DNA of 63,384 nucleotides from Kondoa subrosea (lineage: Eukaryota). Numbering within the stretch: the stretch's first letter is position 1; each line of letters begins with the position of its first letter. The stretch is taken from contig BCIN01000003.1 of the NCBI GenBank assembly GCA_039545335.1, positions 1,240,001 to 1,303,384 on the forward strand, in the 5' to 3' direction. Made by a program: the position numbers and the translations under genes. Below are positions 1 through 63,384 of this stretch, in pieces. The notes beneath the pieces are model-generated. The model was given only the letters and a program-made list of their open reading frames with translations. It did no database searches and had not been told where the DNA came from.

Positions 1-965
1 AGGAAGAAGAAGAAGGGAAAGAAGGTTTGACTGAGGAAGGACGTGATCCAGTGACGCTTGGACGAGCGAGACCAGTCTGAGCTTGACGTTTCGCAGGCTT
101 GACCTCGGTGGGAGGTGAATCTGTGCGATCGGAATCATACTCATCACCAGAGGGATGAATTGCTGATATCACCGCACCTTTGACAATCTGTATCTCCTCC
201 CATGGAACGAGATTGAACCCATAGTGTTTATCATCATCTTGTTGATCGATAGCTTCATCCACACCTGCAGCAAACCAAGGTATCGCATTGAGCAAATCGA
301 AAACTGAAGTGTCTTTGGTATAGTCGGGCATATCTTCCGGTGGATGGTATGGTTCATCTGCAACTTGATTAGGACTGCATTGAGCAGCAAAGACGGAAGT
401 TACCTATAGCGGTATTAGTCGCAGCACATTCGACTTCCCTTTGACTCCAATCGATGTCCTCTGCTTCCTCCGACTCCTCTACCACAGCTTCGACTTTCTG
501 AGGCGTAGGACTCAACAACTTCTTCCTCGCCCAAGGATTAGGACTAGGCGTTTTGAGTAATTCGGCATTGAGCTTCAAAGCAGGTAAAGGCGTTTGAATC
601 AATTGAGCTTTCTTGAGTGCTGTAGGTGTCTTGGGTGCATCTTTGGTCACTTGACGTGAAGCAGAAGGAGACCGTTTGACTGTGGTGTTGGTCTTATCTC
701 TGAGTAACAGACGATTCCCAGGTGCGACAGTCAATGATTTGCCTGTTCAGCGTCAATGGAGCAATCAGTAAGAGTACCGAGAGGACCAACCTTGCTTCTC
801 TTGAGCCATTACAACGCGTTGAGCATCTTTGACAGTTTGAACCAGCCTACTCGTCCCAGCTCCTTGCGATTTGCTCAGCTTCGCTCCAGGCGTAGCTTTA
901 TATGGTCCTCCCTTGATACCAGTGGCTGGATTCTCGGTATCAACGTAGATTCTTGAACGCAACAT
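1..965 (-). CDS. Securin-like / APC-C substrate-like protein (3' end runs off the window)
   Basis: Spliced frame MLRSRIYVDTEN...EKQ|GKSLTVAPGNRLLLRDKTN (D-box-like RxxLxxxxN)...EEAEDIDWSQREVECAATNTAI|DEPYHPPEDMPDY, then an S/P/R-rich tail. Two ~50-nt GT-AG introns. The CDS is clear; securin identity is inference. Confidence 0.5.
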
Positions 966-1118
966 CGTTGAGTTGGAACAACGAGCAAGTTCGAAAAATA
1001 TACAAGTCTTATACCTCGCGACTGTGCACTTGCTAGTTCTTGAAAGAGTGTGCCGCACCTGTGTCCACCATAGCGACTAGCTGGTACAACCTGTGCTTGC
1101 TCTCTCAAGCCAGTTGCT

Positions 1119-3038
1119 ATGTATAATCAGCCTACTCCGCTGCCCTTCCCAGGCGAGCAGCAAGCATTCTATCCTCAGCAACGTCAGCAGCAGCCCTACT
1201 ATGAGCAACAGCAACACTTCTACCAGCAATCTGGCCCTCCTCTGCCGCAGTATCAAGATTCAAGGTATCAGCAGCAATACCCTCAACCCTATGCTTCTAC
1301 AAGTTCAGCTCCTTATCCTTACTATTCTGGTCCACCTCAACAGGCGTATAATGCTCCTATGCCTCAACAGATAGCTCATCAGCAGTTCCAACCGCAGTAC
1401 CAGAATTATTCCCCTGTGTCAGCTCAGCCTCTACCTCAAAGAACAGCTTCAGGCCCACCAATACAAGGAGGTCGTCCACTACCTATGCCTCCTCCGAAAC
1501 ATAGAACATCTTTACCTGTTTTACCTCAACGTAGCGATGCACCTCCGATCGTCGATACCAATACAAGACCACCAGCTTCTTATGGTGCTGCTGTAGCTTC
1601 ATTATCAAGAGAACAATCGAATGCGTCTTCTTCTTCTGCTACTACTTTACCTTCTTCTCCTGTTTCGTCTGCACCTGTTCTACCCAATCGAAGTGAAACG
1701 CAGCAAGGATCAGTTAGGAGAAAAGGCTGGGCAAGTTGGGATAAAGGCGTCTCTGCAAGCTCAAGCGTTGATACTGTGGTTGAAGAGCTGGCTGGAGTTA
1801 GACTGGACGAAAGCGCTTCGAAACCTGCTTCATATCAAGCTTCGAATTCTTCCAACAGGACGAATGCAACATCATCGACTATTGCTGAAGAAGCTACAAT
1901 AAGTCCATCAGCAGAAGTGCCGACTTTCACAATATCGCAAGAGGAAGAACCAGCCAAGGTTCCAGCTACTCAACCAGTCCCATCGTTTTCGTTCTCGGTC
2001 GATGAAGATTCTTCTCCTTCCAAAGCTCAAAGTTCTTCCCCTGCAGTACCTACTTTCTCGTTCTCGACAGATGCCGACTCGTCTTCCTCAGAAGCCGGTC
2101 CATCCATCTCTTTCTCTGTTGCTCCTCCAACACCAAAAGCTGAATCTATTTCGTCCACATCTGATTATTTCCCTAAAATCATTGCTGCTTCTCAACCTTC
2201 CACCTCTTCACAACCTTCCACGCAAATTAGTGGAACAACTACTACTACTTCATTAGCTCATGAAATGCTTTGTGGTGGTTGTGAACTACCTATAGCTGGT
2301 AAAGTAGTTGGCGCAATGAAGAGAAGATGGCACCCTGATTGTTTTCAATGCGTTGAATGCTCGACTTCGTTGGAACATGTTGCATTTTATGAATACGATG
2401 GAAGACCATATTGTCATTTCGATTATCATGAGGTTAGTCAATTAATCTTTTGAGTAGAAGATCGTGAAACTGATGTTAAAGAATGTGTGGATAGAAATAT
2501 TCAATCAGATGCTATCATTGCAAAACTCCTATAGTTGACGAAACCTATATTACGCTTTCGGATCCAACATTAGGTGATCGAACGTATCACGAACTTCATT
2601 TCTTTTGTTCCCACTGTGGTGATCCATTCATCGATCCCAAGAGTTTAGGTACTGGTTCAAAAGAAGGGGAAACGCAAGCGAAACCGTTTGTCGTTCATGA
2701 AGGTTATCCTTACTGCGAAACTTGCAACATGAAGATGAATAAACCGAAATGTTTCAGTTGCAAGACTCCGATTGTTGAAGACGTATTGAGGGCGATGGGA
2801 AAAATCTGGCACGAAGAATGTTTCATTTGCAGTGTGAGTACTCTTGTTGCAGTAGCGTTGGATCATGGTGATAACAGCCGAATTTGTAGAGATGCGAGAA
2901 GCCTTTCGAAGATTCTCAATTCTTTGTTCGAGATGATGAACCACTGTAAGTGTTTGCTTTTGTATCGTATGGCTACTGCTGATAACAGAATATAGTTGCG
3001 AGGGTTGTTATAGAATCATGTTAAGATCCGACTTGTAA
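1119..3038 (+). CDS. Paxillin-like LIM-domain protein
   Basis: Q/P/S-rich N-terminus, then tandem LIM zinc fingers (CGGC...WHPDCFQCVEC...YCHFDY; CYHC...HELHFFCSHC...YCETC; CFSC...WHEECFIC). Three introns, TAA at 3036-3038. Confidence 0.88.
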
Positions 3039-3199
3039 TGCAATTGTCAATTGAACGCAAAGCAATTACAATTATCTCTTGTTGCGAACATCTCAACCGA
3101 GTAATGACGGAAGACTCAATAAGACTGAAAAGGCTTGAATGATACCTCTGAAGATGCTACTCTGTTTCTAAGCTGCTCTACAATGCTATGTTCCGCTGC

Positions 3200-3480
3200 A
3201 AAAAAAAGCTAAAGTAGGCCAGAGCTTGCCGAAGCAAGTCAAAGCTTGAGAGAACTATTGGGTATTAAAAACCTGTTGTTCACTTGTGCCAGGTTACCAG
3301 AAAGCAAACGGCCAACACAAGGATTCCAGGAAGAGAAGAACTTTTAAAGACCGGTCTCAACCAGTCTCTCGAAGTCTTCTCTTTATCTATTGGGTATGAT
3401 GCAGACACTTGAAACCTCGCCAGAGGGTTACCAGAAAGCAAGCGGCCAAGGCGAGGTCAAGGAAAGCTAGGGTAACACAT
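3200..3480 (-). ncRNA. Putative structured non-coding RNA with duplicated hairpin module (unassigned)
   Basis: Two copies of TTGGCCGYTTGCTTTCTGGTAACC, each closed by a different stem and followed by ATACCCAATAG. Long hairpin between the copies, CTTGC-TTCG-GCAAG hairpin, then T8. No ORF. Confidence 0.45.
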
Positions 3481-4625
3481 GAAGGTATCGAATGACTTTG
3501 GTATGAAATGAAGGGAATTTAGATGAGGGGTATCGAATGGAAGGAATAGAGATGAGCGAATGAGGAAAAAGAAGAGAAGGAGAAAATCAGCCGGTTTTAT
3601 GAGGATTTGGGTGGCTTGCGGTTGTGGTTCAAATGATTTTTAATTCCGTCCGTACCTTGAATAAGACTTATGCCAGCCCATGTACTGATATCGCGCTATA
3701 TACTGTACATTACGTAGTATAGACAGATCCAGAGCACAGCAAGGGCTGTAGACAAGTGATAAGTCATGTACAGCATGCTGTCAAAAACCAATCTTTAAAA
3801 TGCCCATGGCATGTTGAGAATGTTCTTGGAAGATTGTGTAATATTGTACTACAAACTTCTGCGCGAATTGTATTTGAAGGTCCAGAGATAGCAAAGAAAA
3901 CGCCAAATGGTCGCGTTCTGGGAAAAGCCAGATGTGATTTTTTGACGTTGCGCGTGCCTTGACAAGTAAGTCTATGACAGTGCAACTACCTCGAAGCAAA
4001 TGTCCAGGAAAGCGGAGTTGAGTCAGCGGTATGCGAATGAGACTAGACAAGAGTAGAGCCGTCTTCAGAATTTTAGGCTTGGAAATGCTTTCATATCACA
4101 GATTGGCAGTGTATCAAGAGAACTAATTCATACATTGGATGCAGTGTTACAGCTTCTTTGCGTTACAGACAAAAGAATAGACCGTGGAAGCCAAACCCAT
4201 TGCTAGAGTCAAAGCTTTGAGGATTGCTGACACGGCTCGGAAGTGTATTTGAAACTGAGTATGACGATACGCAGCTGGTCCGGATGCGGACAGGCTGTAT
4301 TTCTGGGCAATTTCTTTATTCAAGTTGAATTCGATTATGGGAGCCATGCAGGAGAATAATGCGTTGCACTAGGCTATAAGATGAAAAGGCATGCTCCAGA
4401 TTAAACCTCGGGTATAGACAAGCCTGGTATTAGTAGTCGAGTCGTTGCGACACGACGAGGGGCCGGGCAATTTAATTGGCCAGGCAGCCTGCATAGTGTC
4501 GGGCGAAACTAGCGGTGTTTGCAGTGAGAGCTAATGATCGCATGCTCACATTATCTTACACTACTTCCCATCACAAACTTGACACCTCACAAATCGGTAC
4601 AGCCTAGCCACGAACTCAAGACACT

Positions 4626-6405
4626 TCAGGCTTCCGGGGACTCTTCTTCTTTCGCATGCTGTAAGACTTCGACTATAGGCTTCAGCCTCTTGAGCGCAAG
4701 TCGAGCATCTGCTTCCACTTCAATAATGCACATCACCGCAAATTGATCAACTCACAATCTTGCCTTAACGCGAAGGTGAATCTGAAAAAACCTGGTATTT
4801 GACAATGATCTATAATGCACGTAAGTATGTATTAGACACAATGGAGAGTTACTCACACTGCTGACCAGGGGCGACGAATAATTTCGCCTCATTCAACATT
4901 CGGTTGAACAGTTCCTTCTCTGCAGCGAAGCCCTCTAGCTCTTTCCCTTCCGCATCATGTTTCGGTAGAAAGGGTCTTAGATCCACCCAGATAAAGAGAC
5001 CAGCTGTGGCAGGTTGATACTGTATATTGTATTTCTTGAAATAGGTAGTAAAGAGATCGTATGATTGCGAAAGACGGTGCTTGTTCTCTTCCACATAATA
5101 TGTAAGCATCCTTTCATCGTTCAACAGAGAAGACCAAAGAGCGTCCTATGTCACGACTTAGTGATGCGGAAATGACGGTAAGCCAGAACAAATACCGCAG
5201 CAGCTGAAACTTTCATCAGAATGGTAGTAGATAGAACAGCTCTGATTAGCTCTGGATTGTGTTGCGAAACGAAGACGCCAATTCTCAGACCATTCGCTCC
5301 AAAATCTTTGGACATGCCATAAAGACAATGAACTCGTGCTGGATCGCATCCCGTTTCTTTCTTGACATCGATAGATAGTATAGAAGTGAAGGGCAGAGGA
5401 TTTGGTACATCTGAGCTTGACATTCAGATTATGTCTCGAACTCAAAGATCATAACTCACCTTTGCTAGGAAAGACGGAAAGAGCATATATTTCGTCCGAG
5501 AGAAGGTGTAAGTCATATTCTTCTGCCAATTTACAATACGCCAAAAGACTTTCGCGAGGATAGACGAAACCTGACCACTTTGTCAGCTAGTTTTTGCAAG
5601 CAGTAAGCTTCATGCTGACCTAAAGGATTCTGGGGTGAAGAAAGTATGATACACTTAGGCTGCGGCCCGTCTGGCTTCTTTCGCAGCTCTTTGATTTTGT
5701 CCTCGTATGCTTTGACAGCATCCGTTCCAGCTGGATCGACATTATCCATCTCAACAGCTACAGCTACGATACCGTTGCGCAGAGATAAGTCGTTATCGAA
5801 GCCATTATAGTACGGAGCAGCAATCAGAACCCTGTATATACGTGAGTATTAAATCATTATCGGTCAACAGAACACGTACGCATCTCCTGGATCACATATC
5901 CTGTCGGACACATGATCTATTACTGTACTGAGACCGGTTCCCGTGACGATATGCTCTGGCAGTACTGGTGTAATAGGCTTGAAATACTTGTCGAAGAAAT
6001 TGCCTAGAGTTTTAAGCAGCCTACTTGAGCCTCCCAGCTCATCTCCATAGGTGAGGTCTATATTCTATTGGTGAGTTTTTATCCGAAGAAGTCAACTGCA
6101 TGCTCATGCTCACCTATCGGCTGTAGATTGAGATTGGCGTTGAAGTAATCCAGAAGCTCTTGATACATCAATGTGCTCTCGCTGCAACCTGATGAGTCTA
6201 GCTAAGTGTCAGCTCTGAGATAACTCACGCTACACCACAATTAAGCACGCCATCTGTGTTCAAATCGGAATATAGGCTGCCAATAAATCAGTTTCCTGGA
6301 CAAAGCATGAGGTTCCTGTACATACTCGCTGAAGATGCGCTTGATGTTCTCCAGAGCTGGATTGTCTGCACCATACTTCTGTCCGTTCTTGGAAAGCTTC
6401 ACCAT
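4626..6405 (-). CDS. PLP-dependent aminotransferase class I/II, ACC-synthase-like (paralogue 1)
   Basis: Motifs YGDELGGSSRL, APYYNGFD, SPQNPLG, SDEIYA, YGMSKDFGANGLRIG (PLP lysine), AGLFIWVDLR. Multi-intron. TATATTTA lies just upstream of the start. Confidence 0.9.
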
Positions 6406-6576
6406 CTTGCCTTTGACTGTTCAAGGCAAACCGCGTCATAAATATAAAGGAGCACTCGAAGCTCAGCTCGTGTACAACCGTGCTATTGGCGTGTTACAGA
6501 CCAGCAATATATGAATTGACTCATCACGATAGCTTGATCTTTCCTGCGGCAATAACACTTCAGTGTCCTTCGCACA

Positions 6577-8485
6577 TTATTCCTTTTCGATATACAATGG
6601 GTACAATTCTCCACTGAACTCGGCTTTTCCAATCTTCAAACATACACTGACTACATCGCTTCCATCCATTCGGGTCTTCCATAAATCTTTTCGTCCGGAT
6701 CTGCCTCTTCCCATTTCCCAGACTCCTTTTTTCTGAAGCAGCAGAGGAACATCAGACTACTTCAACCAGTAGAGTGAACGCGCATGCAAAGAGCTCACAC
6801 GTATGCTTCCACCTCATCATTGATCCATAAAACCAATTTCTTCACATCCGGCACATTTTTTGATAAACTGAGGCAGAGCACATCTTTGAGATTTGAAGGA
6901 GCATTATCCATCCGAATCATTAATTCTTTGCAGTGCTTGAGTACTGCGGGTATTCGTGTCAAGAACTGTCAAACAGAATCAAGTTAGTGTTAGTCCGGTA
7001 TGGATTCAGCCTCATGAACCCACTGGATTCAATTTGTTGTGAACTAAATCTTCTGCAGTATCTAGATCATTAACGAAATCGATGCAAACCCTTGCTGCTG
7101 AAGCATCGAATATCCTTGACGGATCTACTCTATCATCCTATACAGCAAATACTCAGATCCCTCATATGTATTTTGTCATAGCAACTCACATTGATGAAAT
7201 CCACGTCACAAGCCAGCGATTCTAATTTCACTGCTCCAGCTCTATTCAATTCCTTCTGATTCGTAAAATCATTCGGCCAATTATCCACATCGATTTCAAC
7301 CAATTTGTTTCCCGGCCTTTCTAGAAGAGTAATGATATCTGTAAGATGACCGCTGAAGGAAGTCATAATGGGTAAAGTATCGGCCGAGTTGAATGATTGG
7401 ATGGGATTGCAAGGAATTTGTAATTTGACGGTAGTCAATGCAGGATGTTTGGTGAAGAAGTCACTGAAAGCACTTGCATTTGTTCTGTCGGTTTCAGAGT
7501 CAAGTTCCGTAGTTTCGCCTTGAGTTTGAATAGCTCGAAATGCTTTCAAATGTGGTAAATGAGTGTTTCTGAGTAAATCATTCCAAGAAGTGAGTTGCAG
7601 ACCGGAATCTTCAATTGACAAAGATCGAATGCCGGCATGTGCCGTGAGCCATTTGCCTAAGCCTGTTCCGGCATCATGTGGTGCTGTTACCAAATCAGAC
7701 AAATGCTGATCATTGGCAGGGAATGGGCACTTACAGCTGATGCTATCGAAGTCAAAGCAGAGATTGACTGTTTGAAGATTGTGCAGCACGTAGTACTGTA
7801 GAAATGACTCAGTACGACGATTTCCTGTTATCAAGGGAAGCAACCTACTCGCGAATAGAACATCAGAAGTACGTCTTCGCAGTGAAGATTTGCCGACAAG
7901 ACCTCCAGGTGTATTAATTTTGCACGCGTGTCAGGCAGCCAGCGAACCATAGGACGATCTGGTCCTAATGGTAGATCAAGCTAAAAGAAATTAGTAAGCC
8001 AAGGCGACTAATGACCGCCAGATACCTACCTCTACTAAATTCGAGCATTGCTTTAGGATATGTATGACGACAAAGTTTGCCAAATCAGCTTCGGTTCTCT
8101 CGATGTCCTGCAGCTTTTTTTGTATACGCGAATATTCCGGATCACGCATTAAAGCATCCGTCTCTTGTTCATCCTGTAAGCTTTCCATTCTAAGCGTTAT
8201 ATCGCGTAAGAACTTCGCATCCTCTTCGGACAGATCAGATGGTTCCATATGATTCTCGACTTTGATTGCCTTGATCTTGCTGGCATTATCTGGATTGTAT
8301 GATAGAGCGAGTACAAAGCGATCTGCATGCGGCAAGCAGTCAAAGTAGATATTCGAGTAAAGCGCCTTTTGAGCTTGTTCGTGAAAGATTTTCAGGCAAG
8401 TGCATGCCCAGAGAGTAGGGACATCATCAACCAAGGGCACAATCAACGCAAGAATTTCTGCTGGGAGGTCTTGCAGGATAGCCAT
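6577..8485 (-). CDS. F-box-like / LRR (RNI-like) protein
   Basis: N-terminal LQDLPAEILALI...ALYSNI F-box-like motif, then degenerate LxxLxL repeats over several exons. 3' end uncertain (6577 or ~6650). Confidence 0.65.
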
Positions 8486-8555
8486 GGGGGATCTACTTCA
8501 CTGTCAGAAGCAAGCTGCTGGATTGTCATAAACAGCGAAGTTTGGCCGGTTCGCA

Positions 8556-9993
8556 ATGTGCAGACTGCTGGTAGTCAAGAGTGTAGCTCCAGTCTCACTG
8601 GCTGACCTCACAACTCGACCAAGTGAGTGAGCATTGCCTTGTGCTCTTGCGTTGCTAATGTTTCGAATATAGATCATAGTATCATTGCTCAAGCTAGTGA
8701 CTGTCGTTTGCGGCTGGATGTACAGCATCCCAGGGCTGTTATAGCCATATACTTATATATTAGATGCAGGGAGGACCAATCAATGCAGACGGCTTCGGAA
8801 TTGGTTGGTATGATCGAGACTCCGAGTCCTCTTCACCGAATCCATGTATCTTCACTTCATCTACAGTATGTCGACATTATTATGCCTCAGCAAGAGTCTT
8901 CTTCCGCTTATGCGTGTAATTTACAGCCAGCTTGGTCAAACAGGAACTTGCATCGAATAGCAGAGAAGGTCAAATCACCATTAGTGTTCGCTCATGTTCG
9001 AGCATCGACTACCGGTTCCTTATCAGAGGAGAATTGTCATCCTTTCAACTACAATGCTTTGCTCTGGATGCACAATGGTGGAATTGCTGACTTTCAGCAT
9101 AAGATCAAGAGGAAATTACAGAATGCTTTATCGGATGATCTTTACAGTATACTACCCTTGTGCCAAATCCCTCAATTCCGCAACTTATCTTTTCACTACT
9201 AGGCTTTCCTTCTGGATCAACTGATTCCGAATGGGCTTTCGCTCTCTTCCTCCAACTTCTTTCCGGCTTAGTACCAGACCTCAATGCTCCTTCTTTCCCA
9301 TACACCGTTCTTAAACAAGCTATGCTACAAACCATTGCAATGCTAAATAAATGGACTAAAGAAGCTGGTTGTTCTGAACCTTCTTTACTCAATTTCGCAG
9401 TCACTGATGGTCATTCGGTTATCGCTACGAGGTATATCAGTAGTAAGACGGACGAAGCCGCTTCCTTATACTTTAGGTGAGCTTTCCTTCATGTTTTTAC
9501 TTGTGAGAAGATACTTAATTCGCAGCAAGTACTGGAACGAGTTTCGAGGAAGAACCTGTTGGAAGCGGAACGTACAGAATGCGGAAATATGACAAGCGAG
9601 AGTCGATCATCTTGATCGCTAGTGTGAGTCATTATGGTCTTCTGTTGGCTCGCAAGCTAAGCTGTCACTTACAGGAACCTCTGACCTTCGAAAAGGCGGA
9701 TTGGCTGGAGATACCTAATCAGACTCTGATCGTTATTACGCCGAAGGTGAGTTTCATATCGGATATCGGAGCAACAAGCTGATCTAGTGGATAGATGAAC
9801 CTGCTCCAGATGCCTATTGTCGACGACTTCTTCCAGAACACGTTAGTGACTGCTTCTATGCTGAGACAATACGCTGAGAAATTTGCATAGCGTACACCCG
9901 CAACGAGATCGCAACTTCGCAGCTTCAAAAGGTCTCTCATATTCAACAGGCGCTTCAAAGTTGCGCAACATCTCAGTTCACGTGGCTGCTTGA
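8556..9993 (+). CDS. DUG3: Class II glutamine amidotransferase, DUG3-like (glutathione degradation)
   Basis: Starts MCRLL (Ntn Cys2). QPAWSNRNL, FAHVRAST, ENCHPF, MHNG, GSTDSEWAFALFL, EAASLYFS, IASEPLTFE. Confidence 0.88.
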
Positions 9994-10104
9994 AGTCTCT
10001 TTTGGTTTCAACACTCTTGTAACACGTTTGTCTCGGTCTCATTGGAATACCCAAGTCATGCCTTGTAATCAAATGTACATGTCGTAGAACCCTTACAACT
10101 TGCT

Positions 10105-10463
10105 CTATTCAGGCCCAGTGCCTCCTGGTATCAGCATAGCAATGTTATTCCCATTCAGTAGCGTTTCTTTGAGCTGTTTCTTCACTCTCCCTTGAGGTGT
10201 CTTTTCGCTGTCATTTCAACATGAGACAATTAGCTCTATGTAGATAGGGAAAGGCTCACTATTCAGTCACTTCCGTCAAGACCATATTCACATAATCGTC
10301 AAACCCTGATAACGTCCCTACAAACTCTTTGTCTGACTTCATAATAACCCAAATTTTCGAGCCAATAGCTCTATCGATCAGTTCTTTTCGTGCTTGATCA
10401 GCTCATTCCTTCTGCGCTGACCGAATGGAGCATACCGAGAGGCAAGATCTGACTCCCACTCAT
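10105..10463 (-). CDS. LSM5: U6 snRNA-associated Sm-like protein LSm5
   Basis: Spliced: [50 protein letters not shown]...[14 protein letters not shown]. Two introns. Confidence 0.93.
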
Positions 10464-10516
10464 GATTGGCTTTTAAGAGATCACGGTTTGTCTATTACCA
10501 CCATTCGACCAGTTTG

Positions 10517-11260
10517 ATGTCGAGCGATTCTCTGTTGAGGTCTTTGTTAGGTTGTAAACCGAACAGCAGCAAGTTTATATCCTATTGCGCTTCTATTGGT
10601 ATACCACAAACTGAGATCCCCAGCGATACGAATGTTGTCAGTCAATTCATTCGTCGTTTACTATTGGTTTAAGAATATCTTATTGAAATGAAATGGGATG
10701 AACAGTACCCCGATTCAATCTATATAAATTTCAAAGCTCGAGGTCTTTCATTCATCTTCTCCCCTTCAAAAGGTTACGCACCAAAATACTCTACTCCCTA
10801 TTCTTCACTGTCTTTCGATCAATTATCTTTATCCGCTATTGATCTTTACAATACTCCAAGTGATATTGCTGCTAGAAGAGCTAAAGCAGGGAACAAAATC
10901 TTGTTTTCTGAATATGAAAGTTTACCGTTGTTACTTAAAGGGGAGAAAGAAGTGGAATTGAATGCTAATACTACGGGGAGGATCTTCATTGAGAAACTAG
11001 GTGAACCGGGTAGGAAAGGTGGTGAGAATATTGGGATTTGGTTGGTGTGTCTCGGTTCTTTCGATTGACAAAGAAGAAGATCTGATGCGAATGTATACTA
11101 GGAATGGGTCGAGTTGGGCTTAAAAGTCGAATTGGATGCTAGAGGGAATTTAGCTTGGGAAAGAGCGGCAGATGAGAAATGGAACGTGGTTACTTTGTTC
11201 AAGAAGGGTGATTTAAAAGGCAAAGCAGATGAAGGAGAACATGATGATGTGATTCTTTGA
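10517..11260 (+). CDS. Hypothetical protein (3 exons)
   Basis: Coherent spliced frame MSSDSLLRSLLG...YPDSIYINFKARGLSFIF...KLGEPGRKGGENIGIWL|EWVELGLKVELDARG...W. Function not recognised. Confidence 0.7.
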
Positions 11261-11571
11261 ACTATGGTGAGTTACAGTACTGCCAAATAGCTCGATAATT
11301 GACATTCGAGGTAGGGCGGCTCGCTTATATAAGCGAAGGTGATAAGCTGATAATTATCGCAAGGGTCTTGTCATGTGAGCTACTCATCTTTCCTTGTGCA
11401 TCTTGCGCTCAACGGTTTGCCTTGATTTTACTTCCACAGAGCTGTCAACAGGAGAAAGGTGTCGGACTGCCGCTTCAGAAGGGTTCTCAAATTCATGAGT
11501 TGTTCTTAGACTCAGTCAACGATACCCTTATCTTGTATTCCCAGACTTGCACAATACTGTAACAAATCAAC

Positions 11572-13701
11572 ATGACTGCTAATGGGTCAGACAATGCTCC
11601 TCGCTTCTCGTGCGCTTAAGACTTCTAAAAAACTTGTCAATTCAACTGAGCTCTGAGCTATCATGTAGCCTTCGTGGACAGAAGCGGATGGCTTCTGCTT
11701 CACCTTTAATGGAAATGTAGGCCCTGTAGCAGCGCCTTCTGGTCTAACCCTGACTTCTTCTGAAGGCTTTGCTGTGTATTTGCGTCTCAATATACTCGAG
11801 CGAAGTCAGTCTGTCTCTGTATAGCGTTTGCTCAAACCTGAGGGATGATCAGTCCCAAAGGACCTGTATCACTAGGAGTAGCAGAGAAGTGCGTTCAAGA
11901 GTTGGCCTTCCTTCTACCTAATCTGATAATGCTACATTCAGCTCGCTAATGCACGCGGATCTACAAAAGCTCTTCGAACGGACTCTTAAACTGGAACAAT
12001 CTGATCTGACCTATGGTACTTCCCTCAAAGGATCAACTCGACTCTTTGCAGCTTTTTGTAAACTCTTTGCTCAGCATTTCAACCCTATTCATCCAGTCTT
12101 ACCAGAACAAATGGTTACTGGTGCAGGTGTGGGAAGTTTGATGGATCAATTGATTGCTTTGCTTTGCGATGAAGGTGACGGGGTATTGCTTGCTGCTCCT
12201 TATTATAGTGGTGAATGATCCTCCTATGCACTAAATGAACAGTCTTTTTGATATACATGTTTCCAAAGGCTTCGACAAAGATCTAGGATGTCGAAATGGT
12301 GTTTCAGTCATACCCGTTCACCTTTCATCCTATTCAGATCTAGGCGGCGCTTCAACTTTAGATGCCTTTGAAGAGAAACTCTCTTCATTAACTTCAAAAG
12401 ATCCGAAACCTTCAGCTATAATCTTATGCAACCCTCATAATCCATTAGGTTTCTGTTATACAAGGGAAGCGATCATTGAATATTGTCGGTTTGCGGAAAG
12501 GCACAATTTGCATTTGATAGTGGATGAGAGTCAGTCCGCTTCTTGATCTTACAATCTTGATGACTAGCTAATTGGGATTGACGAATCAGTCTATGCTTTG
12601 TCCACGTATAAGAACGATGGTGAGTGATTCGATTACCACAATTGAGCCGGCCTAAGCAAAAGTTAGACTGTCCAAACGCTGTTCCATTCACCTCAATACT
12701 CAGCATAGAGTGAGTCTGGTATTGAATTTGACAAGAGTACACTGAGACATGCCTTAGTGTATTAAAAGAAGCTGGTTGCGATCCGTCTAGGGTTCACCTC
12801 CTTTATGGAGCTTCAAAGGTGAGATACAACACTGGCTATTAAGTCAGATCCTGATCGTGACATGGACCAGGATTTCTCTGTGAACGGCTTTAGGTCAGTC
12901 TAGCAGTTTTCTGAATACTGTTGGACAACGCTGATCCTGAAATACTTCAATAAGGATCGCATGTCTCGTTTCACAACATAACAAGCAACTGCTCGATTCC
13001 TTCTCTGCTCCTGCACTTTTCATCAAAGTCGGTAGTCCAGCGGATGGTCAGTCTGTCTCCGCATGCAAGTACTGTACTGAACAGGAACTTCTCAATAGCT
13101 CTCTTTTCCAGCCTGATCAACTCAGAAGAGTCGTTGAGCTGGTACTTGACAACGAATAGATCTCGCATGTCACAAGCATACACTTTTGCTGCAAAGTGGC
13201 TTCGGTCCAACAATATTCAATATCGTCCGTCTTATGCTGGTCACTTCAGTATGTTCCACTGCTTTGCACATAAGCCTTGAAGCTGACATAAGAAACAGTC
13301 TTCATCAATCTCGCTCAGTACCTGCCAACGCACGATTACAAAGATGGACGCTTACTGTCTAGCGACAAGGAGAAGGAAGCTGGTCTGTCCTCTTTGCCTT
13401 TCCGAGCGGATAATGTCTTGACCGCGTATTCCTTACAGCTCTCTTTCTGCATCTGCTTGAATCAGGAGTCTACATCGCACCTGGCGCTTTCTACAAGTAT
13501 CATGAATCTGGCTGGTTCAGGTTAACGTTTACAGTAGAAGAGCCGATCATGCAAGTTGGTCTAGATCGACTTGGAAGCGTATTATTCAGCAAAGCAACCC
13601 ATTCAACAGAGAAGATTGGCAAACGTCTATCACAGCTAACGGGAAGGATGCATATTGAAGACTTATCAGCAGAAATTGCTGAAGGTGTACCATGTATTTG
13701 A
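11572..13701 (+). CDS. PLP-dependent aminotransferase class I/II, ACC-synthase-like (paralogue 2)
   Basis: LTYGTSLKGSTRL, APYYSGFDKDL, NPHNPLG, HLIVDE, YGASK|DFSVNGFR, GWFRLTF. About 11 introns. Confidence 0.9.
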
Positions 13702-13761
13702 TGAGCAATAAATAATCTTTGCAAGAGTCCAACCAATGTAATACAACCCTTCAGTAACCCT

Positions 13762-16310
13762 TCAAAGCCTCTCGACGTAGTGCCCTTCTCCTCCAATACT
13801 CTTTTCTTCTTCGTATGGGTGACCTGACTTGTTGATTGCGTTGTCGAGATTGGCACGAGAAACTGGCGCGTTAGCATTGTGTCGAACTGTGACCTTGCCA
13901 TCCACGAAGAGACAATCGATCTGTCAAAGACAGATTAGTTGATGTCTCAAGCCCGAGGAAGGAGAGGCACCTCTTCAAGTGATAGGTTAGCAGTCTCTGG
14001 GAAGAAGAAGTATAGCAAAGGAACGGTTAAGGCGTTTACAAGAGCGAAGATGACTGTTTAGTAAGAAACTCAGATATAGGAACAGAAAGAAGTAGTAAGT
14101 TGCCTACTATAGAATTTGTATGTCAGAGCTTCGATAGCGATTGGAGTGATCTCGACAATGAAGAAACTACAGAGAATAATCAGACAGACAGAATAGACCG
14201 ACTTCAAAACTCACTTGAACAAGAATTGTAGCCTATTTCAATGGTCAGGGTCTGGTAGTGTTGATACCCTACGAAACAGCTCACATGTAGCCGACACTGA
14301 AACGAAACTTTAGTTGCGAAAAATTATAACGCGATCAGAGTGAACGCACCCTGACGCCTTTGCTCGAATACACAGAGGAGTAATTTCAGGTCCATACAGC
14401 CAACCTTCGCCCTCAAATTAGTCTGAGTCTTTCCAGTGGAAGAAGACATACCGCCTGGGAGCCAAGTACCGGAGAAAGCGAAGATGAATAAGAACAGACC
14501 GAAAGCAGCTAATCCAGCCCCAGTGGTACCATCGCTATAGCATTCAAGAAGCGCGCTTCAGGAAAGAGACACTCTTTCACACGCTTTGACTTACATGTGC
14601 GCTACACCGCCAGCCAGGAAGGCTTGGCCGATAGCGAGGAGAGTGGATCCGAGCATGAGCAGTTTGACTCGACCTAAGCAGATTTTCTCAGATGAGGAAC
14701 TTCTCAACGTTTGCAAGCAGGACAGACCGATTCGATCGATCAAGATAAAGCATCTTCAGACCAAAAGAAACTCTCGTTCAAATCGCGACTTTGGATGCGA
14801 AAGACAGTGACTTACCCGACTTGTGCTCCCAGATGTCCAGTCTGTGAAGGAGAAGGGCTCAGCAATTTATATATTTGCAGGGACCCACTCACCAAACCGA
14901 GCATGATAATGAGAATGCTTGCGTTGTAAGGAGTGAAACCGAAGGTACCAATAATTCTTCCAGCGTACTACAGTCCGACCATCAGTATAACACCGCAAAC
15001 TCGAGCAGAGACACATACATAAGTTGCCATGTTGATACCAGTGAGTTGTTGCAGAATGTTAACTCCCCAATTTAACATAGCCTGCAGGGCCTGAGTCACT
15101 CATGGCATGAAGAGTAGTCAAGATCCCCACGCACACGATATCTCAAGCACTGGGGGTCCTTCCTGAGCATAGAGCCCCATCCAGTCTTTACAGCATGTTC
15201 CAAGGCAATCGCTTCTCTGATTTCGAGCAGTTCTTGAGCGGCAACCTCAGGTCCACGGAGTCGAATGAGAATAGCTTCAGCTTTGTCAAGCTGACCCTTC
15301 TCTGCTAGATAACGAGGCGATTCTGGGAGGAAGAAGGAGCAGACGAGGGTGATGAGGATCGGCGGAGCCTGCCAAGCAAGCGGTTCTCTCCAAGCACGAG
15401 CGGTAGTATTTCCGGCATAAGCATAGCTCATAATAAATCCAAGCATGAGACCAATAGAACCAATGACCTAGCTCGTTGATCAGGGCTTTATAATAATGTA
15501 TGAGAAACTACCGCACCAATTCCATGGCCATCAGTCTTCCTCGCCATCTTGGCTCCGCGAGCTCACCCATTAGGGTTGCTAAGGAACTTCAGCTTGAAAA
15601 CAGAAAGCGCAAAAGTGGATACTGACGTGCTACAGCTATATGTCACGATTTCAGTAAAAGAAACAATGATCAGGGAATTTGGTACTGACAGGTGACTATG
15701 CCTACACCAAAGCCGTTGATGATTCTTGCAGCTACCCACATGCCAAGATTGACAGAGCCAGCTTGCAGACCAGTTCCCAAAATCGTGATCAGTCTGTGAA
15801 GCGGGATTGATCGTCATCATGATCAAGATAGGTAGTTACTCACACTCCGATTTGCAAAATTGGCTTTCGTCCCAGTCCTCCAGAGAAGAGCGAAAGAAAC
15901 AAGCATCCCGCCCCAGCCCTGCAACGAATGTCAGTATAAGCGGTTCGTGCCAAGCATTGGTCTGACCCAAGAACGAAGGCTCCCAGAACAGCTCCGAGCT
16001 TGGTCGGGTCTGCAGCTACGGTTGGAAACGTTGCAGCCCAATCTGAAGAAGCGGTAACACTGAACCGATGTTTTAGTAGTTTGACATCTGAACTGGCTGA
16101 TTTGCTTACGGGTTGGCGACAGATTGATCGTATCCAAAGCATAAGAATCCAGCGCTAACTGGATCACACCGATAAGCCAACAACACCCATCCTCGAAGAT
16201 CCTTGGCATACCAGCAACACAAGCAACTACAATCGTTGCTCGGATCAGCTTGAGCGCGAACGCTTGCTCTAGAACGCACTAATCTGCAAAGCAGGACCCG
16301 ATAGAGGCAT
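13762..16310 (-). CDS. MFS sugar porter (paralogue 1)
   Basis: GFLCFGYDQS, GLGRK, FLPESPRYL, QLTGIN, WLYGPEITPLCIRAKA, FFPETANLSLEEID. Many introns and micro-exons. Confidence 0.9.
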
Positions 16311-16454
16311 CTTTGAAATACTTGAGTTTCAAGATCTGGAGAAAGAGGAGAGAGGAGAGCCAAGAAACAACAGAGTAACGAAACGGCAGATGCGTTCAAC
16401 CTTAAAGTAATGGGCCCTTTAAGTCCATATCCGACAGCAAAATCAGCAGATCGA

Positions 16455-16530
16455 GGCCTGCGGGGTTGCCAAAGAAAAGGGAATTCATTTTGATCCGCAG
16501 AATGCCAAGCAAAGAACAAAAGCCGGGGGT
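16455..16530. promoter_or_regulatory. Possible CreA/Mig1 carbon-catabolite repression sites
   Basis: SYGGRG hexamers (GCGGGG ~16460, CCGGGG ~16523) upstream of sugar porter 1. Short motif, weak support. Confidence 0.3.
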
Positions 16531-16764
16531 CTTGTCCCGAAGCAGTCTTGAAAGGACCAGAATAGCCTATGATAGAGTACAGCAGAGCAATAGCATCATT
16601 GTGTCGATGATTGATGGTCGAAAGCTGAGAAAAGAGTAGATAGAAATGACTCTTGTATACGGCGAAGACTCCAGCACAATCACAAGCCAAAGCCAGTCGA
16701 TTACATTCTCCGCAGGCGAGTATTATAAAAGCGTCCGCGATATGCAAGTCGTGCAAGCAGTCGG

Positions 16765-19595
16765 CTAAGCGTTCTCGAAATGCTCCTTCTCGCCAATCTC
16801 TTTCTCTTGAGGATTCCATCGTGCTCTGGCGACTGGTGCATTGGCCGAACGACGAACAGTGACTTTGCCATCCACGAAAAGCATGTCGATCTGTAGGAGA
16901 CAGGTTAGCTGATGATCCAGTCTCGAGACAGGAGAGGCACCTCTTCTAATGTCAAATTCGATGTTTCCTATTGCAGACCGTCAGCATAGATGGACAACAA
17001 CAGAGACCTAGAAGTTCTGACTGACCGGGAAGAAGAAATATAGCAAAGGTACAGTCAAAGCATTCACTAGGGCGAAGATAATGTAAAACTTGTAGTCTAT
17101 ACTGTCAATGGCGTATGGTGTAACCTCGACAATGAAGAAGCTGAAAGAATTTAGTCATGGAAGAGAAGACTGGATGTCGGCTTACTTGAACAGAAATTGC
17201 AATCTACGCGAAGAGATCAGCTTGCACAATCTACGAACAATAATGACTTACGCGTAGCCGATTCCGCTAGCTTTCGCCCGGATACACAGTGGCGTAATTT
17301 CCTGCTAACCATTTGTATCAGGTGTTTCTGACGAAGAAAGATGCTTACAGGTCCATACAACCAACCTTCGTTCTTCTTTAGTCTAAGTCTCCGTCACACG
17401 AAGTCACTCACCTCCTGGTAGCCAAGTCTGCGCAAGCCATGTGAGAGATTCCATAAGGCAGGCACGATAACACTCACCCCACTGAACGAAAAGACAAAGA
17501 GGAAAAGTCCGAACGCGGCCAGTCCAGCGCCTGATTCAGTGTCGATAATTGAGACACCACCTGCGCGGCAGTACATCAGCCGGAAGCAGTAGTTTTGTTG
17601 ATTCTGCTTTACCAGCTAGAAAAGCTTGTCCGATGGCAAGACAAGTCGAGCCAAGCATGAGTAATTTGACACGGCCTGATCATATATTGTTATATTGTGG
17701 GCCTATTCTTCCTTGCAGACTTACCGATAAAATCAATCAGAAGAAAGCATCCAAATATTGCGCCCTGTACAAGGTATGAGACCAGGCGAACGTAGTTGAA
17801 GGATGTCGCTTAATATGTGACCTGCCAAGCTGAGACAGAAGAAATGCAGAGACATCAGAAAAAGGACAGCGTCGAAGAGGTCCTTGGCATACCCAAGCAT
17901 GACAATCAGGATGGCTCCATTTCGAGGCGTGAAGCTATGAGAAATCTCAGAACGGTGCTTGTCTGTTCTGAAGCGAAAGAGTCACCCAAAGGTAGCAATA
18001 ATTGTTCCGGCCTAGCAGAGAAGTGAGGTTTTAGAGCGGGATTTGGATGCGCACGCTTACATAATACTGAACAGGAGGAAAAGTATGAGCAATGCTTTGG
18101 TTTTGAACGACAAAGGTCACCGCACAGTGGCCATATTGATCCCAGTAAGTTGTTGGAGTACATTTACAGCCCAATTCAGCAATCTTCAGCGACGACTCCG
18201 TCAATACAATCGCGAAAGTCGGTGTGGAAAGAGCTTACGTCCGATATCGCAAGCATTGATCGCTCTTCTTGAACAAGGCGGACCATCCAATGTTTCCTGC
18301 CTCGTGTTCAAGATTGATCGCTTCTTGGATTTCGGCCAGTTCTACAGCTGCCAACTCTTCCCCTCGGAGACGAACAAGAATAGCATGCGCCTTATCAGTG
18401 TGACCTTTTTCTGCGAGGTATCTGGGAGATTCGGGAAGGAAGAAGGAGCAGAGCAAAGTGATGATGATGCTAAAACAGCCGATTAGCGCTATATGACTGG
18501 TGCAGTCAGACACCGTACGGCGGAGCTTGCCAAGCAAGCGGTTCTCTCCAAGCGCGGGCAGAGTCGTTGCCCAAGTACGCGTAGCTCATGACTACAAGAG
18601 GCAGAGTCACACACAGGACAGCTGGTCAAGTGCAACCTGGACTGACTGAAGCCTGTCATCAATCCAAGGGACCCCAAGACCAGTTCCATCGCCATCAGTC
18701 TCCCTATTGTATTTTAGATCTTGGAGGTCATACAAAAACAGCGACCTTACCTCTCCTGTCAAAAACAATCAATCAGAAAGCTAGATGTCTGGGAGCAAGC
18801 TACTCACCATTTAGGAGACGCTAATTCCGCCATGAGGGTAGGAGCAGTGCTCTGCGGGTCGTTCAAGCCGTCAAGACTACTGCTGATAAAGAAAAAGGAG
18901 AACCTACAGTCACAATTCCTACACCAATTCCGTTGATGATACGAGCGATAGTCCACATAGCGAGATTGACTGATCCAGCTTGGAGACCAGTTCCCAGTAG
19001 AGTGATCAGAGAGCCGATAATCAAAATAGGTTTGCGTCCGAGGCCAACTGAAACAAAAGACAGGAAGAGACATCCAGCACCGGCACCTATTATACATCAG
19101 CAATGATATATTCGCCTCACGTCCGTGCACACCTAGGACGAAACTTCCCAGTACTGCACCAAGAAGAACGCTATCAGCAGCCAACGTAGGAAACGTTTTG
19201 GCCCAATCGCTTGACGCCGTCACACTGGCGAGGAGTTCTTGTTAAGTTCAGTTCTGACGCGAACATGTAGATACTTACGGATTCGCGACCGATTGATCAT
19301 AACCTTGTATTTCGTTTTAGGGAAAAGATCGACATGCATGATATGAAGCTTACCGAAGCAGAAGAAGCTTGACATGTCACGTGAGTTATTGCATATGGAT
19401 TACCAGTACTAGCTTACCCAGCCGAAACTGGAGTCAGGAGGTATGTATTCAGTGAAGAATGTAGTCAAGCCGCAGATATTATTGACATACCAGCGACACA
19501 AGCAACTATGGAACGGCCAAAATCAGTCTCGGACATGCTTATCTATCTTGATCGTACGTACTGATTTGCAAAGCTCCTCCAGTCAATTGAAACAT
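16765..19595 (-). CDS. MFS sugar porter (paralogue 2, tandem duplicate)
   Basis: Same motifs as paralogue 1 (AWREPLAWQAPP, FLPESPRYLAEKG, ITPLCIRAKASG, LEEIDMLFVDGKVTVR). Start MFQLTGGALQI inferred. Confidence 0.88.
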
Positions 19596-19906
19596 CGTTA
19601 TAATTGCTCCGAGCAAATCGTTGTGTAGAGAAAGGGGAGCCAAGAAGCAGAGCACTTACCAAGAAGCGTAGCCACGGTTGCTTCTCCTTACTGTCCACAT
19701 GAACCGGCAGTAGAATTCTTCGGAAGGCGGCCCATCTTTTTTGGGGGGAATTCCGTTAATCCGTCAAGATGCAGATTATGTAATGAAATCCGGTTCTCGA
19801 TGTTTCGTCATCTTCACTACTAGGACATGTAATCTGATGCAGACAGATGTTACAATGAGAAACATGCTACGAAACATAGTATCCACGCACGTGACACATT
19901 GAAACT

Positions 19907-21635
19907 TCAAAACACGTGGGCCATCTCCTCTATCAAACCAGCATGATACCAACCAATAGTGAAGAATTGACCTGTACTGAGCAATACAGCCAATGTCCAA
20001 ACCCGTCCTATCCATGCGTCGTATGCTCTGGGTTCTTTTGTTCCCCTTGCAGCGATAACGACTTTCTTCACGAGTTCTTCGATAAGTACGGCTACGCCTG
20101 AGAAGCCAAAGAAAAGGTATTCATATGTCTGCGAGAGTCGTCCGCCGTTTATAGACATTCCGGCCAAAGTATGCACAACTCCGCTAATTATAAAGGCTCC
20201 CAATACTTTTCCTGAATCGAGATTTGGGTCATAGCGAGATAAGAAAGACGCTGGTAAAAGATGACGCTGAAGCCATTGACCAGGCCAAACTCCCCACACG
20301 GTGAAGAGCTGTCAACCTCTATGATCAGTGTAGCTCACGGTCAAAATCGATGCATCACACCCTGCTGAAAAGCTGAAAGCCAGTCAGTAAGACGATCATA
20401 AGTTATACTTGTATCGCTTACTCTATGCCAACTCCTCGACCAGAAGCCTCGAACAGTAGTGACTACATTGTTGCAATTTTAGCTCAGTATCATTATCTGA
20501 GAAAAGCGCACCCTCGACAAGAGGTTTGCTGTTGAGCTGTGGCCAAAGCGAAAGATTGTGAGAAGACCACTCTCTGTCGTTGTGACGTAAAGGATATGTG
20601 GCCAAAGCTCCAGAGGTATAACCAAGACTGAAAGTACCAAACAGAAAGACACCTTGCGCAAGAGTGAGAAGAGCTCGCTGTACGTAATTCAGAGAAGATA
20701 GTCCGAGTACTGGATCGATTTTAGAGTAGAGGAGGCGAAGTAGTAGTAAAGAGAGTACGACAGTGGGGAAGTCTGAGACGATTAGTTGCTGAAATTCATC
20801 ATCAAGAGAAGGTTTCCAAGTCTTCTTGCTATGCCGTACATCTGCTGTTGTCCACATCCAGCCGACTGAAAGGACGATCAAAGATGACAAACACGCAGCA
20901 AAAGGCACTCACCACCTCTCATAGCTAGAATCAAATCCAGCCCGTAAATAGCTCTGGTTTTCCATTCATGCATACTTGCTGAGCTCTCGATCTGTACGCT
21001 TTCCATGCTGACTGAGCCTCTTCTTTTCCGTACAATCGGGTTGTTCTCCTTGATTACTTGCGCGAAATCACTGATACTGGCTCTTCGACCCGAAAGTTTG
21101 GACATGAAAGACTCTCTTCTCTTGCCTATACCTGCGATTGAGCATCAGGCTCATTATACTGAATCTTAAATCAAGGCATCACATACGAGCTGGAGTCTTG
21201 CCAACATCATCTACCTCATCTTCAGCTATAGCGGATTCGTCCTCAATTGGTTCTTGCTTTCGCCTATACCTTCGCGGAATATGATCGGAGAGAAAGAATA
21301 GATCAATGACTCTCGTGCATCCACTGGCGTTCAAATTATCAGCCCGCGCTCCTCTGTATAGCACGAACTGACTATATACCCGTCAAAGCGAGAATGTATG
21401 TTACGCCAGCTGACTGAGGAACATGATAGTAGAGAGGTAGGCGAGCGAAAAGAACAGCAGAACAAGCCGCCAACCCAGTCCTGGCTATCCGTGCTAGTCT
21501 AACATGCCCATCCTTGAAAGGCAATAGAAGACTTGCTGCTGCCCAATATGTCAAGGGCGGAAGTAGAGCAGGGAAGAAGGTCAAAGGTACTGTTCCTGGA
21601 ACTGGAGTGAACGAAGCAGAAGGGCTGAAGAGCAT
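19907..21635 (-). CDS. Membrane-bound O-acyltransferase (wax-synthase / MBOAT_2 type)
   Basis: Hydrophobic helices, WPQLNSKP followed by a spliced FWSRSW-like motif, and AFIISGVVH (catalytic His context). Confidence 0.8.
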
Positions 21636-22046
21636 CGTCACGTTTGACCGCGTTGACCCCAAAAATCGCGATCGAGAGTGATAGTTTGGTGTGGGGTTGC
21701 AGGACAGCTGAGTGGTATGGGCACACGCTTTACCGGTTGTGGTATGATCCTCAAGTAGGGATTGCTATGGATTGCTTGTTGCGGAACAAGTCAGTTTACA
21801 TTTCTTATCGGGTTGAAGAGTGACCGTCAAGTCTGCTTGCCAAGCCGTACTCTGGCTGAAGCAAGAGAACAGGAGAAGCAAAGGCTACGCTAGGAGGCAG
21901 CTAAGGCAGTACAGTGTTGCAGAAATCAAGGACAAGATTTAATTAGGTGAGCGAATCCAGTACAGCTAAAGTTGGATTTGAGCGATGCTGAGGCTTTGTA
22001 CCCCAGTCTTCCCCCTTTCTCGTTCTTCCTCTTCTTCACTTCTCGT

Positions 22047-23160
22047 ATGGATTCGTTGGCTACGGAAATTTTGGTCAATGTCTTCGGCCATCTGATAGAC
22101 GCCGACCAACATGACATCTACAGGCTTCTCTTAGTATGCAAGCGCTTTCACGATATATGCAAGGAAGATTTGTTATATTGCGAAATCCGATTGAGGAAGC
22201 CCAAGATGGCCTTTCTGCTGCTGCGTCGCTTCGTAGATGATCCGAGACGTGCGAAGTGGGTTCGCTACCTTGATTGCGATCCGCCATCTTGGAAAGCAAG
22301 ACCAGAAGCTATTGGCGTCACCATCGCCATCGCGCAAATACTCGCCGTCACCAGTAATCTTACCGAATTGGTAGATGTCCCACACATGACTTATGGTAGC
22401 AGCGAAGTAGTCGAGGATATCTGTCGGATGAAGAACTTGGGGAGCTTGACACTCCATGAACATATGGATCAAGATCAACCTGGCCTCACAAAATGGCCTG
22501 GCAATTCAATACGTCAGCTGATACAGACGCTTCCCCTGGCCTATCTACATTTTGGTGGCTTCAGTGATATCTCTGAACTTAGCAGTCTGGTCAAGGCATC
22601 CTGTTCGGCGCCAAAGAAAGGCCTTGTCCTGTCGCAGTCGAAGCTTAGTGCCACAGGTTTTCGATCCCTACTAGAAGCACTCACAACTGCTTTAACAAAC
22701 CTGTGTCTCTACACCACACGTATTCCAGCCGAGCACTTCGTAGAACTTATCATAGCCAATTGCAAGCAGTTGCGTGTACTATGGCTTAAGGACTGTTTCA
22801 CGACCGCGACACACGGATTCACGCCAATCAACTGGCTAGCATCACTACCGGAACTAAAAAAAATGTCGGATTGGTGGATCTCTGGTTGCAAAAGATGCTC
22901 TACTATATTTAGGCGAAAGGTGCAAGGTGTTAGAGTTGGAATCAACGCCTCTTATCGATGCGGGCTGGATGCTGGCCAGTCTTTCAAACTTAAAGGCAGC
23001 ATCATGCAAAGTATTGCTGGATAAGTGCGAATATTCGCAGAGCGAACAAGCTCTTTTCATTGTATGTTTTCGATTGCTCATGACTGTGACTCTTTGCTGA
23101 AAATCATGCTAGGCTGCAGCTGAGCGTCATGGCGTCAAACTTACTATCACTGCAAAGTAG
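22047..23160 (+). pseudogene. F-box-like/LRR protein with +1 frameshift at an A8 run (pseudogene or sequencing error)
   Basis: MDSLATEILVNVFGHLID...LLVCKRF. Similarity to the paralogues continues in another frame after A8 at 22856-22863. Confidence 0.65.
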
Positions 23161-23216
23161 AATATCGGAATTGTATGGAGAAGTATTGCAGAAGAAGTAC
23201 ATTTCCCCACGCTGCA

Positions 23217-25565
23217 TTACTCTATCTTCTCCTGCAACCACTTCAGTAAACCAGCAGTTCCTCCGCTCTCCCAAACTCTTCTGGCTGGAACTCGAAACAA
23301 ATTTCCTATTCACACTTATTAGCTTGGCCTTGAATGTCATTAAGCTTGGCTCACCCTCTACCAGGAAGCTATCGAGGCGCAACCAACCCAACTCAGGCTG
23401 CAATTTAGCAATTTCATTATCCCTCAAATCAATTTCTTGACATTGCCAATTGCTGCTGGAACCTCTTTTTGCTGTTCTCGCTACTTCGACCAAAGGCAAA
23501 AGATCCGCAAATCGATTACCGGACAATTTGAGCGTTAGCAAACCACCTCCTTCCCGCAAGAGAAGCTCTTGAATGCCTTGAAGGTTATCGAGCATGTTAT
23601 AAGTCAGATCTAGGGATTTCAAATTCGGTGCTATGCTGGCGAGATCGGTGAAGATAGTGGGTAAAGCGAGTCTGTTAGCTGAGAGATCGAGATATTGAAG
23701 ATGGAGAAATGGATTTGTACCATCTAAAGAAGTGATTCGATTGCGGGAAAGATTGAGAACATGTAGCTCGGAGAAGATCTTGCCCAATGAAGCTATTTGT
23801 TGAAAAGGAGCGGCAATCAAAGCATTCTTAGCCAAATCAATCTTCTTCACTTCTCCTTCCGTATTTGATCCGCTTGGGAAATTTTCTATCCCTCTTCCGC
23901 TTAGATCTAGCACACCATTGCTGACTTCATTTATATATGGAAATTCTCCGTCTGCTTCGCTGCCTCTTAGTTCCAGCTTTGCCAATTCTTCAGGTAAATC
24001 ATCACCTCCATCAGCAGTTTTCCAACTCTCATTACTGCCCAAACTCTTCGCTGCGCTGACTTTACGTTGCGCAACTGTAGGAGTAGGTAATCCTAAAGAA
24101 GCTACACCACTTCTCATAGCTCTTCTTCTGGCTGGCTCAAGAGCTAAAGGGTTTCCACCGATCCTGGTTTCGAGTTTCGCTGAAGAAGAAGGTTTGATCA
24201 TCTTGTTGAACGCTGGAGGTATTTGTAAATAGTTGATGGATTTGAAATTTTGTTCAAGAGAATCTAGCGAGTCTAGAGCGTTGTTGCTTAAATCTAAGGA
24301 TTTGAGTTTCGGTAAAGAGGAAGAAGGAAAAGATGTCAATTCGTTCGAGGCTAGTGAAAGTGATTCAAGTTCTTCTAGCTGTAGAGAAGGAGAAGGTGAT
24401 GTAAGGTTGTTAGAGGAAAGATCTAGTTGTGTAAGGGAGCTTGGCAATTCTACCAGTGCGGTAGAAGGAAGTCGATTTTGAGAAAGATTGAGTATTCTTA
24501 AGTACGGGAATGGAGCTGTATTCAAAGAATTGACGCCACTACTGCGCTGCTTCACTGGACTAGAAGGGAAGGAGGACCAGAAATCTTCACCTGCTGAACT
24601 GTTGCTATTGAATGATGCATCGGGATCTGGGGGCTTCTCCGCGAGTAAAGACTTGAGTTCAATCTTCCACTCTTTTGGCCAAAGCGAGGTCAGCTTGTTG
24701 TTTGACATATCCAAATTAATAAGATGTTCAAGGTTCAGCAGTTGAAGCGGTATTGCGCCTTCGAATTGATTGGAAGAAAGATTGAGTACGGTAAGAGAGA
24801 GAAGATTTGAGATAGACAGGGGAATAATAGGGAGACAGTTGCAATGTAAGTCCAGATTTTCTAATTCAGTCAGACCAGCGATCTCTTCTTCCAAAGAGTC
24901 CAATTCGTTGTTTGAGATTTTCAGTACTGTGAGTGGTAGTTGCTCGTACCAGCGGACATTGTTTGAGTCGTCTTCATCCGAGCGAGAAATGGAAAGGTCT
25001 AGCGCCTTGTCTTGCTTGAAGAAAGAAGGAGGTGCTCTGTTCGATGGATGAAAGGGATTCACAGGAGCTGACGCACAGTCTGAGAATAATATCATAGCGA
25101 AAGAACAGAGAGACTTACATATAAACGATGAGTATACTTCAGAAGGTACTTGTCTCAACGAGCGAGAAGCTAAGAGGAGCCGACCGGTCGCTTTGGCTTT
25201 CGCTACTGTTTGCGAGATAGAAGGTCCAAAGCCCTCATCAACATCATCGAAGCCTTGACTAGAAGAAGAAGCCAGAGGAGAAGAGGTTTGATAGACTTGA
25301 GATTGCTCAGACTCTTCCGCTTCTGAGGGAGCAGGACTTGCTCTAGCACTTCGAGTAGCGCCTTGCTTTGCTTTCAGAGCCAATATCGCTTGTCTGACTG
25401 TAGCATAGACATAAGCATTACGCGACAAAGCGAATTTCACAATTGCGGACCTTCCGACGAAGCTCTGGTAGCAGGAGCTGGTCTACTCTTTGTGGACGTG
25501 GGCGTGCTACTATTCGACCTTTCTGCAGGCTTTACAGGCACAAATTTGCGTCGAGGAGTCGCCAT
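23217..25565 (-). CDS. Leucine-rich repeat protein (LRRC40-like architecture)
   Basis: Many LxxLxLxxNxL repeats and C-terminal GNLFRVPARRVWE.GGT.GLLKWL. First exon MATPRRKF... is spliced to VRQAIL. Confidence 0.85.
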
Positions 25566-25713
25566 GCTCGCTTCAAGTCACTCTGTTTTGATTTTCGTCT
25601 CGAGACCTCCATTCGGTCTGCGGCTTCCAGCTAGGCTTTCTTTCCGAGCAGACAAATACCACAGATTGATCGCATATACCACTGGGTCGTGTTACCCTGC
25701 CCTTGATATCGCA

Positions 25714-28700
25714 ATGTCTGACGATGAATTTGGCTTCGACGATGATTTAGATCTTTCTGCTGTAGCTCAACTGGAATCAGCCTTGACTAATGGCACAGCT
25801 AAACCGCATCAATCTTTCGGCTCTACCTCCAAGCTCCCTGCAAGATCAAACACAGCTCCAGCGGGTCTGGTACAAAAGACTCTCTTTGGCGGAAATGCTC
25901 CTGTTGCTGGTCCTTCGCGCTCAAAGTCTTCCAATACTACATCTTCTGCTAATGCGGCGAATCCTGTACCGAAAGTTAAAGTGGTCAAGAAATGGGATAG
26001 ATCACTTTGGGTGAAAGCGCAAGGTTGGGGAACGACGAAAGCTCAGCAAGCAAAAGATGCTCGTAAGAAAGGCAAAGCAAAGCAAATCTATAGCGATGAT
26101 GAAATGGACGAGGACATGGAAGAAGATGCTGAAGCCGATGAAGCTGAACAACAGAAATTCATTGGCAATGATCCTGATTTGAGTCCTTCTGCTCCTGCAC
26201 CACCTATGCAACTCAAGATTGATAAAGAAGCAGCAAAAAAATGGATTTATCCTCTCAATCGAGAAAGACGTGATTATCAATTCAATATCGCCAGAAGAGC
26301 TCTTTTCGACAATGTTCTATGCTCTTTACCTACTGGAATGGGGAAAACACTTATCGCTGCAGTAGTCATGCTTAACTTCTATCGCTTCTTCCCGGAAGGC
26401 AAAGTCATCTTCGTTGCACCTTCAAAACCTCTTGTCGCTCAGCAGATTGAAGCTTGCCATACCATTGCTGGTATTCCGCCTTGTGATGTAGTCGAAATGA
26501 CTGGAAACGATTCACCTTCGCATAGAGCGGATGCATGGGCAACCAAACGGGTCTTCTACTGTACGCCTCAAACCGTTGCCAACGATTTGAAATTAGGAAG
26601 ATTGGATCCGAGCAAGGTCGTTTGTCTCGTAGTCGATGAGGCTCACAAAGCTTCTGGAAATTATGGTCAGTTGTTGCGCTCTTAACTGGATTCTTCTCAT
26701 AATGAGATAGCCTATTGCACAATTGTCCGATATCTCATGCAGAAGAATCCACATTTTCGGGTGCTGGCGCTTACTGCTACACCTGGAGCCACTGTCGACG
26801 CAGTTCAAAGCGTCATCGATTCCCTTCACGTGAGTCTGCCCTGTTTATGGGTCGATAAGTACTCATCAGTAACCGCAGATTGGTCACATTGAAGTCAGAA
26901 CACCGGACTCTATGGACATTCAACGATATCAGTATCAAACACAACTGAATAAGATCGTAGTCAAGCTCACACCCGACTTCGCTCATCTACGAGACAAGGT
27001 AGTCGCACTCATGAAACCACTGATCAGTCAAATGTCATCCATCGCCAATGGTAGAATTAGAAAAGACCAAGATCCACTGTCTCTTGCTCCTTTCACTGTT
27101 CAAAGCGTCAACCAAGATCCTCAAACTCGAGCTCACAAATGGTCTTACCCAGTTGGCAGCAAGTTGCACAAATACACCCTAGCTATCCAATATCTACTCT
27201 GTCATTCTCTGTCTACTTTCCTCGACGAATTACGCAAGATGGTAGATGAAGGCAAAAAGAAAGACCCAGAACTAACAGCTTTGATTCGCGAAGCAGCGAA
27301 CTTGAAGAATTCGCCTGGTATATCTGGACATCCGAAGATGGATACATTGAAGAGTCTGCTTCAAGAACATTTCACCGAATCAAGCAAAGCGGGGTTGGAA
27401 ACTAAAGCGATTGTCTTTATCAATTTCCGTCAAGTCGTTGAAGAGGTCACTGATTTTTTAAGTACCGTCAAAGGAATCAAAGCGACCAAATTTATTGGTC
27501 AAGGATCGGACAACAAGGGCGCCAAAGGTTTTTCGCAAAAAGAGCAGCAGAGTGTCAGTCTGGTGAAAACCTTTTGGCTTCTCGTGCTGACAACTAAATG
27601 ATGGTGTCTGATAGATCATGGCACAATTCAGAGATGGCAAATACAATGTCATGGTCGCAACTTCCATCGGCGAAGAAGGCCTTGATATTGGTTCGGTCGA
27701 TGCTATCTTCAATTATGATGCCCCTAAATCTTCTATTCGAGTGGTAGGTCGCTCATGCCGCTTTTGCGTCTCTTCTTATCCCGATACTACTACAGATGCA
27801 ACGTACTGGTAGAACATCCCGAGAACGATCTGGCAAAGTCTACGTTCTATCTGCTGAAGGTCGAGAAGAGCTCAATGTAGGTGACTCAATTTCCACTTCA
27901 GTTCCATGGGCTTGACAACATGCTGCTGTAGTGGGACAAAGCTCGAGACGATTACAGCCGCATCCAAACCTTTATCGTTTCTGGCAAAGAATTTGAGCTC
28001 TACGCTGATTGCGATGCTCTTGTGCCAAACAAAGCTACCATTGAGTGCGAGCAAAAGATGATCGAAACCACCCCATATGTTCGAGATTCTGTCAATATCG
28101 GTCTCATTTTCGGCAACAAGCGAAAACCATCTATCAAGAAAGCGCCTAAAGATGCAAATCGTAATATTCCGCATGATGGGCATCTAGGATTCCGAACAGC
28201 CGGAGAAGCTATGAAGAAACCTCCTACAAAGGCAGAGAAACTTGCAGATAGGAGAAGACTCGCTCTCTTATCCCCATCAATGCAAGCAGATCTTCTTCAT
28301 AATTGGGTTGATCCGGCTCGGCGAGCTCAAGAAGGTGGTGTTGGCTCGCTACCAGCTAAACCCGATATCTCTTTCCAACCTTTGTACAAGACGAAGAAGC
28401 ACAAAGTTGGCTCATCGAAGCGTACTTCGAATCTTGCCGAAGCACTCAAGGTCGGACTAGCTGTCGAAGATGAAGATGAGTATACCGGTTGGGAAGGCAA
28501 TACTTTCGCGCAATTCGATCAGAAGAAGGTGGTATGGATTGCTGCAGGCGATCGAGGTCGCAGTATCCCGCATCGCAGTTACCGATCCTGTCGAACTTCA
28601 TCTACCGAAGTCGATAATGTTCAGATCACACTTCGGAGTACTCAGCAGCCGCTTTCTCGCACTGCTTCCTTAGGCACAGCAACTCTATCATCCAACAAGT

Positions 28701-30263
28701 CCAAGATCAAATTGCCTTCCCCCCTCAAATCGAAGCCCAAGGTCATTACAAAACCTGAAGTCATCGACCTCGATAAGACTGAAGATGAAGCGCTGTTCTT
28801 GGTGCCTGCCCAGCTCGACTTGGACAACGATGAAGCCGCTGGAGACGAGGTCTGGCCCGAATTTGAGATGGATCTCATTGAGCCTGCTCGTATCAAGTCT
28901 GCAATTCCTTCGCCAGCTGTTTCACCAATACTCAAGCCTGACAAGAGAAAGAAGAAAAATGTCATGACCGCGCTTGCACCGGCTAAAATTCTAGACACTG
29001 ACGCTTCTGACGATGAAATCGAGGAATTCGATGATGACATTCTGCCAGCTTCGCCTGCAATAGCTGAGCCTAGCAAAATTGAAGAGGAGGAATTGGAAAT
29101 TGACGAGCTTGCCTCCGACATCGAGGAAGTAGACAACAAGAAGGCAAAGCAAGAAGAAGAGCCACTGCTGTTTGCGATCCCAACGAATTCGAGTTCAGAT
29201 TACGGTAGCGATATTGACCTGGATCAGCTAGTGCCACCAAAGTCTGCTTCAATACCTAAAAAGGCGGAACCCCTGGATCAGTCAATCATTCCAAACTCAG
29301 ATCCTTATGATGATTTCAACACATTTGGCGACAGTATTCAAGATTCTTTCATGGCGAAACAGCTTGACCAGATCGAAGCAGACTATATGGCCCCAACTGT
29401 CCTTACACAGGAAGTGAAGCAAGACAGGGATGAAATGCCACCTCCGCCTCATCCTCTTCTCAAGCGCAAGTCTACTAGTGTGCTTAAGGAGTCAGATCCG
29501 AATCAGAAACCGGCAACCCAACGTCATGATATCGTAGACAGCCTCGCTTTAGCTTGGAGCGGCAGTGCACCTGTTAAACTCGTCACTCGAGCGTCTCAAG
29601 CTTCTGCTTCTTCTTCCCCTGCCGTCAACATGCGAAAACGTATAGTGCCAGATACCCCTTCGGAAGCCAACGAAAGCTCAATACAAATCATTAAACAAAA
29701 TCCACGAAAGCTCAAAAGGTTGAAGAGGGACAGTGAAGAAGAGGTTGAAGATGACATTATTCCAGTAACGAAACCTAAGAAGAAAGCTTGTGTGCAAACA
29801 AAAACACCTTTGGTGGTCAAACCAATGAAGAAGAAATCCAAGATGCAAGCTAAAGCCGAAAGAAACCCTTACTTCCAAGGTGCTTTCGAAGCAGCTGAAT
29901 CAGGAGAAGACAATCATCCAACTTCTGGTGAAATCGAACCAGAAGATTCATCTGATCGGGAATTCGTAGACGATGACAGTCGAGCAGATGCATCGGACAT
30001 GCAGGCGTTCTATCGTGCCTCCCTCTTCTCGCAACATCCTGCTGCCAATCTTTTTGCTGGATCTGTCAAGAAGCCAAATGCTTACAAGCTCAAATACGAA
30101 AGGGCGCATAATTTCATCTCCACGCAACGTGCACCTAGCTCAGAAGTCTCAGTCTATGAAGACAGCTCTTTTGTGAGCGATTTCTCTCTCTCTATGCGGT
30201 CTACGTATGGTACTAATTTATTCCCAGGTTGTCGGAGATGATGAGATTGAATTCGAGACATAG
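25714..30263 (+). CDS. MPH1: FANCM/Mph1 DEAH-box DNA helicase
   Basis: [57 protein letters not shown]. Long disordered C-terminus. Confidence 0.93.
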
Positions 30264-30501
30264 CAATACACTGCACTAGCATACCCACATCTTAATATTA
30301 CTGGTATCGCTGTAACACCACTCGATGCCATTGTTTACCGTCAATGTTTTGACGCCTTTAGATCCACGCGTTGGTTTTGACCGATCTATTACTAGCTGCA
30401 TAGCCCTATAAGCATGCTCGCTTGACCATCAACCAAACCTTCACCACTATTGCTCTCGATATTCACACACTCCTTTACAAGTCACATTCCTTTATTTCAT
30501 A

Positions 30502-31962
30502 ATGTTTATATATTCGCTACTTCTCGCTCTTCTAGTCAGTGTACATGCTCGAGATGTGTCACGGCGCCAGAATCACCACAATGAGATTACCATCCGCTCC
30601 TCATATGCGAGCAAGTACACCTCTGTAAGCTCAATGCCCTCTAATCGCGTAAAATCGAGACTGAATTCTTTACATTGCTTTCGCAGCTTGTAGCTTTTGG
30701 AGCGTCTTATCAAGATAACGCGCACGACCGTCCCTCGCAATACAAGAGCTACCAACGCGGTTGGCCGTGAGTCATTATTATCAAAAGAGTCAGGGTATAT
30801 TAGCTGAAAACGTCGCTGAGAAGCTATTCAGGGGGAAGATTCACTAACGGTCCTGTCATGGTCGAATACCTCAGTTCGATACTCAGAGTTCCCCTACTTG
30901 ACTATGGTCAGTCGCTGACTCTCTATGCTGAATCCATTCTAATCTGGTCGTTGTACTTCGTTACAGCCTATGGTGGCTCGGTAGTGGTGAACGACAACAT
31001 AGCTAGTGCATCCACTCCAGCTGTGAATGACCAAGGTCCGCCAAAATATAAAATTGCTAAGTACAACTTGTTCTGACCGCTCGTGTAGTCGCACAATATC
31101 TATCGGACGTGGGCAGCGGAATTGTGGCATCTCGAGGTAAAGGAAGAGTTCTCCACTGCTTTTGGGCAGGAATTAATGATGGTGAGGGAAATCACTGCTG
31201 ATGTTTTGCTTTGTATCCTGAGCATGACGTTTAGTCACCGGAATCTGGAACGGTTATCGCTCAACAGGGAATGGAGATGCTGCTATGAAAGACGTCGTCA
31301 CTCATGCGTCTCGTCTAATTGCTGAAGCCAAGAAAGTTCAGGCAGGAGCAGGTCAAGGAGTTTCCAATATCGATTTGTGAGCTACTTACTCAGCGATCGA
31401 TCCCATTCTGATTATTTGCGCCCCGCCCAAAAGGATGATTCTACCTCTTCCGCCTCTCGAGCTTGTCCCCAACATTAAGTTTCAATCAAGCAAAGGAAGC
31501 GATTTGGCATTCATTAAGAAGCTGGTGTAAGCAATGCTCCAATGCTCAGTCCTGTCTTGTATTCCTACTGACCTGGGTTTAGAGATACTTATGACTCAGT
31601 CTTGGCTAACGGTATCAGATCGTTGCAGAAATCAGGCAAAGGCAAATCGCGAGTGATGACTTTTGACGTTCAGAAATGGTGGAAAGGCGTGCTGGCTAGA
31701 CCTTCGTCGATCGGTGTCAAGAACGTCAATGATCCTTGCTACAACTCCTCAGGGAATACTGTTTGTCCGAATCCTTCTGCTTACCTATATTTCGAGTGAG
31801 TTATTGGGATTGCCTTACGATTCGGGATCGAGGCTGAATGTTGCCTTAGCACTCTACACCCGACAACAACGGCTTTCAAGCAGTGAGTGATACTCGAGCT
31901 GTGTGTCTCTATCAACTAATTGTCCATGAAGATTGGCTAAACAGATTGCGAAAGTGGTCTAG
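30502..31962 (+). CDS. Secreted SGNH/GDSL esterase (CE16-like)
   Basis: Signal peptide, then LVAFGASYQDN (GDSL block variant), GRFTNGPVMVEYL, WAGIND, C.NPSAYLYFD|TLHPT (DxxH). Confidence 0.82.
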
Positions 31963-32170
31963 ATCATTAGGGACATTGGTTGAAGGTGGTGAAATGCATA
32001 GACAATTTGCACCTTCCGAAATCCCACAGGCTTCCTACATGCTCGGTGTCCCTTAGCTTGATTATGACTCTGCAGAACAAGTGCATCGAAAATTACATTG
32101 CCCGCTCTGGCTGACTTGTACTGTTTCTAATGCGTTGTTCGCTGATGCCCGCGTGTACCAGTACCAGTAC

Positions 32171-33328
32171 TCATAGCATCAGACCGTTGTATTTGATGCT
32201 AGTACCAGAACGGTTCGCGACAACACGCTGCACATATGCGTTTAGTTATCCCGAGCAAGTGAAGACAAGTCGCATTCACCTTGAGAAGAACCTGATCACG
32301 ATCTGCCTGAGTGACTTCTGTGCTCAAAGTTCTGAAATCGACACTTATTTGTCGATCCATTGGCCATGAAGCAATGCAGGCGGCCAATTCGATGCGTTTG
32401 AGGGGGAAATAACCTACGTTTACTGATTTGACCAGCGGTCCGATATAGCTAAGAGAGTCTTCAGACAACGGTACGGACCATAACGACAACGACACCAAAT
32501 TCGGGAAGTTGGAAAGCCAGTCGTGCCTTGTGGCGGGTGCATCTTGTTCGAAGCAGCCTTCCACATCTATCCTTTCAAGGTGTGTCGCGTATTTGACCAG
32601 CGGTTCAGTCAAATCCGTCACCAGCGGTAGGTAGCACTCCTGCATAGAGAATTCCAGAAGTGGGTGTGTGAGAGCCTTGAGTAGATCAGTAAAGCTTGCG
32701 ACGTTCATTTCACATGTGTTTAAGTCCAAGCGTGTCAAAGGAGACGGAATCGATTTGGGAGTATACTAGTCGAGATCGATGAGAGTATACTGGTGCAAAG
32801 ACAATTCTCTAATCGAGAGGGAAGACATTAGGCTGTGCAGATCAGAAGTAGTGACGAATTGTAGATAGGATTGCCTGTTTAGGTAGTCATCATCTTGATC
32901 GCCGTATAGCTTGAGAGATTGAATTGTTCTCATGTTATGCAGTCGTTTCAACGTGATATCGTAAGAAGAGGCGAGGGCAGCAGATGTTGCAAGGCTGGCA
33001 AAGAATACAGCAGATTCTCAGCGTTGCCTCGATAGAGGCCAAACTCAGGTCTATCATCTTCGTCCCCAGGGTAACCCAGTAAGTCGAGCCGTCGTACCAA
33101 CAATCCCTTTTCTGGTTTTGCTTGTAAATGGTGTACTAGATGTCCAGCTTCAGGACCGGGAGGAACCGCAACATCGTAGTAAATAGCTTCAGCATAAGCT
33201 ATGGTTCTCCAATATTTGCAGACTGCCAGAATCCTCTTCTTATCGTAATGCGAAGAGAAAGCATAGAGCAAAATGCTGTTGAGAACTTCGACAGGCAGAT
33301 CGTTGAAGTGTAGTTTCTGCTCTGGCAT
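32171..33328 (-). pseudogene. F-box-like/LRR paralogue, disrupted
   Basis: FNDLPVEVLNSIL...VCKYW. Frameshift near 32950-32990 and in-frame TAG at 32766-32768, with no convincing intron to remove either. Confidence 0.72.
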
Positions 33329-34123
33329 GTCTACGAACCATGTAAGAATTGCCCTGTGTGTATACACTGAAATTTGCCCAATTCACCTTTCGAGTATTCG
33401 TGCGACCAATACGATGACACCTTTGGCTACCTCTCCTATTGATTGCTGATCCCTCAATCACCGATCTACAACCGATCTTCTCCGCTTGCCGTCCAGCCAA
33501 AGACCTTAGAAAGCCAAACCGAAGCAAACTTCTTGCTAGAGATTGCCAATGCGTTGCAACAAATCACAGCCAGGAATGAACCAGCTATACCGAATACTTG
33601 CTACTACTTGCTTTCAACAGCCCAGGCGGGAGGAATAACCAAAGTGAAGACTTGATCGAATGTCGACACAACTCGCTAGCAGCGCAACAATTCTCGAAGC
33701 CTGCGGATCGAATGTTGAAACAGCAACAATTTGGTTCGCTGTAAGACCTAAAGAAGCCACCGCTTGCCAAATATCACAGAATTCAACAGTCCACGTAAAG
33801 CCAAATTTCCAATCAATGTATTGCCTTGTTGCCCTTCTGAGCGGAAAGAAGGATGTCAATGCTTCTCGGACTGATGCTTGCTCTTTCGCTTTGAGATTAT
33901 GCGAAGTGGGTCACTGTCAAAACGAACCTTAGGAACCTTGAAATTATGCAGTGTAACTTCGAGCTACTGCTTTGCTGCATGTCGTCGATGTATACCTAAG
34001 AGTCAGCGAGAGATATGCAAAGTTGCACAGTAGCCCTTCACAGTGGAAAGACATAGGGTATTTGAATGTACAATTGCAATGGAACCTGAAGCGATGTGAT
34101 ACGAGAATACAAAGATGACCAAT

Positions 34124-35283
34124 TCAAACCAGAAGAACAGCGTTAATACAGCCCTGTGGGTAATTGATTAGCGAAGAATCCTCATGTCAGCGAAACCATA
34201 AACTTACATCCAATTCAGGGTTATTTGTGACTTGTGCATCTATGAGCGGTTGATATGTGTCAGTATTATCTACCAGACCAGTACTGCGACTCACATTTCG
34301 CCCAAACGACTTTACCGCCAGTGGTGACTAAACCGAGTTCCGAGATCTGGCGATTGGTTTCAGTAGCGCTCCCGATGGGAGAGAAAGGGCTTACATTCAC
34401 TTCAATGATGGTACCTCTTGTCATTACGCCCAACTGAGTGAACATAGGTGATTGAGGGTTCTTTTTCACTCCGATGATTTGTAGCTGAAAAGTAGCTTTG
34501 AGTTCAGCTGCACGAGAATGCTTATCGGTCAGCACAGAAAGAGACAAAGCCAAGCTGTTACGTACGATGCGTCACATTAGCCTTCTTGTATCGCAATGCC
34601 ATCGGTCTAATGAATCGCTCCATTTTGACTGGTTTTCTCGTAAAGCCTTCTCCCACAAAAGTAGCCTTGTTGACCCTGAGACAATGCGTCAGCTACACGT
34701 CGACTTGGTGAAGGCTCGACTGACAATCGCTTCCAACCCTTAGTCTTCCTCTTTCCTGTCTTGATAACCTTGAACACCTCATCTTCCGCAATACCTCGAA
34801 CTTTCGGTAACGGCACAGCGAATTTCCCAGCTTTATCTTTCCTCTTGTCCTTCAAAGCGGAAGAAAGTGCTTTAGCATTGTTCGTCCCTTCTCGATCCAA
34901 CAGATAAGCAGGTAAAGCTCCTTCAGGTAAAGCAGCTGTATCTTTTGTCTTGACATCTCTTTCCTCGTGTGCTTTCATCTTCTTTCGCATAGACACCTTT
35001 TCAGCATAGCGTTTACTGCGAGATCCCCTCCATCAGTACACTACATGTGTGATACATGAGAGAGACTTACGCATGCAAGATCTTTGCCCGTTTGCCATGT
35101 AGCGATTGAGCGACTGAAGAAGCTTTGTGTACTGAACGAGCTTCCTTCTTGCGGACTTTCTCATCGTGGTCCAATCGTTTACCATGCCGCTATCAATTCC
35201 ATGCATGTCAGACAGCTTGATCTGTTTCTACAAGGATTCTCACTGACCCGCTGGGCTTCTTCAATATACTGATTTTGAGGCAT
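34124..35283 (-). CDS. NSA2: Ribosome biogenesis protein NSA2
   Basis: [77 protein letters not shown]. Confidence 0.95.
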
Positions 35284-35611
35284 ACCGAAATTAGGTCGAA
35301 GGGAGTTTTTTTCTTTTTGGAGTAATCAGCAGAACTTCAGCGAAGGAAGGTGAGGCTCTTATATAGAGAGCTGCAGGGGGTGATAAGGCTCTGTGGGATG
35401 CTTGGTGGCTCTGGGACAAGGTCGAAAGTGAAAATTGCATGAGGTTGTTCCGCAACAGTGTTGTTCAAGTTTTGCTATTCTATCATTGATACTAGGTAGT
35501 GACAGCGTGGAACGATAGTAGGATCTGACAAGTAGGGGAGAAGAGCGATAAGGGAGCGAGAAGACGGTTTCGACACCAATACAAGCATCAGCGTTGTTCT
35601 ACCAGCCAACC

Positions 35612-35652
35612 ACAGAGGTATTGGTTGGACATACAGAGGTATTGGTTGGACA
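35612..35652. repeat. Tandem repeat with 21-bp period (2 copies) containing CCAAT boxes
   Basis: ACAGAGGTATTGGTTGGACA occurs twice in the divergent NSA2 / F-box promoter. Confidence 0.8.
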
Positions 35653-35793
35653 GGCGCTCCTCTAAAAGACTCTGGTCCATAAACACAAATTTGGCTAAGC
35701 CTGAGAGGGCCACAGCTCCAGACGGACAGGCGTCTTAGCGAGTCTTCAAGACTATATTCTTTGGGCATCTCTCTTCTACTCATCGACTGCACC

Positions 35794-36994
35794 ATGCCAA
35801 ACTTACAAGACTGCTCTGTTGAAATCCTTGAGAACATACTGGGTCATCTCATGTTCGTCTTTAGCCTCGAATAATACGAATCGCTGACCAGTATCTACAG
35901 AGATTCCGAACAGCCTGATATATACAGATGTCTCTTTGTCAACAAACATTTTCACAGCATTGTGTCTGGCAGAATTCTTCACGAAGATGTATGGCTTCAA
36001 AGACCTTCAGATGTCTGCCGAATGATGGACATCGTCACCCAGTTCCCCGAACGGAGAAATTGGATTCGGGTTATTTCCTTTTCTGGCTGGCCATCTTGGA
36101 CCGAAACATGGACTTGTGAAGAGTGTACTGCTGGTATCATTTCCATCAGATATCTGTTGCAATCACTTCCCTGCCTGGAAAATCTTGGAAGCTTCCCGAT
36201 CTCTGTCTTTGACAGTCATGAATGGATTACGACCATGCCATTGCCCTGTCTCAATTATCTTGAAATACAAGACCGTTCCACAACAGAAGATCCCGATATT
36301 CTTCGAAATCTTAGCGATACTGAGCTGTATCACTTGCTCCAACGGCCAAAGCTTCAAGAGTTACTTTTCACAGACACAGACCTAGACTTAATACTTCCTT
36401 TTCGTGCCAACTTGACCACCGCGAGAACGCTGAATTACTTACGAATAGAGGAATGCACCTGCCCTTTTCCACTAATCAGCCTTCTATCCCCAGTAGCTGC
36501 CACCCTTCTTACACTACATTTAACTCGGGTCAATTTCAACCCCGACCTGCTGATTGACGCGTTGACCGACAATACTGTAATCCGATTAGAAGATCTTTCA
36601 GTCACACAATCTTTTGGGGACGAGGATCTAAATGGACCAAGTCGAGTGAACTTTCTTGCCGCCATACCCAAAACAATTCGATTCCTTCGGTTAAGTGGGG
36701 CAATATTAGCTCACCACTCTTTAGCGCACCTTAGGCCAGGAATCGAAACATTGCAATTGGATAACCTCAAATTCGTAGATGCAGCTTGGCTGGCAGTGGC
36801 CATGAGAAAATGGAAATGGAAAAGATGGATGGATATTACGGTAGCTGACGAGCGTTATACACAAGCAGACAAGGAAATGCTTCTCGTAAATATTGACCTT
36901 CATTGTGTCTCGCATCAGCTTAGTCTTTTGATCCCAGGATTTGTGCTCAAACACAAAAAGAAATCTCATCTTCGTTGATAAATTTGAAGATTGA
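35794..36994 (+). CDS. F-box-like/LRR paralogue (apparently intact)
   Basis: MPNLQDCSVEILENILGHLI|DSEQPDIYRCLFVNKHF (48-nt intron at 35853-35900 removes a TAA). LRR-like body and a terminal intron shared with the paralogues. Confidence 0.75.
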
Positions 36995-37482
36995 CATGCC
37001 AAACGATGACTGGATCGCCTCGCACGGAAAGCAGCACTTCTCCCTTCTTTACCTTTATCTTCATGAAGCTTCATCTCCTCAACTCTTACTCTGTACTCTG
37101 TGATCTTCCGTTCTTATTCCTCTTCAACTATATCGCGATGTGGTCGAATATCTGCAAGTAATTCGAATTAGGCTCCGGCGCTTGCGGGTTGCTCGTGCTG
37201 CTCCAGTCAGCAACTCAACAAGTCCACCCGTTTGATGCACCATGCTGCTATATCTAGTGAAGAGGCAGAGGTTTCTCGGGATCTGGGAAACACACTGAGG
37301 GAAAGGCGGAAGTGAAAGAGAGTGTAGACAAAAGAATATTGAAGGAATCGTGAAGGTGTAGGCTAAGCGTATCCTGTGACATGTTCAATTGGATTTTGCG
37401 CTCAGCTTGCCGTTCTTGATTCGCTGTCGTGAGCTGGAACATGTAATGCTCTCTCTTGCAATTGACTTAGCTCGAGGCAGCC

Positions 37483-40164
37483 ATGTCATTACTTCATAAC
37501 CAGCTCAGATTGTTCGTCCGAGCACTCAGCAGTCGATCTATACTCATACAGAAAGCAGCTACGTCTCGAGCGACGCCTATCACCTTGTGGGCGAAGGAGG
37601 CTCACAGCAAGAAACATTGACAATCAATCGCAAAGCAAACGAGATTTCATTGAGCTGTAGGCTCTAGTATAGTTCTAGCACCAGTAGCTCATCCTTTCCA
37701 GCTGGTCCTCTGCCTCAAAATGCTTCGTACGACAAAGTTATACCGATAGCAGGCCTGTTCGGTATTGTCTCATTGATCAGCTGTAAGTCTCTAGCAGGCT
37801 ACTTTGGCATGTCTAACTCAAATTACAGCCGACTACCTAATTCTTGTCAAGACAAGTCGAAGAGTCTCGCACATTTTGCAAACAGATATTCACGAAGCTA
37901 CTGATTTCGCTCTCTACCCTATTGATCCTTCACCAAACGGTTCTTCTGCTCTTCTAGACGAACGATCAGCAGAAGAGAAGTACTTGCTCGGTTTGGTGAA
38001 ATCACATCTCTACAGCGCACCTTTCTATTTCACTTATGGATCTTATGACCTCACTACTCGCTTGCAAGCACAAGCTGCTGAAGAGAAGAATGAGAAAGCT
38101 AGATCATTGTGGGAAAGAGCAGATGATCGCTTCTTCTGGAACAAGTTCTTGCAGTCGAGGTTGATCGAGTTGACCACTCGGAACGTGCACAATGTTGGTT
38201 CGCAGAATATAAGCTATTTCGTAGCTTATAAAGTGTGATTTCCAACAGCTCAGCAACTTCATTCTCCCTGTCATGTTTGGCTGTGAGCGCGATTCGTGAT
38301 TGTTCTGCTCTCCCGCTCACCTTGGCATAACAGTTTGCGAGATCCGCAATTGCAACATCAATGGTCACAATTTCATCTTTGGTCTCATCTCTCGTCGTTC
38401 AAGATATCGAGCTGGTACCCGCTATTTTTCTCGCGGTATTGATCAAAATGGCAATGTGTCAAATTTCAACGAAACAGAAATGATCACTCTGCTAGATCAT
38501 CCTGGACACAGTAATGCTGGCGTTCCTACTGCTAGTGGATCCGTTCAAGGGCAAGTACGATGTAGTTATGTTCAGATCAGAGGATCCGTGCCGCTATATT
38601 GGGCGGAGATCAATAATTTGCGATACAAGCCGGATCTGAAGGTTATGGATCTCTCAGATACGGTGAGTTCTATTAACGTCTCATGTATGGAACTGATGAG
38701 ACTCAGACCGAGTCGCTTCGCCGACATTTCGAACACCTCAATTCAGTATACGGCGATGTCTACGCTGTCAATCTTGTCAATCAGAAAGGATACGAAAAAC
38801 CTATCAAAGACGCTTTCGAACGGTCTGTGGCTATCCTTGCCAATCCAAGAGTGCACTACACCTATTTCGACTTCCATCACGAATGTAAAGGGCTTCGCTT
38901 CGACCGAGTCTCAATTTTACTCGACAGCTTAGACGACGAGATCGATCAGCAAGGTTTCTTCTACCACGATACCACTTCCTCTTCTTCTCGACCACAAAGA
39001 GTTCAATCTTCCGTTGTCAGATCGAATTGCATGGATTGTCTTGATCGCACCAACGTTGTTCAATCCGCTTTGGCTAATTTTGTACTCAATCAACAACTTA
39101 AACAAGTGGGCATTCTCAGTGGGAAGCAAAAAATTGATGATTACCCGGATTTCATCTTTACATTTAGAAATGGTTCGTTTTCTCTGACGAGCTTGCGGAA
39201 CTCTTTTTTATTCGTTGTGCAAACAGTTTGGGCCGACAATGCAAATGTAATTAGTAAAGCCTACTCTGGCAGTGGTGCACTAAAGACAGATTACACGAGG
39301 TGAACGCTGTCAGAAGAGTCAAATCTTGACTATCTTCTGATTCCTCGATTCACAGGACGGGCGTTCGAACCAAAGAAGGGGCTTTGCAAGATGGCTACAA
39401 TTCTTTGTTGCGCTATGTTAGAAATAATTTCTTCGATGGGCCAAGACAGGTGCGAATCGAGCTCAACTGAACATATCAATATGTAAAAATGATTGGACGA
39501 TTGTACAGGACGCTTATGATCTAGTTACTGGTGCTTGGGCACCGAGGAAAGGCGCAGATTCCTTTTTGGCAGATCGTCGACCTGTTCTTACCAGAACGGT
39601 AAGCATGTCACTGAGGGCACAAATTGCTGAGCTCATATTTGCGCAGGCGCCTTGGATCATGCTAGGTCTGCTGTTCTTGTTCTTCTTTGGCCTTTGGGCG
39701 CCTTCGACAGCTTCAAGTAAGCTCCTTGAGGAAATTGTGCAGGCAAAATAGCTAATCTTCTGGCAGCACTCTTCGGATCAGCAAGCCCAACTCGGCTATT
39801 ACTTCTCGTCAGCAGTGTTCTAATCTTCTATTACATTACTGCGCACGGAATCGACTATGTGTCTTGGCCAAGACTAAATCAGCTGGAAAGTGTTATCAAT
39901 TATTCTGGCAAAGGATACGAATCGGCTAGAAAAGGTCGTGGACCAGCAAGCTATCATGGCAAATCGGCGTCGAAGACTTCTTCTGCTTTGCGCAGCGATA
40001 CCAAAACTTCAGCTTATCTACAATCGGATGGTGCTTATCGAAGAGAGAGCGTACAAGGGGTTGGACAACCGTTGGGAGGAGGTGCCAAGATTACACCTGG
40101 TATTCAGCAAGAGCAATTCAAGCGAGTTCCAGATGCGGATGCAAGCAAAGAACGTGTGGATTAG
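37483..40164 (+). CDS. SAC1: Phosphoinositide phosphatase SAC1
   Basis: [43 protein letters not shown] (CX5R), [14 protein letters not shown]-terminal TM pair. Confidence 0.95.
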
Positions 40165-40365
40165 AGATCATCAGAACGCGCTAGAGTTGTATTGTAGAGT
40201 CATTATGCATTGAAATTTGCTGTTGCCATTGCAATCCACAAACGAGCGAGCACGATTATGTTGAATATGATTGTATTTGATGCGGGTGCCGCAATGGCTT
40301 TCAAATGCGTTGAGGCATATTTTACAAAATGTTCCGTCTGTCCTTCAGTTCCCTCCTCACCTTCT

Positions 40366-41939
40366 TCAGTTGCTCGTTTCCTCAAGCCTTTCAGTTACGT
40401 CCCCAGACTGACTCGGCGATATCCGCAACGAGCTTCATCTTTTTCCATTGATCTTCGAACAAAATCTGTATATATCAATAAGTCTTATACACATTTAAAT
40501 CAATACAACATCACTCTCATTATTTCCGTGGTGAGCTGGCAAAAGGATTAAATAAAATCGTTATCGTTATTGCAGAACTTACTAGATGAGAAACCACATT
40601 GCGGTGAAACAGCGAGCTGCTCCAGTGGAGCATACTGAGTTGCTTCCTTGATTCTTGCAATCATAGCATCCTTGTCCTCCAGCTTGGCGAGCTTAGATGA
40701 CACGATACCTAGTACAACAGTTTTCTTTCCTTTCGGCAAGAAGCGTAATGGCTCGAAGTTGCCGCTTCGTGCATCGTCGAATTCGAGCAAGAACTGATTG
40801 CACGTCAGTGTGGTTAGAAGCTTCGTCAAGAGCAGCACTGACTTCGTCAACGTTCAGCTCATTGAAAAGCACTTCTGCAACAGGCTCATAGCCTCCTTCG
40901 GCGAAATGCGTACTCTTGAAGTTTCCTGTGGTCCTGTCAGACCTATCTAAAGACTAACTACACAGAAACGTACCTCTGCAGGTATGAATAGCAATAGCCA
41001 TATTTTCGGGAACGTCTCGCAAAGCAGAGTTGATCCTAAGGTTTTAATTCAGCGCATGTTTCAGACGAATATAGCGCAAGCTTACAGCTGAGCATACTGC
41101 CTTGGTAAAGTATTGAGATCTTCTCCTCGTCCAGCAGCTTCTTGCCTCATTTTCAGATCGCAAAGGTAAGAAAGGTTGGTATCGTCTAGCTGAAGGTAAG
41201 TACAACCAGCTTTAGCCAAAGCCGCGATTTCTTCTCTGTATGCTTGTGCTAGATCTTCAAAGAATTCGTCCAGATTTGGGTAAGCTTCCATGCTGATAGC
41301 TGATCTTCCACCGCGGAAATGAACCATAGTTGGTGAAGGAATAGTCATTTTCACTACTGCTCCTGGCGTGTCTTTGATCTGTTCTTGCAAGAAGAGGAAG
41401 TTGTCGACTTCGATGTTCTTGACATGCTTTATTTTACCAGTGACATGGAGAGTGAGTGTTGTTGGCTTGTTCTTCGCATCTGCGTCTGGTAGTCATGAAA
41501 CATAGAGTTGAGAAACAAGAGAATTCACTGCTAGAGAAGCTGTGTAGCGTACCTTGTAGTTCCGACTTGCGAATTTCGACACCTCCAAGATGCTTCAAGA
41601 AATCGAAACTGTTCCATGAAAGCGATTGCTTAGTATTGGATGGTGATCTCGCAATGCTAGGGGCTTACTGGAAGTATTCTGTGCAGCTCAGTCAGCTTCA
41701 GCCAGACGCAGGTTCTTCCCAAATTACTCACCTCTACGATATTCACCATCACTGATTGAATAAATGTTATTGGCAATCTGCTGCTTAACCAGTTCCTTGA
41801 TATGCTTGTCCTCCACTTCCCTCAAACCTGCATCCGATAGTTCTCCCTTCTGATTTGCATCTCTTGCTTGAAGAACTTCTTTCGGTCTCAAGAAGGATCC
41901 AACGTGTTCTGCTTTGGGTAGCTGCTGTTTTGGTGACAT
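40366..41939 (-). CDS. Short cobalamin-independent methionine synthase-like protein (catalytic domain only, YxjH-type)
   Basis: AEHVGSFLRP, SDGEYRR, KMTIPSP, LQLDD, HTCRGN, LEFDDARSG, SPQCGFSS. About 370 aa with no N-terminal MetE barrel. Confidence 0.85.
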
Positions 41940-42194
41940 GATCTGAATGCTCGGAGCTGCTAAGCAGTGCTAGAGGTTTTATTTTCACGCGCATCGGCCA
42001 AATGCATTATGCGATCCCAAAGGTGAGTATTCGATAGCAAGGAACAGGTGGACAGCATGGCATTGTGCGAATTGCATGATCTTTCATGTCAGGATCGTAG
42101 GCATACTTGCTAACATCAGGATTGAGCTGATTTATACACATTCCCTCAGTGTGTGTTTTGCTGTTTACACTAGATGTCCTGCGGATGCGCTTTC

Positions 42195-43474
42195 CTAATT
42201 CTTCTTACCAAAGTATGCTGTTAAAGAGAGCTATTCTCAGCTAGTTCATACCAAAGAATGTCCTTTCCTCACCAGCAAAGACAGCTTGAGTAGTCCATTT
42301 CCTGTTCTCTCCTTCGGGGAAGACTAGTGATCGGTCAGAGTAAAAGACCTGGTACGCGCTCAATATCATGATTTGCTCCAAGTGGCTGGACTTACTTCAT
42401 CATCCACTTCTTCAGCTTTCCTAGGTAAGCAATGCATAAATTTCCAGTCTTTTCTTGCTCCTCCTCGCTTCATGAGATCCATAGTCACTTGATATCCAGC
42501 GAAGTCTTTCAGCCTCTTCGCCTTCTCTTCTTCTTGACCCATTGAGATCCTGTCAGAATAGCACTTAAACTAAGCAAATGAATTGCATAGTTATCGAGTG
42601 AACCGACCATGTGTCCGTGATAACTATATCAGCGTTCTTGACCGCTTCTTCCGGATCATTCATGTGTGTGAGTTTGCCTGATCCACCTTCACTCTTCAAC
42701 CCGTCTTCCATAGTTTTCATCACTTGTTGATCCAGATCATATCCTTTCGGGGTAGCAATTGACAGATTGATGCCCAATCGACCAAAAGAAACAATCATAT
42801 CGTTTAAAATGTTGTTGCTGTCTCCCACCCAAGCGACATTCAGACCCCGCAGACAATCAAGAGAAAAAGAGTTTAGAGGTGAGCCGTAAGTTTCAAGCAT
42901 AGTGAGTAGGTCGGCTAAGATTTGAGTTGGGTGATAAAGATGCGAGAGAGCGTTTATAACTGGTTTACCCGAATGTTTGGCCAGAGTCTGTCAGCCCCAA
43001 GAAATCCGAATGAGCTTAACGCACATAGCAGAACCTATGGGCACTGACCTCTACTTCTGAATGGTCGCCTACTCGAGCCATGATCCCATCAACCATTGAT
43101 CCTACAATCCTCGAGGTATCGTATAACGACTCATTCACTCCCAATTGTATATCACTAGACCCTAGGAACATTGGATGTGCTCCCAGAAGTACAGCAGCAC
43201 TTTCACTAGCTACCCTTGTCCGAGTACTTCGTTTGCTGAACATTAAAGCTATAGTCTTGTTCGATAATGGCAGAGGTGTAGATTTATCCAGCCCTTGAGA
43301 ACTTTGACCTCGTTTATGGAAAGCCTTGTAAGCTGCTGCCGAGGCAAGCAGACTATGAATTTGCGGAACAGTCACATCTGCCAATGAAAGCAGATGCGTG
43401 AATCCAGCAGGTTGCGTGGTGGAATATCCTCGTTGCCTTGGTATCTGGCTTAGGAGCCTTATGGAGCTCTTCAT
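42195..43474 (-). CDS. ARG3: Ornithine carbamoyltransferase, mitochondrial
   Basis: Presequence [53 protein letters not shown]. Confidence 0.95.
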
Positions 43475-43669
43475 ACTGCTTGACGCGGTTCGAGATAAGC
43501 CGTGTCCAGAAATTTGACTTTGATCTCGGGTCGGTGACTCGAAAGCGGGTGCGGGACACCAAACACAGCAGCAGACGAAGCATCGGACCTCAATTATCGC
43601 TACTGACCCTCTTGGAGCTCTCCGCCGCTACTTTGCCGTTTCCGCGGTCACGCATAAACATCAAAGCAG

Positions 43670-45563
43670 ATGGAGGCCAGCGATATCTTGAGTAGGCAAG
43701 GCGACGCTCCTTTGACTTATAGAGCCATTCAATTACTGTATGTCGCGATCAAACTAGTCACTGTGCGCGTTTGGAACTCAATTGGCAACACAGGTTTCGA
43801 ATTGTTTTGCGCATCTTCTATAACAGAATAGTCCTGGAGAATGAGTCCTATTTGCCGAAAGATGGAGTGCCGACGTTGTTGCTGGCGAATCATAGCAATT
43901 CACTTACAGAGTAGGTTGGATTACGTAATAACGCGCTGAGGCTAATGCTCTTCGAAAGCCCAACACTGTTGATCAGTCAAATATCGAAAAGGCAGCGAAA
44001 GATGCTTAGATTGACTGCCAAAGACTCTCACTTTCGGCGAGGCAATTTATCTTCTTGGCTCATTGAAAGTGCAGGAACAATACCAATCATGAGGTGTGCT
44101 GTTCCACGAGGACAAGACGCCTAGCTAAACTTTCATAGAGCAAAAGATCACAAAGATCTGAGCAGTTCCGAAATTCAGATTCAAAACAAGAAGACTTTCG
44201 CTAAACTCATAACAGCTCTGGAAGCAGGCGATTGCGTTACCTTGTTTCCTGAAGGCATCTCGCGCTTTCATCCTACTCCAGCACCTTTGAAGACTGGCGC
44301 AGCTCGCATAGCATCCGAAGTTCTCACTGCACATCAAGATGATCCTTCTTTCCAACTAACGATTGTTACTGTTTCTATTACCTATCTACATCGCGAGCGA
44401 TTTCGCAGCAACGTTTTGGCTTCTTTCAACCCTCCTATCCTTCTTACTCCTCACACTCGACCAGGTCTACTCGCAGCAAGCGGATCAGAAGCCAATGAGA
44501 AAGCTGTTCGAGATCTAACAGCCGATATCCAATCTTCCCTGATTGATGGTTGTTTGTCTGCACCTACTTGGAAAATCTTGAGATTGGCGCATACAGCTAG
44601 AAGACTCTACGCTCCTGCTGGTCCTGAAGAATTACCCCTCGGTCAATTTATTAGGTTAACTCAAGTGTTCGTCAAGCTCTTTACGGAAGAAGTCAGTGAA
44701 ACCACACAAAGGCTGATGGATGATCTACTTCGTATGTGACCTCAAGCTTTGACGACGAGAACAAGCTAACACAGGAAGGATAGAATATCAAAACGATCTA
44801 GCTAAACTTGGACTGAAAGATCATCGCTTATTCGTCCATTCTCAGCTATCCAATTTTGTCTTGCTCTATAGACTCGGTCTGAGATTAGTGTGGTCTGCTG
44901 TACTTTGTACTTTGGCCTCACCCGGGTTGATTCTTTGGCTACCTACTTTGCTTTATACCAAATATCAAGAGAAGAACTTCAAAAAGAAAGGCCCGCGATG
45001 TGAGCTGTTTCATCAGCTCGATATGATAATCCTGCTAAGCACGATAGTTTGCTTATTCAGGGGATGTGTATGACGAAATAGCACAGACCAAGCTCGTTTA
45101 CGGTCTCCTGTCTTGCATCCTGACTTACGTGGTCATCAATATTCTCTTCTTCCCTTTCTTCGCTGTTACCTCATGGGCAGTCCCACTACTTGGCTGGCTC
45201 TCATTAAGATGGTACGAAGATCTGATCGCCGATTTGAGAAGCATGATCTCACTTTCTACCCTCATCCGACTGAATCTCACCAACCGCGGTAAAGATCTTC
45301 TACTCTTACAAAAACGAAGAGAAGATCTAAGGATAGCCGTCGTGAAATTAGCGGTTGACAAAGGTCTACCGTACGATTATCAAGAATGGTTAGCGACACA
45401 TCAACCTTACACCATGAGGAAGAAACCTGCTTTGAGAAGAAGATTGAGCTACTTCTCTTTGCAACGACGAAGAGTAAAAGATTGGGGTGAAGCGATGAGA
45501 TTATGGGATTTGCAAAACGAGGACGATTCTGATTCCGATAGAGAAGAGGGCAAAACGCAGTAA
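43670..45563 (+). CDS. Glycerol-3-phosphate/DHAP O-acyltransferase (SCT1/GPT2-like)
   Basis: ANHSNSLT(D) HxxxxD motif, LTAKDS, LFPEGIS, LKTGAAR, C-terminal TM segments. Confidence 0.85.
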
Positions 45564-45605
45564 CAATTGGTCATGATAAGCAAAGGCAATGTACATTGAT
45601 CACAT

Positions 45606-47489
45606 TCAATTCAAAGCATATTTAGTAGTGCATACTCTGTCGTGAACATATCTCTGCAATCCATGATCAGGCAGTGTTGGCAGCACTTTGGATGATTGTA
45701 CCTTCAATACTGGCTCGTGTCTTTCTTTCGGCAGTAGCAGTATGTACTTTGCGTCCAAATAAGCTTGTCGAAAGACGATTGGTATATTTGCTAAACGCTG
45801 TCGCAAGCTGATGCAGAATCAAGACGATCCCAGATTTAGAGACGAAGAAGCTCACTCTGCGTACATGCCTTGCTTATATCCATAGCAGTATCCAGTATTG
45901 AAAGTCTTAGAAGCAGGAGATGAACGACGTAGAGCATTCAGCACTAATCTGTAAGCAGCTGAATCGACAGTAATCTGGAAATGGTCAACGATATGAAGAA
46001 AGGAGCATGCATCTGCGGCTTGTATCAGCTTTACAGCAGTAAGGACGATCAAAAACCTTTCCTTGTAGCCGAATGACATTGGCTCCAGACAGGTTGCTGC
46101 GAAGTTGGCCATCTGGAACTATCTCATCTGTACCAGTATAGATAGATCTAGGGAATAGTCAGGGAATAGTCAACACCGGAGGAAGACGAAAAGCTCGCGT
46201 TGTTGGGACTAGAGCTCGAGCATTTGCGCCATTCTGAGCTTGCAGATATTTTGAGCCAGGAACCTGCTGCCATATTGCAGGATTACAGCCTCCGTATAGT
46301 AAGCCAAGAACTTGACAAGCGAAAGTCGCTCTAGCTGTACCATGAAAATCGCCGCTAATCAAGTGTATTAGCGTTCATCAGAGGTGTAGGCAGAAGTATG
46401 CTTGCGCAAGAGCAATATAGTGGTATACCAGCGGTCGTGTAGATGGCCAGTACTTCAAGGTCCATTGAATCGTCAATCCGCCGCTTTGCGAATGGCCGAT
46501 GAGCGATACTTGATGGGTCTTGCTTTGTAGAGCTAGATGATGTATCGCAAATGATATGTATCTGTTGAGGCTACGTCAGTGTATTTATCAAGGGACTTGG
46601 ACGTCCACGCACTCTGCTGATATTTGAGCATCGCCCAAAGAGCGATCGGGTAAATCAATCTATTTAACTCTGATCATGGTTGCCGGCCAGCATTTGATCA
46701 GAAAACTCACCCAGCATACATCATAACCAGATCCATGGGTATCATCAGGCAATAGAGAGGTATATGGCCCGCCTTTCCAGGTTCTAATAGTTTGATCAGC
46801 ACCATAGTGCGATTCGAGAGCCTTCAGACTCACTCTGCTCCGGTAGATCCAGTACCATGCACCAGGAGTACAATACCGCCAGCTTTACCTTGAATACCAA
46901 GTGGACAAGTGATCGTACTCTCGTAAAAGTAAGACGGTAAGCTGAAAGGAGCATCGGCATACAGGGAAAGATCTGGTTGTACGGTATCGCTCTTGTTCCA
47001 AGAATGGGTCGTTTCCGATATTGACGAAGCTTGAGCGCGATTTTGCATAGGTGTTAGGAACAAAGGATCTGGATATTGCGAGATCAAAGTCCGAAGAGCA
47101 CTAGATAGTAGAAACAGGATAGGAGGCAGTAAACAAAACACAAGAGTAGCGCTGTACGATGAGTAGGCGCGGTTTCTGTCGACTTTGAACAAGACTCGAG
47201 AAACAGTCTTCGGATCTTTAACATGATCGAGCTCTCCTAGCAAGACTTTATGCCTGATAGGCGATCTCTGGAAGATATTAGACCAGCTTCAATGACCAAC
47301 GACAATAAGCAAGAATACACGACTGACTAGCGTTATGGCAAGCTGAGAGACAGTCGCATAGTCATCGACAAGCAGTCCCTCCTGTTCGCTGGCGCCTGCT
47401 GACTGATTCTGGGGCGCGTCTGTAGACAAGACGGCGTTTGATACGGCCGCAGACCTGGATCGTCTCTTCAAAGAGGTATTCTTCTGCAT
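45606..47489 (-). CDS. Lipase B (CALB)-like alpha/beta hydrolase with N-terminal TM segment
   Basis: VLLVHGTGSTGAE, GDAQISAE, GHSQSGGLTIQW.LKYWPS, LA|GDFHGT, C.PAIWQQ..GS.YL. One GC-AG intron. Confidence 0.82.
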
Positions 47490-48209
47490 GCTTTTTTATC
47501 GTTGGTGGTTTAACAGAGGAACAGAGGAACAGTTATCAAGCTCTCAAAGTCCAGGGCGCAAAATGCCTGAAGCTAGCGGTAGAGGAAGAGATGGTCATGG
47601 TGCTGGTGAAGTAGGATCGTGATGCTATGAGCGAGAACAGCCTTCGAAGATGTCTTCTGGTTGAGAAGTCCGTAAGCACGCAAGGTAGAGGATATAGGAT
47701 CCTTGGGAAGGAGGTATCGAGAAGCCCTAGACCAAAAAAACTTTGCATCAACTACCCGATCTTTGTTTCAATTCGAGTCGATTGCGAGATCCTACACCTC
47801 TGACGAGAAAATTGAGAAGAAGCACAGGGGAGAATGTGACTAAGGTTCGGATTTAGCAGTGATGAAGCGCAAGGTTAAATCGACTTCACACTAGGTTCAG
47901 CCTTGCTCTCGACCATTTCGACAAAGATGTACAGAGTTCTGGAGTATGCCACAAATATATCGTGCAGCAGCAAAGGACTGATCCCATAACGCAGGCTGGA
48001 AAGAAACAAGAGACTTCTGGACAAGGAAGCGAAGCGAGAAAGTTATTTATCGACATTACCGCCTGAACAGCGCAAGGAAGCCTATTTCGAATGGCCAAAC
48101 AAGAAGAATATTGTAGCTGAAGCCTTGCAGAAACCATGCGAGCAGATTGAAGTCGTTGAATTGGTCAAAGACTCAGAGCGCGAAGTGAGATTTATGAGAT
48201 CATGTAACA

Positions 48210-49990
48210 ATGTCATCGCGAAGGACTGATAGCTTCATGCAGACCAGAACTGTGGAGCTTGCAGAAGAACACCCTCGTAAAGTGAGAAACAGCAAATTCA
48301 ATGATTACGTAATTCATCTTCGCAACAGAGACGCAAGTTGGATCCAGCCGACCCGTGGGGTTTTGAGAAGCACCTTCCCGGTAAGCAATCTATATGCTCT
48401 CGTCAACAAGAAATTAAGTCAATGCTTTAGGCATTACGACTCAGTTTCCAGCTCTCACGCAACGAAAGTAAATTTCGTCTTGTCGACCTTGAAAGATGCA
48501 AGCTGAAGATCTTCTAGCTTCTTCATTATTCAGCTTCAGTACATTCCTATCTCTCTCGTCGTACAGTACTGACACCATCGTAGCTATGCTACAGCTACGC
48601 ATTACGACATCCGCTTGCAGTGTTCGGAAGCACACGTTACTGGACAACCTTGTATCATCTGCGGAGGTCAGTGCGTGACACTGTCAGTATAATGGCTCAA
48701 TCCCAAATCCCTGCAGATGCTGTTCATCCCTCGAAAAATGGTAGAGCTCCTGGAACAATCAGTTTTGCGGTACCTCGAGGTCTCTCGGATTTACAGCACA
48801 AGAGAGTCCGACTTGCTGTAGAGGTATGTATTCGATTGACCAAAAGACGCTGCCCTCGCTCTGAAATTTGGCAGACTGAACTTCATCAGATCCCTTACTC
48901 CGTTCACGAAGGCTCAGGAATCGGATCAACTATGCTCGTCTGCTTTTCTTCATTGAATAGATTCGACGTAAAGCTAACTCTAGGCTTTCGTAGTGGGATA
49001 TTGGCACCTACAAGCTAATTACTCCTTATTCGAGCAAACGAGACAAAGGCGCCGATACGTCAGACGAAGATGACGATGCAGATGATCAAGAGCAAACACC
49101 TTTATATGGAGGTCGAAAAGGCATGAATCACGAACGAGGTCTCGCTAAACTCTACAAGGGAAACACCGAAAAAGCAACTTTTTCTGTTGAGCTCAAGGGT
49201 AAGAGATACCACATGCGTCTCACCTTCTTCCATCCCAAGACAAGCTCTCAAATGAAAGTATGCATCCTTTGTCTATTATCTACATTACCTAAATTGATGT
49301 TAATGAATTCAAAACAGTACGTCAAACAGAAATGGACAGGAAGACAAACCTCTAGGCGCAATTGGTTGATGTGAGAAATGGTTTTCGCTACATCTTTGTT
49401 TCCTGTCTGACAGATACTTTCAGTCAGCTCGCTAATCCACTTGTGAAGGATGGCGAACGCCTCAACGCCGAAGATAAGAGTATTGGAGATGTGTCGATTG
49501 TCACTGGACGTGGGTACTCTGTGTTGATATCTGCTCTTATTATTCATAACACTAAAAAAGGACCTATTGCAAGCTATCGAACTGGAGAACAAACTTTTAC
49601 AAGACTTTCTGATGTGTATGAAGGATCCAAGATAACCGACATCCGCAATGTGTTTATGCAAGGTAGAGTAACAATCTACTCCAAAGTACACGATCTCATG
49701 CTGCTATGTAGGTCCCGATAAGAAGACTTACGAGATTAGAGATCTCCTCAGTAGCGGTCTTCTGGATGCGCAGCAGGTTCAACAATTGATGGATGATCCC
49801 AAGCTCGCTCAGATTGTTAGCAAGAAGTCGATGCCCACCATACCGAGTGCTGGCTTGGGACTGGGTGCATGTGAGCGCTACTAATCTTGCATGCCTTCGA
49901 ATCGAGCTAACGCACATCGAAGCTGGCACTTGCGGTGGCCAGATTGATTTTGGAGAAGAAGAATGGGATGAAGATTCCGTATGGGAGTAA
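48210..49990 (+). CDS. Stand-alone LigD-type 3'-phosphoesterase (PE) domain protein
   Basis: Spliced: ...NFFIIQLH|YATATHYDIRL...SFAVPRG...RLAVE|TELHQIPYSVHEG...GSTML..WDIGTY...SIVTGR, matching the LigD PE signature. Confidence 0.78.
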
Positions 49991-50198
49991 GCTCTAGAGA
50001 CAAGGTCAATGAGACATCCTCGATCGAAAGCATTAATGAGCTTCTCCGGTCGAGTACGGATCCATTGATTTAACACGCTGAACAAACTAGCATACTTCGT
50101 ATGTCATAGCAGGCATGCCACTCGTTCCGATTTTCCGACCTTCTCGCTGTTTGCGGGCACCTTGCTTCTTTCTTTCGCAAACAATCTCTTGCATTGAT

Positions 50199-52426
50199 AT
50201 GGACGAAGTAGAGAAACTTCTTGAGGCCAATTTCAGAGCTACAGCCTCTACCGGCGCAGACTCAGACGTGAGTTTGCCATTTTCTCGAACTTGCTTCACT
50301 TTCTTAGCCAACACACATTTAGGCCAAATCTAGAGACCGTGGCTCTCGTTCTGAGTAAGTCTACAGCGCTTCATTCCATTTCTATGTAGGCTTATGCATT
50401 TATTTGGCAATCAGAGACCGTTCTCCTGAATCTAGATCTACTCGTCGAAAGCACCGCAGTCGCTCGAGAAGTCACTCTAGAGATCGCTCAGAAGGTGGCC
50501 GCTCTTCGCATCGCTCGAGTCGCAGAGAAAGAGATCCTAGTCCTAGAGGTTCGGCAACTGGAGGTTCGGATGGAGGTCGCTCGAGAGGATCAAGACGAGA
50601 TGACAGAGATCGAGATCGTGACCGTGATTATCGAGACCGCCGTCGTGATGATCGGGATGACAGACGCAGGTTATATCGAGACGATAGAGACTCTAGAGAT
50701 AGAAGGTGTGCTCAATCATGTCCCTCTGTTATTGGGCTGATCTCTGTCATCAGACGTGATACACCTCGGCGTAGAAGTCGCTCCAGATCACCACCTAGAC
50801 CTCGAAGCCCAGTTCCACCACCGAGAGAGCAATCGCCAAAGTGAGTTTCTGCTATGAGGTGAATTTTGATTGGCGCTAACAGGGCGATAGACTGACTGAG
50901 GAAGAACATGAAATGCGTTCCATCTTTGTGTCTCAGCTGTCTGCTCGTGTTGCCGACCGCGAACTTACGCAATTCTTTGAAGCTCATGCAGGAAAAGTCA
51001 GGGATGCCAAAGTCATCGTAGACCGTATCTCCAGGCGATCGAAAGGGTCAGTCAACAAGATCTTATCAGCAGCTTGGGCTGATCTGAAATATTTCAACAA
51101 ATAGTGTTGGCTACGTTGAATTTAAGGAACTTGAGTCTGTCAATAAAGCGCTTGCACTCACGGGCACCAAATTGCTCGGTATCCCTGTCGTGGTTCAATA
51201 TACTGAAGCTGAACGCAATCGTCAGGCTCAAAACAACGCTCCCGCGGCCGAGAACGCGAATATTGTCATGTCAGTCGTTAGCTGTCTTGTTTGTTTCAAA
51301 CTAAAATCGGCTTGTCTTTGACAGTTTCCCTGGCTCTGATGCCAAGCCTAATGCTCCTATTCCATACAACAGGCTATACATTGGCTCCTTAAACTTCAAT
51401 TTGACCGATGCCGATGTCAGGCAGGTTTTCCAACCGTTTGGCCATGTTGATGTCGTCGATCTGCACCGAGACCAGCTCACTGGCAAGTCAAAAGGTTACT
51501 GCTTTGTTCAGTAAGTGGCATTACGGGAAAGATGAGATTATGCTCATCGATCCATTTTTCTATCTCATAGATTTAGGTTCCACGCCGATGCAGTGCAAGC
51601 TTTGGAGAAGATGAACAACTTCCCTCTTGCTGGGAGACCTGTGAGTCACACTTGCCTCAGGAGAGTGCGAAACAAAATGGACTCAAATGTTTAGATGCAG
51701 ATTAAATGCGGTCTCGTTACTGAAAAGATGACTTTGATGGCTAGAAGCGATGGTCAAACCAGTTCTAACCTGGAAGAAAGCTCTGGTAAGCTTCATAAGG
51801 GTTCTACGGGCTTACGTTTCTGATCGTTTTTGCGAATCAGGCGGTACTCTGAGCGGCATCTCGCGCATCGAGCTGATGCAGAAGTTGGCTAGACAGGACG
51901 GGCCAGTGCCTACTCGACAACTCAATGAGATTCCAGCTGTGCCAATGTCAGTAAAATCGACACTTCTATTTCTTGATAGCTAATTGTCAATGTGTATTAG
52001 GTGGAAGCCAAATATTCCTTCTGCGAAGTCCAAATGTGTATTGTTGAAAAACATGTTCGACCCTAAGGAAGAAACTGAACCTCATTGGGATACTGAACTT
52101 CGTGACGACGTCAAACAGGAATGCATGGGCAAATATGGTCAAGTGAGGGATATTTACATTTTACCCGAATCAGAGGTGGGTCCCGATGTCTGTTGCAGGA
52201 GGACTTATGCTTACGTGTAATTCAACAGGAGGGCGATATCTATATCAAGTTTGATACTGAAGTTACTGCAGAAAGAGCTATCGCTGGTCTTAATGGTCGA
52301 TTTTTGTGAGTGTTGCTCTCAAGTGGTTGTATCTTGCTGACGTTTCGCTACAGCGGAGGCAAGCAAGTTTCTGCTCAGTTCAGTCCAGATGCAGTCTATG
52401 AAGCACACAGGCCCAGCAGACGATAA
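50199..52426 (+). CDS. RBM39/CAPER (rsd1-like) splicing factor
   Basis: RS/RD-rich N-terminus, RRM1 (RSIFVSQL...SKGVGYVEF), RRM2 (RLYIGSLNFNL...SKGYCFVQF), UHM (CVLLKNMFDP...LNGRF). Confidence 0.9.
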
Positions 52427-52729
52427 AAGAATGGATTTCTACAGGTTATCTCAACTCTACTTCCTCGGCAAGTGATTGGATTGTGACATGGGATATGCCA
52501 TCTCTATTAACTCTTACTGCAATGCTATCTTGTTTCTTCTTGAGCCCTTCACTGAAAGTGTCACAACTTCAAAGACTTCGTCGGTTCGACGGACGGGTAC
52601 TTCCGAAATCGCATTGCATCCTCTGCGAAATCTTCATGAATTGATCCACCAGCTTTCAAGTGAGTGAGAACGACTCTGATACCATCATGCAATAGCTGAT
52701 TGACACCTGCTGCTTCTCCTCTGCTCAGA

Positions 52730-53211
52730 ATGTCAGTTTGCACCGATTTTCTCGTTTTTCTCGCCCTGACGATAATGCAGGCCTCCTCCAGCACCCAAGA
52801 AGCCCGCGGGCTCCAACCCTACTGGTAAATCCAAGAAGAAGAAGTGGTCCAAGGGAAAGGTCAAGGACAAGGCCAACAACGCTGTCGTCCTCGATAAAAC
52901 CACCTACGACCGTGTAATGAAGGAAGTTCCTTCTTTCCGCATGATCTCTCAGTCAGTCACATCATCGGTCGGCATTCCCAATGTGTACTGAGTTGGATTT
53001 CTAGATCAATCCTCATCGACCGAATGAAGGTCAACGGAAGTATTGCGCGAATGATTATCAGGGAACTTGAGAAGCAGGGAGCTATCAAGCGCATTGTGCA
53101 CTCACACGCTCAGCTCGTCTACAGTAAGCTCTGTCGAATAAGCTTTGGGTTTGGGCAGCAAATGTTGATTAACTTTTCACAGCCCGGGCAAGCGCTGCTG
53201 AAGCTGCATGA
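52730..53211 (+). CDS. RPS25: 40S ribosomal protein S25 (eS25)
   Basis: [27 protein letters not shown]...[11 protein letters not shown]...HAQLVY|TRA. The start codon is AT|G across the intron at 52732-52780. Confidence 0.95.
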
Positions 53212-53991
53212 TTGGGCTCTCGTATCGATTTGCAATATCACCGGTGCATCAGACAGTCTCGACCGACATTATTTCTTTCACCGTTGTCCTGTGATCTGTT
53301 GCCGCCTGAAACTGTTCTTGCTGCAAACCTCATCCCGCTTGCCAAATTGTACGATCTAGCAGGATGGCTGTTACACTGTTTGCATCTTCAGTGCAGTACT
53401 CGATATTTGGATGCGTTTCACTGTGCTGTCTCGGTTCCGCGATTATGTTCTGCTTATTACACGATTCTGTCAATCGCTTGACGTAATGTTCTCCTGATGT
53501 CCATTGTGTTTGCATCTCCTTCACTGCTTCATTCTGTGCAATCATAAGTCGCACGGCGCTTGCGCTTTCTGCTCGGTCGGAGCGCCGATTGATACTTTGA
53601 ACTTGAAGCCGTGCAGCGCCGGGGGATAGAGAGGACCATTACAGGTCAATTACCAGCACATTGATGCGTGTCGCAGCCTAAGGAGGCCGACGGATTACAA
53701 GCAACAAGCGAGAGACGGGTCTTGGTATTGTAACTGTATTGTTACAGTGCATTCTTTGTAAAATTCTGTCGTGTAATGATAGCTTTGCATTCGTTCGCCT
53801 GAGTTCTGTACCTGCTGATATGTCTCTTGTGCGCGAGAGTATCGGACATATTGCACGTGAGTGCGCGAGGCCAATCGAAGCGTGTCGACGCGAGACAATT
53901 GCTCTTAGCACGAACCTCTCGAAAGCGCTGGGCTCTCATGCTGCTTGATCTTCATATACCTACTCCATTATCTTGATACCCTTTTGCCGCT

Positions 53992-56521
53992 GTGGCTTCT
54001 TCTCTCCTTACACGCCTTCAAGGCAGACTTGTTGTTTTCCCTCGTTCTTCTTTTGCTTCCTTCTCTACTTCTGTTCCTGCATTCAAGTTCAAGTATTATG
54101 CCCTCGCACGACCAAACAGTGGTCAGCCAAGAATAGTCGAAAGTTGGAATCAAGCCAAGCAACTGATTGAAGGTGAGCTACATCTCTCTGCCTTCTGATC
54201 TCAAAATACAAGTCTGAAATGGTATAGGCGTATCCGGTACCTTTCACAAAGGTTTCCTGACTCAAGAAGCTGCTCAAACATGGCTTAAAGCGAAAACTTC
54301 GGCAGCTACTTCGAAGAAGCGAACGAAATCGAAAGGGAAGCGATCAAAGCAAGAGTCTACAGATACATCTATAGAATATACGATACCCGGATTAGGAAGA
54401 TCTACTACTGTTGCTGAAGCATTGGTACCCGCTGAAACATCTATTGTCTTGACTCCTCAGCAGCAAGAGATACTGGATGTGGTACAGAAAGGCAAGAGCA
54501 TTTTTGTGACTGGCTCAGCTGGCAGTGGGGTGATTCATACGATTTCAAATTTGATGATGACTAATGACTCTGCAGAAATCTGTGCTGCTGCGAGAAATCA
54601 TCCTAGCCTTGAAAGCTAAATATCCTCTTCCTCAAGAGGTCGCCATCACAGCATCTACTGTGAGCTTCTTCTATGTTTCGGCTTATTTGTAAATTTGATC
54701 CTTCTTCGAAGGGAATCGCGGGATTGAACATAACCGGCCAAACTCTTCATCGCTGGGCTGGACTCGGCCTGGCTATACAACCCGCGTCCTCGCTTCTGTT
54801 TCGGCTCAAGCAGCCTACGTCTTCGGTAGCTCGAAAACGCTGGAGGAATTGCAAAGTCTTGCTCATTGACGAGATTTCTATGGTTGATGCAAATCTGCTT
54901 ACTGTAGGTTCTTCCCTGTTCCTGCGCTTCTGATGGCCAAATGAAATACGTCGTAGAAACTCGAGGCTATTGCAAGAAGCATTCGTGGATCATCGCTACC
55001 CTTTGGAGGCATACAAGGTAAAAGGTTCCAACCAGTCGTTTGGGCACAAACTGATTGCACATCAGTAATTGCGTGCGGCGACTTCTTTCAATTGCCGCCT
55101 GTTCCAGATGGAGATGCAATGGCTACACTAGCCTTTGATTCGCCTGCCTGGAAATTCGTTTTCAAGAAGATGTATAGCTTGAAAACAGTCTGTGAGTTGT
55201 TTCCAAGTCGACGAAGGTTCTTCTCATATGAGTCCAAAGTTCGTCAAGCTGATCCAGCCTTCGTGACCATCTTGAACGAAATGAGACGAGGAAACCTTTC
55301 GCCAGAATCGATCAATACTCTAAAATCGCTTGATCGACCGGTTCACTACGAAGATGGTATCGGTCCAGTCGAATTATATCCTACTCGAGCTGAAGTTAAT
55401 GCTGCAAATAATGCTCGGTTGGTACAACTTCCGGGCGAAGCTAGACATTTCGTCGCACAGGACAGATTTGGCACTTTTCTGAAGACAAACAAGACAATGA
55501 CCGAAGCAGAAAAGACCAGGGCGTTGCAACTCAAATTAAACGGCGTAAATTTTGAGCAGCCTGAACTTGGAACGGAGCTGAAGTTGCTTGCTGTAGAGCA
55601 CCATTGGACCTCGAGAAGTCACTCTTCGGGTTGGAGCCCAAGTGATGCTGTTGAAGGTATGATGAGTCCAACAAAGAGAATCTAGTAGCTGAACATCGTG
55701 ATTCAGAATCTTGCAAACAGTCAACTCTGTAACGGCTCGATCGGCCAAGTTATTGCGTTTCGAAGCACTGCAGATAACATGACAAGTCAAGGCTTTGACA
55801 AGATCATCACTCAAATTGCTCAATCTGAGAAGACGGCACGAAGCGAGAAGGAAGAAGCTCTTCGCGAACAGCAGCACAGCGATGGTCCTCCTGCAAAAAA
55901 TTCTACAGACGTAAGCACTAGTCTCTGATTATGGGATGAGGCTCAGCCTGCTTCAGTATCCTGTTGTCTACTTTCCTTCAACTCAGCAAGTCATTTGTTT
56001 CCCGCCAATGGTCTTTTCGATCGAGAACTCAGGTCGGCTTTCTATGAAACCCAAGATCTACAGCTGACAATGTAGTAGAGGGAGCAATCGAGGCAATGCG
56101 AGAGCAGATACCTTTGATGTTGGCATACGCTTTGTCGGTACATAAGTCGCAAGGCCAGACATTGGAAAGAGTGAAGGTGGGCGAAACATTCTAGCGGACT
56201 AGAAAGCTAACCATAGCATCGTTTGAATCAGGTTGATCTAGGTCGCACTTTTGAAAAGGGACAGTAGGTCACAACTACTTCCGCTTTTTGATTAGCTCTT
56301 ATTCGATTGCAGAGCATATGTCGCGCTCTCGCGTGCCACCAGTCTGGACAGGCTCGAGATCAAGCGCTTCGATGCATCTAAGGTGCTGGCTCACCCGAGA
56401 GTTACGTACGTATTGCAATTTCTTCATGGCATCTGACTGACTGTATGATAGCGAATGGTATACAAAACACTTTCCAGAAGATTATGGTAAATCAAGACAG
56501 GACAATGCTCTCGCAACCTAG
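53992..56521 (+). CDS. PIF1: Pif1-family DNA helicase with N-terminal RNase H1-like hybrid-binding domain
   Basis: [68 protein letters not shown]. 5' start uncertain (no in-frame ATG). Symbol denotes family, not proven orthology. Confidence 0.88.
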
Positions 56522-56816
56522 CCTAGCACAAAACAGATGCAATGGCTCTTCAACCACTCAATTAGTTTGCGCAAGTACTTCATCAGTCTCTCGCATCGAA
56601 GACAGCGAACGACGAAGCTTGACAAATCGTTTACACTAAGTATGTTAGCAGAGCATTCTCAATATAATGTTCAGCCAGGCCTCAACGTAGAAGAGGAGAA
56701 CTATGTCCGCAATACCATATCAACTTTGTAGCTCATTCATTTAGATTCAGCTATGTACATATTCCGTCACATACATGCCAAAATGTAAACATTGACCATC
56801 ATTTCCTAAGTATCTA

Positions 56817-59477
56817 TCATGCACCATCCTCCAAAAACTTGTAATGGAACGTGCTGTATCATAATATCAGTTTTGGTTCTGCAAACTTTGTAAAAGAAGC
56901 GACATACAAAGAATTCTTCTTCCTACTAGCGAAAGCGGTTTCCCAATCAAAGTACAAACTATTATATGGTCAATTCTTCAGTCTATATACCAATAGCGAA
57001 TAAGTAAGGGATAACTCACTAAACGCCTTGCTCGTATTCTTCTGTGATTTGAGCAGGTTCGTTGGCTCTTTGAAACCATGTTAGGTATTGCTTATGGAAC
57101 CTCCATGCTCGTTTCTTTAGTTCTTCAGCAGCCAAATACCTGTTCAACATGCGCACGTCTAAGCTTCCATCAAGCACAGGGCGAAATGACACAACGAACT
57201 GTTGGTAAGTCCCGACTTGATAGTAGAAGATGTAGAAGAGCGTGTCCGTATCGAATCGACCAAACATAGCTGGTTGATCTAGAACTGCAGTAGGTGTTTG
57301 AGGATAATAATGAGGAGTAGGGTAAGGTTGTTTCGGTACGTAATACTTTGGTCTGTCAGCATTTCTTCCGCGCGTAAGATTCGTAAATCACAACCAAGAG
57401 GAACACTGACTTTTCCGAATCACTCGCTTGTGGGACATTCGAATAGCCCGATTCTAGAATCTTTGTAATGGAAGCTAAATCGCGATCTCCACTTTGAGCT
57501 GTAAGCAATCGAGTAGCTTGAGACTTGATTGCAAGAAAGTAGGAGGGTAAGAAATTTACCTTTCGATTTCGCACTCTCGAAACTGGTCACTAGATCCGTT
57601 AAGGAGTTAGGTAATCTCGCTTGTTCCGCAGCAGCTTGTTGAGCTTGTTGTTGTTGAGCTTGCTGAGCATGATTCGCAGTTCCTGCACCGCTCGCTACAC
57701 TTCCACTACTCGCTACTGAGGCTGGAGGAGGGGGTGGTGGTAAAGGAGAAGCAGCTACTTGTTGCGTTAATTCAGGAGTAGCTAAAGATTGAGATTGAGA
57801 AGAAGAAGCAGGAGGTGGTGGTGTTGCTGTCGAATGAGGTACACTAGGAGCGGGTGAAGCTGCTAATTGAGGAGGTTGAGCAATACTTGATGGTGCCAAA
57901 GAAGAAGAGACAGTGCTTAAAGCAGGTGAAGAAGTTCTACTTGGTGTAGAAGAAGAAAGTGGTGCAGCTGGGAAAGATGCGTCTTTGTTTGCTAAAGAAA
58001 TATCTCCTGGTGATGGCATTGGAGCGGATGCGCTTGCACTACTTGCTGATTGAGGAGCTGCTAGAGGTACTGTTGATCCTGCTGGTGTAACTTTCACACC
58101 TTGAGCTATTGTAGCAGAAGGAATTGGACCTAATACCGAAGCAGGCTGTTGCGATGTAGTTGGCGTAGCGTTAGATGCTGAAGTGGGCGTCGCAGATGCT
58201 GGACTAGGCTGAGGAGGTGCAGAGGAAGAAGCAGGAGGAGTAGCTACTGCCGCTGCGGCCATTGCAGAATACCTGATCGGAGGCAAAACAACAGGCTGTG
58301 AACGAGGTGTTGGCCCGGTTGCTGGTACTACTGATGAGATTGCTGAAGTCTTGGGTAGAGCTGGAACAAGCGGGGCAGAAATGATAGGTCTGACTGAACC
58401 ACCTTCCAAAGTTGGTTTTCGCCCACCAGGTCTCGTTTGCGAAGAATTGGGTATCGAAATGGAAGAAGAGCGATTTGGAGGAGGACTCTTGACGGCTTCC
58501 GGTGTTTCGTCTATTGATGCTTCTCGTGAAGGTTTCGACCCTGAAATACTCCTTGTTGGCGGTTTCATCGGAGAAGGTGATGTTTCTGAGGCATCTGCTA
58601 CTGAGTGGGAATCATGCGAAGATTGCAGGTCGTCGTTCATCATGTCAAACATCCCTTCGTCTTCCTGTAAGTTGAGATCATCGTAAATGCCTTCATCTTC
58701 CTCAAAGTCTTCTTCCTGCTCATACCTCATCAGTATCACAAGACCGCCATGGAAAGTAGACATACCTGATTGCTTTCCACAAAGTAAGCAATGTCTTCTT
58801 TCAACACATTGACAGAATCCGGTTCAAGATTCCCGTTCTCCAATAATCTCAGAATCAGTTCCAGTCTTCCGATATGCCATTTCCGCCTATCGTTGAGGGT
58901 TTCCAATTCGACTACTCTGCTCACTGCTCCACTCTTGCTACCCTTCTTCTTTACATTTCCAGCCAAAGATTCAATCTCAGCTTCAGTAACTTCGACCTGT
59001 CTACCCAATTCTTCAACCATGTTACCAGTCCAATTAGACATTTCCTGCTTGAGCTGTTCTTTAGGGTCCAACTTTGTAGCAGCATTAAGACCTTCTTTGG
59101 AGAAAGCTTTAGTCTTCATCTCTTTTTCGCATTGCTTGAATCTCTCCATTTGAGTTTCAATAAGTTTCCTCGCATCCGTTAAAGCTGATTTGTCTTTAAT
59201 TTCATTCGAAGCTAACCAAGTCTTGATTTGATCTCGAAGTCTCTGTAGTTTCTTAATTTGAGTCTTCAAGTCATTCTCCACTGTTCGACACAGCAATCCC
59301 TCCCTTTAGCACATATATCTTGCATATAACAAAGGGAAATAGGAACGCACACTTCTCTTTCTGAGGTAAATGTGTTGTAGCTTGCATCTTGTCGTGAATG
59401 CTTTCAAACAATTCAACACCCTCTTGCACGCGCTTCAGCGTTCTATCGACCTCTAAGGCCAGCTTTCTGGCTGCCAT
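56817..59477 (-). CDS. NOT3: CCR4-NOT complex subunit Not3/Not5
   Basis: MAARKLALEVDRTLKRVQEG, LKTQIKKLQRLRDQIKTW, KTKAFSKEGL, NOT-box DTLFYIFYY...WRFHKQYLTWFQR. Confidence 0.93.
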
Positions 59478-59733
59478 CTTTTGTCAAGTTTCACTTTGTG
59501 ACAATTCGGAAAGGTCGTCGTCTGCGGAAGGGAAAGTCAATTTCCAGGAAGGCCACTTCGGACCAGCGAAAGTACACCAAGAGGTAGACTTAGTGCTCAT
59601 GAGACTACTACTGCTATAAATCCGCTAGTAGAGGAAGATGACTTTGAAGTTTATGAGATTCCAGATGCAAGGGTATAACTGAAGGAAGACGAAAGTAGAG
59701 TCCAAGAAACCCTTGCAATGACCCGCTTGAAGC

Positions 59734-60880
59734 TCAATTCCAGTCTGAATACAACACAGAATTAGACCAAACAGGCGCACGTAGTGCCTTCTCAAAACAC
59801 ACCTTTGGCTATTTTGAAGGCCCACGTCCATTCAGCATGCACATTCTTATCATCGTCTGTCACTCTAGAAGTGATGGTGTACGTAGATCGAGCGATCATT
59901 CCAGTTGGGGCCTGTACGTTACAGATATGCCATAATCAGCGACGAAGCAGATCCAAGTACCCGATCAAACACACATCTTCGGAAGCGAAACGTTTCGTCT
60001 GTACATCAGTGCTTGGACCGTAAGAGCCAATCATGTGTTGCTGTTTGTCGACTTTGATTCCAGCTATTCGAACAACATCAGGTCAGTACAAGTCAACGCT
60101 GTAATGCGACAGCTGAAGCGCACCTCTTTTGACTACTTGAATATATTGCCTGTATCACCAATGTCAGTGTTGCGTCCGAAAATCGGGAACCGAGGAAACG
60201 CACATGCCGCTAACGATACTGCTGTTAACCTTGAATTGCAGACTAACGCTGAATTCGGCTCCTTCCTGTATCAGACTGTATGAGCACCGTCATTAATCGT
60301 TCTCAGTACTATCTGCTCACCTTGATAATGATTGGGTTCTTCTTCAGATCTTCGCCTTTGGTAAGATCCACAACGATATCCTGACGTCCAGGTGAATGCA
60401 AAGTGAGGCCTGTCAGACCAACGGATCTCCTAAGCATGAAATCATGCTGAAGAGTAGGGCGTCAGCTGACCAATAACTTGTACATTCGGTCCGCTGGAAC
60501 TGCCTTTCAAGGCTTTATCTAGTCCTAAACTCGCTTCCCATGCTTTGAGAGAATCACTACAGAGCGCATCAGAGGCATGAGATTGAAACAATGCAAAGAC
60601 TTACTCTCTATAAGTCGCGCGAATTGATAAATCAACATATAGCACCATAATAGGAAAGGATAGCTGACCTGTAATCAAGCTTGGCTAGGTCCGCTGCAAG
60701 TCGCCCAGAGAACAATTATCAGCGCAAGACTGAATGAAGGCTCATGCGACTTGCCTTCCGTCTTGAGTTGTCCAGGACTGGGTCAACGCGTCAATACGTT
60801 CGCTGCTCCCTATACGATCAAACAGCTAACCCTTTGTAATTAGTAGTCTGCTCAGCAGCGAGCTCATCTTCTGCGCTCAT
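59734..60880 (-). CDS. RDI1: Rho GDP-dissociation inhibitor
   Basis: MSAEDELAAEQTTNYK, DSLKAWEASL, LKYIQVVKR, MIGSYGP, FASEDVFDRVLGSASS, WTWAFKIAK|DWN. Confidence 0.85.
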
Positions 60881-61008
60881 GTTGCGAAAGTGGTTGAGCA
60901 AGAATGAAACGCGGTCGACGCAGATTCGTCCTTCATATTTATGTAACAATTTGGATACCTTTAACACACTACCGTAATCCTTTTTAAGCCTTTCCCTTTG
61001 ACACATCT

Positions 61009-63384
61009 TTAAGCTAGAGCACTATCGGGGAAATCAAATGGATCATTGACGAAATCCCTCTTGACTGGGCTGATTGTAAGAGTACCGTTCGATGGCTGAT
61101 TGCCCTTTGTAGCGAAATAAGGTAGCTCAGTAGTCCAAATAGGGAATTCTAAGTCAAATACATCAGTCTCCTGGGTCAGATTGCTAAGTATAGATCTCAC
61201 CTCGCTCGAGATGGAAACCTTGACCGCATCGATCATACGTGACTGTCAGGTCAGGTCATTTCAGATAGGCACTACGGATGGTTTCTGGTTTGAATTGCTT
61301 ACCTTTAGGTAAAGCATCGAAGTAGCTATCAAATTTCGAGTCCAAGGCTTCTTCCAATGAAGTAGCTTCACCATAAGGGAAGATGTTCTCCCATCCGTAG
61401 CGACAAGCAGCTCCGCGGCAGTGTTTGAGGTAGAGCATGACTGCGTCCAACCGAGATGCTACTCGACCTCCTGCGATATCGGATGACCAAGAACGGAAAG
61501 GGCCTTGCTGATTGAGTGGCAGGAGAATGTTGTTCATCTGACCAGGATCGACCTGTCGAACCATTAGCTCTGTAATTAGGTCATGTAGCATTAGTCTTAC
61601 AGTCATATCGCTGGACGAAGAGGGAGATTTAGATCTTCAAAAGACAAGTCATAAGAATGAGCCTGCTAGAGTTCTCGTTCTCCAGTACACCATACTATGC
61701 TATTCCTCAGGTACGGTTGAATTAGCAAGGAACAGCTCTCACCAGCATAGTGCCAATTACTCGTTTCTTCAATAGAGCGTATGACTCGATAAGTATTGTT
61801 CTGTGTCACAATAGGAGCGATATTGTATTTGCCTTCATCTGTGTCTCGTGTCAGCCAAGTGATTACAAAGTGCAAATACAACGTACCAGCATAAAAGACT
61901 AAAGCAGCAGAAATCAGAACAGGGGCTCTCAGAAATTCATCAGCTTACTCCAAAATTCCGACTATGATTTTGCACGTAAGCCTGGCATGTGCATACATAA
62001 AGCTTGCGAACGTACTAGGTGTAAGTTTGGCGTGCCGATCTGCTTCTTTGACCTGGACATCACATCAGCCTGTAGATTCTACTCGAGAGCAGCAAGCTTA
62101 CGCGTATTTATGAGCAAAGGGCATCAAGCTGCCGTCCACATCTATATCTGATGGCTGGTTCAGCTTAAGATCAAGCACGAGTAGGAATTTACTTACTTGC
62201 TTCCGCGCCGGCGAGGTGCAGAATACTAGCTGAGAGATCGATGTTGCTATAGACGAGTTAATTAGTAATCAGCTGAATCGATTGATTCCGTTGACAAATC
62301 GGCTCACCTATAGGCCGAAGCACTGTTGACCCCTTTCTCGACAGTAGGTCCACGAATAGCGAACGGAACTCGAATGTCTTCTTCATAACCGCTTGTCTTT
62401 CCAGGATTGCGTCTATGCTGTCCAATCGAGTATCCATTATCGGCACTGTTTTAACAATGACAATGAATTAGTATCTAATGGGCAGGCAGTATTGGATGCT
62501 CACGTATAAATGAAATAGGTGTTATCAGCTTGACCAGCTGCCTCGACTTTCTTGTAGACCGCTTCGATCAGTTCATCTACCGCTTGCAAGGATCTGATTC
62601 TCATGCGATACCAATTATCACCGTAATCGATACGTTCTTGGTCCAGAAGTGGGAAGTTTCGCATGAAACTGGCACCCGAAGGTTCATCAGGGTTAGAAGA
62701 GTAGCCTCGAGGTGCGATAGAATCATTGAAAAGACCAGCATGACGTTCAGCCGGCTAGGTGAGGCTCAGTGAAGCAACGAAAGAGCAGGCTTTTAACTGA
62801 CCACAGGTGGTTTAAGAGGTCTTCCGCTACGGATGACAGTATCAGATCTGTTCCGGGCAATCTGATCGCGCTTCAACGAACCCAGTATAGTTGGCCCATT
62901 CGAAGTGAGGTGCGATTGGAGCAATACCAACAAAGAAAGGACGATCAGAGGATAATGCTTTATCTAGATAGCCTAATCCAATCTCCTTGATGTGGTCAGT
63001 CGAATAGCGACCTTCAAAATTGGTTGGTGGTCCGCCATTGAAGCTGTAGCTTGCATTGTAGAAAAGGTATGTGTTCGGGTCGAGCAAAACAGCCGATTCT
63101 ATTCTTTACCATTAAGTTGAATCCGACAACCAAGTCTGACGACATACCGTTTAGACCGCGAACAGGTAACGTTTGAGCATTGGCATAATTGTTGCCGTTC
63201 ATCACTTTGCCGACACTGACTCACTTATTAGACTTAGCAAAGTTGCAGGCAAACTGCTAGACTGACTAGTACGTATTGTAGTTCGCCCTTTGCAGCCAGG
63301 TTGGAAGCCATTCCGTCTGATAGCCGAATTCGCAGTATACAGACCAGCCGCCATAAGGTTGATCTATCCACATGAAGATGAGCA
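61009..63384 (-). CDS. Arylsulfatase / GlcNAc-6-sulfatase-like protein (5' part outside window)
   Basis: GKVMNG, YSTDHI, PFFVGIAPIAPH, RIRSLQAVDE, ADNTYFIY, DNGYS, KTFEFRSLFV, YDMT|VDPGQMNN. Confidence 0.85.

Follow-up and report, generated by a model that had tools for sequence, protein, structure and literature searches.

Within the window (the whole stretch of DNA that was analysed, 63,384 bases), a gene encoding a LIM-domain, paxillin-like protein is found on the plus strand and the 3' portion of a gene for a class I/II aminotransferase on the minus strand (Table 1). The introns of the LIM gene were validated against homologues, and its product reaches the extreme C-termini of two homologues. 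In a collection of 5.8 billion proteins, from which the genome's own protein is absent, the LIM protein has its closest relative at 48% identity. The two genes converge, and the element described here therefore sits inside a convergent gap of 1.6 kb. The preliminary description had presented this gene-free gap of about 1.6 kb as unusually long. The gap itself is confirmed by the stop codons on its two sides (3036-3038 and about 4629), but the claim of an unusual length finds no support: a rough coding map, which overlooks short exons, leaves 19 stretches of at least 700 nt in the window without coding-like frames, and 10 of these are at least 1.4 kb long. The lineage is thinly sampled, the best relatives of the LIM protein and of a helicase being 48-65% identical. 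This helicase, of the MPH1/FANCM type (DEAD/ResIII), is encoded on the plus strand at 25363-26685, perhaps on to about 30241; its best match, a metagenome or assembly protein, is 65% identical, and Rhodotorula and Cronartium supply the named matches of long coverage. The window looks fungal, and these matches suggest a lineage that may lie near the Pucciniomycotina. A 778-residue leucine-rich-repeat protein (23104-25440, minus strand) adjoins a 350-residue F-box protein (21972-23024, plus strand).

Table 1. Features of the convergent gap and of its flanking genes (positions in the window).
Feature	Position	Strand	Description
LIM-domain (paxillin-like) gene	1119-3038	+	Pfam LIM; joined product of 583 residues
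LIM gene, intron 1	2433-2494	+	62 nt; begins GTTAGT
LIM gene, intron 2	2834-2889	+	56 nt; begins GTGAGT
LIM gene, intron 3	2946-2995	+	50 nt; begins GTAAGT
T8 run	3200-3207	-	Possible 3' end; read from sequence
CUUGC-UUCG-GCAAG hairpin	3225-3238	-	Read from sequence
Box 2, AUACCCAAUAG	3255-3265	-	Predicted single-stranded (mean unpaired probability 0.72); preceded by a U5 run (3266-3270)
Module 2 hairpin	3272-3330	-	Retrieved by model R1 (30.3 bits, E 1e-5); fold z -1.03
Module 2, outer helix	3327-3330 with 3272-3275	-	
Module 2, inner 5' arm	3316-3323	-	
Module 2, loop	3289-3315	-	27 nt; holds 24-mer at 3292-3315
Module 2, 3' arm	3282-3288 plus 3279	-	
Central hairpin	3331-3383	-	About 22 pairs; -27.7 kcal/mol, z -5.54, equalled in 0/200 shuffles
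Box 1, AUACCCAAUAG	3387-3397	-	Predicted single-stranded (mean unpaired probability 0.79)
Module 1 hairpin	3408-3461	-	Fold -21.9 kcal/mol, z -1.95
Module 1, 5' arm	3450-3461	-	
Module 1, loop	3422-3449	-	28 nt; holds 24-mer at 3426-3449
Module 1, 3' arm	3415-3421 and 3408-3412	-	Bulge of 2 nt
Frame MCYPSFP then stop	3456-3479	-	Sole ATG-started frame in the element; six-frame translation
Leader	3470-3594	-	C/U-rich, G-poor; predicted unstructured
29-nt tandem in leader	3500-3556	-	Two clear units, weaker third to 3471; units end in (A/T)TACC
CATAAAA	3595-3601	-	TATA-like heptamer, putative promoter box upstream of leader; read from sequence
Aminotransferase class I/II gene, 3' part	4629-5445 and beyond	-	Pfam; stop near 4629
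Aminotransferase gene, introns	4810-4856, 4709-4755	-	47 nt each; both begin GTGAGT

The element is built around two blocks of sequence that recur on the minus strand. The first is a 24-mer, TTGGCCGYTTGCTTTCTGGTAACC, whose two copies differ by a single C/T change. When the window was searched with up to three mismatches allowed, these two copies were the only matches, where none was expected (100 shuffles); the core had been described in just this form, as two copies with one mismatch. The second block, also reported earlier, is an 11-mer, ATACCCAATAG, that follows each module without any change. Taken alone the 11-mer is weak, at least two matches with up to one mismatch being found in 11 of 100 shuffles. 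It stands at a near-fixed distance from the core, 28 nt in one unit and 26 nt in the other, and its two copies are therefore homologous.

Comparison of the two 134-nt units showed that conservation is confined to particular columns. Identity between the units is 23/24 in the 24-mer, 11/11 in the 11-mer and 11/17 in the upstream columns that hold the 5' arm. Of the 28 columns that separate the core from the box, 6 are identical, which is the random level, and identity is random everywhere outside these three blocks, also beyond the box. The 24-mer and the 11-mer together are thus identical at 34 of 35 positions, against 6 of 28 in the interior (Fisher p = 1.4e-10). Since core and box have remained nearly equally far apart in both units, the duplication must have covered the whole stretch. 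After this event the interior apparently diverged or was replaced, and the blocks did not. Conservation of the blocks, together with the pairing that has been kept around them, implies that something constrains both.

Each copy of the 24-mer lies in the loop of a module hairpin. The closing stems ACCTCGCC/GGCGAGGT and CTTGTG/CACAAG are both present. Outside them, a second helix is found in each module, formed by CUUGA/UCAAG in module 1 and by CCUG/CAGG in module 2. The stems of the two modules had been considered unrelated, which proved wrong: they are homologous and align position by position. A covariance model (R1) was built on module 1 alone, with 12 pairs, and used to search the window with filters off; module 2 was retrieved at 30.3 bits (E 1e-5), and all other matches had an E-value of 3.8 or worse. 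In the structural alignment of these two paralogous copies from one genome, made with the model of one copy, 23 of 24 cells pair and both sides have changed in 5 of the 12 pairs. The double changes are C-G to U-A in three pairs, C-G to G-C in one and A-U to U-A in one. Shuffled sequences reached the same result in 13 of 500 cases, and sliding the partners by one to three columns left 26-48% of the cells paired, with zero to two double changes. Being a fit to the structure with only two sequences, this alignment yields covariation counts that lean towards the model. In a separate control, the core was held unpaired and the flanks were shuffled 3000 times; the energy of the closing stem was equalled in none of the 3000 for module 1 and in 66 for module 2, and the fold of module 2 alone is unexceptional (z -1.03). 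The paired cells and double changes, set against the slid controls, support the earlier view that conserved loops are carried by changed yet complementary stems.

No other fold in the gap is as strong as the long hairpin that had been noticed between the modules. Read on the plus strand, the same segment reaches -22.8 kcal/mol (z -3.84), and two of its pairs are G-U pairs that exist on the minus strand only. A similar preference was seen for the whole element, with a modest z of -1.89 on the minus strand (5 of 100 shuffles as good) versus +0.35 on the plus strand, for module 1 (-1.95 versus -1.05) and for module 2 (-1.03 versus +0.32). The minus strand folds better for the element as a whole and for the first three of its four pieces, and the terminal piece shows no difference. 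This advantage, consistent but small, is due to G-U pairs. All 12 pairs of the model are Watson-Crick and therefore cannot discriminate between the strands; on the plus strand the closing stems also fold, at -17.6 and -10.7 kcal/mol, and a DNA hairpin fits them equally well. When the minus strand of the gap was scanned in sliding steps, 3275-3424 alone stood out (z down to -2.8); similar values of z are reached at several further positions of the gap. Both loops contain UGGCCG, which is self-pairing in RNA, and a loop-loop duplex of -9.3 kcal/mol is predicted.

We then examined whether the gap resembles coding sequence or any known RNA family. As previously stated, MCYPSFP followed by a stop is the only ATG-started frame of the element in the six-frame translation. 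Coding signal is absent from the gap, where frames score at most 0.145 per codon, compared with 0.18-0.31 in real exons. A Pfam search with three frames of the gap gave no match, and a protein search with a 58-residue frame that spans both modules returned no candidate. The longest frame, of 104 residues (3784-4095, minus strand), gave two matches in a library-wide HMMER search, P0128, for which no matched stretch is listed, and P0129, a highly repetitive protein of 2105 residues. The latter match (E 5e-10) comes from a 29-residue stretch that weakly matches about 20 tandem repeats, and it was rejected as evidence of a gene at 3784-4095, its significance being inflated by the repeats. A peptide-repeat reading was rejected because the two cores occupy different frames, and a pheromone precursor because no CaaX followed by a stop exists in the six-frame translation.

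Searches of the whole window against Rfam 15, whose families include snRNAs, snoRNAs, SRP, RNase P/MRP, riboswitches, small ribozymes and tRNA, gave no match at the gathering threshold, in line with the earlier failure to match the element to a known RNA family. With E-values up to 10 allowed, the region 2900-4700 produced four chance-level matches only, led by mir-235, which scored 19 bits where its gathering score is 75. ARAGORN found no tRNA. The core has what we take to be a resemblance to the D-arm of tRNA-Ser, a reading that was rejected because neither ARAGORN nor Rfam supports it. A telomerase RNA was looked for through template-like permutations of CCCTAA of 8-11 nt (about 1.5 repeats), on the assumption that the telomere repeat is TTAGGG; this candidate was rejected, as the longest such stretch, TAACCCT at 3424-3430 in the module 1 loop, has 7 nt and the gap contains no 8-mer. 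H/ACA snoRNAs were sought as hairpin-ANANNA-hairpin-ACA, with ACA 3 nt from the end, and C/D snoRNAs as RUGAUGA and CUGA with a terminal stem. By eye, no ACA follows either downstream hairpin and no UGAUGA/CUGA pair occurs on the minus strand, and there was no Rfam snoRNA match. The identity of ribozyme or aptamer proposed in the preliminary description finds no backing, since no feature points to either in particular.

The outer parts of the element were read mostly from the sequence. The CATAAAA box is present as described; its position, formerly given as about 3596-3602, was off by one base. Below it, the minus-strand minimum free energies of 100-nt segments of the leader lie between -0.3 and -4.3 kcal/mol. 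The leader holds CATTCGATACC twice. ATACC occurs five times in 296 nt versus 0.31 expected, the densest such cluster on one strand in the window, in a count that is post hoc and partly produced by duplications. A second, smaller ATACC cluster (about 283-580, minus strand, four within 296 nt) lies in or beside coding-like frames. TTCGAnnCC is found twice in the leader, which by our own estimate is the chance level for a window of this size, and no Pol III A box was recognised in the element. At the opposite end, the cUUCGg hairpin and the T8 run are both where they had been reported, and the 59-nt piece that contains them is no more stable than its shuffles (z -0.08). T8 is questionable as a Pol III terminator because T5 runs lie inside the element, at 3266-3270 in module 2 and at 3564-3568 in the leader. 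Two pairs of repeats near the element were considered as insertion ends, a direct one of 9 nt (3118 and 3660) and an inverted one of 12 nt (3101 and 3644); both were rejected, being at chance level by our own estimate.

To assess the distribution of the element, we searched for homologues inside and outside the window. The 24-mer had no match in the metagenome, viral and prokaryote collections. Model R1 was run on 25 distantly related metagenome LIM loci (157,509 bases), retrieved with an alignment of LIM proteins, in which only one LIM domain matched (51-63% identity) and which are not orthologous neighbourhoods; nothing credible was found in them, and the three matches listed had E-values of 0.6 to 2.6. 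GCTTTCTGGTAACC is absent from all 25 of these loci. Within the 63-kb window, no other copy of the element or of parts of the gap was detected, and a search for transposon ends found no terminal repeats around the element. The literature searched, on fungal structured RNAs and on template switching, yielded nothing on this element.

Several explanations other than an RNA element were weighed against these data. The main rival is non-functional DNA, which could give a similar picture if a local tandem duplication occurred in a repeat-prone intergenic stretch and the arms were made or re-matched by replication template switching. Such switching copies one arm from the other, and therefore several seemingly compensatory changes can arise in one step without selection on RNA; it is reported both to create and to maintain hairpins (10.1101/2021.04.15.439925). 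This explanation would agree with the other small duplications in the surrounding 350 nt (the 29-nt tandem, the repeated CATTCGATACC and the ATACC cluster), with the Watson-Crick nature of 12/12 stem pairs on both strands and with the lack of homologues in the collections and the 25 LIM loci. We nevertheless judge it rather unlikely: the contrast between the blocks (34/35) and the interior (6/28) is left unexplained, as is the placement of G-U pairs that favours folding of the minus strand, and two hairpins, each with an inner and an outer helix, would need several independent switches. Constraint at the DNA level could also come from binding sites for DNA-binding proteins, for example through CCAAT inside ACCCAATAG for the CCAAT-binding complex, forming a promoter or a barrier between the converging genes. 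CCAAT is present in both boxes, the blocks recur in one orientation at fixed spacing, and TACCC is found four times in 296 nt versus 0.15 expected. This seems very unlikely to us, because it is the ends of the flanking genes, not their starts, that lie here, binding to duplex DNA needs no complementary flanks, and the bases around CCAAT appear to depart from the usual consensus.

Two further explanations place the element in an mRNA. It may be a cis-regulatory structure in a long 3' UTR, belonging either to the minus-strand aminotransferase mRNA or to the plus-strand LIM mRNA, where it would govern stability, localisation or 3'-end formation. Both genes point inward, and the element lies 162-425 nt past the LIM stop and 1.2-1.4 kb past the aminotransferase stop. 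For the LIM mRNA, the plus strand folds at the level of shuffles (z +0.35), and AATAAG at 3118 and A8 at 3200 suggest that the transcript may end before the modules; for the aminotransferase mRNA, the 3' UTR would have to reach 1.4 kb, which is long for a fungus. A location in either 3' UTR is accordingly improbable. The blocks could otherwise belong to a minus-strand transcript that is spliced and whose exon-intron module was duplicated. In it, the end of the core, CUG|GUAACC, would be a 5' splice site and the end of the box, AAUAG|, a 3' splice site, so that exon ends and splice signals are kept and the intron interior is free to drift. The pattern of conserved blocks and random interior fits this proposal; the introns, of 45 and 43 nt, would be near the shortest local ones (47 nt), and the sequence between 3455 and about 3184 would be open in one frame once both were removed. 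We find this most improbable all the same. All five local introns checked (three in the LIM gene, two in the aminotransferase gene) begin with GT[AGT]AGT, and GUAACC lacks G+5 and T+6; YAG is present, but no branch site of the CTGAT/CTAAT type was seen, whereas four of the five local introns have one. The joined frame has no ATG, a TGA intervenes between the sole ATG and the frame, coding signal is absent (0.012 per codon), and the stems are left unexplained. A census of splice sites by frame joining was set aside because its 134 candidates were mostly spurious.

The reading that we tentatively favour, while placing it somewhat short of an even chance, is a two-copy protein-binding element that acts as RNA of the minus strand. 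The unit is duplicated, its parts are unevenly conserved, its stems are compensated and the minus strand folds better. On this basis, a unit made of a hairpin, a single-stranded box and a second hairpin would have been duplicated in tandem, 134 nt from start to start. Since then, the apical sequence of 24 nt and the box AUACCCAAUAG of 11 nt would have been kept, as would base pairing in the closing stems, and the rest would have drifted to random identity. Divergence of the stems would also keep one copy from pairing with the other. We infer that the element would be transcribed, that the minus strand would be the one used, and that the RNA would bind protein and have a biological role. The most likely mechanism would be a bivalent docking site for a sequence-specific RNA-binding protein, or for the two subunits of a dimer, each unit offering an identical apical loop plus an unpaired box. 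The element might be a stand-alone non-coding RNA of about 270-400 nt, extending from the C/U-rich leader to near the UUCG hairpin and T8, or alternatively the end of a longer minus-strand transcript.

To our knowledge, the TPP riboswitch and the housekeeping RNAs aside, fungi have few known structured regulatory RNAs, and these are scarcest outside the well-studied ascomycetes. We think it distinctly unlikely that the element represents a new class of fungal structured RNA, in the form of a small stand-alone transcript of two hairpin-plus-box modules that would act as a bivalent decoy or switch, with its 24-nt apical loops (UGGCCG) and its boxes binding a dedicated protein or a ligand. If the element is transcribed, it would provide a new entry point to structured RNAs in a lineage whose relatives are 48-65% identical at the protein level. 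If it reflects duplication at the DNA level only, it would serve as a warning that compensated stems in two paralogues are insufficient to call an RNA.

Known systems share parts of this organisation. The guanidine-II (mini-ykkC) riboswitches of bacteria consist of two linked hairpins with conserved 4-nt loops and free stems in a 5' UTR. The likeness lies in the linked hairpins, the conserved loops and the free stems, and the loops described here carry the self-pairing UGGCCG; unlike those riboswitches, the present element has no Rfam match and no downstream gene to regulate. Tandem protein-binding hairpins with identical loops and differing stems are also found in the two-box element of the U1A pre-mRNA 3' UTR and in clusters of iron-responsive elements. 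These animal systems resemble our element in presenting the same loop sequence on differing paired stems for multivalent docking of a protein. They have loops of 6-7 nt and known protein partners, whereas the element described here has a conserved apical part of 24 nt and an 11-nt single-stranded box. Among fungi, candidate structured non-coding RNAs have been found by comparative genomics (PMC5640933, PMC8216456). They are likewise orphan structured elements in non-coding DNA recognised via covariation, and they rest on alignments of many species, whereas the evidence for ours comes from two paralogous copies within a single genome. Hairpins produced by template switching (10.1101/2021.04.15.439925) have the same perfectly complementary arms and clustered changes on both sides; from that mechanism one would not expect loop and downstream box to be as strongly conserved as they are in the two units of this element.

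Follow-up and report, generated by a model that had tools for sequence, protein, structure and literature searches.

A heavily spliced Kondoa subrosea gene predicted to encode a stand-alone LigD-type 3'-phosphoesterase

The 3'-phosphoesterase (PE) of bacterial LigD is a metal-dependent beta-barrel enzyme that also trims 3'-ribonucleotides (PMC8656161). The PE barrel has eight strands. In the Pseudomonas PE, the residues considered here are named Q40/H42/H48/D50/R52/R76/E82/H84/Y88 (PMC3300020), of which His42, His48, Asp50, Arg52, His84, and Tyr88 are essential by mutagenesis (PMC3300020); the roles of Arg52, His84, and Tyr88 are described in PMC3300020 and PMC3082917. An N-terminal peptide is needed for the 3'-phosphatase activity (PMC3300020, PMC8656161), and its residues Arg14, Asp15, and Glu21 are required for 3'-phosphomonoesterase activity, the second of them given as Asp15 in PMC3300020 and printed 'Arg15' in PMC8656161. 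In archaeal PEs, alanine scanning has proven a His/His/Asp metal site and an Arg/His/Tyr phosphate site (PMC3082917).

In 2010, Nair, Smith and Shuman had already pointed to stand-alone PE homologues in eukaryotes, as cited in PMC3082917, PMC3300020, and PMC8656161. A preliminary description of the present locus had called fungal PE homologues patchily reported and little characterised. The second part stands, as our literature search (full text, most subscription journals outside its coverage) found no paper testing any eukaryotic PE; the homologues themselves have been on record since 2010 and are not new. Yeast Tpp1 and PNKP are DNA 3'-phosphatases and functional analogues of PE, with a 3'-OH as the expected product from a 3'-phosphate end; their fold and mechanism are unrelated to those of PE.

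Here we analysed a stretch of 63,384 nucleotides of the K. subrosea genome (the window), in which the preliminary description had placed a PE gene. With a probability of about 80%, on sequence evidence, this locus is a gene on a nuclear chromosome of a fungus rich in introns, and it encodes a stand-alone protein of ~463 aa with a LigD-type 3'-phosphoesterase barrel core at ~aa 80-338. From the described enzymes, we infer by analogy its activity, metal, substrate, and cellular site.

Exon structure and translation start

Reconstruction from splice signals on the + strand yielded 14 exons and 13 GT..AG introns that join into a single 463-aa open frame, in agreement with the earlier suggestion that small exons conceal the gene. 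Intron lengths range from 45 to 60 nt, and the acceptors comprise 7 CAG, 5 TAG, and 1 AAG. The predicted exon model is built on splice sites, frame, codon usage, and profile scores. The features, all on the + strand, are as follows.

47927..47943, +, exon 1 (17 nt, aa 1-6) with the predicted start ATG; in-frame stop upstream at 47876, in-frame join to exon 2
47944-47994, +, intron 1 (51 nt, GTATGC..CAG), linking exons 1 and 2 in frame
47995..48184, +, exon 2 (190 nt, aa 6-69), charged N-terminal extension; 79-codon open frame, codon log-odds +0.223
48185-48242, +, intron 2 (58 nt, GTGAGA..CAG, TGAT 13 nt ahead of the acceptor), containing the ATG at 48210 of the preliminary description
48243..48281, +, exon 3 (aa 70-82), ending in P-R-K; codon log-odds +0.224
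48329..48380, +, exon 4 (aa 83-100), R-R-K-L-D-P-A-D-P-W-G; completes PRKRRKL and the D-P-x-G of the PE N-peptide
48431..48467, +, exon 5 (37 nt, aa 100-112); both joins frame-consistent
48518..48538, +, exon 6, a 21-nt micro-exon, F-F-I-I-Q-L-H (Q117, H119); profile gain, splits an outlier intron
48584..48666, +, exon 7 (aa 119-147), Y-A-T-A-T-H-Y-D-I-R-L-Q (H125, D127, R129) and the first half of a Cys/His-rich insert; Pfam LigD_N, profile, BLASTP
48717..48823, +, exon 8 (aa 147-182), end of that insert, S-F-A-V-P-R-G (R167), K-R-V-R-L-A-V-E (R178); profile alignment
48875..48937, +, exon 9 (aa 183-203), T-E-L-H-Q-I-P-Y (E184, H186, Y190) to G-I-G-S-T-M-L; gapless alignment over the 8/9 and 9/10 junctions
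48994..49257, +, exon 10 (aa 204-291), W-D-I-G-T-Y, acidic insert of ~35 aa, F-S-V-E-L-K-G-K-R strand region; alignment to S. meliloti PE
49318..49370, +, exon 11 (aa 292-309), R-R-N-W-L, the last barrel strand (bacterial R-T-N-W-L-L); alignment
49424..49662, +, exon 12 (aa 309-389), S-I-V-T-G-R tail motif, then C-terminal extension; alignment with bacterial S-V-A-S-G-R
49510..49560, +, candidate in-frame 51-nt intron within exon 12 (GTGGGT..AAG, TAAC 11 nt ahead of the acceptor, GC 0.33)
49712..49870, +, exon 13 (aa 389-442), C-terminal extension; no significant Pfam family
49923..49990, +, exon 14 (aa 442-463), acidic Trp-bearing tail E-E-E-W-D-E-D-S-V-W-E and stop TAA (49988-49990); splice model

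The spliced coding sequence has a codon log-odds of +0.176 per codon (80 bits in total), compared with -0.18 and -0.46 in the other frames and with 0.08-0.42 for the 15 training ORFs of the window. Three long opposite-strand ORFs, two overlapping 48210-49990 and one lying over exon 2, score close to 0. On this basis, those at 49251-49703 and 49699-50103 were rejected as genes and are shadows of the + strand gene.

Three variations on the exon model were considered. Excision of 49510-49560 would shorten the protein to 446 aa; this segment may be an intron, which we find doubtful, and its codon log-odds (+0.163) favours coding. An intron within the acidic insert was rejected, as a check by hand found that its sole plausible donor, 49059, shifts the frame and leads to stops; the acidic stretch of exon 10 scores +0.553 per codon. 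A 125-nt intron at 48620-48744, which would remove the Cys/His insert, is unlikely, being far beyond the 45-60 nt range, with the donor GTGTTC and no T-R-A-Y within 50 nt of its acceptor; the second half of the insert has a codon log-odds of +0.46, and excision gives a profile score of 43.6 even without the micro-exon.

Translation probably begins at ATG 47927, two exons upstream of the ATG at 48210 that the preliminary description had taken as the start, and the two upstream exons contribute ~69 residues. The first 11 codons of the earlier reading (48210-48242) fall in the 58-nt intron 2 and score -0.193 per codon, against +0.223 over the 63 codons of exon 2 (other frames -0.23 and -0.39), part of an upstream frame open for 79 codons. 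Moreover, the 51- and 58-nt introns have the usual size for this gene, with TGAT 13 nt before each acceptor, and give an in-frame join. A start at 48210, with a protein of 405 aa including the micro-exon and with 47995-48184 as a 5' leader or a separate small uORF, is possible and the less likely choice. From ATG 48210 an unbroken reading, M-S-S-R-R-T-D-S-F-M-Q-T.., continues in frame through exon 3, and the upstream introns rest on sequence signals; however, the apparently coding frame would then abut the start codon without a spacer.

Family membership and the N-terminal peptide

Assignment of the protein to the LigD 3'-phosphoesterase family as a stand-alone member, as first proposed in the preliminary description, is supported by the match of the spliced translation to a PE profile and by its intact active-site residues. 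Against our own profile of 66 bacterial LigD PE domains from three bacterial phyla (not Pfam's model) the protein scored 43.5 bits (E 2.6e-12), the top of 2000 shuffles reaching 7.1; a narrower profile of 81 proteobacterial PE sequences gave 31.8 bits. BLASTP against the S. meliloti pSymA LigD PE returned 47.0 bits (E 2e-10) with 37/108 identical residues (~34%), in an alignment that crosses five exon junctions.

The same similarity is faint in single exons. Pfam LigD_N (PF13298) matched the translation of exon 7 at 12.9 bits (E 0.13, profile positions 5-20), and its best score to an unspliced exon translation was 13.2 bits (E 0.1, the HYD exon) against a curated cut-off of 31.1 bits; the remaining PE exons, translated singly, had no LigD_N match. 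Bacterial PEs searched by tblastn against the window gave E values of at least 0.1 at the PE locus, and phmmer searches of the PDB with exon translations gave no significant match. The PDB chains 3P4H/3TA5/3TA7, 3P43, and 5DMP, which we take to be archaeal PEs (CkoPE, MbaPE), match the PE profile.

Both ends of the bacterial module appear to be preserved, the N-peptide as K-R...D-P-x-G and the C-tail as S-[IV]-x-[ST]-G-R, which suggests that a complete PE module is present. S-I-V-T-G-R sits at the same distance from N-W-L as does bacterial S-V-A-S-G-R, and the Pseudomonas construct ends in ..D-S-V-L-S. A weak Smr match (PF01713) in exon 12 (13.6 bits versus a cut-off of 25.7, E 0.076, profile 23-64 of 77) was rejected, the T-G-R-G stretch behind it being better explained by the PE C-tail S-V-x-S-G-R.

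Outside this core, the N-terminal extension measures ~79 aa and the C-terminal extension, which the preliminary description had noted, ~125 aa with no significant Pfam family. Exon 2 matched 0 Pfam families, and exon 13 produced sub-threshold matches only (FluMu_N, 14.0 bits; LepB_N, 11.4 bits). The earlier statement that no ligase or polymerase domain is attached held up: the exon and ORF translations of the locus, searched as far as E 1-10, matched neither family, and both extensions are too short for a ligase (PF01068) or primase-polymerase domain.

Closer relatives were sought with individual exons. Word-index searches with exon 10 (49 candidates) and exons 8-9 (16 candidates) left no candidate scored, a metagenome scan gave 598 pattern matches with none confirmed, the ESM Atlas returned no usable match to exon 12, and tblastn against plasmids returned 49 records, all with E of at least 5 and no LigD. 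Three phmmer matches at E <=0.001, from exons 8-9 against 1.84 billion representatives, were judged spurious because they are internally repetitive and carry no PE motifs. These blank results are weak evidence, since the queries were unspliced pieces of 73-125 aa; the fungal copy is either quite divergent or beyond the reach of piecewise searches. A further word-index search with a bacterial PE profile and two window pieces scored 8000 of 8000 candidates. Among the 120 matches listed, all carry PF13298 and share 65-97% identity with the query from S. meliloti, with rhizobial or Hyphomicrobiales names where shown, so that this search is silent on eukaryotes.

The preliminary description had also proposed that splicing creates a nuclear localisation signal, PRKRRKL. 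The join at 48281/48329 does bring P-R-K and R-R-K-L together, as aa 80-86. Classical monopartite nuclear localisation signals follow the pattern K-K/R-x-K/R, which this motif matches by eye. Nevertheless, in the alignment with the bacterial set the fungal K-R falls on the K-R of KRDF and D-P-W-G on E-P-S-G, and the N-peptide of the Pseudomonas PE chain reads RKRDF..PEPSG. As this peptide is conserved in bacteria and needed there for the 3'-phosphatase, the basic patch is likely largely inherited and not a product of domestication. An appealing interpretation thus went too far: most of the 'NLS' is the catalytic N-peptide that characterises the PE family itself.

This similarity bears on where the protein would act. 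The same gene could instead serve RNA ends (RNA repair, with 2',3'-cyclic or 3'-phosphate processing) or operate outside the nucleus, with PRKRRKL as N-peptide and not as import signal. The alignment of PRKRRKL with the bacterial peptide favours such a role, as does the action of PE enzymes on 3'-ribonucleotides, archaeal CkoPE favouring single strands (PMC3258152); furthermore, no Ku, ligase, or polymerase gene was found among the 24 ORFs scanned at 36-62 kb. We nonetheless hold this role to be unlikely, if a serious contender. The five-basic run R-K-R-R-K fits the textbook import pattern, no feature at the locus specifically indicates RNA, and all characterised PE family members have been studied as DNA end-healing enzymes (PMC3082917, PMC3300020, PMC8656161).

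Active site, inserts, and genomic setting

To evaluate the catalytic site we return to the LigD-type PE reading. The motif string put forward in the preliminary description, Q-x-H...H-Y-D-x-R...R-L-A-V-E-T-E-L-H-x3-Y, was recovered with 9 of 9 residues at Pseudomonas spacing. In 463-aa numbering the set is Q117/H119/H125/D127/R129/R178/E184/H186/Y190, with intervals of +2, +6, +2, and +2 as in Q40/H42/H48/D50/R52, then +6, +2, and +4 as in R76/E82/H84/Y88. The metal ligands His42/His48/Asp50 correspond to H119/H125/D127 (+6, +2), positions occupied in the bacterial set by H in 257/257, H in 257/257, and D in 256/257 sequences; this 257-sequence set is mostly from Proteobacteria and its members are not independent. 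Arg52/His84/Tyr88, the phosphate and catalytic residues, correspond to R129/H186/Y190, and the accessory Gln40/Lys66/Arg76/Glu82 to Q117/R167/R178/E184. The arginine at the Lys66 position is common in bacteria (K in 147 and R in 110 of 257).

One metal ligand, H119, depends on the micro-exon: the His codon of Q-L-H (CA/C) is split between exon 6 (48518-48538) and exon 7 (from 48584). The preliminary description had named failure of the QLH and HYD exons to join in frame as grounds for refutation; the exon model joins them in frame. A single 116-nt intron at 48468-48583, reading Q-R-N with His42 replaced by Asn, was rejected, as Q-L-H returns once the 21-nt exon is included and each profile score then rises by 10 bits (from 33.5 to 43.5 and from 21.8 to 31.8); the exon also breaks this lone outlier intron into 50 + 45 nt. 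Skipping of exon 6 preserves the frame, so a His-less isoform with Q-R-N in place of Q-L-H is possible.

Several other positions depart from the bacterial pattern. R-L-E reads R-L-Q (E in 257/257 bacterial PEs), E-D-H-P reads E-L-H-Q (D in 256/257, P in 252/257), and F-E-G reads H-E-G (F in 257/257). Within the N-peptide, a short region in which the MAFFT alignment is soft, R83 takes the Arg14 position, R84 stands at Asp15, and D90 at Glu21; the bacterial set has D 224, N 5, S 4, K 3, E 3, and gap 15 at Asp15. Three inserts interrupt the PE barrel. One, of ~24-27 aa, adjoins the metal-binding strand; the Cys/His-rich insert has the pattern C-x3-H-x5-C-x2-C-x4-H. The acidic insert had been described before and is indeed present (aa 224-237 and flanks).

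These departures could mean that the protein has lost some or all of its catalytic power and is a 3'-end binder or regulated pseudo-enzyme, whether because of the substitutions or because an isoform omits the 21-nt exon and, with it, the Q-x-H strand. Substitutions at sites that 252-257 of the 257 bacterial PEs hold constant (E to Q, D to L, P to Q, F to H), the Asp15 to Arg change, the frame-preserving skip, and the large insert in the hairpin following the metal-binding strand all point in this direction. We consider it improbable, because every residue proven essential by mutagenesis is retained and the substituted positions are absent from the list of essential residues; the bacterial set is also narrow, so that 'invariant' may fail in archaeal or eukaryal PEs.

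The genes surrounding the locus encode a SacI-domain phosphatase, ornithine carbamoyltransferase, ribosomal S25, and Not3/5, eukaryotic housekeeping neighbours that exclude bacterial contamination. No Ku adjoins the PE gene, the 24 long ORFs at 36-62 kb belonging to ordinary eukaryotic families only in a scan that small-exon genes could escape. That the similarity is accidental, or that the locus is a decayed remnant of inserted bacterial DNA, as the statistical weakness of single exons (Pfam E 0.1 at best, tblastn E at least 0.1) might suggest, can be set aside as extremely improbable, given 14 exons in one frame, a profile score that exceeds the top of 2000 shuffles by 36 bits, introns and codon usage in the style of the host genome, and an intact active site. 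As far as these sequence features can tell, the locus holds a genuine fungal gene, split into many exons, for a LigD-family PE and not a chance pattern.

Proposed function and comparison with described phosphoesterases

Judged from its Pseudomonas and archaeal homologues, the protein would bind a single Mn2+-type metal through H119, H125, and D127, and R129, H186, and Y190 would grip the scissile phosphate, with Q117, R167, R178, and E184 as presumed accessory residues. The N-peptide (R83, D90) would assist 3'-phosphatase catalysis. The enzyme is predicted to remove a 3'-phosphate and to trim 3'-ribonucleotides from DNA or RNA-tipped 3' ends, leaving a ligatable 3'-OH, and it would operate without a fused ligase or polymerase. 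In a far more speculative version, to which we give little credence, the protein might supply the healing step in a heal-and-seal pathway of bacterial style that runs apart from Ku/Lig4, in which the Cys/His insert would form a zinc knuckle beside the metal-binding strand that grips the nucleic-acid end, and inclusion or skipping of the 21-nt micro-exon would act as an on/off switch.

The practical value of the locus lies in annotation. It offers a concrete fungal example with a full exon model and a catalytic His on a 21-nt micro-exon; a gene caller that missed exon 6 would still obtain an open frame and would annotate a seemingly dead enzyme. As the bacterial and archaeal PEs are well understood, it is also a candidate for a first biochemical or genetic test of a eukaryotic PE.

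Compared with the bacterial enzymes, those of Pseudomonas aeruginosa (PaePE; PDB 2LJ6, 3N9B, 3N9D) and the S. meliloti pSymA LigD PE, the fungal protein shares motif order and spacing. The common motifs are K-R...[ED]-P-x-G, Q-x-H, H-Y-D-x-R, S-[WF]-A-V-P-[KR]-G, R-L-A-V-E-x-E-x-H-x3-Y, W-D-x-G-x-[YW], N-W-L, and the S-V-x-S-G tail, and the same one-metal mechanism is predicted (PMC3082917, PMC3300020). In contrast to bacterial LigD, it lacks LIG and POL domains, and Ku is absent from the 24 ORFs scanned nearby; relative to the bacterial PE, to which it is ~34% identical over 108 residues, it carries three inserts, extensions at both ends, and 13 introns.

The archaeal PEs CkoPE (Candidatus Korarchaeum) and MbaPE (Methanosarcina barkeri) are, like the fungal protein, single-domain enzymes with no fused ligase. 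Compared by length and published residues, their solved chains span 118-169 residues, whereas the fungal protein is ~3 times longer and keeps the N-peptide that CkoPE lacks. The eukaryal stand-alone PE homologues, as far as later papers describe them, are of the same kind as this locus, PE-only proteins of putative function. The K. subrosea protein is a divergent addition to this known, uncharacterised eukaryotic PE family and not a new class of system.

Gene structure and start codon

The region is intron-dense and eukaryotic, and on the plus strand between 47.9 and 50.0 kb the stop-to-stop frames are short, with a change of frame every 40–260 nt. Splicing these frames at canonical GT..AG sites gave a final model of 14 exons that form one open frame of 463 codons, closed by TAA at 49988–49990. 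The 13 introns measure, in order, 51, 58, 47, 50, 50, 45, 50, 51, 56, 60, 53, 49, and 52 nt; G occupies donor position +5 in 10 of the 13, acceptors read CAG (7), TAG (5), or AAG (1), and T-R-A-Y occurs inside 11 introns, 11–24 nt before the acceptor in nine of them. The 15 longest open frames in the rest of the window served to train a codon-usage log-odds score, on which they themselves reach 0.08–0.42 per codon. The spliced sequence scored +0.176 per codon (80 bits in total), versus −0.18 and −0.46 in its other two frames, a mean of −0.36 in its introns, and about 0 in the long opposite-strand ORFs at the locus.

The preliminary description had placed the start at ATG 48210, which is probably incorrect. 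The frame just upstream (47990–48229) is open for 79 codons and would abut that ATG without a spacer; its exon scores +0.223 per codon, compared with −0.193 for the first 11 codons from ATG 48210. An intron of the usual type at 48185–48242 (58 nt, GTGAGA..CAG, TGAT at −13) joins the upstream frame in frame to ..T-R-T-V-E-L-A-E-E-H-P-R-K, while a second at 47944–47994 (51 nt, GTATGC..CAG, TGAT at −13) links it to a first exon of 17 nt; this exon carries ATG 47927, which has A at −3 and is preceded by an in-frame stop at 47876. The longer protein starting at ATG 47927 is thus the likelier product, and the ORFs of the next upstream gene, on the opposite strand and extending up to about 47495, would leave a shared promoter region of ~430 nt.

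Two other details of the model were weighed. A 51-nt, in-frame stretch of exon 12 (49510–49560) has intron-like signals and a low GC content (0.33), yet its coding score is positive, and we consider its removal as an intron doubtful. An alternative 125-nt intron, which would delete a Cys/His-rich insert, appears improbable. Neither change affects the active-site residues.

Family membership and active site

Queried with the translation of exon 7 alone (the H-Y-D exon, 48584–48666), the Pfam model for the LigD 3′-phosphoesterase (PE) domain, LigD_N (PF13298), gave 12.9–13.2 bits (E about 0.1; cut-off 31.1 bits), and none of the other PE exons, translated singly, reached E 10. We therefore compared the spliced protein with a reference set comprising the S. 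meliloti pSymA LigD (159 bits to PF13298), the best 80 proteobacterial loci from pattern stretches of which 585 of 595 were relatives, and PF13298 matches from two more phyla (genomes with a match: 5/5, 19/151, and 54/151). A broad profile of 66 sequences, 56 from PF13298-match genomes and 10 from the S. meliloti and proteobacterial sequences, scored 43.5 bits (E 2.6e-12, 2002 targets), whereas the best of 2000 shuffles reached 7.1 bits; a narrower proteobacterial profile of 81 sequences gave 31.8 bits. In a pairwise BLASTP comparison the S. meliloti PE aligned at 47.0 bits (E 2e-10, 37/108 identical), and because this alignment crosses junctions 5/6, 6/7, 7/8, 8/9, and 9/10, those joins are independently supported.

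The strand carrying the first metal-ligand histidine depends on a very small exon. Read as a single intron, 48468–48583 (116 nt) is in frame and yields ...L-T-Q-R-N-Y-A-T-A-T-H-Y-D..., which places a Gln at the Gln40 position by coincidence and an Asn at the position of His42 (Pseudomonas LigD numbering). As the His is invariant in 257 bacterial PE sequences, this would be a striking loss. Being the sole intron of the model outside 45–60 nt, the gap was searched for a hidden exon, which proved to be 21 nt long (48518–48538), with an acceptor (..TCTTCTAG) before it and a donor (GTACAT) after it. In the frame of the preceding exon these 21 nt encode F-F-I-I-Q-L-H, the His codon being finished by the first base of the H-Y-D exon, in agreement with the bacterial consensus of that strand (f-v-v-q-k-H). 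Inclusion added 10 bits on both profiles and divided the outlier into introns of 50 and 45 nt. The single-intron reading was therefore dropped, and the Q-L-H proposed from the raw sequence is correct, joined in frame to H-Y-D.

Skipping of the 21-nt exon preserves the frame and still leaves a Gln at the Gln40 position. Consequently, both automatic annotation and cellular splicing could yield a protein that stays in frame but is missing only the catalytic-His strand.

According to three papers (PMC3300020, PMC3082917, PMC8656161), His42, His48, and Asp50 are manganese ligands and both PE activities require Arg52, His84, and Tyr88, with accessory roles for Gln40, Glu82, Lys66, and Arg76; Arg14, Asp15, and Glu21 of a disordered N-terminal peptide are required for the 3′-phosphatase reaction only (one review, PMC8656161, prints 'Arg15' for Asp15). 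The same pattern occurs in S. meliloti, offset by 3, and the fungal counterparts are Q117, H119, H125, D127, R129, R167, R178, E184, H186, and Y190, so that every catalytic residue named earlier is present. Arg stands at the Lys66 position, a variant shared by 110 of the 257 bacterial sequences.

Both ends of the PE module appear to be present. At the front, the fungal R-K-R-R-K-L-D-P-A-D-P-W-G pairs with bacterial K-R-D-F-K-K-T-R-E-P-S-G (R-K-R-D-F-R-Q-T-P-E-P-S-G in the Pseudomonas chain). At the back, S-I-V-T-G-R stands 23 residues past N-W-L-I, compared with 22 from N-W-L-L to S-V-A-S-G-R in bacteria; the crystallised Pseudomonas construct has D-S-V-L-S as its last residues, and it is this tail that, according to PMC3300020, tucks under the sheet.

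The basic peptide and the chromosomal setting

Joining exons 3 and 4 does create P-R-K-R-R-K-L, as had been claimed, and we take it to fit the classical basic pattern of a nuclear localisation signal. Three of its five basic residues (R-K-R), however, occupy the same place in the Pseudomonas N-terminal peptide. That peptide has a catalytic role according to PMC3300020 and PMC8656161, and the parsimonious reading is an inherited catalytic peptide with Asp-Phe changed to Arg-Lys, which may also serve in import.

Among 24 long ORFs at 36–62 kb, 11 had a Pfam family, and neither Ku, ligase, nor polymerase was among the families assigned.

Features around the PE gene
36–62 kb, above Pfam cut-off: SacI-domain phosphatase, ornithine carbamoyltransferase, ribosomal protein S25, Not3/Not5
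36–62 kb, below Pfam cut-off: Acyltransferase, PIF1-like helicase, Ssb-like OB
45600–47500, minus strand: divergently transcribed neighbour with hydrolase-like motifs (..L-V-H-G-T-G-S.. and ..G-H-S-Q-S-G-G..); two ORF pieces without a Pfam family at E 0.001
50359–50841, plus strand, directly downstream: 161-codon frame with a very high content of Arg, Ser, and Asp (R-S, R-D repeats), resembling an RS-domain splicing protein; no Pfam family at E 0.001
54218–55682, plus strand: adjoining ORFs with sub-threshold matches, one to an Ssb-like OB fold (19.9 bits against a cut-off of 24) and one to PIF1-like helicase (23.3 bits against 25.9); perhaps pieces of a single Pif1-family or Helitron-type helicase gene

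Since the neighbours belong to ordinary eukaryotic families, the PE gene is considered native to an ordinary fungal chromosome. Sequence searches retrieved no relative of this particular protein; because the queries were unspliced pieces only, these blanks show divergence at most, not isolation. Stand-alone PE homologues are present in eukaryal proteomes, as stated in Shuman-group papers and a 2021 review citing Nair et al. 2010 (PMC3082917, PMC3300020, PMC8656161), and a full-text literature search, whose coverage leaves out most subscription journals, found no study of any eukaryotic PE. The evidence points to a divergent new member of this known eukaryotic branch of the LigD PE family, a branch that is uncharacterised. 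The preliminary observation is confirmed, the Q-L-H micro-exon included, and its interpretation is partly supported: the protein is a stand-alone PE whose active site is intact, whereas the NLS and the 'domesticated nuclear enzyme' stay hypothetical and the start is probably misplaced. The value of the locus lies mainly in an annotation lesson and in offering a candidate eukaryotic PE for a first functional assay.

Comparison with the bacterial PE domain

Relative to residues fixed in the bacterial set, which means fixed in that sample only, as Proteobacteria make up most of it and the sequences are not independent of one another, the fungal protein changes R-L-E to R-L-Q, E-D-H-P to E-L-H-Q, F-E-G to H-E-G, and, by a tentative alignment, Asp15 to Arg. 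It extends ~79 residues before the N-terminal peptide and, as anticipated, ~125 after the tail; exon-by-exon searches assigned neither extension to a family or PDB entry at significance, and exon 12 lacks an Atlas match. The C-terminus (49955–49987) is strongly acidic with two tryptophans, E-E-E-W-D-E-D-S-V-W-E, resembling a short linear binding motif.

In the hairpin that follows the H-Y-D-x-R-L strand, the fungal protein gains ~24–27 residues rich in Cys and His. Within it, C-x3-H-x5-C-x2-C-x4-H (aa 132–150; 48621–48666 and 48717–48730, across an exon junction) places five potential zinc ligands within 19 residues; it may form a small metal-binding knuckle next to the active site, or it may simply be a loop. 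Compared with the bacterial domain, the fungal protein also gains ~11 residues ahead of N-W-L and, after W-D-I-G-T-Y, the acidic insert noted earlier, ~35 mostly acidic residues.

Follow-up and report, generated by a model that had tools for sequence, protein, structure and literature searches.

A predicted nuclear Pif1 helicase of Kondoa subrosea with a diverged RNase H1-type hybrid-binding domain at its N-terminus

The window analysed here, a stretch of 63 384 nucleotides from Kondoa subrosea, contains an intron-rich nuclear Pif1 helicase gene on the + strand between approximately 53820 and 56521. From its sequence we read it as a nuclear cellular Pif1 with the basidiomycete architecture, in which a diverged RNase H1-type hybrid-binding domain (HBD), split by a 55-nt intron, is followed by a basic linker and the helicase core. 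We estimate the probability that this reading is correct as a whole at about 0.8. It is carried by a splice junction that restores a complete HBD in frame with the helicase, and by collinear relatives in which both domains reside in one protein.

Gene structure and reading frame

The gene model consists of 15 exons and 14 short spliceosomal introns and encodes a protein of ∼630 amino acids. The gene is flanked by RPS25 and a NOT2/3/5 gene. Because the model is drawn from genomic sequence alone, the HBD junction and the start codon are placed by homology and splice-site logic. The features are as follows.

53820..53856, + strand: exon 1 (tentative), coding, with ATG at 53820 and a GTGAGT donor that begins at 53857
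54023..54172, + strand: exon 2, with an Arg/Ser/Phe-rich stretch at 54023-54084 that may extend the N-terminus, and the first HBD half at 54085-54172
54173..54227, + strand: HBD-splitting intron, 55 nt, phase 1, GTGAGC...TATAG
54228..54292, + strand: exon 3, second half of the HBD, with a conserved Ala...Trp-Leu motif at its end
54293..54529, + strand: exon 3, linker and start of the helicase core, Lys/Arg/Ser-rich, reaching the first half of Walker A
54530-54575, + strand: intron inside Walker A, 46 nt, beyond which Walker A is completed
54576..56521, + strand: exons 4-15, Pif1 core (rest of Walker A, Walker B, Pif1 signature motif, C-terminal domains)
54576-54659, 54712-54903, 54957-55017 and 55066-55191, + strand: exons 4-7
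55240-55544, 55597-55656, 55707-55910 and 55957-56032, + strand: exons 8-11
56076-56176, 56232-56263, 56313-56405 and 56452-56521, + strand: exons 12-15
56519-56521, + strand: stop codon TAG

The introns from exon 4 onwards are 43-55 nt long and every one is of the GT-AG type; the HBD intron, at 55 nt, falls within this span. The exon frame 53977-54172 ends at the GTGAGC donor, the first base of which is 54173, and the last base of the TATAG acceptor is 54227. Splicing 54172 to 54228 yields a complete Gly codon and keeps the frame; without removal of the intron, a stop follows at 54199. Once spliced, the frame stays open from the HBD through the Lys/Arg/Ser-rich linker into the first half of Walker A. 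The frame of exon 3 has a stop upstream and no ATG before Walker A, and exon 3 thus needs an upstream exon. Neither exon 2 nor exon 3 offers an in-frame ATG ahead of Walker A, which leaves the helicase no start site downstream of the HBD exon.

The beginning of the coding sequence was sought by enumerating all frame-keeping combinations of ATG, donor and acceptor. At least two first-exon models are reasonable, one joining 53820-53856 to 54023 and the other joining a short exon 53820-53828 to 54088. The former is the sole enumerated first exon with a consensus GTGAGT donor, and its intron measures 166 nt. We tentatively place the start of the coding sequence at the ATG at 53820, in exon 53820-53856. 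The model then has ∼33 extra residues ahead of the HBD, the identity of which is uncertain. The basic linker of ∼45-50 residues may act as a nuclear localization signal. A Pfam match to Ssb-like_OB in the linker region (19.6 bits, cutoff 24) is sub-threshold and was treated as noise.

The N-terminal domain resembles the RNase H1 HBD

The spliced N-terminus was scored against two profiles of HBDs from Pif1 proteins. Profile A, built from seven HBDs verified by Pfam, scores the spliced model at 31.5 bits, compared with a maximum of 5.1 bits among 1000 shuffles. Profile B comprises 64 other Pif1-linked HBDs that were not picked by similarity to the window; it matches the spliced domain of ∼50 residues end to end (positions 1-49) with 41.8 bits. 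The separate halves reach 16.2 bits (first) and 15.6 bits (second) with profile B, and none of 1000 shuffled versions of the N-terminal 100 residues scores above 7.0 bits. With both profiles the spliced domain is therefore homologous over its full length to verified Cauli_VI members. The choice of junction is decisive for this score: among 12 frame-preserving GT-AG junctions compared, 54173-54227 yields 41.8 bits and the best of the 11 others yields 17.8 bits. When the whole window was scanned in six frames with profile B (2621 ORF segments), the two top-scoring segments were the ORFs that flank the HBD intron, one covering profile positions 1-28 (13.7 bits) and the other positions 30-49 (16.0 bits). 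The third-best segment scores 6.0 bits.

Searches with the unspliced pieces are less telling. Pfam Cauli_VI (PF01693, gathering score 21) matches the first half alone with 16.5 bits (E 0.01, positions 1-24 of 44) in one search and 15.8 bits in another, and the second half alone has no match to Pfam Cauli_VI. A PDB search with the separate exon pieces matched no solved HBD and returned only a spurious XK-related protein (E 0.17). The link to solved structures is made at the level of the family, as the profile of Pif1 HBDs finds the RNase H1 HBDs 1QHK (E 2e-12), 6VRD (1.1e-11) and 3BSU (4.3e-11). The HBD of the relative P0024 by itself finds solved RNase H1 HBDs with E 2.4e-7.

The earlier note had proposed that the 54173-54227 splice joins two halves of an RNase H1-type HBD and that the frame continues through a basic linker to the Pif1 Walker A. 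These proposals stand up well. The junction has GT-AG sites, continues the frame and scores far above its competitors; the translation of exon 54228-54529 is free of stops; and the junction-specific profile score is accompanied by a collinear alignment to Cauli_VI + PIF1 proteins. In the gene model, the two domains belong to a single polypeptide with the HBD N-terminal, as indicated by splice logic, junction score and collinearity. The N-terminal domain is thus very probably a diverged homologue of the RNase H1 HBD, fused to Pif1.

Helicase core and phylogenetic placement

The predicted gene product is a Pif1-family SF1B DNA helicase. Exon 5 alone scores 32.7 bits with Pfam PIF1 (PF05970), above the cutoff of 25.9, and the spliced model contains Walker A, Walker B and the Pif1 signature motif in this order. 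Model residues 130-615 align with Pif1 proteins at 37-46% identity, and the full model is collinear with at least 40 of them. The best full-length match is the HBD-bearing P0024, with 41% identity over 644 columns that run from the first HBD residue to the C-terminus. The family profile finds the solved Pif1 structures of S. cerevisiae (5O6B and 8XAK) and human (5FHH and 6HPH) with E values of 1e-168 and 1e-131, respectively.

In a FastTree phylogeny of 186 helicase cores, the window gene falls with HBD-bearing Pif1 proteins, in a clade of 21 tips (support 0.92) of which 18 are HBD-positive and which includes proteins of Cryptococcus and Kwoniella. It sits on a long branch, and its innermost grouping with P0003 and P0023 has a support of only 0.11. 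The Phaffia protein P0003, from the same clade, has no HBD. This Phaffia Pif1 was also the only protein found in a word-index search with exon 8; the same search with exon 3 gave no match. A metagenome scan picked up one distant locus (L001) at 41% identity, with its N-terminal part cut off.

Distribution of the HBD-Pif1 architecture

A search of domain architectures among relatives, which the earlier note had called for, finds the fusion to be common rather than unusual in the listed basidiomycete Pif1 proteins. Cauli_VI and PIF1 (PF01693 and PF05970) occur together in 79 of the 120 best relatives listed, according to the precomputed Pfam column, and our local HBD profile detects the domain in 81 of these 120. 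The named sources of HBD-Pif1 among the listed relatives are Agaricomycetes, Tremellomycetes and Puccinia. They include Volvariella volvacea KAF8656392.1 (P0024), the Cryptococcus neoformans 'ATP-dependent DNA helicase PIF1' (P0245), Coprinopsis cinerea pif1 (P0170) and a protein of Puccinia striiformis (P0266), all four with Cauli_VI and PIF1. A Pfam scan of relatives likewise found both domains in P0024 (65.1 bits), P0147 (64.9 bits), P0044, P0042, P0010, P0029 and P0023. P0023 comes from a metagenome contig on which the two domains lie in a single uninterrupted ORF. Several Logan contigs of 2.0-2.4 kb encode complete HBD-Pif1 proteins of 606-672 amino acids, a length that leaves no room for introns; these contigs are presumably transcripts.

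The predicted Cauli_VI + PIF1 architecture is widespread in Basidiomycota and public databases already list it for many of these fungi; the window gene adds a further and rather diverged example. A literature search on Pif1 and the RNase H1 HBD returned no paper whose title or opening lines of the abstract describe the fusion or experiments on HBD-Pif1. The one paper found to contain both PF01693 and a helicase deals with genes captured by Helitrons (PMC4289320). The architecture has apparently never been studied.

Residues of the hybrid-binding surface

The hybrid-binding surface of the human RNase H1 HBD is described as consisting of Trp43, Lys59 and Lys60, and the W43A mutation as abolishing hybrid binding (PMC6846478). 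We transferred the human numbering via the P0024-3BSU alignment and the profile alignment. The window HBD keeps the equivalents of Tyr29, Trp43, Lys59 and Phe61, together with the Phe, Ala and Trp residues that are conserved in the family. In the second half of the domain, which also carries the Lys59 equivalent, the equivalent of Phe58 is His and that of Lys60 is Gly. These two changes are not special to the window copy, since His or Phe is usual at the Phe58 position across the family (His in 34 of 64 members) and Ser or Gly at the Lys60 position. Three further positions depart from near-invariant family residues: a Gly present in 64/64 members is Pro, an Arg present in 61/64 is Asn and a Tyr present in 61/64 is Val. 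Judged from these substitutions, hybrid binding by the window HBD may be weakened or altered.

Alternative explanations

The departures just described are the basis for the most serious alternative, namely that the domain is a true HBD homologue that no longer binds hybrids in this lineage, being a relic or having taken on another task, for instance in binding dsRNA, contacting proteins or folding the N-terminus. The three substitutions at positions nearly invariant in 64 family members (Pro for Gly, Asn for Arg, Val for Tyr) and the Gly in place of Lys60 agree with such a loss, as does the long branch of the window gene, and Phaffia P0003 illustrates that the domain can be lost within the same clade. 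On the other hand, the frame is intact, the match spans the domain from end to end, the Trp43 and Lys59 equivalents and the conserved Phe, Ala and Trp are in place, and the changes at the Phe58 and Lys60 positions are usual in the family. We regard a loss of hybrid binding as unlikely, but worth keeping in mind. It is very improbable that the HBD-like exon lies outside the helicase mRNA, as a separate small gene or a skipped exon, and that the fusion is an artefact of the gene model. The start codon is indeed uncertain, with several first-exon models, and the pyrimidine-rich segment 53977-54087 would stay open from its composition alone. Nevertheless, exon 3 cannot do without an upstream exon, given the stop before it and the lack of an ATG ahead of Walker A, and only one of the 12 junctions, 54173-54227, restores the full domain. 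Its 55-nt intron matches the 43-55 nt introns of the gene, and relatives carry both domains in one protein, once as a single uninterrupted genomic ORF.

A Helitron origin, in which a transposon-derived Pif1-like helicase rather than the cellular Pif1 would have captured a Cauli_VI domain, has some appeal in basidiomycetes, where Helitron RepHel helicases are numerous and where a Pleurotus helitron with a captured PF01693-domain gene has been described (PMC4289320). In that description, however, the Pleurotus gene is separate and not fused to a helicase (PMC4289320). In the window gene the N-terminus is occupied by the HBD and linker, so that a Rep domain would not fit, and Pfam searches with the exon pieces found no Helitron domain, including Rep (Helitron_like_N). 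The 14 short spliceosomal introns, the position of the gene between RPS25 and the NOT2/3/5 gene and the E value of the family profile, ∼1e-168 to cellular Pif1 versus 3e-34 to Helraiser, also speak for a cellular helicase, and we consider a Helitron origin highly improbable. That a short peptide merely happens to look like an HBD is hardly credible, even though the domain has only ∼50 residues, its first half stays below the Pfam threshold and the halves have no direct match to solved HBDs. The spliced domain scores 41.8 bits and none of 1000 shuffles exceeds 7.0 bits; of 2621 ORF segments the two halves rank highest, and they are adjacent, ordered and complementary in profile coordinates; and orthologous proteins have the domain at the same place. 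Chance resemblance was rejected on the shuffles, the whole-window scan and the position in orthologues. A cellular Pif1 with a diverged N-terminal HBD remains the preferred reading.

Possible role of the HBD

How Pif1 helicases are recruited to the RNA:DNA hybrids and G-quadruplexes that they remove is an open question. In an entire fungal phylum the answer seems to have been to attach the hybrid-binding module of RNase H1 to the helicase, and HBD-Pif1 offers a natural test of whether hybrid tethering is enough to direct Pif1 activity. In such a protein the HBD would bind an RNA:DNA duplex and, once bound, could hold the 5'-3' helicase at R-loops, at Okazaki or mitochondrial primers or at duplexes of telomerase RNA and telomere. 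This tethering would raise the local concentration of the helicase and its persistence on a substrate that Pif1 already unwinds well, in analogy to the role of the HBD for the catalytic domain of RNase H1. Yeast Pif1 is reported to unwind RNA/DNA hybrids robustly (PMC6144861).

For the diverged copy in the window, we would give tethering by this mechanism slightly less than an even chance. The proposal of a dedicated R-loop or primer-targeting helicase is one that we infer from the domain content. In a broader and more tentative picture, Basidiomycota would have given the cellular Pif1 the hybrid sensor of RNase H1, producing a hybrid-tethered unwinder that works alongside RNase H1 or in its place at R-loops, primers or telomerase-telomere duplexes. 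In the lineage of the window gene this sensor would have been remodelled (the Gly and Arg lost, Tyr changed to Val and Gly at the Lys60 equivalent), and its specificity may have shifted.

Comparison with known systems

The closest counterparts are the basidiomycete Cauli_VI + PIF1 proteins, which share with the window gene an HBD, a variable linker and a Pif1 core in the same order. The number of residues ahead of the Walker A Lys is similar (∼163, compared with a family median of 151.5), and P0024 aligns collinearly with 41% identity. The window protein differs in its more diverged HBD, with Pro, Asn and Val for Gly, Arg and Tyr, and in the placement of this domain: the HBD profile match starts within the first nine residues in 77 of 88 HBD-bearing relatives of at least 450 amino acids, whereas ∼33 extra residues precede the HBD in the window model.

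The HBDs of human RNase H1 (3BSU and 6VRD) and yeast RNase H1 (1QHK) are homologous at the level of the family. In RNase H1 the HBD is joined to the RNase H catalytic domain, whereas in the predicted window protein it is joined to a helicase. The Pif1 of S. cerevisiae and human PIF1 have the same SF1B core with Walker A, Walker B and the Pif1 signature motif. Their solved chains begin at the helicase core, and no HBD is reported for either protein; the N-terminus of human PIF1 is a PINT domain and that of yeast Pif1 is long and disordered.

The Helitron-captured gene capE of Pleurotus ostreatus resembles the present case in that a PF01693 domain is found near a Pif1-like helicase in a basidiomycete (PMC4289320). 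As described there, capE is a separate captured gene within a transposon, whereas the HBD in the window is predicted to be an exon of a cellular Pif1 orthologue.

Gene model and splicing

The Pif1 helicase gene is an intron-rich eukaryotic gene at 53.8–56.5 kb on the plus strand of the window. Exon coordinates were read off the window sequence and then spliced by script, giving a model of 15 exons and 630 codons that ends in a TAG stop at 56519–56521. All introns in the model are GT–AG; 13 of them measure 43–55 nt and the tentative first one 166 nt.

Features of the Pif1 locus (window positions)
52898–53356, plus strand: exon of a ribosomal protein S25 gene, the immediate upstream neighbour of Pif1 (Pfam Ribosomal_S25, 48 bits)
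54173–54227, plus strand: intron splitting the hybrid-binding domain, starting GTGAGC and ending TATAG; the upstream exon ends at 54172
54228–54529, plus strand: exon 3, with a Lys/Arg/Ser-rich linker and then the first half of Walker A
57022–58823, minus strand: convergent NOT2/3/5 gene (C-terminal domain, 87.3 bits)

The earlier note had joined two halves of an RNase H1-type RNA:DNA hybrid-binding domain (HBD; Pfam Cauli_VI, PF01693) across 54173–54227 and had followed the open frame through a basic linker into the Pif1 Walker A. This splice is exact, with GT–AG sites and a Gly codon restored across the 54172/54228 junction, and the frame is present in the spliced model, where the second half of Walker A lies on the other side of a 46 nt intron. 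With the 54173–54227 intron left in, a stop at 54199 closes the frame. Neither the exon 2 frame (open from 53977) nor the exon 3 frame (open from 54218) contains an ATG ahead of Walker A, which excludes a helicase start site beyond the HBD-like exon.

The favoured but uncertain start is the ATG at 53820, followed by a GTGAGT donor at 53857 and an acceptor before 54023. Alternatively, a first exon of three codons spliced to 54088 would make the start resemble that of most relatives. In-frame acceptors are found before 54023, 54027, 54088 and 54094, and the HBD is retained under both first-exon models. The stretch 53977–54087 (plus strand) is pyrimidine-rich, open in the HBD frame and devoid of ATG; it may code for an N-terminal extension rich in Arg, Ser and Phe or else be the 3′ part of the first intron. 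From its composition, such an extension is a possible mitochondrial presequence, while that of the Lys/Arg/Ser-rich linker suggests a nuclear localization signal.

The donors of the 13 short introns (43–55 nt; gene at 53820–56521, plus strand) vary and include GTCGGC and GTGGGC. Short introns with such varied donors appear as the mark of a compact, intron-dense basidiomycete-type genome. With the S25 exon in this position, some 0.5 kb remain for the promoter and first exon of Pif1. On the other side, a 467-codon open frame, Ser/Pro/Ala-rich and with no Pfam match, comes before the NOT2/3/5 domain, and this neighbour is probably a Not3/Not5-type CCR4–NOT subunit. No Helitron features were found at the window Pif1 locus.

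Identity of the N-terminal domain

Taken alone, the first HBD half matches Pfam Cauli_VI over positions 1–24 of 44 with 16.5 bits (E = 0.01; cutoff 21 bits), and no match was reported for the second half alone. Homologues were collected by searching exon 8 against 1.84 billion representatives, and the best 150 of 821 matches with E ≤ 0.001 were taken. Local phmmer with the first 100 residues of the model picked out seven of these 150 proteins, in all of which Pfam confirmed both Cauli_VI and PIF1 (PF05970). Their Cauli_VI scores are 65.1 bits (P0024, Volvariella volvacea KAF8656392.1), 64.9 (P0147), 46.3 (P0044), 43.5 (P0042), 42.6 (P0010), 38.2 (P0029) and 23.5 bits (P0023, metagenomic). Among other related proteins, Pfam reports a partial Cauli_VI match in P0045, a sub-threshold partial one of 18 bits in P0036 and none in P0014, P0006, P0008, P0013 and P0021.

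Against a profile of the seven domains the spliced model scores 31.5 bits, with 1000 shuffles reaching at most 5.1 bits. Because these seven had been chosen by similarity to the window, a second profile was built from HBD segments that the family alignment identified in other proteins, 64 distinct ones in all and none of them from the first set.

Scores against the second profile
Spliced domain, positions 1–49: 41.8 bits
Exon 2 half alone: 16.2 bits
Exon 3 half alone: 15.6 bits
Best of 11 other frame-keeping GT–AG junctions: 17.8 bits
Maximum of 1000 shuffles: 7.0 bits

When all 2621 ORF segments from the six frames of the window were scanned, the top two matches to this profile were the ORFs flanking the 54173–54227 intron, covering positions 1–28 (13.7 bits) and 30–49 (16.0 bits); the third-best match scores 6.0 bits. 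At the sequence level, the HBD-like domain is real and its splice is backed by homology, as the score of the spliced domain relative to the shuffles and the rank of its halves bear out for the RNase H1-type HBD originally proposed. A 35-member profile of the HBD–Pif1 family also finds the solved RNase H1 HBDs of yeast (PDB entry 1QHK, 2e-12) and human (6VRD, 1.1e-11; 3BSU, 4.3e-11), and finds solved Pif1 helicases at about 1e-168.

Distribution and placement

Searching with six aligned HBD–Pif1 proteins gave 7871 proteins with E ≤ 1e-20, of which the best 120 were examined; the query included the HBD, and the ranking thus favours HBD-bearing proteins. The architecture suggested for a search across fungi was recovered, with PF01693 and PF05970 occurring together in 79 of these 120 in the precomputed Pfam column and an HBD of at least 20 bits by local profile in 81. 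Named sources among the matches listed include many Agaricomycetes (such as Coprinopsis cinerea, Pleurotus, Mycena, Phanerochaete, Volvariella and Serendipita), the Tremellomycetes Cryptococcus neoformans and C. gattii (both as 'ATP-dependent DNA helicase PIF1') together with numerous Kwoniella, and Puccinia striiformis. Among the proteins compared, the named non-HBD ones nearest to the window gene are ascomycete Pif1 of Pneumocystis, Trichoderma, Orbilia and Ophiocordyceps.

Of the 88 HBD-bearing proteins with at least 450 amino acids, 77 have a local profile match that starts within their first nine residues. Fewer than 85 residues precede Walker A in 20 of the 36 HBD-negative proteins of the best 120 that entered the alignment, which may reflect truncation of the gene models or paralogues that lack the HBD. 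The metagenome contig of P0023 encodes HBD and Pif1 in a single uninterrupted ORF, and several Logan contigs of 2.0–2.4 kb, which we infer to be transcripts, encode complete HBD–Pif1 proteins of 606–672 amino acids. Both observations indicate that relatives encode the two domains in a single frame.

Double-length relatives occur in Ceratobasidium (P0006 and P0159, 1152–1165 amino acids) and Phellinidium (P0262, 1169 amino acids). P0006 has two full Pif1 cores and P0262 has SH3-type domains added to HBD–Pif1; the merging of gene models or tandem duplication probably explains these long proteins. Among the matches listed, four Agaricomycetes (Phanerochaete sordida, Abortiporus biennis, Mycena sanguinolenta and V. 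volvacea) carry several Pif1 paralogues, of which some have the HBD and others lack it, sometimes on one contig, which points to local duplication with variable retention of the domain.

The best full-length match of the window gene is the HBD-bearing P0024, with 41% identity over 644 columns from the first HBD residue to the C-terminus. In a FastTree phylogeny of 186 helicase cores, excluding the HBD, the window gene sits on a long branch within a 21-tip clade (support 0.92), 18 members of which are HBD-positive; the innermost node around it has a support of only 0.11. The clade holds Cryptococcus and Kwoniella proteins, Phaffia rhodozyma P0003 and two metagenomic proteins, P0023 and P0155. 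P0003 (710 amino acids), which groups with the window gene and the Tremellomycete HBD–Pif1 clade, has a long, Pro/Ser-rich annotated N-terminus without an HBD, reflecting either domain loss or a gene-model difference.

Precomputed annotations already show the Cauli_VI–PIF1 pair in many public proteins. No paper describing the fusion was found in the literature searched, represented in part by titles and abstract openings. The window gene adds a diverged new member to an architecture that is catalogued but apparently unstudied.

Comparison with RNase H1 and Pif1

Residues were mapped through the P0024–3BSU and profile alignments, with family counts over 64 members. The window copy keeps the equivalents of human Tyr29, Trp43, Lys59 and Phe61 and the near-terminal conserved Ala (64/64) and Trp (59/64) of the family. 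It has His for human Phe58, as do 34 of the 64 members, and Gly for Lys60, where 59 have Ser or Gly. Family Gly (64/64), Arg (61/64) and Tyr (61/64) are replaced by Pro, Asn and Val. By sequence, the domain is a clear HBD homologue of uncertain binding competence. According to PMC6846478, the binding surface of the human HBD consists of Trp43, Lys59 and Lys60; the W43A mutant no longer binds hybrids, and the affinity of K59A/K60A is about tenfold lower.

Once spliced, the HBD homologue, basic linker and Pif1 core form one reading frame. The HBD could dock on an RNA:DNA duplex, with the helicase loading on adjoining single-stranded DNA and travelling 5′ to 3′, so that HBD–Pif1 would be concentrated and held at R-loops, primers or telomerase–telomere duplexes. 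In RNase H1 the HBD confers processivity. Yeast Pif1 robustly unwinds RNA/DNA hybrids, as stated in the introduction to PMC6144861.
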